Positions 1 through 29,374 are shown, counted from the first letter of the stretch. The stretch: DNA of 29,374 bases from Verrucomicrobiales bacterium (GCA_007125835.1 SLCJ01000140.1:1-29374); one strand, 5' to 3'. The notes: a model not told the origin generated them from the letters alone. A program made the numbers and translations.

Positions 1-287
1 AGGCGGAAAAACATGCGCGGCGTGTCCGTAGCGACACCTCGCTGGTGCGCCTCTTCGCCGAAGTGAATGAAGGGAGCATAAACCCACGTCTTCAAATCCA
101 AGGCAAACTGTAGGAAATAGGTCCGCCCCTCCGCTCCCGGCCAATCCAACAAAAACGTATTTTCCGCCGCAGGCGAGATCCGCAAGGGCTGCGGCTCGCT
201 ACCTACCGCGACAAGCGGCCCGGCGGAAATCCAGAAGCCCAGCCCGGCAATAGCAGCCCACGCGCCCGCCCATCGGTTCGTTCTCAT
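1..287 (-). CDS. Secreted protein, N-terminal 95 aa only (runs off the window); not in the ORF track
   Basis: ATG at 287-285 overlaps the TGA of the upstream ORF (ATGA). Manual translation is open to the edge: MRTNRWAGAWAAIAGLGFWISAGPLVAVGSEPQPLRISPAAENTFLLDWPGAEGRTYFLQFALDLKTWVYAPFIHFGEEAHQRGVATDTPRMFFR. Signal-peptide-like start; W-x-G-x-x-GRTYFLQ-x3-DL-x2-W...FFR motif. Confidence 0.75.
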   Translation of the reverse strand, partial: MRTNRWAGAWAAIAGLGFWISAGPLVAVGSEPQPLRISPAAENTFLLDWPGAEGRTYFLQFALDLKTWVYAPFIHFGEEAHQRGVATDTPRMFFR

Positions 288-1195
288 AGGCCACCCTCCT
301 TTCCGGGGGGCGTGCCATCCGGCCGCCAGAAGAACACATTCACATCTTGTGGGCGCGGCGGGTTGGCCAGGGCCTCCGCCCGCCGTGCCTGCCATTGCTC
401 CTGCCGCCCCGCATGCGCAGATGCCAGGGCCTGCCCATGATCGCGATACAGAGCATGCATGTCCCGCACCAACCCCCATGCGGCGGCACCGGAAAACCCA
501 TCCTCCCGCGCCCCGGCAAACTGCGGCTCAAGCATCGAAAACAGCGGCACCTCGGCCCAATCCAGCCCCAGCCAAGAAAGAATCTGATCGCGCTCTCCGG
601 CATCAGACACCTCATCCACTGCCAATAACAATCCATACATACGCAAATCGCCGCCGACCTCCTGCGCCTGAAACGAGCCCACGCCACCAAAATGACGAAA
701 ATCCACATTCGACCAGAAAAGCAAATCCTCTTCCTCCGGGCCATCCAAGCGGCACCTCACAAGTGAAACCGGCCCTTCAAACACCCAGGCCGACACAAAA
801 GCCATCCGTGGAAAAATTCCCTCTGCAGCAGGCGCTGGGACTTCTTTCCACGACACGCCCGAGCTGTCGCCATTACTCCCCTGCGCCAATACCGGCAAAC
901 CCGGATCGGCCACAGAATGCACGCGAAGGCGAATCCTTCCCTCCACAGGAGGCAACCCGGGAAACGACGAATGCTCAACCACATCCATCTCGAAATCATG
1001 CATCCCCAGAACCTCAAACTCAGGAAGCTCGGGCGACTCGCGCGGTGCCGTGCCAACCGTCCCATCGGGCACCGGATGGCAAGGCATGGCCACTGTGGCG
1101 ACTGGCGCTCCCTCCGGCCCCGACGCCATTACCCAGGGCAGACAAAATCCAATCAACGCCCCCGGCAAAACAACTTGAGCAAAAACACAACGCAT
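284..1195 (-). CDS. Hypothetical exported protein (303 aa), family recalled from verrucomicrobial genomes
   Basis: Hydrophobic N-terminus; motifs WSNVDFRHFGG, MHALYRDHG and LANPPRPQDVNVFFW; coupled to the downstream CDS. Confidence 0.8.
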   Translation of the reverse strand: MRCVFAQVVLPGALIGFCLPWVMASGPEGAPVATVAMPCHPVPDGTVGTAPRESPELPEFEVLGMHDFEMDVVEHSSFPGLPPVEGRIRLRVHSVADPGLPVLAQGSNGDSSGVSWKEVPAPAAEGIFPRMAFVSAWVFEGPVSLVRCRLDGPEEEDLLFWSNVDFRHFGGVGSFQAQEVGGDLRMYGLLLAVDEVSDAGERDQILSWLGLDWAEVPLFSMLEPQFAGAREDGFSGAAAWGLVRDMHALYRDHGQALASAHAGRQEQWQARRAEALANPPRPQDVNVFFWRPDGTPPGKEGGL

Positions 1196-1318
1196 GAATC
1201 TTTGGGACAGTTAGGCAGGCTCCCACACCTCATAAACACGTGCAAGCACAAAAATCGAATATGATAGAAAAAGCTGGGGTTTTCCGGATTTGGCCTGACA
1301 GCCATGGACGGTCGATGT

Positions 1319-1516
1319 TCAGGTTCCAGAAGCACCGCCAAGGGGAACGGCGACGTCAAGCCCGGGGAGGCGCGCGGGCCGCAGCTCCCCATCTTCATTC
1401 ACTTGGATTGTTGCTACACGAATCGGCTCGCCCTGCCACTTGTCGCCCAGTTCAATCTTCGCCTGCCAGCGCTTTTCCGGGTGACGTGGCGGAGCCGAAG
1501 AGCGGTGGTCGGGTAT
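1319..1516 (-). pseudogene. Possible start-less gene remnant (65 codons)
   Basis: Open frame between TGA at 1519-1517 and TGA at 1321-1319 with GC3-rich codons: ...HPEKRWQAKIELGDKWQGEPIRVATIQVNEDGELRPARLPGLDVAVPLGGASGT*. No ATG. Confidence 0.3.
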
Positions 1517-1637
1517 TCAGCTCGACACAAGCCACCCCGAAAGCGGTCGAAAAAAACGGCATTGAGGACGCCGCCGCGAATGGCTTGGGCGTTTTGCCCG
1601 CGGAAAGGCCCACAGATATGGGCCGGGTGGGCTCTCG

Positions 1638-1680
1638 GTAGCGGCGGTTTGGGGGGCGGTTACAAACCGCCCCCCTGGTT
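1638..1680. repeat. REP-like palindrome preceded by GTAG
   Basis: GTAGCGGCG at 1638-1646, then perfect 11-bp stem GGGGGGCGGTT-ACA-AACCGCCCCCC (1651-1675). A near-identical inverted copy lies at 25353-25385. Confidence 0.7.
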
Positions 1681-1700
1681 GCCGTGCGGTGGGATTGTGA

Positions 1701-2327
1701 TCACTCGGTGGCTGCCGGGCCCCGGCGCTCGCGGGCGGGGCGACGTGGCGGATCCTGCGGCTGAGGCATGTATTCCGCGATTCCTCGGCGGTATTCGCGC
1801 ACGGTGATTTGGCCGTCGTTGTTGGCATCCATGGCGGCGAGAAGGATGCGCGGGGCGGCGGCAAGTTCCTCGGCGCTGATCACTCCATCGTTGTTCCGAT
1901 CGAGCAGGGCAAAGAGGGGCGGCACCCTTTCCGGGGCTGGCCTTTGCGGGCGCTCGGGTCTCTCCGGCCGTTCGTCCCTCTGCCGAAGTCCGGGGCGCTC
2001 GGGTCGGTCCGGTCGCTCAGGACGAGCTTCTCCATCGGGATTGAAGCGGCGGCGCCCTTCGATCCATTCCTCGCGTGTGATGGTGCCGTCGTTGTTGATG
2101 TCGAAGCGCCTGAGGATGCGCGGGGCGGCGGCGAGTTCCTCGGCGGAGATCAGCCCGTCGCGGTCCTGATCAAAGAGCAAGTAGCCGGGGGCCAGAGCGC
2201 GGACGCGATCGGGGTTGAGAATCCGGGCCTCGCGGCCTGGACCTTCGCCTGCGGGCTGGGCCGCAGTGAATCCAGCGGAGAGCAGCACGCAAAGGGCTGC
2301 GGTGGATAGGGCTGTGCGTGTTTTCAT
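1701..2327 (-). CDS. Exported EF-hand calcium-binding protein (4 EF-hands, 208 aa)
   Basis: Signal peptide MKTRTALSTAALCVLLSAGFTAAQ. Loops DQDRDGLISAEE, DINNDGTITREE, DRNNDGVISAEE, DANNDGQITVRE; RPE-repeat linker. Internal duplication visible in DNA (1843-1875 vs 2113-2145, 32/33 identical). Start moved from 2420 to ATG 2327. Confidence 0.9.
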   Translation of the reverse strand: MKTRTALSTAALCVLLSAGFTAAQPAGEGPGREARILNPDRVRALAPGYLLFDQDRDGLISAEELAAAPRILRRFDINNDGTITREEWIEGRRRFNPDGEARPERPDRPERPGLRQRDERPERPERPQRPAPERVPPLFALLDRNNDGVISAEELAAAPRILLAAMDANNDGQITVREYRRGIAEYMPQPQDPPRRPARERRGPAATE

Positions 2328-2420
2328 AATGGTATGGATTTGGTGTTTTCTGTCGAACGGAAGGTGATTGTGGAAACCATCCCGTTGCAATGGATGGAAC
2401 CACAGGGATGTAAGGATCAT

Positions 2421-2458
2421 GTGAAAATCGCCGTGAAAATTGTAAAGCTTGTGTAAAA
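2421..2458 (+). promoter_or_regulatory. Putative OmpR/CpxR-type tandem direct-repeat binding site
   Basis: GTGAAAAT twice (2421, 2433), then GTAAA-N6-GTAAA (2442-2457), in the divergent intergenic region. Confidence 0.4.
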
Positions 2459-2525
2459 CCGTGGCGTCCCGTCAAATGCGAGCTTGCCAGGCCACTTCAT
2501 TTGGAGGCATAATCAGGCATCCTCG

Positions 2526-3314
2526 ATGGCCTCCGTCTTCCCATCCGCGCTCCCTTCTTCGGCACCGTTCCGCGTTTTGGCGGTAGATGACGACTGCAAG
2601 TTCTGCGCCCTACTTGCGGATTATTTGAGGCCGTTCGGTTTTGAGGTGGAGGCGGCTCACAGCGGGCCGGATGGCTTGGCAAAAGTGGAGGCGGGCGGCT
2701 ACGATGCGGTGATTCTAGATGTGATGCTGCCGGGTTTGGATGGCCACGAGGTTCTGCGGCGGATCCGGGCGGTCTCGGCCGTGCCGGTGTTGATGCTGAC
2801 CGCCCTGGGGGAAGAGGCGGACCGCATTGTCGGCCTGGAGTCGGGTGCGGACGATTACCTGCCCAAGACATTTTCCACGCGTGAATTGCTGGCGCGCTTG
2901 CGGGCCGTAGTACGGCGCTCGCGTTTGGGTGGCCTGAGCCGGAGTGACAAGCCCGATCAAGAACCTGATGGCGACGAGGAACTGCGCTCGGCAGGGCTGC
3001 GGATAAATTTTTCGCGGCACGAGGTGGAAATGGACGGCCAGCCGGTGGAACTCACGCCTGTGGAATATTCGCTTCTGGCGGCGCTGCTGCGTGCACGAGG
3101 GCGGGTCTGCTCGCGCGAACTGCTCCTGGAAAAGGTGCGCCAACGCGACTATGACATCTATGATCGCAGCATCGATGTGCATGTCTCGTCGCTGCGCAGG
3201 AAACTCGGCGACGACGCCCGGGAAGGGCGATTGATTCGCACCGTGCGAGCCGCAGGTTACCAGTGGGCGGGTCCCCCGCCCCGCCCCGCCGAAGGGAAAG
3301 GAGCGGCGACGTGA
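2526..3314 (+). CDS. OmpR/PhoB-family response regulator (CpxR-like)
   Basis: Receiver motifs VDDD, ILDVMLP (phospho-Asp), GADDYLPKTF; winged helix DRSIDVHVSSLRRKLG...IRTVRAAGY. Likely start ATG 2526. Confidence 0.95.
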   Translation: MASVFPSALPSSAPFRVLAVDDDCKFCALLADYLRPFGFEVEAAHSGPDGLAKVEAGGYDAVILDVMLPGLDGHEVLRRIRAVSAVPVLMLTALGEEADRIVGLESGADDYLPKTFSTRELLARLRAVVRRSRLGGLSRSDKPDQEPDGDEELRSAGLRINFSRHEVEMDGQPVELTPVEYSLLAALLRARGRVCSRELLLEKVRQRDYDIYDRSIDVHVSSLRRKLGDDAREGRLIRTVRAAGYQWAGPPPRPAEGKGAAT

Positions 3315-4831
3315 AGCGGTTCCGGCCGGGGCTGCGGGCGAAGATTCTCGCCGGGCTGCTCGTCAATGTTTTGGCCTTGGGGGGATTGTTGGCTTGGTTG
3401 TTGGGTGTCGGCGTGGGCGGCGGCGACGCGCTCATCGCCGGGCGGGCGGCCAACCAGGTCACCTCGGTGGCGCGCACGCTGGCCGCCGAACTGTCGCGGA
3501 CGCCGCGCGAGGACTGGAACAATGTGCTAATTTCCTACGGGGAATCCCATGGCGCAGACTTCTCCGTAGTCAGGCATGACGGGAGCACAGTTGTCGGAGC
3601 CCGGGTGGAGGTGCCGCTGGAAGTGCTGCGGCGGATCCCCCCACCGCGGGCCGTGCCGAGCCGGGGGGGCGGGATCCGGAGGCCAGGCCTTGGGCGGGAA
3701 ACGGAAACACGTCCGGCATCCCCTGGCGCCTTGGTCGAAAGCCAGGCCGAGTTTCTGTTTTTCCTCAGGGCGGGCACGCCGCCGCGCCATTTCGCAGCGG
3801 CCCGGATCCCCCTTCGTCCGCCAAGACGCCCCCTGTCGCCGGGTGCCGTGGATTTCACGCTTCTGATTTCCACCGACTCACTCGCCGGGAGCCCGCTTTT
3901 TTTCGACCCGCGTCCGTGGTTGCTGGCGCTCACAGCAGCTGGGGGCCTGACCTTGCTGATCTGGCTGCCCATTTTGGGAGGCATCGTGCGCCGCCTGGGC
4001 AAGCTTGAGTCTGCCACAGCAAAAATTGCCCGCGGACATTTTGATTTGGATTTGGGTCGGAAGGATGGGGATGAAATCGGCCGCCTGGGCCACTCGATCC
4101 GGGTGATGGCTGCGGAACTGGATCACTTGGTCACCGGGCAGCGGCGGTTTCTTGCGGATGCCGCCCATGAACTCTGCGCGCCGCTGGCCCGTTTGCGCCT
4201 GTCGATCGATCTGCTCGAAAGAGAGGTTACCGCAGACCCGCAGGCCACTCAGCGGCTGCGCCAAGTCGATGCCGAGGCTTCGGAACTCGGTCTGCTGGTC
4301 GAAGGGATTCTGGATTTTTCCCGGGGCCAGTGGAGCGGCAAGCCACCGCATCGCGAACACTTTCCGCTCGAAAAGTTCCTTCAGGAAGTGGTCGAGCGTG
4401 AGATTCCGGGCGTTGAAACTGCGGTGCATGTGGAATCCGCACTCGCTGAAGTGCAGAGCGATCCCACACTTCTGCGGCGAATGCTGGCAAACCTCCTACG
4501 AAATGCAGCGCGCCATGGCAAGGCTCCCGTGTCGGTCGAAGCGGCTGCGGAGGATGATGGGTGGCGGCTTCGGGTGCGGGATGCGGGCGAAGGGGTCCCG
4601 CATGAGTGGCTGCGTGGGATGTTCGAGCCCTTTTCCCGACCCGACCCGTCCAGGGCACGCGAGAGTGGGGGGCACGGACTGGGTCTTGCCATCGCCCGCA
4701 CCTGCGTCGTGGCTCTCGGCGGAATAATACGCGCAAAAAATTTGCCGGAGGGCGGCTTCGAAGTAGAGGCACACTTTCCTTGCCACAGTGAGCAGCACGA
4801 CGATCACGATAAATCGACACCTGCAAACTGA
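3311..4831 (+). CDS. HAMP-domain sensor histidine kinase (CpxA-like)
   Basis: GTGA overlap with the regulator stop; two TM segments; HAMP DEIGRLG; H-box AHELCAPLARL; N-box NLLRNA; G-boxes DAGEG and GHGLGLAI. Confidence 0.95.
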   Translation: MKRFRPGLRAKILAGLLVNVLALGGLLAWLLGVGVGGGDALIAGRAANQVTSVARTLAAELSRTPREDWNNVLISYGESHGADFSVVRHDGSTVVGARVEVPLEVLRRIPPPRAVPSRGGGIRRPGLGRETETRPASPGALVESQAEFLFFLRAGTPPRHFAAARIPLRPPRRPLSPGAVDFTLLISTDSLAGSPLFFDPRPWLLALTAAGGLTLLIWLPILGGIVRRLGKLESATAKIARGHFDLDLGRKDGDEIGRLGHSIRVMAAELDHLVTGQRRFLADAAHELCAPLARLRLSIDLLEREVTADPQATQRLRQVDAEASELGLLVEGILDFSRGQWSGKPPHREHFPLEKFLQEVVEREIPGVETAVHVESALAEVQSDPTLLRRMLANLLRNAARHGKAPVSVEAAAEDDGWRLRVRDAGEGVPHEWLRGMFEPFSRPDPSRARESGGHGLGLAIARTCVVALGGIIRAKNLPEGGFEVEAHFPCHSEQHDDHDKSTPAN

Positions 4832-4862
4832 TTTTCGTTCTTGCCAAAATACCGATTTGGCG

Positions 4863-4877
4863 GTAAAACTGTGGAAA
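4863..4877 (+). promoter_or_regulatory. Second putative CpxR-type box upstream of the beta-barrel gene
   Basis: GTAAA-ACTGT-GGAAA, similar to GTAAAGCTTGTGTAAA at 2442-2457. Confidence 0.3.
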
Positions 4878-4891
4878 TTACCCTAATTCTG

Positions 4892-5620
4892 ATGATCAAG
4901 AAAACCAAAGCCATCCTCTTCGCGTCCACTGTTTCCCTGGCCACACCTGCTTTTGCCGGAGAATCCACCTTCATCGCCACGGCAGATCGACCCGCAGGCA
5001 ACTTGCTGGGAGGTGCCCACCTCACAGTCGAGGGCGGCGTGTGGTCTGACTTCATTTTCCGTGGACGCGAATTGGGCGACACGTCCGGAGATGCCCGCGC
5101 GGAATTGATTTTTCCCCTTGGAGACAACGCCAGCCTGAGCCTGGGTGGCCGATACGTGGGAGGCGACGACTACGAGCAATCCGAGGGATTCGCCGCCGTG
5201 CAGCAGGGTTTTGGCGCGGTGACACTTGCCGCCGGCTATCGGTTTCTGGGGTTGGACGCAGGAGACCGCCATGAGCTTGGCCTGATGTTGGGCACGCAAA
5301 TCGCGGGATTGGATTGGATGCTTTCCCTCTTCCACGACACCGAATTCAGCGGCGAATACATCGAACTTGCCGCACGCAAAAGCTGGTCGCTGAGCGAGCC
5401 GGTCTCGCTCGGGCTGGGCGGCGGAATCTCCGCCGTTTCCGACTACTGGGTGCCGGGCAGCGGATTCAACCACGCCTTCCTGCGCCTCGATTTGCCGGTT
5501 TCCGTGCGCGATGGAGTGACATTGACCCCATGGATTGCCGGCAACTTCCCGGTGGATAAGCTCGACGACATTCAGAGCGACGAGGTCTACGGCGGTGTCA
5601 GCCTGCGCCTCGATTTTTAA
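4892..5620 (+). CDS. Outer-membrane beta-barrel, putative porin (TorF/Gcw_chp-like)
   Basis: Signal peptide ending PAFA; SDFIFRG motif; alternating amphipathic strands; C-terminal VSLRLDF ending in Phe. Start reset to ATG 4892. Confidence 0.82.
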   Translation: MIKKTKAILFASTVSLATPAFAGESTFIATADRPAGNLLGGAHLTVEGGVWSDFIFRGRELGDTSGDARAELIFPLGDNASLSLGGRYVGGDDYEQSEGFAAVQQGFGAVTLAAGYRFLGLDAGDRHELGLMLGTQIAGLDWMLSLFHDTEFSGEYIELAARKSWSLSEPVSLGLGGGISAVSDYWVPGSGFNHAFLRLDLPVSVRDGVTLTPWIAGNFPVDKLDDIQSDEVYGGVSLRLDF

Positions 5621-5690
5621 GGTGAAAAAGCCGGAGGCACGGCAGTCCGGAGCAGTCGCAAATTTGCCCGGCCGAATGTCGTTTTTTTCA

Positions 5691-5718
5691 TTGAGTTTCA
5701 CTCAGGCGGGTGTATCCT
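5691..5718 (+). promoter_or_regulatory. Putative sigma-70 promoter of tRNA-His
   Basis: TTGAGT-N16-TATCCT about 40 nt upstream of the tRNA. Confidence 0.4.
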
Positions 5719-5757
5719 ATCCGCCCTCTCACACGGGTTCGTCGCCCGTGGCAAAAT

Positions 5758-5834
5758 GGTGGTCGTAGCTCAGTTGGTAGAGCTCCAGATTGTGGTTCTG
5801 GCTGTCGCGGGTTCGAGTCCCGTCGATCACCCCA
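5758..5834 (+). tRNA. tRNA-His(GTG) with encoded G-1 and CCA
   Basis: Acceptor stem GTGGTCG/CGATCAC, D-arm GCTC/GAGC, anticodon stem CCAGA/TCTGG with GTG at 5792-5794, GTTCGAGTCC T-arm, C discriminator then CCA. Confidence 0.98.
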
Positions 5835-6360
5835 TTTGATTTTCTCTGCATTGGCACAAAGCCAACAGCCCGTCCGACCGACACGACGACGTCGGCCTGT
5901 ACATTGACACGCCAAGTTTTTGCTGCCTACGTATCAATTTGTCGGTAGTAAACTATGTCGGCAATCTTTGCTCTAATCTTTGCCTTCCAATATTTAATTG
6001 AAATTATCCCAAGGAATTCCGTCTCAAAATCCTCACTAAATCGCCCACTCGGGCCCGGCAGGGAAATTTCGCCGAACCATGGACAACCACAAGCCTCTGA
6101 GTTGAAACAGCTGTGCGCCTCAACAATTCCCGATCATCCTGGCACCTCAAAACCTAGGTTTTCAGCCGCATCCATGACACCGATGCCGTTTCAGTGCCCC
6201 CAAACACCCAAAAACGCCGCCTTCCGGGCACTTGGAATGGTCAGGAACCCCGTCCCTTCGCTGATGTTCTCCGAAACGGAAGCAACTCCCAGACCATTCA
6301 CCCGGTGACACTACACCTCAGCACCCCTCCGCTTCCCCGATCCCCAAAACCATTGCTGAC

Positions 6361-6378
6361 CCGCAGCGCGCGCTGCGG
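6361..6378. repeat. Perfect 18-bp palindrome near the RHS-fragment breakpoint
   Basis: CCGCAGCGCGCGCTGCGG equals its own reverse complement; about 20 nt beyond the last RHS-like codon. Confidence 0.6.
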
Positions 6379-6398
6379 CCGCCAGGCTCTCCGCGCTG

Positions 6399-7203
6399 CC
6401 AGCCGTCGTAGAGGTAGAGGGTGGTGGTTTCTTCCACCGCGTCAATGCGCAGGATGCGGCGCGAGCGGGCGTCATAGGCGTAGCTGACCAGCGGGTCGGT
6501 GGCGCTGATTTTTCCTTCGTTGTCGCGTGCGGTCACTTTATTGACGGCGATGAGGCAGCGCCTGTCCGCTCGTAGCGGACTTTCCCAATAACGGATTCTT
6601 GGCGCAGAATCCGCATCTGGCACAGTCTGAACGGAGTGTAGACAATTTTCGCCGTCCCAGACGTATTCGCGGTCTTCGCTGTGTTTGTTGGACTTGGCGT
6701 CCTCGGTGAGGTTGCCATCGTGGTCGTGGACGCGGGGCCAGCGGGTCGCCGCCTCCCACGGTGATCGATGCATATTGGTTGAGTGCGGTGGGGTCGTAGA
6801 CGGTGGTCACGGACGTGGTATCGCCGACGATGCTTTGGAGGCGGTTGCCGATGGCGTCGAAGAGGTAGCTGCGGTCGAGTTCGGAATCGGCGGTGTTGGC
6901 AGCAGCAGTGAGCTGGCCGAGGGCATCGTAGCCCCAGGTCCAGCCGCGGTTGGTGCCTGAGTAGGCACTGCCGGAGGTGACGAGGGTTTCGCGCTGGCCG
7001 ATTTGGTTCACGGTGTAGTGGAAACGAGACACCGCTTCCTGTGCCCCGTCAAGGCGGTTGTCTTTGAGAAGCAGAGCGTTGCGGGTGGTGTCCCAGGTGT
7101 GGGTGGTGACCAGAGGGGCGGTCTGGCCTGCTCCCGCGCGGGTGATGCTGTCCAGGAGGTGTGCAGATTGGTTGGTGTAGGCGTATTCGATGCCGCAAGA
7201 AAT
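6399..7203 (-). pseudogene. RHS/YD-repeat protein internal fragment (no start, frameshift near 6732, no RHS core end)
   Basis: Frame opens after TAA at 7206-7204: ...IEYAYTNQ...HYTVNQIGQRE...WGYDALGQL...YLFDAIGNRL...ALNQY. A +1 shift near 6732 leads to VHDHDGNL...YVWDGEN...YAYDARSRRI...YLYDGW, then similarity stops. Confidence 0.85.
6558..6644. mobile_element. 87-bp in-frame insertion with two hairpins (MITE/PATE- or REP-like)
   Basis: Splits the RHS motif WDGEN|xLIAV by 29 non-RHS codons. Hairpins GTCCGCT-CGT-AGCGGAC (6564-6580) and CGGATTCT-N6-AGAATCCG (6592-6613). Confidence 0.5.
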
Positions 7204-7243
7204 TTACAAAGGAACACGTTTCGCTGTTACCATTACAGATCCT

Positions 7244-7372
7244 TGTAGCGGCGCATCTATGACCGTCGCACTTTTTCTGCTCTCTGGCAATGCGTTCACC
7301 GAGAAACATTGCCAATGCTAGCGAAAACTCTCAGGCCGGAAAATCACCGGCGGTCGTAGACGCGCCGCTACA
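7244..7372. repeat. REP doublet (REPIN-like), GTAG family
   Basis: 25-bp inverted repeats TGTAGCGGCGCATCTATGACCGTCG (7244-7268) and the reverse complement of 7348-7372, TGTAGCGGCGCGTCTACGACCGCCG; 3 mismatches, all transitions. Inner IR TGGCAATG (7285-7292) / CATTGCCA (7307-7314). Confidence 0.8.
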
Positions 7373-7523
7373 ACCGCTCCCGCACCCACCCCCGCCGGTG
7401 CTCGTAGCTGCGATCTGAATACGCATCCTCCCCGCACAAAAACGCCCGCCGCACACAGCGGCTCACGCAGTGGGAAACCTGCGGAACTCCCTCAGTTACA
7501 GTGTTTTGACGTAAATTTGGCAT
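7368..7523 (-). pseudogene. Truncated Y1/HUH (RAYT/IS200-like) transposase, N-terminal 51 aa
   Basis: AAAGGA RBS then ATG 7523: [65 protein letters not shown]...YEHRR.W is the N-terminal signature of a Y1 transposase clade. The stop is the TAG of the REP GTAG. Confidence 0.85.
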
Positions 7524-7639
7524 GTCAGACTTTTCCTTTCTGCCTTGGGTTTCGGCTTGAGCATGTAAACCATCGGAGCCGCGTGGAAAATTTCTAGATA
7601 ATTTTGGCAGGCAATATTTTAAAGAAATTTTTGCCCTAT

Positions 7640-7661
7640 GATTGCATTTTTTGTTGCAATC
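7640..7661. promoter_or_regulatory. Putative operator upstream of the MerR-like gene
   Basis: GATTGCA-N8-TGCAATC perfect IR overlapping TATGAT (7637-7642), 28 nt before ATG 7690. Confidence 0.4.
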
Positions 7662-7689
7662 TTCGTCTTGTTGTTGTAGCCATTGATTC

Positions 7690-8265
7690 ATGAAGAGAAA
7701 AGCATTGGTCTTTCGAGTTCCGGCGGCGGCGTTGGAGGAGTTTGAGGAGGTGGAGCGGCGGGATTGGACGGAAGGGCTGACGCTGGATGAATTGGTGGAG
7801 TGGGTGAATGCGGTGGCGGCGCGGTTTCGTCCGGATGAGGTGGGCGATGATTCGCGTGCGAGCCGGAATCTGACGCCGCGCACGCTCCGCCATTACCAGA
7901 CGCTGGGGTGCATTGACATGCCGGCGCGCCGGGGGCGTCGTGCGATGTATCGGTTTCGGCACTATGTGCAGGCGTTGCTGCTGAGGAAACTGGTGTGGGA
8001 GCGCATGCCCTCGGAGCGCATTGCGGCCTTGATGGCGGGGCGCGCCACGGAGGAGCTGAAGCGTTTGCTGTTTGAAGGGATCGAGGTGACTGCCCGGGGG
8101 ACTCCGGCGGAGCCCCCATCCGGCGGAGAGATGTGGTTCCGCATTCGGGTCGCACCCGGCATTGAGCTGGCGATGCAGGATGGCATGGAAAATCCGGGTG
8201 AGACTGCGCTTCGTGGATGGATGGAGAGAATCGAGTCGTCCCTGCGTGCGCGGTTCAGGGAGTAG
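7690..8265 (+). CDS. MerR-type helix-turn-helix protein
   Basis: LTLDEL...[17 protein letters not shown]...[10 protein letters not shown] wHTH pattern. Confidence 0.85.
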
Positions 8266-8403
8266 TATTCCGCCCGCAGGCACCACCGCTTTGTCCTTTC
8301 TGATCAAGCTCCCCCCCCTCCCCTATTTCTATTCGAGGAATTCTTGAAGCCGGAAGCATTACGCCTCCACCACACCTAAGAAAATTCACAACCACCGCCG
8401 ACC

Positions 8404-11298
8404 ATGGATCAGACCAATCTCCAATTAAAAATCAATTCCCTGCTAGACCGGCAGGGGCGGCTGGAGGGCGACGTATCGCGCCTTCGTAGCGACTTGAACG
8501 AGCTGAAATCCGCGGCAGCCCCCCTGCTGGCTGGTGTTGGCAGGGTGGCGAGCGTTTCTGCCGCGCCGACCAGCACGCCACCTCCGCTCCCTCCCGCACC
8601 GGAGGTTCCCCCGGCGCAGGCTGTTCCGCCGGCGGGCAAAGTGCCGCCATCGAGAGCAGCCAATACCATTCAGGAACCAGCCGCCTCCACGATCCCGGCC
8701 GCCCCGGCCGCTGCGGATGTGTCGCCACACAAGGTCGGGACTGCAGCCGCCTCATCGCATTCATCGCCCCAGCAGGCTCCTGCCGCCTCATCGCCTCCCC
8801 CGGTGCAACAGGATCAGAACGAAGGAGGTGAGTCCCTGGAACTTCGTTTCGGGCGAGTCTGGTTGGTGAGGCTGGGGATTCTCTTTGTGGTTACGGGATT
8901 CGCGTTCCTGTGTCATTTCGCCTATCACGGCTTTTTCGCCGAACGTCCGCCTGAGGTCAAAGTGGCCGGTCTTCTTCTGTCCTCGATTGGACTGGCTGTG
9001 GCGGGTCATCTTTTCGCGCGCCGTGATTCGCTGCGATTGTATGGGCGCGTCGTGGCGGCGGGTGGCTGTGCGATGGTCTACTACACGGCTTTTGCAGCCA
9101 GTCATTTCGAGGGATTGAAGGTGATTGAGAGTCCGGTGACGGCCGGTGTGCTGTTGACGCTGGTGGCGCTGGGGATTGCCTGTTATTCGCGCTGGCAACG
9201 GGCACCCGGCTTTGCATTGGGTGCGCTGTTGCTGGCATACTACGGTGTGTTAACGACGCCGCTGGGATGGTTTGCCGTGGTGGCACTTACGGTGCTGGCC
9301 CTGGCGGCGTTGGCTTTGGCGGCGAGCTGTCGCATGCCGCTGGCAGGCTGGCTTTCGCTGATCGCCACCTACGGGGCTTATCTGTTTTGGCAGGGATTGT
9401 TTTATGGAGAAGGTGCGGGTGACCCGGGGCGCTGGCCACTGGTGCTATGGTGGCTATTGCACACCAGTGCGGCTCTTCCGGGCGCGCGCCATACAGCTGT
9501 GAGCGGACATGCCCGCACCTATTTTCTGACAATCAACCACGCTGCACTGCTTGCCAGTTTGGCCTTCGACTGGAACGTGCTGGGGTGGAGTGCCGATCTG
9601 GGATGGATCGCCCTGGGTATGGCGGTTGTGGTGGCGGGGATTGGCGTGTTGGCTTGGCGGCGGGAAGGGCGCGACTCGCTGCTGTGTGCGCCGCACTTCG
9701 GACAGGCCGTTGCGCTCCTTGCGCTCGCGCTGATTGTGGAACTGGACGGCTATCAGTTGTTCGTCGCCTTGGGTGCGCAGGGAGCGGCTCTGATGTGGGC
9801 CGGGTCGCGCATGGAACTCACCGTGCTTCGGGCCGGTGGCTGGCTGGTATCGCTGACGGCGGCTGGCCTGGCCCTCTATCATGCCGTGGCCGGGAGTGCC
9901 CCGGCGCTGAGTTTCATTGTGTTGGCGTTGATTTTTCTCGCGACCGCGCCGATCTCGCGGGCCGGAGACTGGAGCGTCTTTGGCGGAAAAATTTCACCGG
10001 CTTTTGGTGGTCATCTTTTCCCGGCGCTGGCGCTGGTGGTTCTCTATTTCGGTGCGTTGGAAAATCGCGCGGCTGATGTGGGTGTGCTGATCCTCGCAGG
10101 CATCGGGCTGGCATTTGAGCTGGGTCCGCGTTTCAGCGGGACGTGGAGGAACATCGCACCGGAGACGAGTCGGGTCGGTAGGCTGGCCCTTGTCTGCGCA
10201 TCTCTTCTGGCGCTAAACCTCCTGCCGCCGGACTTGGAGAGTGGGGTTGTGCCGCTTGCCGCCGGCCCTCTGCTGGGGCTGGCCGGAATCATGCTGATGG
10301 CCGCCTTTCTTCGTCATTCCGGCACGATGCGGGATCATTCCCCCGCCCCATCGAGCACACTTCGCGACGCCTACCTTCATGTGGAAGCCCTGCTGCCGAT
10401 TCTCGTGTTGGGAACCGGCCTGTATCGCCTGGAGGGCGGTCCGTCGTGGATGGTTACCTGGCCGGTGGCCGGGGCCTTGCTCGCGGCGGCGGCGTACACC
10501 TTGAAGCAGCCGCGGCAGCTGTTGCACGCTCACTGGCTTCCCTTTGTGGCTTTTGCTGGTCTGTTTTATGAGGGAACCGGGGTGTTGGAAGATGTTACAG
10601 GACTGCTTGTCTTCGCTCTGCTAGCCACGGTGGCATACCGGCATCGCCCCTTGTCCTCTATCCTGGAACAAGTGGCGAGGGCCTACCTCCTGGCCACGGC
10701 GGCATGGTTCTCGCTGTGGTGGATGGCTCACCTGCCGCACCCGTGGCTGGCGCTGGCACTGGTTGCCGGAGCTGTGGGATGGCTATATCGGTCCGCAGCC
10801 GAGGCGCTCGACGAGCGCTTCCGCGCCGCGTTGGTTCCGTGCGGGCTTCTGCTGGCGGGGGCCTCGCTTTGCGCCCTGCTGGGCAATTTGCCGGGCGGGT
10901 GGACTCATCATGCCGCCCTCGTGGCATTACTGGCCATGAACCGGTTCATTCCCTTGGGGGACATCCCACGCAAGATCCTCGCCATTCTCCTGCCCGCATT
11001 GCTCTTCGTCACACTCACGGGCCATGCCCAGGTGGCAGGCCACGGCGAGTGGCTTGCCTTGATCTGGACGGCGGGTGGTTTCGGGCTGCTGGTCTCGGGA
11101 CTCGCCTCCAATGACCGTCCCTTGAGGATTGCCGGTTTGGCCTTTGTGGCGGCCGCCCTGGGGCACGCCGTCTTGGTCGATGTGTGGAAAATCTCAAGTT
11201 TGCTGCGGGTGCTCAGCTTCACCGGGCTCGGGTGCGCGCTGCTTGCAGCGGGCTACATCTACAACCGCTGGCACGCCACCCTGCGCAAGCTGCTTTGA
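8404..11298 (+). CDS. DUF2339-like large integral membrane protein (964 aa)
   Basis: N-terminal coiled coil and Pro/Ala linker, ELRFGRVWLVRLG, many TM segments, C-terminal DVWKISSLLRVLSFTGLG. Confidence 0.88.
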   Translation: MDQTNLQLKINSLLDRQGRLEGDVSRLRSDLNELKSAAAPLLAGVGRVASVSAAPTSTPPPLPPAPEVPPAQAVPPAGKVPPSRAANTIQEPAASTIPAAPAAADVSPHKVGTAAASSHSSPQQAPAASSPPPVQQDQNEGGESLELRFGRVWLVRLGILFVVTGFAFLCHFAYHGFFAERPPEVKVAGLLLSSIGLAVAGHLFARRDSLRLYGRVVAAGGCAMVYYTAFAASHFEGLKVIESPVTAGVLLTLVALGIACYSRWQRAPGFALGALLLAYYGVLTTPLGWFAVVALTVLALAALALAASCRMPLAGWLSLIATYGAYLFWQGLFYGEGAGDPGRWPLVLWWLLHTSAALPGARHTAVSGHARTYFLTINHAALLASLAFDWNVLGWSADLGWIALGMAVVVAGIGVLAWRREGRDSLLCAPHFGQAVALLALALIVELDGYQLFVALGAQGAALMWAGSRMELTVLRAGGWLVSLTAAGLALYHAVAGSAPALSFIVLALIFLATAPISRAGDWSVFGGKISPAFGGHLFPALALVVLYFGALENRAADVGVLILAGIGLAFELGPRFSGTWRNIAPETSRVGRLALVCASLLALNLLPPDLESGVVPLAAGPLLGLAGIMLMAAFLRHSGTMRDHSPAPSSTLRDAYLHVEALLPILVLGTGLYRLEGGPSWMVTWPVAGALLAAAAYTLKQPRQLLHAHWLPFVAFAGLFYEGTGVLEDVTGLLVFALLATVAYRHRPLSSILEQVARAYLLATAAWFSLWWMAHLPHPWLALALVAGAVGWLYRSAAEALDERFRAALVPCGLLLAGASLCALLGNLPGGWTHHAALVALLAMNRFIPLGDIPRKILAILLPALLFVTLTGHAQVAGHGEWLALIWTAGGFGLLVSGLASNDRPLRIAGLAFVAAALGHAVLVDVWKISSLLRVLSFTGLGCALLAAGYIYNRWHATLRKLL

Positions 11299-11304
11299 TC
11301 ACCA

Positions 11305-12306
11305 TCAAAGGATGAGCATGCAGTCGCCGTAGCTGAAAAAGCGGTAGCGCTCCTCGACGGCCTTGGCATAGGCCTCGAGGACGAGGTCACGGCCTGCGAA
11401 CGCACTGACGAGCATCAGCAGTGTAGATTTGGGCAGGTGAAAATTGGTGAGCAGCGCATCGACGCGCCTGAATGCATGCGGCGGGCGGATGAAAATCGAG
11501 GTCTCGCCATGGCCGGGGGCGATCCCTCCTCCGGCCGCCATCAGGTGCTCAAGCACACGTACCACCGTGGTGCCGACCGCCAGAACGCGCGGTGCATCCG
11601 CTATTGCACGGGTGGCTTTCGGAGTGACATGGAAGCGTTCCGCATGCATCCTGTGGTCCTCGATCCGTTCGGCCGTAACAGGACGGAATGTGCCGATACC
11701 GACATGAAGGGTGATCCACTCTTTGTCCAACGCCGCGAGGACATCCGGGGTGAAGTGCAGGCCGGCGGTCGGTGCGGCGATGGCTCCGGGTTCGCTGGCA
11801 TAGACGGTTTGATAGCTTTCGCGATCCTCCTTCTGCTCATCGCGACCGATGTAGTGGGGAAGCGCGAGTTTTCCCGATGTCTCGGGGTCGGGTGCCCCTT
11901 CCGGCCAGCGGATCAGGCGTGCTCCGTCCTCGGGAAACACCTCCTCGACGACGCCCGTGTGCCCGGCGACCGTGAGGGTGGAGCCTGGGCGGGCACGGCG
12001 ACCCGGTTTGACCAGGCATCGCCAGGCCCCCGCCTCCGGCTCACCGAGGCGGAGTAGTTCGACTCGTCCGTCGTCGGTGAAGAATCGGACCGGAACAACT
12101 CTGGTGTTGTTCAAGACACAGAGAAACTCACTCCCCACCAGCCCGGCAAATTCGCCGAAACGTGCGTGGCGGATCGAGCCGGCGGTGCGGTCGATCACCA
12201 TCATGCGGGACGCCCCGCGCTGGGGCGGCGGCTGCCGCGCGATCAGTTCCGGCGGCAGCTCGTAATCGTAGTCGCTTGTGAGTCCGGGCGCGGGCATTCG
12301 TGTCAA
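11305..12306 (-). CDS. queA: S-adenosylmethionine:tRNA ribosyltransferase-isomerase
   Basis: DYDYELPPELIA, NNTRVVP, YQTVYA, AAPTAGLHFT, TNFHLPKSTLL, YRFFSYGDCM. Confidence 0.97.
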   Translation of the reverse strand: MTRMPAPGLTSDYDYELPPELIARQPPPQRGASRMMVIDRTAGSIRHARFGEFAGLVGSEFLCVLNNTRVVPVRFFTDDGRVELLRLGEPEAGAWRCLVKPGRRARPGSTLTVAGHTGVVEEVFPEDGARLIRWPEGAPDPETSGKLALPHYIGRDEQKEDRESYQTVYASEPGAIAAPTAGLHFTPDVLAALDKEWITLHVGIGTFRPVTAERIEDHRMHAERFHVTPKATRAIADAPRVLAVGTTVVRVLEHLMAAGGGIAPGHGETSIFIRPPHAFRRVDALLTNFHLPKSTLLMLVSAFAGRDLVLEAYAKAVEERYRFFSYGDCMLIL

Positions 12307-12833
12307 ACGCTCGGGTCGGCCTGGCCGTCGGCAGGAGCCTCATCCTCTTCGATCTCCAACGAGTCGCGGGCCACGGCCTGTCCGCGCTTCCACTCGGGCC
12401 AGCCGCCAGCGAGAACGAGCACCTGCATGTCCGGGTTCATCGCCAAAAGCCCGTTGCGCATCTGGTGCCCGGACCGGCAGGCTGTAGACGCGCAGAAAAT
12501 CACAACGGTGGTGTCGGGGCGCAGCCGACCGGAGTGGGTCAGTTCAAAAAGCTTGATCTCGAGGTCGGAGTGGGCCTCCTCGGGGATGTTCACGGCATTG
12601 GAAATGGTCTCGCGCCGGAACTCGGCCTCGGGCCGGGTGTCAATCCAGAGGACATCACGCTCCGACGCCGCGAGAAGTGCGGCTGCGAGTGAGATCTCAC
12701 CTTCACCCACGGGGACGGCGGCACCTCCGCCCCCGAGAAGCGGGCGGGCATCAGGGTGCCAGATGAACACGGCGGCGCTGCCAAGCGCCCAGAATACAAG
12801 CAGGAGAAAAACCTGTCGGAGAAAAGGAGTCAT
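12303..12833 (-). CDS. Membrane-anchored rhodanese-like domain protein
   Basis: N-terminal TM; WIDTRPEAEF, ISNAVNIP, active-site loop FCASTAC, LAGGWPEW. Confidence 0.88.
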   Translation of the reverse strand: MTPFLRQVFLLLVFWALGSAAVFIWHPDARPLLGGGGAAVPVGEGEISLAAALLAASERDVLWIDTRPEAEFRRETISNAVNIPEEAHSDLEIKLFELTHSGRLRPDTTVVIFCASTACRSGHQMRNGLLAMNPDMQVLVLAGGWPEWKRGQAVARDSLEIEEDEAPADGQADPSV

Positions 12834-12839
12834 TGTGGT

Positions 12840-13607
12840 TCAGTTGGTTTCGCGGGGGTGCTCCACCGAGAGGAAGCCCATCGCGTTTCGGAATTTTTCG
12901 TAGCGGCAGTCGGTTTCGAAGGAGACCAGGCCGAGAAGCGGGTGGGGAAATTCGCCGGAGGGAGTGACGTGCACACGATACAAGCGGCCCTCTTCAACCT
13001 CCTCGATACGGAGCGAAAACTCCTCCCGGGACACACTGGCTTGCAGCAAGTGGATGGGCTCATCGAGGGCCATACGCACGGTGAAATGTTGTTCGTTCAG
13101 TTCCCCGCTAATGTCCCATCGAATGGTGGGAGGATCGATAACCACCACTTCGGGGATGGTGACGGCGACATTGAGCACCCGGCGGAATGTCTCGCCGCCA
13201 CTGCGGAACACTGCATTGAGGTGCTGATTGGCTGTGCCGCTGAAACGCCCGGTGCGGAAAACGGCGCGGATCTCGGCCGAAGCTCCGGGGGCAATCTCCC
13301 CCTCCGTGGCCTCGGCGACCAGGCAGGCCCCGCAATTGGAAAGAACCGAGATTACCTCAACGGGCTGCTCTCGGTCGTTGCGGAACGTGAACATCACCTC
13401 CACTGTATCGTCGCCGGGACCGGCATCCACTTCGACCTTGTCGGACTCGAAATGCAGGCTATCGGGCTGGCTGGCGGCAGCGGCGGAGATGAAGCCTACG
13501 GCCACGATCCCGACAACGGCCCTCAGCGCCCGCGCAAAAAAATCCGCGCCGCCAGATGGCGAGCCACTTTGTTCCTTCCCCCATCTTTTGAGAATCGCCA
13601 GTTTCAT
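12840..13607 (-). CDS. DUF1573-domain exported Ig-like protein
   Basis: Hydrophobic leader; F-x-FRN...VLSNCGAC...IAPGASAEI pattern; ATGA overlap with ppaC. Start uncertain. Confidence 0.8.
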   Translation of the reverse strand: MKLAILKRWGKEQSGSPSGGADFFARALRAVVGIVAVGFISAAAASQPDSLHFESDKVEVDAGPGDDTVEVMFTFRNDREQPVEVISVLSNCGACLVAEATEGEIAPGASAEIRAVFRTGRFSGTANQHLNAVFRSGGETFRRVLNVAVTIPEVVVIDPPTIRWDISGELNEQHFTVRMALDEPIHLLQASVSREEFSLRIEEVEEGRLYRVHVTPSGEFPHPLLGLVSFETDCRYEKFRNAMGFLSVEHPRETN

Positions 13608-15376
13608 CCATTTGCCTCCTTTCCGTTTATACGTCCGGAATCGTCGCCTGTTGTCGCGGTTTCGGGCGGGCGGTTGCGGCTGGCCCGGGCGAGCACACGG
13701 CTGATGTAAGGAAAAAACTGCTTCTTGCGGCTGACCACACCATCAAGACGGAACACACCGTCAAATTGCCGCGGGTAATCGATCAGGCGGCTGATGCTCT
13801 CGTTGCCGGAAACAAGCAGCAGGCTGAAAAGGCGCGTGATGTCTGTGACGAGAAGGCAGGCGTGGTCGAGTTCGCGTTCGCACCGCAGGTGGTCGAGGTA
13901 ATCTTCCAGTTCGGCACGGCGGGACATGAACCCATCCAGCGCCACCTCTTCAATCTGGCTGATGCTGATCCGCCACCCGTGCTCCTTGTATTCCTTGCGG
14001 TCGGCATTGATCAGCTTGTCGGCGGGTGCCGAGCGAAGCATCGAGCCCGCAGCGAAAAAGCGGGCGGCAAAATCATCGAGATCGATCCCGGCCACCTCGC
14101 CGAGCCAGACCAGGATCTCGCGATCGATGTCGGTGGTGGTGGGCGAGGTCAGGTTCAGGGTGTCGGAAATCATCCCGGCACACAAACATATCGCTGTTCC
14201 TTTTTGCGGGTGAATTCCGGCGTCGCGGAAATTGCGGGCGACGATGGTGGATGTCGAGCCGACCGGCTCGTTGATGAAGCGGATCGGCTCCCGGGAAACC
14301 AGGTTGCCGCCGAGACGGTGGTGGTCGATCACCTCGATGATCTCCGCCTCGTCGGCTCCGGTGACCGCCTGCGAAAACTCGTTGTGGTCTACAAGTACCA
14401 GAGGGGTCCGCGGCGGATCGAGTAGGTCCGACTTGGAAAAAACGCCGAGCAGCGTGCCCTCGTTCTCGCAGAGCACGGGAAAAATGAACTGGCGGGACTC
14501 TTGTACATCGTGAACCAGGGAGGAAACCAGGGCCTTTGCGGGCACCGACCGGAAATCGGAAGCGGTGGCCGAGCCCACGCGCGGCGAACAGCGTATCAAC
14601 TGAACAGCGGAGGCGGTGTCGCCGGGGAAATAGATCACCGCCACCTCGTTGTCGAGCGCTTTCTCGCGATCCTCGACGGAAAGACGCGCGCCGCCGGTCA
14701 ATACGACCGCCTTCACCGGAAGATCGATGATGATTCTGTGGATGTTAGGCCTGTCTCCGACGACGACGACGAGCGACTCCGGCGGGTAGTGTCCCAGCCT
14801 GGCTTTGAGCAGATCCTCGCTGGACGCGGCGACCATGAGGACATAGTCGCGCTCGATACGTGGATTTTCGTTGGTCTCGACAGCGGAACTCATCGCCTCG
14901 GCCATGTTGAGCAGGCTGGTGCGCACGCGGCGGGCGTCGCCCGACTGCCGCGCGCCACTTTCGATGGAATGCATCAAGAGTTGCAGAAGATCAGTTACCG
15001 TGGGCAGGCCGGTGACCCGCTGGCGGTCGTCGACGAGGGGGATGGACCTCACTCCTGCCCGCTTCATCCTGTTGTAAACCATGAGGAAGCTTTCGTCCGG
15101 GTGGGCCCGCACCACATCGCGCCGACAGATCGACCCCGCGGTGGGCCTCACATCCATTACCAGGCGCGGCGGCTCGACTCCGGCGTATTCCAGCACCCAC
15201 TCGGTGCGGGGGTTGATGCCGCCGCAGCAGGCGGCGACGGTGTCGAGTCCGCGCGCTTCTCGCAGGAATTCGGCGTATCCGACAGCCGAGCAGATGGCAT
15301 CGGTGTCCGGATTCTTGTGGCCGATCACGAGGATCGGTTCCGGTCGGCCGGGGGAATTGGACTGGGATTCGGCCAT
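13604..15376 (-). CDS. ppaC: Family II Mn-dependent inorganic pyrophosphatase with CBS/DRTGG insert
   Basis: GHKNPDTDAIC, CBS and DRTGG-like VVGDR region, LVDHNE, IDHHR, GSTSTIV, C-terminal VVSRKKQ. Start ATG 15376. Confidence 0.93.
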   Translation of the reverse strand: MAESQSNSPGRPEPILVIGHKNPDTDAICSAVGYAEFLREARGLDTVAACCGGINPRTEWVLEYAGVEPPRLVMDVRPTAGSICRRDVVRAHPDESFLMVYNRMKRAGVRSIPLVDDRQRVTGLPTVTDLLQLLMHSIESGARQSGDARRVRTSLLNMAEAMSSAVETNENPRIERDYVLMVAASSEDLLKARLGHYPPESLVVVVGDRPNIHRIIIDLPVKAVVLTGGARLSVEDREKALDNEVAVIYFPGDTASAVQLIRCSPRVGSATASDFRSVPAKALVSSLVHDVQESRQFIFPVLCENEGTLLGVFSKSDLLDPPRTPLVLVDHNEFSQAVTGADEAEIIEVIDHHRLGGNLVSREPIRFINEPVGSTSTIVARNFRDAGIHPQKGTAICLCAGMISDTLNLTSPTTTDIDREILVWLGEVAGIDLDDFAARFFAAGSMLRSAPADKLINADRKEYKEHGWRISISQIEEVALDGFMSRRAELEDYLDHLRCERELDHACLLVTDITRLFSLLLVSGNESISRLIDYPRQFDGVFRLDGVVSRKKQFFPYISRVLARASRNRPPETATTGDDSGRINGKEANG

Positions 15377-15440
15377 GGGGGCGGAAAGCGGAGGGAATTC
15401 CCCGCGCATCCGCAGGGTGGACGGGGCGCAACAGGAGTGC

Positions 15441-16010
15441 TCAGACCGTCATCACTTCCTTCTCCTTGTTGCGTGCCAGATCATCGATCTCAGCGACATG
15501 CTTGTCGGTGAGTTTTTGCACCTCACCCTCAAAGTCATGGCGTTCGTCCTCGGTGATCTCCTTGTTCTTCTCCATCTTTCGGGCGGCGTCAATCGCGTCG
15601 CGGCGCACGGAACGAACGGCCACACGGGCCTCCTCGGCTTTCGCCTTGACTACCTTGACCAGATCACGGCGGCGCTCCTCGGTGAGTTCCGGCACGGGCA
15701 GGCGGATTGTCTTGCCCTCAGTGGCGGGATTGATGCCGATGTTGGCCTCGCGGATGCCGCGTTCGATGTCTTGAAGCGTCGAGGGATCAAACGGACTGAC
15801 CATCAGCAGGCGCGGCTCGGGCGTGCTGATCGCGGCCAATTGTTTGAGCTTCATCGAAGTGCCTCCGTAAATGCTGACTTTTACATCGACATTCTCGACC
15901 AGCTGCGGCGAGGCTTTGCCAGTGCGGATGCCCGCGAACTCGTGCAGCAAGTGCTCGACGGATTTTTTCATCGACGCGCCGGCGTCGGCAAGTTGGGTTG
16001 ACGTGCTCAT
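15441..16010 (-). CDS. frr: Ribosome recycling factor
   Basis: IRTGKASP, PVPELTEERRRDLVK, ARVAVRSVRRD, KEKEVMTV. Start ATG 16010. Confidence 0.97.
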   Translation of the reverse strand: MSTSTQLADAGASMKKSVEHLLHEFAGIRTGKASPQLVENVDVKVSIYGGTSMKLKQLAAISTPEPRLLMVSPFDPSTLQDIERGIREANIGINPATEGKTIRLPVPELTEERRRDLVKVVKAKAEEARVAVRSVRRDAIDAARKMEKNKEITEDERHDFEGEVQKLTDKHVAEIDDLARNKEKEVMTV

Positions 16011-16078
16011 GGTGCTTGTGGGTCTTGTGGGTAGGATTCCGTGGGTGGGCCCGGCGCGATTCCGGGCAAAAAGGGCGG

Positions 16079-16816
16079 TCAGTTGGTGACGAGAGTGCCG
16101 ACAGGTTCGCCAAGGAGGGCCTTGAGGATGTTGCCCGGCGCATTCATGTCGAACACGATGATGGGCATGTGGTTGTCCATGCACAGGCTGAAGGCGGTGG
16201 CATCCATCACCTTGAGCCGCGAGGAAAGGGCCTCGCGAAAGGTGAGTTCCTCGAAGCGCCGCGCATCCGGATTTTTCACCGGGTCGGAGTCATAGACACC
16301 GTCGACCTTGGTTGCCTTGAGGATCACCGAAGCGCCGATCTCACTGGCGCGCAGGGCGGCGGCGGTGTCTGTGGAGAAAAACGGATTGCCCGTGCCTGCG
16401 GCGAAGATCACCACGCGCCCGCGCTCGAGGTGGCGTATGGCCATGCGGCGGATGAAGGGCTCGGCCACGTTCTTCATTTCGATCGCGGTTTGCACACGCA
16501 CCGAGAGGCCCATGGTCTCGAGAATGTTCTGCACGGCGAGCGAATTCATCACCGTCGCCAGCATGCCCATGTAGTCTGCGGTGGAGCGGTCCATTCCACG
16601 GTGGCTTGCGCTGGCCCCGCGCCAGAAATTGCCGCCTCCGACGACAATCGCCACCTGGACGCCCTTGCCCACGGCTTCGACAATTGGCGTAGCGATGCGG
16701 GTGATGATCTCAGGTGAGATGTTGTCGCGGCTGCCTTCCTCACGGAGGGCCTCCCCGCTGAGTTTCAACACAACCCTGCGGGCTCCCGGGGAATTTTTGG
16801 TTTGACTGTCTGGCAC
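16079..16816 (-). CDS. pyrH: UMP kinase
   Basis: [54 protein letters not shown]. Probable GTG start 16816. Confidence 0.97.
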
Positions 16817-16950
16817 GCGGCCACAAAAGCACCGAACAAAGGCCAATGCAAGCGCGCGGGTGCGGTTCGCCACAGATGAGGCAGCCTGAAATCCGCAGGC
16901 CGGAATGTGCTGCCGAAGGCCCTGTCAGATGCGCCGTGGGTCGCACCGGC

Positions 16951-18153
16951 TCAAGCCGTGCTCCGGCGGACGACTCGCCCTCGCCGGGAGGCGTTGCCCA
17001 GGCGCTCGCGCACGCGGTTGCCCGCTGCGGCAATGACCGCGGCCGCCTGATCCAATTCTTCCGGGGTGGTGCCAGGGCAGGAGGAAAAGCGCAGCGTTTC
17101 GGCACCGGCGGCCTCGCCGACACCCATCGCCAGCAGCACGGGGCTCGGTTTCGCCTGCCCGGTGCGGCAGGCCGATCCCGACGAAGCGCAGAGCCCCGCC
17201 TCGTCAAGCAGCACGAGCATCGCTTCGGCGGGCACTCCCCCGAGGCGAACGCAGGTGGTATTGGGCACACGCGGTGCCGCCGCGCCATGGATTGTCACAT
17301 CCGGCAGCAAGGCGGTGAGGCGCGCCTCGAAGCGGTCGCGGGCGCCAGACCAGCGCCCGAGTTCGGAGGGCGAGGCGGCGCGGAGCCTGGCCAGCTGTGC
17401 CGCCATACCCAGACCGGCGATATATGCGGTGTTCTCAGTGCCGCCTCGGCGCCCACCCTCCTGGCCGCCGCCATGGAGATGGGGCGAAAAGGGAGTGCCA
17501 CTGCGGATCCACAACGCTCCGACCCCCTTGGGTGCATGGAATTTATGGCCCGAAAGTGCGGCAAAACGCAGGGCGGGCAGATTCACGTCGACCGGGTCCT
17601 TGCCAATGGCCTGCACCATGTCGCAGAGCAAGGGCACGCCATGCCGCTCGAGGATGTAAGCGGCCTCGCGCACGCCGCCAATTATGCCTGTTTCGTTATT
17701 CGCCCACATCAAACAGGCAAGCGCGAAGCCGCCCTCGTTCTCCCGCAAAACCTCTGCCAAATGACCCAGGTCGTAGCGTCCATCACCAGTCACGCGCAAG
17801 CGGCACACATTGCCGGGCCCGACGGCATGTTCCGCCGCTTTCACCACGGCGCTGTGCTCCACGGCGGACACCAGAACCATCGGCCGACCGGGCTGGGCCG
17901 CCACAGCCGAGAAAATCGCCGCGTTCAGGGCTTCGGTTGCGCCACTGGTGAACACCACTTCGTCAGCCGCCGCCCCCAGCAGCGCCGCCACCTCGGCGCG
18001 CGCTTGCTCGATGGCCTCTCGCGCGGCTTTGCCGGCGGTGTGCCCCGAGGACGGGTTTCCGTATTGTTCCCTGAGAAAAGGCAACATGCTTTCGAGCACG
18101 GCCGGATCGACGGGTGTGGTCGCGTTGTGGTCGAGGTAGATCACGCCAGACAT
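16951..18153 (-). CDS. iscS: Group I cysteine desulfurase (IscS/NifS-like)
   Basis: YLDHNATTP, GNPSS, ANNETG, SGHKFHAPKG (PLP Lys), SSGSAC (catalytic Cys). Confidence 0.92.
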   Translation of the reverse strand: MSGVIYLDHNATTPVDPAVLESMLPFLREQYGNPSSGHTAGKAAREAIEQARAEVAALLGAAADEVVFTSGATEALNAAIFSAVAAQPGRPMVLVSAVEHSAVVKAAEHAVGPGNVCRLRVTGDGRYDLGHLAEVLRENEGGFALACLMWANNETGIIGGVREAAYILERHGVPLLCDMVQAIGKDPVDVNLPALRFAALSGHKFHAPKGVGALWIRSGTPFSPHLHGGGQEGGRRGGTENTAYIAGLGMAAQLARLRAASPSELGRWSGARDRFEARLTALLPDVTIHGAAAPRVPNTTCVRLGGVPAEAMLVLLDEAGLCASSGSACRTGQAKPSPVLLAMGVGEAAGAETLRFSSCPGTTPEELDQAAAVIAAAGNRVRERLGNASRRGRVVRRSTA

Positions 18154-19235
18154 TACGCGCCCGGCATGCGCTCGGCAAGCGCCGGCAGAATCTCATCGAG
18201 TTCGTTGACCACAGCGAAGTCCCCCTCCCTGCTCCATGGCCGCAGCAATTTGATCATCGGATCCCAGAATCGCAGGCCGGTTTTCTCATCGCGCCTGTTG
18301 TATATGACGATGGGTTTCTTCTCCATCCCCTCGATCCTCTGATGCTTGAAAATCAAAAGCGCCAGCATTTCCTGCACGGTGCCGGTGCCGCCAGGGAAAA
18401 TCACAAATGCATCCGAGCGCTCGATCATCACCTCCATGCGAGTGTAGATGTCGGGACGCAGCCAGAAGCTAGACAGCCCATCTGGCAGACCCTCCAATTT
18501 GATAATGTGGGGCACGTTTGACCCGCCAGCCCAGCCGCCATGCTCGACCGCGCCTTTCACCACCGCACCCATGATGCCGGAGCGCCCCGCACCCGACACG
18601 CAGCCATACTGATTCTCCGCGAGGATCCGCCCGAATTCGTAGCCATCCTTCTGGTAGGCGGGATCGGCGATGGTTGCCGAGCAGAACACGCACACGTTGC
18701 CCAGATTGCCTTCCGGCTCCGGCTTGTCGCGGGTTTGCAAGGGGACGTCCGTTTCGGCCCCGTCGTCCAAAGGCGGGTGCAAAGAACGCGACACGGGAAC
18801 CCCCCGCTCCTTCGCTTCAGCAAGCATCGGCGACACCGCACCCGGGTCATCGGTGCCGAACAGATACTCTTCGCGGTTCTGCATCACCGTGCCCAACTGG
18901 TGCAGGTGGTCGATCAAAGCCAGCAATCCCTGCCAGGAACGGTCCGAATCAAGGAGGATTGTCGGCTTGCCGTCGAGGTTGCGGTCCAGCGTCTGGTAGC
19001 CCACGAAAATCGAGACCGCCTTGAACAAATCCTCCAGCGTGGCACCGGGCATGAACACAAAAGCATCCGACTCGATAATCTTATGCTCAATGTTGCCTAG
19101 CGTGATGCGCTGGTCGCCGTTCGAGTTGTAAATGTCCCAGCCGTCCTTGAAGAGGAGGTAAAGCAGGCGGGCGCGGATTTCGCGGTTGGGATCGTCGGCA
19201 CCTTGAATGGTTCCTGCTAAACGGACAAAAGGCAT
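18153..19235 (-). CDS. LOG-family nucleotide phosphoribohydrolase, tandem architecture
   Basis: C-terminal LOG domain VCVFCS...GIMGAV...RMEVMIERSDAFVIFPGGTGTVQE...KPIVIYN; N-terminal degenerate copy SDAFVFMPG...KPTILLD. TAATG overlap with the desulfurase. Confidence 0.87.
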   Translation of the reverse strand: MPFVRLAGTIQGADDPNREIRARLLYLLFKDGWDIYNSNGDQRITLGNIEHKIIESDAFVFMPGATLEDLFKAVSIFVGYQTLDRNLDGKPTILLDSDRSWQGLLALIDHLHQLGTVMQNREEYLFGTDDPGAVSPMLAEAKERGVPVSRSLHPPLDDGAETDVPLQTRDKPEPEGNLGNVCVFCSATIADPAYQKDGYEFGRILAENQYGCVSGAGRSGIMGAVVKGAVEHGGWAGGSNVPHIIKLEGLPDGLSSFWLRPDIYTRMEVMIERSDAFVIFPGGTGTVQEMLALLIFKHQRIEGMEKKPIVIYNRRDEKTGLRFWDPMIKLLRPWSREGDFAVVNELDEILPALAERMPGA

Positions 19236-19379
19236 GGCGTGCAATAATGGTTTTCCCTCGTGCCATCGTAGGCGGCCAGCAGATGCGTCCGACCGGTGGG
19301 CACCATGCGGACAGCCTCCGGGAGCCGCTTCGGCGGGCGCGAATCCAATGAAGGGAAGGTGGCCTCGACGACCGCCGCC

Positions 19380-19643
19380 TCAGATCAGGCCCGCTTTTTT
19401 CAGCGTGGCGTAGGCGCCGTTTTTGCCAATCGTGCGCAGGGCCTTGGCGGAAAGCTTGACTTTGACCCAGCGGTTCAACTCGGGAACCCAGATGCGCTTG
19501 GTTTGGAGGTTGGGCGCGAATTCACGGCCAACGACTTTGGTTACGTGGCGGCCGACGCCCCCTTTCTTCTTGGCCAAACCGCTGCGATGGATACGATTGC
19601 CGCGATGCGGGCGGGCGCCTGTGATGGTGCAAACTCGGGACAT
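19380..19643 (-). CDS. rpmB: 50S ribosomal protein L28
   Basis: MSRVCTITG...F-x-PNLQTKRIW...LSAKALRTI; single Cys, so not a zinc-ribbon form. Confidence 0.97.
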   Translation of the reverse strand: MSRVCTITGARPHRGNRIHRSGLAKKKGGVGRHVTKVVGREFAPNLQTKRIWVPELNRWVKVKLSAKALRTIGKNGAYATLKKAGLI

Positions 19644-19693
19644 GGTTCTGATGGTTGCTGGGTGAAAAAATGAAATCCGATTGGCGGGCGGCT

Positions 19694-19722
19694 ACCATAC
19701 ACCCGCCGGGCACAGGAGTCAA
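19694..19722 (-). promoter_or_regulatory. Sigma-70 promoter of rpmB
   Basis: Minus strand TTGACT-N17-TATGGT about 50 nt upstream of ATG. Confidence 0.6.
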
Positions 19723-19820
19723 AAAATATTTAAGGATTCCTTCATTCCACTCCCGCAATCGTTTCCTCACTGGGCTCCCCTTGTTGACAAGACACCGTTT
19801 CCCGGCTCCCTTTGCGGGCA

Positions 19821-20423
19821 ATGTTTACCGGCATCATAGAGAACACAGGCGAAGTGACCGCTGTCGAATCCACCCCGGACGGAGGGCGAATCAGCCTGCG
19901 CCCGGCGGGTGGCGGTGTCGACACACTGGCAATCGGCGAGTCGGTCGCCGTCAACGGCTGCTGCCTCACCGTGACCCATGCGGCGGACGGGCTCCTAAAG
20001 TTCGACTTGCTGCGCGAGACACTCGATGTGACCAACCTCGGCAGCCTGCAGGCCGGCGGCATCGTCAACCTCGAACGCGCCCTCAAACTGGGCGACCGAC
20101 TCTCCGGTCACATGGTCCAGGGCCACGTCGATGCCTGCGGCACCATTTCTCGCATCGAGCCCTCCGGACAGGACCACATCCTTGAGATCGCGCTGCCCGC
20201 TGACCATGGCGGTTCCCTGATCCCAAGGGGCTCGATCACGGTGGATGGCATTTCGCTCACCGCCGCCCGCGTGGAGGAAAGAGCATTCACCTGTTATATC
20301 ATCCCGCACACCTGGCAGGTCACGCGCCTGCACACCCTGTCTCCGGGAGACAGGGTCAACCTGGAATTCGACATGATTGGCAAGTATGTGGCCGCGCTTC
20401 TCGACTACCGGAAACAAGGGTGA
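19821..20423 (+). CDS. ribE: Riboflavin synthase (alpha type)
   Basis: MFTGIIE, GESVAVNGCCLT, VNLERAL, SGHMVQGHVD, VNLEFDMIGKY. Confidence 0.97.
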   Translation: MFTGIIENTGEVTAVESTPDGGRISLRPAGGGVDTLAIGESVAVNGCCLTVTHAADGLLKFDLLRETLDVTNLGSLQAGGIVNLERALKLGDRLSGHMVQGHVDACGTISRIEPSGQDHILEIALPADHGGSLIPRGSITVDGISLTAARVEERAFTCYIIPHTWQVTRLHTLSPGDRVNLEFDMIGKYVAALLDYRKQG

Positions 20424-22227
20424 TGCCGGTGGCGGCACGCTGCGGCTGCTGGTCGCACCGGCATTGTCCGGCGCGATGATCGCCTCCGCCTTTCCCGGAA
20501 TTGGCACATTCCAAGCAGGTGTCTGGCTCGGGCTGCTGCCTCTGCTGGCCGCCTTGTGGTGGCCCGAATCACGCCCGCTTTCCGGACGCCGCGCATTCCT
20601 GGCCGGATGGGTGGCCGGTTTTGTTTTCTTCCTCATCACACTGCGCTGGCTGCGCGACATCTACAGCGCCGGGCCGTGGCTCAGCCCGCTGGCCTGGGGC
20701 GCTCTTTCTGCCTATTTGGGCTGCTATTTTGGCCTGTGGGCTGCGTTTGCCTCAGGCCCGGGACGCCCAAGGAAGCGCCACCTGCTGGCGGAAAAAGGAA
20801 TCTTTGCTTCGAGCGGGCACGGGCTCCGACTCGCCCTGCTCAATGCATCCGCCTGGGTAGCGCTCGAATGGGTGCGTGGCTGGATGCTCACCGGTTTTCC
20901 CTGGAACGGCCTGGGTACTGGATATCAAGAGGCACTGCCGATGGTCCAAATTGCCGAGATTGTCGGCACCCCGGGCCTGGCCTTCCTTCCCGTGTTCTGC
21001 TCGACCATTCTGCTTTTCTCCGGCTGGCGACTCACCCATCACCTTCGCCATGGCGGCCTGCGCCGCCCGCTCAATCTCGATGCCACCATTGCGCTGGCGC
21101 TGGTGGGCGGGGTGTTTCTCTTTGGCATGACAAGCATCGCCCGACACGCGCCCGACCCGGTCCGCGACACCCGGATCGAGGTCGCTATCATTCAGGGAAA
21201 TATCGCACAAGAGGACAAGTGGGATCCCCAACAGGCCGAGGCCCACGCCCGCAACATGGTCGACAACTTTCGGGAAGCCCTGGAGAAACGGGATGGTGAG
21301 ATTGCAGCCACCCTGCTGGGGCGCCTCACCGGAGATGACGAGGACTGCGGACTGATCGAACTGCGCCCCCCCGATCTGGTGGTCCTGCCGGAAAGCGCCC
21401 TGCCGTTTTTCCTGCACGACCCCACCACCCGGGAAACCATCGAGGCGCTGCACCTTCTCGCCGGACCGCGCTCCACCGTCGTCACTGGAATCAACGATCT
21501 CGAACCCGGAGACCCCCCCAACTATTTCAACACCATCGCCGCATTCGGTCCGCCACCGGCACCACCTCAGATCTACCGCAAGGTCACGCTGGTGCCTTTC
21601 GGTGAATACCTGCCACTCCGTTGGTTCCCCCCCATGCGGTGGATCGCCGGCTCGGCGGTGCCCAGTGATTTTACTCCCGGCACCAGCACCGATCCCCTTC
21701 CCATTTCACGCGGCGAAGAGGCCCCCATTTACATCATCCCCCTGATCTGTTTCGAGGACACCATCGCCCGTCTGGCCCGAAGATTTTCCCGCCCGGACCA
21801 GCCGCAGGTCATCGTCAACGCCACCAACGACGGCTGGTTCGCCGACCCGGCCGCCGCCTTGCAACACGCCGCAAATGCCCGCTTCCGCGCCATCGAACTG
21901 CGTCGCCCCATGGTGCGCGCCGCCAATACCGGACTGAGCGTCGCCTGCGATGCCGCCGGATCCTTTATCCATCCGGTCGACGGCACACCGCAACGCCTGG
22001 TCCACCCAGAAACGGGATCACATCAGGTCCGGGGAACGCTTTTCGCCACGGTTTTCGCCAATCCAGACTCCACACTCACCTTCTACGCCCGCTACGGCGA
22101 CATTTTCTCCGTGCTCTGCTTGGTGATCACCCTGATCGCAGTCTGGCTCTTCCAGAGCCATGCAGCACGCCATGAATCAGAGCGCCGATCCACCAAAACC
22201 CGGCGCCACCCGCCGGAGTCTCAATGA
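20386..22227 (+). CDS. lnt: Apolipoprotein N-acyltransferase
   Basis: TGFPWNGLG, QGNIAQ, catalytic triad in LPESA, YRKVTLVPFGEY and LICFED, TNDGWF, MVRAANTGLS. Start uncertain. Confidence 0.93.
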   Translation: MWPRFSTTGNKGDAGGGTLRLLVAPALSGAMIASAFPGIGTFQAGVWLGLLPLLAALWWPESRPLSGRRAFLAGWVAGFVFFLITLRWLRDIYSAGPWLSPLAWGALSAYLGCYFGLWAAFASGPGRPRKRHLLAEKGIFASSGHGLRLALLNASAWVALEWVRGWMLTGFPWNGLGTGYQEALPMVQIAEIVGTPGLAFLPVFCSTILLFSGWRLTHHLRHGGLRRPLNLDATIALALVGGVFLFGMTSIARHAPDPVRDTRIEVAIIQGNIAQEDKWDPQQAEAHARNMVDNFREALEKRDGEIAATLLGRLTGDDEDCGLIELRPPDLVVLPESALPFFLHDPTTRETIEALHLLAGPRSTVVTGINDLEPGDPPNYFNTIAAFGPPPAPPQIYRKVTLVPFGEYLPLRWFPPMRWIAGSAVPSDFTPGTSTDPLPISRGEEAPIYIIPLICFEDTIARLARRFSRPDQPQVIVNATNDGWFADPAAALQHAANARFRAIELRRPMVRAANTGLSVACDAAGSFIHPVDGTPQRLVHPETGSHQVRGTLFATVFANPDSTLTFYARYGDIFSVLCLVITLIAVWLFQSHAARHESERRSTKTRRHPPESQ

Positions 22228-23879
22228 TCATGGCGCAACGCCTGCAGGATGTTCACCGAATGCTTGCCAATGCGCTCCATCTGGCCAAGCATGTCAATCG
22301 CCAGCATTTCCGCCTTGATGGCATCCCCCTCCATCTGCATGCGCCGCATCGACTCCTTGCGCAGTCGCTTCCGAGACGACTCGATCAACGATTCCAACTG
22401 CAGGGCCGTCTCCATGTCGGCTGCCGTCACACGCCGCGGCAAGCAGCCCGACCAGAAGTCAATAAACTGAATCACCACTCCGGTAAACTCTTTCATCTTC
22501 TCCACCATGTCCGGTGGAAGTTCCCGGTTTTTCTTGCTCCGGCGGCCCGCCAGCTGGACCAGCCGGTTGCCGCAGTCACACATGTCCTCAAGCTCCGCGA
22601 TCACACGCAGCAACGCCGACACGCGAAGCATCGAACCCTCGCTCAACCGGCCTGCCGAGCATTCAATAAGGTAATTGGTCACTCGCAGCGCCAAGGCGTC
22701 GCTCTGCTTCTCGATCCTCCGCAGCTCGGCCACGCGCTTCTTCATCTCCGGCCCAGGATTCTCAAACACCTCGCCAAATCCAGCCACAAGCGCCCGCGCG
22801 TGTCCCGCCAGCACTCGAACGTCCCGCTCGGCCTCGGCCAAATTGATCTCCGAGGTTTGCGGCATGGTCGCCATCTGATAGCTGATCGGACCGCCATCCA
22901 CCGGCTGGCGACCCCGGATCACCCGCGTGGCCAAATCGGCGAGGCGCGGCACAAAGCCAATGACCAAAAGAATGTTGATCGTGTTAAACAACGTGTGGAA
23001 GGCCGCCATGTGAAAGGGCAGGCGCATCGGATCCGAGGAATCCCCGGGCACAATCGCATCCACCAGAGCAGTGAGCGGACCAAACAGCGCAATCGCCCAG
23101 ATCACGCCGAAAATGTTGAACACAAAGTGCGCGAACGCAGCACGCTTGGCATTCACGTTCCCAGCCAATGCCGCCAGATTGGCGGTGATCGTGGTGCCCA
23201 CGTTCTCCCCCAGAATGATCGCCGCCGCCGAGGGGTAGTCAATCCAACCCTTGAATGCCATCGTCAAGGTGATCGCCCCCGCCACCGAGGACGATTGGAC
23301 CGCAACCGTCAGCACCGCCCCGAAAGCGAAGAAAAACAACACCGACACAATGCCGCGGTCCGTGAAACCGGTCACAAACTCGAAAATCTCGGGATTCTCG
23401 TCGATCGAAGGCACCGAGTCCTTCAGCAGGAGCAAGCCGAGAAAAAGGATCCCGAAACCCACAAGGCACTCACCCGCGTCCCGCACCTTGGCATTTTTGA
23501 TGAACAACAAGGGAAAACCAATGCCGATGATCGGCAGCGCCACCGAGCTGACACTGAATTTGAACCCGAGGAATGAAATGATCCAGAAGGTCGTAGTGGT
23601 TCCCAGATTGGCCCCGAGAATCATCCCCACCGATTCAACCAAAGTCAGCAGCCCCGCATTGACAAAACCCACAATCATCACCGTACTGGCCGACGACGAC
23701 TGAACCAGGCAGGTGACCAAAAACCCACTGCCCATCGCCCGCACCCGGTCGCCCGTCATCACTTGGATCATCCCGCGCAGCTTCTCACCCGAGAGCTTCT
23801 GCAACGCCTCGCTCATCACCCTCATTCCAAAGAGGAACATTCCAAGGCTGCCTAAGATCGCGAGAAGTGTGCCGAACAT
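22221..23879 (-). CDS. Na+/Pi cotransporter family protein with C-terminal PhoU-like domain
   Basis: QSSSASTVM, GANLGTT, QSSSVAG, GENVGTT repeats; helical C-terminus LEDMCD...MERIGKH. Confidence 0.92.
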   Translation of the reverse strand: MFGTLLAILGSLGMFLFGMRVMSEALQKLSGEKLRGMIQVMTGDRVRAMGSGFLVTCLVQSSSASTVMIVGFVNAGLLTLVESVGMILGANLGTTTTFWIISFLGFKFSVSSVALPIIGIGFPLLFIKNAKVRDAGECLVGFGILFLGLLLLKDSVPSIDENPEIFEFVTGFTDRGIVSVLFFFAFGAVLTVAVQSSSVAGAITLTMAFKGWIDYPSAAAIILGENVGTTITANLAALAGNVNAKRAAFAHFVFNIFGVIWAIALFGPLTALVDAIVPGDSSDPMRLPFHMAAFHTLFNTINILLVIGFVPRLADLATRVIRGRQPVDGGPISYQMATMPQTSEINLAEAERDVRVLAGHARALVAGFGEVFENPGPEMKKRVAELRRIEKQSDALALRVTNYLIECSAGRLSEGSMLRVSALLRVIAELEDMCDCGNRLVQLAGRRSKKNRELPPDMVEKMKEFTGVVIQFIDFWSGCLPRRVTAADMETALQLESLIESSRKRLRKESMRRMQMEGDAIKAEMLAIDMLGQMERIGKHSVNILQALRHDH

Positions 23880-23999
23880 GGTGTCGAGTTGCAAGGATCA
23901 AAAATCCGCCCGCAACAATATCGCCACATGGCCACCGCGCCAGTATGGTTTCAGCCTGCGCCCGCAGCCTACATCGAACCCAATGGTACCGATCCGCCC

Positions 24000-24038
24000 A
24001 AAAAAAAGCGGCACCACCGGACAAAGCCGGGGTGCCGC
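24000..24038 (-). terminator. Intrinsic terminator of glnII
   Basis: Minus strand GCGGCACC-CCGG...CCGG-T-GGTGCCGC hairpin followed by T8, 60 nt after the stop codon. Confidence 0.8.
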
Positions 24039-24097
24039 TGGGGGTTTTTCCGCCGCCATCCCAAGCAAGGGAAGGCTGGCGGTATGGTCATGGTCTC

Positions 24098-25117
24098 TCA
24101 GGAGGTCGGCACTTCGCTGATCGTCTTCAGAATCCGGCTCGCAATCTGATACGGATCGCCCTGGGAATTGGGACGGCGGTCCTCCAGATACCCCTTGTAG
24201 CCGGCGTTCTTGAACGCATGCGGCACACGAATCGACGACCCGCGGTCAGCCAATCCGTAGGTGAACTTGTCAATCGACTGCGTCTCGTGAAGGCCGGTCA
24301 GGCGAAGGTGGTTCTCTGGACCATACACCGCAATGTGCTCGTCCATACGCTTCTGGAAAGCGGCCATCAGCGACTCGAAATACTCCTTGCCTCCGACCTC
24401 GCGCATATACTTGGTCGAGAAATTGCAGTGCATCCCGGAACCATTCCAGTCGCCGCGGATGGGCTTGCAGTGGAACTCGACATCCACGCCATACTTCTCA
24501 CACAAGCGCACAAGGATGTAGCGGGCCACCCAGATCTGGTCGGCCGCCGTGCGCGAGCCCTTGCCAAACACCTGGAATTCCCACTGCCCCTTGGCCACCT
24601 CAGCATTGATTCCCTCATGATTAATCCCTGCATCCAGGCAGATGTCGAGGTGCTCCTCGACAATCTCACGCGCCAGTTCCCCGATATTCTTGAAGCCAGC
24701 CCCACAGTAATATTCACCCTGCGGCCCGGGAAAGCCGTCAGACGGAAACCCAATCGGCTTGCCATGCTGGAACAGGAAATACTCCTGCTCAAAGCCAAAC
24801 CAGGCATCGGGATCATCAAGAATCGGCGCACGCGTATTCGAAGGATGCGGGGTCTCGCAGTCCGGAAGCATCACCTCACTCATCACGAGCAGACCATTGC
24901 GACGCGTCGGGTCCGGGAAAAAAGCCACCGGCTTGAGCATACAGTCCGAGTCGCCACCGTCAGCTTGCAGCGTCGAGCTGCCATCAAATCCCCAGATCGG
25001 AAGATCCTCAAGCTTGGGAAACTCCTCAAACTCAAGAATCTTCGTTTTGCTTCGCAGGTTCGGCACAGGGGTGTAGCCGTCCAGCCAGATGTATTCCGCT
25101 TTGTATTTGGTTGACAT
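24098..25117 (-). CDS. glnII: Glutamine synthetase type II (339 aa)
   Basis: AEYIWLDG, LRSKTK, WGFDGSST, WFGFEQEY, INAEVAKGQWEFQ, DWNGSGMH, RLTGLHET, GYLEDRRP; short length typical of GSII. Confidence 0.95.
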   Translation of the reverse strand: MSTKYKAEYIWLDGYTPVPNLRSKTKILEFEEFPKLEDLPIWGFDGSSTLQADGGDSDCMLKPVAFFPDPTRRNGLLVMSEVMLPDCETPHPSNTRAPILDDPDAWFGFEQEYFLFQHGKPIGFPSDGFPGPQGEYYCGAGFKNIGELAREIVEEHLDICLDAGINHEGINAEVAKGQWEFQVFGKGSRTAADQIWVARYILVRLCEKYGVDVEFHCKPIRGDWNGSGMHCNFSTKYMREVGGKEYFESLMAAFQKRMDEHIAVYGPENHLRLTGLHETQSIDKFTYGLADRGSSIRVPHAFKNAGYKGYLEDRRPNSQGDPYQIASRILKTISEVPTS

Positions 25118-25177
25118 GTTTTTTTCAGGATATGGTTTGGGTTCTCTACCGAAAATGGTCGGCAGACCCCCACACAA

Positions 25178-25194
25178 AGCAGGAAGCATGCCAA
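25178..25194 (-). promoter_or_regulatory. Putative sigma-54 (-24/-12) promoter of glnII
   Basis: TTGGCATGCTTCCTGCT with GG and GC exactly 12 nt apart, about 60 nt upstream of ATG. Confidence 0.6.
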
Positions 25195-25231
25195 CTTTCA
25201 ACCTGTTTTCCCTCTCTCTCTTTCTCCTTCT

Positions 25232-25283
25232 CCTTCTTTCTATGCCGCCTTCTTTCTATGCCCGCCTTCTTTCTATGCCTGCC
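25232..25283. repeat. Tandem 16-17-nt repeat, 3 copies
   Basis: CCTTCTTTCTATGCCG, CCTTCTTTCTATGCCCG, CCTTCTTTCTATGCCTG. Confidence 0.9.
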
Positions 25284-25301
25284 AAATTTTTGTTGCGGGG
25301 A

Positions 25302-25337
25302 AAATCGATGCCGAAATCGGGATCGGGATCGAAATCG
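25302..25337. repeat. Degenerate hexamer array
   Basis: AAATCG ATGCCG AAATCG GGATCG GGATCG AAATCG. Confidence 0.8.
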
Positions 25338-25352
25338 ATCTGTAGGAACGCC

Positions 25353-25385
25353 AACCAGTGGGGGCGGTTTGAAACCGCCCCCCAA
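25353..25385. repeat. Second copy of the REP-like palindrome
   Basis: AACCAGTGGGGGCGGTTTGAAACCGCCCCCCAA matches the reverse complement of 1649-1680 with one substitution and one inserted T; GTAG at 25342-25345. Confidence 0.75.
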
Positions 25386-25401
25386 CCATCTCACCCATGT
25401 T

Positions 25402-25450
25402 CTGATCTCACTGATCTCACTGATCTCACTGATCACCGATCACCGACCAC
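25402..25450. repeat. 9-mer/7-mer tandem array
   Basis: CTGATCTCA three times (25402-25428), then CTGATCAC, CGATCAC, CGACCAC. Confidence 0.85.
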
Positions 25451-25552
25451 TCCGCACTTGCCACTCGTGCCTGAACCCTGAATACTTCCCACTGAAAAAC
25501 TTCCTCCCCCCCTCCCCTTGACCACACTCCCCTCCTCCCCCATGTTCTGACC

Positions 25553-27256
25553 ATGTCCGACACATCCACGCGCCCCCATTCCTCCAAAGTCGTCGACGGC
25601 CCCGACCGCGCTCCCAGCCGCGCCATGCTGCACGCCGTCGGCTTCAAACGCGAGGATTTTTCCAAACCAAAGGTCGGGATCGCCTCCACATGGAGCATGG
25701 TCACCCCCTGCAACATGCACATAGACACCCTCGCCCGCGAATCATGCAAAGGCGTCGACGCCGCCGGCGGCAAGGGCGTGATCTTCGGCACCATCACCAT
25801 CTCCGATGGCATCTCCATGGGCACCGAAGGCATGAAATACTCCATGGTCTCCCGCGAAGTCATCGCCGACAGCATCGAAACTGTTGTCGGATGCGAGGGC
25901 ATGGACGGCTTCGTCGCCATCGGCGGATGCGATAAAAACATGCCCGGCTGCATGATGGCCATGGCTCGCCTCAACCGCCCCTCGGTTTTCGTCTACGGCG
26001 GCACCATCCTCCCAGGCTGCCATGACGACCAGGAACTCGACATCGTCTCCGTTTTCGAAGCCGTCGGCAAACACGCCAAGGGAGAACTCGACGACGAAGG
26101 CCTACGCACCATCGAGGAAAAAGCCATCCCCGGCGCAGGCTCCTGCGGTGGCCTCTACACTGCCAACACCATGGCCAGCGCCATCGAAGCCATGGGCATG
26201 AGCCTCCCAAACAGTTCCGCCCAGGCCGCCATCGGCAATGCCAAACGCATGGACAGCCACGACGCCGGCGCCGCCGTGGTCGAGATGATACGCAAAGGCA
26301 TCAAACCCTCCGACATCCTCTGCCGCGAGGCCATGGAAAACGCAATCACCCTCGTCATTGCCCTCGGTGGCTCCACCAATGCCGTGCTCCACCTCCTCGC
26401 CATCGCCCACACCGCCGGCATCCCCCTGGATCTCGACGACTTCACCCGCATCGGTGCCAAAGTCCCCGTGCTCGCCGACGTGAAACCCAGCGGCAAATAC
26501 TTCATGAACGATCTCGTTAAGATCGGCGGCACGCTCCCGCTGATCAAAATGCTCGAAGCCGAAGGCCTCTGGCACAGCGGCTGCCTCACCGTCACCGGAC
26601 GCACATGGGGCGAAAATCTCGCCAAGATCCAAGCCCAATACCCGGAAGGCCAAACCGTCATCCGCAGCTTCGACAACCCGGTCAAGCCCAACAGCCACCT
26701 CGTCATCCTCCGCGGCAACCTCGCCCCCGAAGGAGCCGTCGCCAAAATCAGCGGCAAGGAAGGCGAACGCTTCGAAGGCAAAGCCCGCGTCTTCGACTCC
26801 GAGGAAGAAGGCATGACCGCCATCCTCGGCGGACAGATCCAGAAAGGCGACGTCATCGTCATCCGCCGCGAAGGCCCCAAAGGCGGCCCCGGCATGAGGG
26901 AAATGCTCGGCCCCACCAGCGCCGTTATGGGACAAGGACTCGGCAAAGACGTCGCCCTCATCACCGACGGACGCTTCTCCGGCGGCAGCCACGGATTTGT
27001 CGTCGGCCACATCACACCAGAAGCACACGTCGGCGGACCCATCGCCCTCGTCCGCGATGGCGACCCCATCACCATCGACGCAGTATCCCGCGAAATCACA
27101 CTCGGCATCTCCGATCAAGAACTCGAAAACCGGCGAGCCCAATGGACACCAGCCGCCCCGCGCTACACCTACGGCGTGCTCGGCAAATTCGCCGCCCTCT
27201 GCACGTCGGCCAGCCAAGGTGCCGTCACCGACAAAGACCTCATCTCACGACTGTGA
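25553..27256 (+). CDS. ilvD: Dihydroxy-acid dehydratase
   Basis: [63 protein letters not shown]. Confidence 0.97.
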
Positions 27257-27804
27257 TGGGTGGCCCCTCCCAACCCAACCCGCCCATCCCGCGCCTCTGC
27301 CGCGATATCAACTGGACCGCTTGGCAGCCGCGCATGCGCGCCACCCTGCTCTTCCTCCACTGCCCGAACCGTGGATTTCTCCTCATCGAGAAAAAACGCG
27401 GACTCGGCGCGGGTAAGGTCAACGCACCAGGCGGCAAAATCGACCCCGGCGAAACCCCGGCCCAATGCGCCATACGCGAAACCCAGGAGGAAGTCCGCCT
27501 CCACGCACGCAACCCGGTCGAAGTCGGCATACTCCACTTCCAGTTCACCGACGGTCTCTCCATCCGCTGCCATGTCTTCCGCAGCTCGGAATTCTCCGGC
27601 ACCCCAGAGGAAACCCCCGAAGCCAATCCCTTCTGGTGCCCCATCGATAAACTCCCCTACCACCGCATGTGGCAGGACGACACCATCTGGCTGCCCACCC
27701 TCATCCAAGGCACCTCCTTCAACGGCTTCTTCATCTTCGAACACGAAACCATGCTCGACCACACCCTCCAAACCACCCACCCCATCCTCCCACCCCTCCA
27801 CTAA
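27256..27804 (+). CDS. Nudix hydrolase (8-oxo-dGTPase, MTH1-like)
   Basis: KKRGLGAGKVNAPGGKIDPGETPAQCAIRETQEEV Nudix box, PYHRMWQDD; TGATG overlap with ilvD. Only the last 182 aa of ORF 26605..27804 are credible. Confidence 0.9.
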   Translation: MGGPSQPNPPIPRLCRDINWTAWQPRMRATLLFLHCPNRGFLLIEKKRGLGAGKVNAPGGKIDPGETPAQCAIRETQEEVRLHARNPVEVGILHFQFTDGLSIRCHVFRSSEFSGTPEETPEANPFWCPIDKLPYHRMWQDDTIWLPTLIQGTSFNGFFIFEHETMLDHTLQTTHPILPPLH

Positions 27805-27807
27805 AAA

Positions 27808-27875
27808 CCGAGAATTCTCGGCCTGGCCAAGAATTTTGGTTACACATATGTATAATGGCCAGGCCGATTTTTTTT
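27808..27875. repeat. Nested inverted repeats between the Nudix gene and the transposase
   Basis: Palindrome CCGAGAATTCTCGG (27808-27821); 12-bp IR TCGGCCTGGCCA (27818-27829) / TGGCCAGGCCGA (27856-27867) with a 26-nt loop holding near-palindromic TTACACATATGTATAA and TATAAT; T8 follows. Confidence 0.75.
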
Positions 27876-27910
27876 GATTGCGTTTTTTGGTTGTGGGGGT
27901 ATTTTGTGGC

Positions 27911-28918
27911 ATGCTAAGGCCGAGAGCGCTTGCCGAGCCCGGGCGGCCGGGGTTGTATCACGTGTGTTCGCGGGTCGTGGACCGGCGGGTGATTTTTGGT
28001 GGGCGTGAGCGGCGCAAGTTCATGGGCATGATCAAAGGCGGGGCCGTATTCGCTGGTGTGGAGGTGGTGAGTTGGTGCCTGATGGGCAACCACTTTCACC
28101 TTCTGGTGCGGATATCCCCTCTGGATCCGGAATCCCTGAGTGACGAGGAGGTGCTTGCACGCATGGAGCACATCTACCCCCCTACCAAGATGCGCCACTT
28201 CCGCGGGGTTTGGGACCGGATGGAGAGTGAGGAATCACGGAAAGTCTATCTTGCCCGCTTCCGCGCAAGGATGGGCAGATTGAGTGAGTTTGTGAAGACC
28301 CTCAAGCAGCGTTTTACGCAGTGGTTCAACCGGCGCACCAATCGCGAGGGCACGCTCTGGGAGGGGCGTTTCTTCAGCGTCATGCTGGCGCACAATGAGA
28401 GTGGGGACGGTGCCGGTCTCGGCGTTCTGGCCCGCTTTGTGGCGGGGTATATTGACCTGAATCCAGTTCGCGCCAAGGTGACTCACCACGCCGGCGACAG
28501 CAGTTGGAGCAGTTATGGTGCGGCTCTTCGGGGCGACAACGAGGCCCTTGAGGGCATGAAGGCGCTGTGGGGCCGGGATGCCACCGAGGATCTTGATGCC
28601 GCAGGGCTTGCAGCCATGCACGGACGAATGCTTGAGCGCGCTCTTTTTCGAGACACACAAGGTGCCGATGCCGGAAGCAGTCAGCCGATTTCAGAGTCCG
28701 GGGAGACCGCTCAAACCAGTCGGCGGCCGCGGTCAGACCCCGGCAGTCCGAGCGGGCCGCGAAGCGACAAGGAGTCGAGGGTGTCCTCTTTGGAGCCTGG
28801 GGAATGGGCTGAAGATCGTGTCGAGTCACGTTTATTCGCCCGGATGGGAATGCGATGCGAAGCCCTCACCCGGCGAAGGGTTTTGGGTCAAGGTTGGGTG
28901 AGAAGCCAAATCGAGTGA
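27911..28918 (+). mobile_element. REP-associated tyrosine transposase (RAYT, Y1/HUH family), apparently intact
   Basis: YHVCSR, WCLMGNHFHLL (HUH), LKQRFTQWFNR, GTLWEGRF, YIDLNPVRA (candidate catalytic Tyr), WSSY. Likely start ATG 27911. Confidence 0.9.
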
Positions 28919-29092
28919 GAAGCCTGCAGGCGGAGGCTGTTCACGGAGTCATGGAAATGGGGCGACGATTCCAGGCGCTGGCAGAGACAACGCTTAGCGA
29001 AAAAAAGGAGAGATCAGCGAGCAAACAGTCGATCCGTGGTTTGCCCGATTTGCTCCGCCCGCCATACATCATACCTCTATCTCGCAAAAATC

Positions 29093-29374
29093 TCAGGTGC
29101 CACAGAATGTCCGATAGCCAGGATCCTGGCGGGCGGGCGGAGCTGCATACTCTTCCCTCTCCGGCTGCTCCTCAAAGGGGTTGGCCAGGACCTCTACCAA
29201 ATCCTCGACACTCATCATGTTGCCGTCCTGAGCATCGTCGAGTGCCCGCTCCACGATATGATTGCGGGGAATGTATACGGGGTTGTGTCGGCGCATCAGG
29301 CTGACGGACTCCGCGGCGTCCTCCCCCTGCTGGGAAAGTCTGCCACGCCAGGCCTGAAGCCAGGAATCGGGCAC
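29093..29374 (-). CDS. selO: SelO/YdiU protein adenylyltransferase, C-terminal part (partial)
   Basis: MRRHNPVYIPRNHIVERAL...LANPF...YRTFCGT*. Confidence 0.92.
   Translation of the reverse strand: MPDSWLQAWRGRLSQQGEDAAESVSLMRRHNPVYIPRNHIVERALDDAQDGNMMSVEDLVEVLANPFEEQPEREEYAAPPARQDPGYRTFCGT

Follow-up and report, generated by a model that had tools for sequence, protein, structure and literature searches.

A 29,374-nucleotide stretch of DNA from a Verrucomicrobiales bacterium (GCA_007125835.1, SLCJ01000140.1:1-29374), hereafter called the window, carries a response regulator and a sensor kinase flanked by the gene of an exported EF-hand protein on one side and by that of an outer-membrane barrel on the other. 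The question raised by this locus is which of these neighbours belong to the sensor system. An earlier note had read the four genes as a self-contained, Cpx-like envelope circuit, with the EF-hand protein as a calcium- or metal-dependent modulator of the kinase and the barrel as the regulated channel, both flanking genes sharing a GTAAA box.

Organization of the locus

The four genes lie where the earlier note had placed them, in the order EF-hand gene (minus strand), regulator, kinase and barrel gene (all on the plus strand). The two GTAAA-type sequences that it had called boxes are also both present, box 1 at 2442-2457 and box 2 at 4863-4877, box 1 being the core of the operator listed here. 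Each is the sole match to its own pattern in the 29 kb, for 0.02-0.03 expected from shuffled sequences.

1701-2327, minus strand: gene of an exported EF-hand protein, 208 aa (ORF; Pfam EF-hand_5/1/6/7)
2421-2439, plus strand: two extra GTGAAAA half-site-like repeats (read from the sequence)
2439-2458, plus strand: conserved operator, direct repeat, ATTGTAAAGCTTGTGTAAAA (matrix score, motif conservation)
2484-2513, plus strand: sigma-70-like promoter candidate of the regulator-kinase operon, TTGCCA-N18-CATAAT (10/12 consensus matches only)
2526-3314, plus strand: OmpR/PhoB-family response regulator, 262 aa (Pfam Response_reg and Trans_reg_C)
3311-4831, plus strand: HAMP sensor histidine kinase, 506 aa (Pfam)
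4841-4869, plus strand: sigma-70-like promoter candidate of the barrel gene, TTGCCA-N17-TAAAAC (9/12 consensus matches)
4892-5620, plus strand: outer-membrane 12-stranded beta-barrel protein, 242 aa (AlphaFold2, Foldseek)

Regulator and sensor kinase

The regulator associates a receiver domain with a winged helix (Pfam PF00072 and PF00486). The kinase successively displays a first transmembrane segment, a PAS/PDC-like periplasmic domain with a Pro/Arg-rich loop, a second transmembrane segment, and HAMP, HisKA and HATPase domains (PF00672, PF00512 and PF02518). Its GTG start codon overlaps the stop codon of the regulator gene (GTGA). With receiver/winged-helix and HisKA/HATPase proteins encoded by one operon, the pair is assigned to the OmpR/PhoB-family two-component systems. 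The model of the sensor domain is PAS/PDC-like, with no significant match in the PDB. Orthologues of the regulator, 53-60% identical, were found in 27 other loci.

The exported EF-hand protein

The EF-hand gene is read from the ATG at 2327 (MKTRT..., opening a signal peptide), as in its orthologues, and not from the ATG at 2420. By inspection, the product starts with a Sec-type signal peptide, MKTRTALSTAALCVLLSAGFTAA, followed by two EF-hand pairs separated by a Pro/Arg/Glu-rich linker. The four loops, DQDRDGLISAEE, DINNDGTITREE, DRNNDGVISAEE and DANNDGQITVRE, all carry D1, G6 and E12, and Pfam detects EF-hand_5 (E=1.6e-24) and an EF-hand_7 pair (E=3.1e-13), so that both sequence and Pfam confirm the exported protein with four canonical loops that had been claimed. 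With paired 12-residue loops of this type, the protein belongs to the EF-hand family and is predicted to bind metal. At E <= 0.01, Pfam gives EF-hand-type families together with weak SPARC and dockerin calcium-binding matches, and nothing else. Lanmodulin loops possess Pro at position 2, and the four loops here have Q, I, R and A at this position. The protein was not retained as a lanmodulin (LanM), its score with NF053806 being 33 bits for a cut-off of 135.

A conserved operator 5' of the regulator

The comparative data give the position, orientation and conservation of the box, its link to EF-hand genes and the gene content around it. Box 1 is real, but not with the spacing quoted for CpxR: instead of GTAAA-N5-GTAAA, it reads GTAAA-GCTTGT-GTAAA, with a 6-nt spacer and an 11-bp period. 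This N6 spacing is fixed across the family, in which the operator motif is a direct repeat, (T)GT[T/A/G]AAG-N4-TGTAAA. Scored with a weight matrix of 19 orthologous sites that leaves out the window's own, box 1 reaches 32.9 bits and is the top match in the 2.83-Mb genome. Besides one site of 31.0 bits on contig C389, the rest of the genome stays at or below 18.4 bits. The C389 site lies at a contig end, in a context of 50% G+C and with no EF-hand gene in view.

Of the 22 loci compared at the order level, window included, 21 carry the motif 5' of the gene for the orthologous regulator. In 20 of the 21 others, it is located at most 200 nt 5' of the regulator gene, and the last one has an inverted copy. 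As the matrix sites were first picked by eye and with a regular expression, there is some circularity in the scores at the order level. This does not affect the loci from the wider phylum, the EF-hand genes that are not linked to the system or an unbiased 6-mer test. The compared genomes are related and hence not independent. At the phylum level, none of the six loci had served for the matrix, and all six carry the motif beside the system (20-28 bits), 5' of the regulator in four and between regulator and kinase in two. The unbiased 6-mer enrichment recovers TGTAAA in 17/22 loci versus 0.57 expected and GTTAAG in 14/22 versus 0.28. Box 1 is thus conserved in orthologues from many genera and several families, a point on which the earlier note had staked its reading.

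Additional sites may assist the operator. In the window, GTGAAAA repeats at 2421-2427 and 2433-2439 abut it on the EF-hand side and could, with some uncertainty, be auxiliary sites. A second, weaker upstream site, GTTAAG-N4-TGTGTGG, is found in loci L095, L096 and L099. The candidate promoter of the regulator-kinase operon is located immediately 3' of the operator, which is probably the binding site of the adjacent regulator and would serve both divergent genes.

Link between the operator and EF-hand genes

Orthologous small exported EF-hand genes occur beside the sensor system in other genera. Such a gene adjoins the system in 11 loci, and fusion proteins associating YHYH and EF-hand parts do so in 4 further ones. 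In the 11 loci scored by script, including the window, the box precedes the start codon of the EF-hand gene by 55-132 nt (111 nt in the window) and is invariably in reverse orientation. In a twelfth locus, L049, placed by hand from coordinates, it is found 117 nt before the ATG. Two of the genomes covered, G013 and G025, have an EF-hand gene that is not linked to the system and nevertheless retains the box, at a distance of 109-110 nt; the G013 box is faced by no other gene. None of 17 unrelated EF-hand loci has the box, the top score with the operator matrix being 14.1 bits.

The EF-hand link and box 1 are well supported because the box precedes EF-hand genes even when these are unlinked. Together with box 1, the regulator and kinase genes and the divergent gene of the exported EF-hand protein thus form a conserved functional unit, as the earlier note had it, and the synteny of the EF-hand gene extends to many genera and several families. 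No EF-hand partner is seen in loci L090, L091, L097 and L170, and it is absent from one paralogous subfamily that carries the box (loci L083-L088). On these comparisons, the EF-hand protein is very probably the main target of the sensor system. Since loci L083-L088 have no such partner and the G013 and G025 genes are unlinked, the role of target fits better than that of an obligatory co-sensor.

The beta-barrel gene

The barrel protein has a signal peptide and a C-terminal Phe, and its AlphaFold2 model (pLDDT 84.6) displays 12 strands. In VIA-align, the fold matches PcoB (Z 17.0), KdgM (16.9), NalP (16.4) and a COG4313 channel (16.4). PcoB is also the top match in Foldseek (E=2.3e-9), but its Z is not above that of other barrels and the identity is 15%, so that an assignment as a PcoB/CopB copper channel was rejected. 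Weak Pfam matches to Gcw_chp/TorF (PF09694) occur in 6 of 26 barrel family members, with a best E of 2.8e-6 and none for the barrel of the window.

The proposal that the EF-hand and barrel genes share a box is not borne out by the scores: box 1 reaches 32.9 bits, whereas the box 2 region has -2.0 bits, a value equalled or beaten at 3,724 positions of the same genome. Box 2 is GTAAA-N5-GGAAA, with one degenerate half, and its last nucleotide stands 15 nt 5' of the barrel ATG (4892). Within box 2 is located the -10 hexamer of the candidate barrel promoter (4864-4869), 22 nt before the ATG. The barrel orthologues of L102 and L100, with no sensor system beside them, show TTGCAT/TTGCAC-N17-TAAAGA/TACAGA, 23 nt before the ATG. 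The operator motif is found 5' of none of 24 barrel homologues (best score 13.6 bits), so that, with the off-motif box 2, the role of regulated channel is not supported for the barrel. The synteny of the barrel gene is confined to the genus. Indeed, of 61 related genomes, 44 possess a member of the family, which hardly ever neighbours the sensor system, and the barrel adjoins that system only in the window and in one relative, L101, whose barrel is 88% identical and which retains the regulator-kinase-barrel order. As far as sequence comparison goes, the barrel is a local neighbour with a promoter of its own, and no conserved part of the sensor system.

Comparison with characterized systems

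The label "Cpx-like" holds for layout and box type, but not for descent. As in CpxP-CpxRA, a small exported protein is encoded divergently from a regulator-kinase pair, with tandem GTAAA-type boxes in the spacer. The cytoplasmic part of the kinase matches CpxA best, and the regulator shares 40% identity with E. coli CpxR and has a recognition helix, DRSIDVHVSSLRRKL, close to that of CpxR, DRAIDMHISNLRRKL. Nevertheless, the regulator falls below the cut-offs of all NCBIfam equivalog models; with the CpxR model NF008199 it scores 177 bits versus 341, the MtrA, RpaB, PhoB and OmpR models scoring equal or higher. CpxA is the best NCBIfam match of the kinase (NF007007), with 158 bits versus a cut-off of 486 and over residues 198-493 only, and BLASTP aligns the HAMP-kinase part and not the periplasmic sensor. 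The divergent gene has EF-hand-type Pfam matches and no CpxP-type domain. By these criteria of sequence, the system does not qualify as an orthologue of Cpx. The box of the E. coli cpxP spacer has N5 and a 10-bp period, that of the window family N6 and an 11-bp period. In Pseudomonas aeruginosa, the CpxR site of mexA is GTAAA-N6-GTAAA, and an N4-8 consensus has been published (PMC5063474).

Among characterized systems, CpxP-CpxRA, ZraP-ZraSR and BqsRS/CarSR with efhP are the closest analogues. The P. aeruginosa BqsRS/CarSR system, whose targets are bqsP, carO, carP and efhP, is also of the OmpR type and answers periplasmic Fe2+ and Ca2+. The BqsR box is TTAAG-N6-TTAAG (PMC4358008). The window-family box has an equal period and half-sites TTAAG or TAAAG, then TAAA[A/G/T], giving the consensus T[T/A]AAG-N6-TAAA[A/G/T] with 1-2 mismatches to it. 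Regulation of the EF-hand gene efhP by Ca2+ and Fe requires CarSR (PMC11559002), but this gene lies apart from carSR and its product possesses two EF-hands. The RExxE Fe(II)-sensing motif is absent from residues 36-200 of the kinase and from the family alignment.

In ZraP-ZraSR, a single high-affinity site in the spacer governs both the system itself and its accessory protein ZraP, a metal-containing protein described as a Zn2+-containing periplasmic chaperone (PMC8249747). The window shares with this system the divergent accessory gene and one intergenic site for both units, whereas ZraR is a sigma-54 NtrC-type activator and the window has an OmpR-type regulator and an EF-hand protein. In Caulobacter vibrioides, CaBP, a Sec-exported periplasmic EF-hand protein, forms a mutual, Ca2+/pH-responsive loop with the envelope-stress regulator SigV (PMC13171946). 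There too, an exported EF-hand protein is genetically coupled to a regulator, but the latter is an ECF sigma factor and not a two-component system, and the sigV promoter lies inside cabp.

Proposed model and alternative explanations

The locus probably represents, judging from these sequence comparisons, a two-component system spread across the Verrucomicrobiota, whose single operator and EF-hand target are both conserved, the barrel being a lineage-specific neighbour. The phosphorylated regulator would bind the operator at 2439-2458, most likely as a head-to-tail dimer; the direct repeat with its 11-bp period fits OmpR-family binding, as in the BqsR box and the mexA CpxR site. This single operator would command two divergent promoters. 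That of the regulator's own operon would see it "forward", some 70 nt 5' of the regulator ATG, and that of the EF-hand gene in "reverse". The kinase would sense an envelope or divalent-cation signal, leading to the production of the EF-hand protein, the signature output, which would be periplasmic or secreted and bind Ca2+. The barrel would have its own sigma-70-like promoter, the -10 element of which had been taken for box 2, and would receive at most read-through from the kinase gene. We infer here that the regulator binds the box, in which direction it acts, what the kinase senses and that the ligand is Ca2+.

The complete circuit, in which the EF-hand protein is a Ca2+-dependent kinase modulator of the CpxP/ZraP kind and the barrel a box 2 channel within one self-contained unit, is very unlikely. 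It has for it a layout resembling cpxP/cpxRA and zraP/zraSR (PMC8249747), an EF-hand link holding across the phylum, the Pro/Arg-rich character shared by the sensor loop of the kinase and the linker of the EF-hand protein, and a barrel following the kinase without terminator in the window and in its relative. It suffers from the off-motif box 2, from a barrel family that is neither a conserved neighbour nor a box carrier, from the box of L083-L088 without EF-hand partner and from the unlinked EF-hand genes. Another reading, a tentative possibility, makes the barrel a recent, genus-specific recruit of the operon, co-transcribed by read-through and indirectly under box 1 while keeping its own promoter. 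Co-transcription in this genus is conceivable because the 60-nt spacer between kinase and barrel (4832-4891) contains no terminator-like site and L101 keeps the order, but so close a relative does not provide independent evidence. A third genome, G001, has a 35%-identical paralogue about 2.7 kb from the orthologous regulator, past the EF-hand gene and an opposite-strand gene. However, the best barrel orthologues of G001 and of a JGI contig are located elsewhere, 50-53%-identical orthologues away from the system share the promoter layout, and the one metatranscriptome contig (173 nt, 4918-5090) lies inside the barrel gene and stops short of the junction.

It is highly improbable that the conserved box is bound by another factor, or is a promoter element, and merely travels with these genes. 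The genome does encode at least four OmpR-type regulators, and the C389 site as well as box-bearing VWA and TPR-like genes in relatives indicate that the motif extends beyond this locus. Yet, of 28 loci, 27 have the box with the regulator gene, those lacking an EF-hand gene included, and the frequency of the box tracks the kinase orthologue, with about 1.5 matches to TGT[N]AAG-N4-TGTAAA per genome possessing it versus 0.2 without (manual tally). Moreover, an 11-bp half spacing is too short for -35/-10 elements, and a paralogous subfamily of the system has a diverged box, GTCAGG-N5-GTCAAG, as expected if box and regulator co-evolve. Self-regulation by regulators of this kind is common.

Within the preferred two-component reading, the EF-hand protein may be, by analogy with CpxP and ZraP, both the main target and a Ca2+-dependent feedback modulator of the kinase, a dual role that seems unlikely. 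No described EF-hand co-sensor of a bacterial histidine kinase was found in the literature. If this dual role were true, the orientation-specific operator and its EF-hand partner would constitute a periplasmic circuit for sensing calcium or cations that extends over the whole phylum Verrucomicrobiota.

Gene content of the locus

The window corresponds to contig C185 of a metagenome-assembled genome of 2.83 Mb, distributed over 413 contigs and 83% complete. The EF-hand, regulator, kinase and barrel genes that an earlier note had assigned to one Cpx-like envelope circuit are indeed identified at 1701-5620:

1701-2327, minus strand: exported EF-hand protein, 208 aa
2526-3314, plus strand: OmpR-type response regulator
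3311-4831, plus strand: histidine kinase, with a GTG start overlapping the regulator stop
4892-5620, plus strand: barrel protein (outer-membrane), 242 aa, with a signal peptide and a C-terminal Phe
5759-5834: tRNA-His gene, directly after the barrel gene

The EF-hand protein includes two EF-hand pairs separated by a Pro/Arg/Glu-rich linker, and its four loops are canonical as described earlier, with D1, G6 and E12 present in each. Its Pfam matches are confined to EF-hand-type domains, and lanmodulin and the XopAW effector are ruled out as identities by scores far under the respective cut-offs. The kinase is constituted of two membrane helices and a periplasmic domain of ~165 aa, followed by HAMP, HisKA and HATPase domains. 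The sensor-domain model is PAS/PDC-like in fold, includes a Pro-rich loop that varies, and has no significant match in the PDB; CpxA-like or CusS-like sensors are ruled out, the only matches being weak and of PAS/PDC type (E of at least 0.04). In the window (3420-3900) and in orthologues, this domain contains a Pro/Gly/Arg-rich insertion whose length differs widely (~20 to 120 aa across orthologues) and which is similar in composition to the linkers and tails of the EF-hand proteins. Past the tRNA-His gene, RHS-like fragments (WDGEN-containing ORFs) are found, and this stretch (5759-7600) may be an island boundary.

Conservation of the sensor system

Within the order, the regulator-kinase pair has clear orthologues at 21 further loci, with identities of 53-60% for regulators and 32-40% for kinases. 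The gene divergent from the regulator encodes a small exported EF-hand protein in 5 of the 21 (L049, L095, L096, L098 and L099, from three genera), a larger exported YHYH-domain protein with C-terminal EF-hands in L080-L082 and L089, and a YHYH protein in L093. A phylum-level sample adds six loci from three further families, five of which have a small exported EF-hand gene adjoining the system. In the tree of the regulator and kinase core, EF-hand-linked systems are spread over several lineages, the two deepest branches among them; the window branch is long and its placement unsure. The EF-hand part of the proposed synteny thus holds, a small exported EF-hand gene standing next to the system in several genera and families. 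A search for a YHYH gene in the window's own genome gave no match, a result to be read with the incompleteness of the assembly and with the same search being blank in control genomes too.

A predicted operator upstream of the regulator

The two GTAAA patterns described earlier, box 1 (2442-2457) and box 2 (4863-4877), lie at these positions and are each unique within the window. The spacing claimed for box 1 has to be corrected, as it reads GTAAA-GCTTGT-GTAAA with a 6-nt spacer, versus 5 nt in the classical CpxR box. Box 1 belongs to a predicted operator, (A/T)TTGT[T/A/G]AAG-N4-TGTAAA(A/T/G), of which nearly all loci have a single copy in the 200 nt preceding the regulator. With a weight matrix built from 19 orthologous sites, the window's own site being omitted, box 1 is the top match of the whole 2.83-Mb genome (32.9 bits), followed by one site on contig C389, all remaining positions scoring at most 18.4 bits. 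When 10-17 kb are scanned around each orthologous locus, the regulator-upstream site is essentially the sole strong match.

As the matrix sites were initially picked by eye, two checks independent of that choice were run. In 6-mer enrichment of regulator-upstream regions, TGTAAA ranks first (17/22 loci, 0.57 expected) and GTTAAG second (14/22 loci, 0.28 expected). Moreover, all six phylum-level loci, which lie outside the matrix set, show matches of 20-28 bits beside the system, four upstream of the regulator and two between regulator and kinase. The conservation of box 1 in orthologues is thus confirmed at order and phylum level. The box cannot represent -35 and -10 promoter elements because its halves are just 11 bp apart.

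The C389 site, ATTGTCAAGATTTCGTAAAA (C389:4696-4715, minus strand, locus L176; 31.0 bits), lies 174 nt from the contig end, which would come before any divergent target. Local G+C is ~50% there versus 62% for the genome, and the adjacent ORFs have no Pfam match.

EF-hand genes as predicted targets

Script scoring of 11 loci places the box 55-132 nt ahead of the start codon of the small exported EF-hand gene, and in all 11 it is oriented away from the gene; in a twelfth, L049, placed by hand from coordinates, the distance is 117 nt. At the regulator gene, the box always has the opposite, 'forward' orientation. Since orientation is fixed and opposite for the two genes, one asymmetric site suits both promoters of the window. 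The predicted operator would then serve two divergent promoters, and each of them would see it in one constant orientation.

In two related genomes, G013 and G025, no EF-hand gene adjoins the sensor system; an orthologous one is found elsewhere in the chromosome with a box 109-110 nt before its ATG (111 nt in the window). In G013, the core of this unlinked box is identical to the regulator's own site, and the EF-hand gene is the sole gene facing it. These unlinked genes are the strongest evidence for the predicted link between box and EF-hand gene. The box is absent at 17 other EF-hand-containing loci of related genomes, mostly encoding large multidomain proteins (best score 14.1 bits). In our own tally, TGT[N]AAG-N4-TGTAAA has ~1.5 matches per genome among those with a detected kinase orthologue, versus ~0.2 among the others. 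At L173 (G116:C1:1082000-1094000), a phylum-level locus with an EF-hand gene, regulator and kinase are ~3.3 kb apart. The gap is occupied by a YHYH/Ig-domain gene (872 aa) that has a separate box of 27.8 bits; after the kinase comes an exported EF-hand gene (117 aa), also with a box (22.7 bits).

The L083-L088 subfamily retains the box and lacks the EF-hand partner. Together with the unlinked EF-hand genes, this argues that the EF-hand protein is an output of the system rather than an obligatory co-sensor. CpxP-style feedback on the kinase, in line with the modulator role proposed earlier, may also take place.

Loci L080-L082 and L089 represent a paralogous second copy of the system in genus g12, paired with exported YHYH-EF-hand (and PEBP) fusions. 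Here the box reads GTCAGG-N5-GTCAAG or GTAAAG, a divergence that co-evolution of box and regulator to avoid cross-talk with the first copy would predict. In seven g12 genomes (L117, L155-L160) and in genome G021 (L145), a conserved box, TCTGTAAAGCG[C/G/T]GTGTAAAA (16-26 bits), precedes an exported VWA-domain gene (with a MIDAS-like DTSNSMDG) by ~35-80 nt. Its orientation is reverse, like that of the boxes at EF-hand genes, and the VWA gene is a candidate further member of the regulon. Homologous exported TPR-like proteins of two genera, preceded by boxes of 26.8 bits (L150, G033:C36) and 20.5 bits (L153, G057:C42), are possible further targets.

The barrel gene and box 2

The barrel was earlier regarded as the regulated channel of the circuit, under a box common to both flanking genes. 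AlphaFold2 models it with confidence (pLDDT 84.6) as a 12-stranded barrel. PcoB is the top Foldseek match, but a second alignment does not separate PcoB, KdgM, NalP and a COG4313 channel (Z 16.4-17.0), which rules out the assignment as a PcoB-type copper channel; the modelled fold is generic. Weak matches to Pfam Gcw_chp are seen in a few family members. Of 61 related genomes, 44 contain barrel homologues, often more than one, and a position directly behind the kinase is restricted to the window and L101, an 88%-identical relative, so that the gene is not a conserved syntenic partner. Genome G001 has a 35%-identical paralogue ~2.7 kb from the regulator, with the EF-hand gene and a gene on the opposite strand in between. 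Other neighbours surround the nearest orthologues in G001 (50% identity) and on two metagenome contigs (51-53%). In the window's own genome, a 33%-identical paralogue (C148:4537-5259, L003/L051) stands with no sensor system nearby, and a similar promoter-like TTGCAC-N17-TAAAGT is found 91 nt before its ATG.

Box 2 reads GTAAA-N5-GGAAA, its end lying 15 nt ahead of the barrel ATG. Its region scores -2.0 bits with the operator matrix, and the operator is absent upstream of all 24 barrel homologues scanned (best score 13.6 bits). The same stretch contains a promoter candidate:

4841-4869: sigma-70-type promoter candidate of the barrel gene, TTGCCA-N17-TAAAAC, fitting at 9/12 positions and ending 22 nt before the ATG

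The barrel orthologues L102 and L100 display TTGCAT/TTGCAC-N17-TAAAGA/TACAGA at 23 nt. Owing to this promoter fit and matching layout, it is most plausible that 'GTAAA' in box 2 belongs to a -10 hexamer. Matrix score, non-conservation and promoter reading together rule out box 2 as a regulator site, and barrel membership of the circuit through it was a false lead. Read-through from the kinase is possible in the window's genus, since no terminator was found between the two genes. The single metatranscriptome contig found (173 nt, 4918-5090) lies inside the barrel gene and bridges nothing; it comes from a metatranscriptome labelled alkali sediment, listed under the same sample as a run containing the window DNA.

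Relation to known systems

The designation 'Cpx-like' is only partly retained. Compared with E. coli K-12, the layout and box type recall cpxP/cpxRA, and the regulator shares 40% identity and a similar recognition helix with CpxR. However, regulator and kinase both score under the NCBIfam equivalog cut-offs, the kinase sensor domain does not align with that of CpxA, and the divergent protein matches solely EF-hand-type domains in Pfam. The 11-bp period and T[T/A]AAG half-site of the family are close to the TTAAG-N6-TTAAG box of BqsR/CarR (PMC4358008, PMC13522522), a cation-responsive system of P. aeruginosa needed to regulate the EF-hand gene efhP (PMC11559002), whereas the RExxE sensing motif is missing from the window kinase. 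ZraP/ZraSR shares the one-site divergent design and a metal-containing accessory protein (PMC8249747), and in Caulobacter CaBP-SigV a periplasmic EF-hand protein is likewise coupled to an envelope regulator (PMC13171946). From these comparisons, the window system falls outside every named system, though it is of a known kind.

Significance

Calcium signalling in bacteria is poorly understood. To our knowledge, few regulators of periplasmic EF-hand proteins are known, the cases being CarSR-efhP in Pseudomonas and CaBP-SigV in Caulobacter. Here, a regulator family, its predicted operator and its signature target are defined from sequence alone across a whole, mostly uncultured phylum, and a compact design is displayed in which two divergent promoters would depend on one asymmetric site. 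The predicted regulon, testable as such, includes EF-hand and YHYH genes, perhaps together with those for exported VWA and TPR-like proteins, and the uncharacterised YHYH domain thereby gains a regulatory context.
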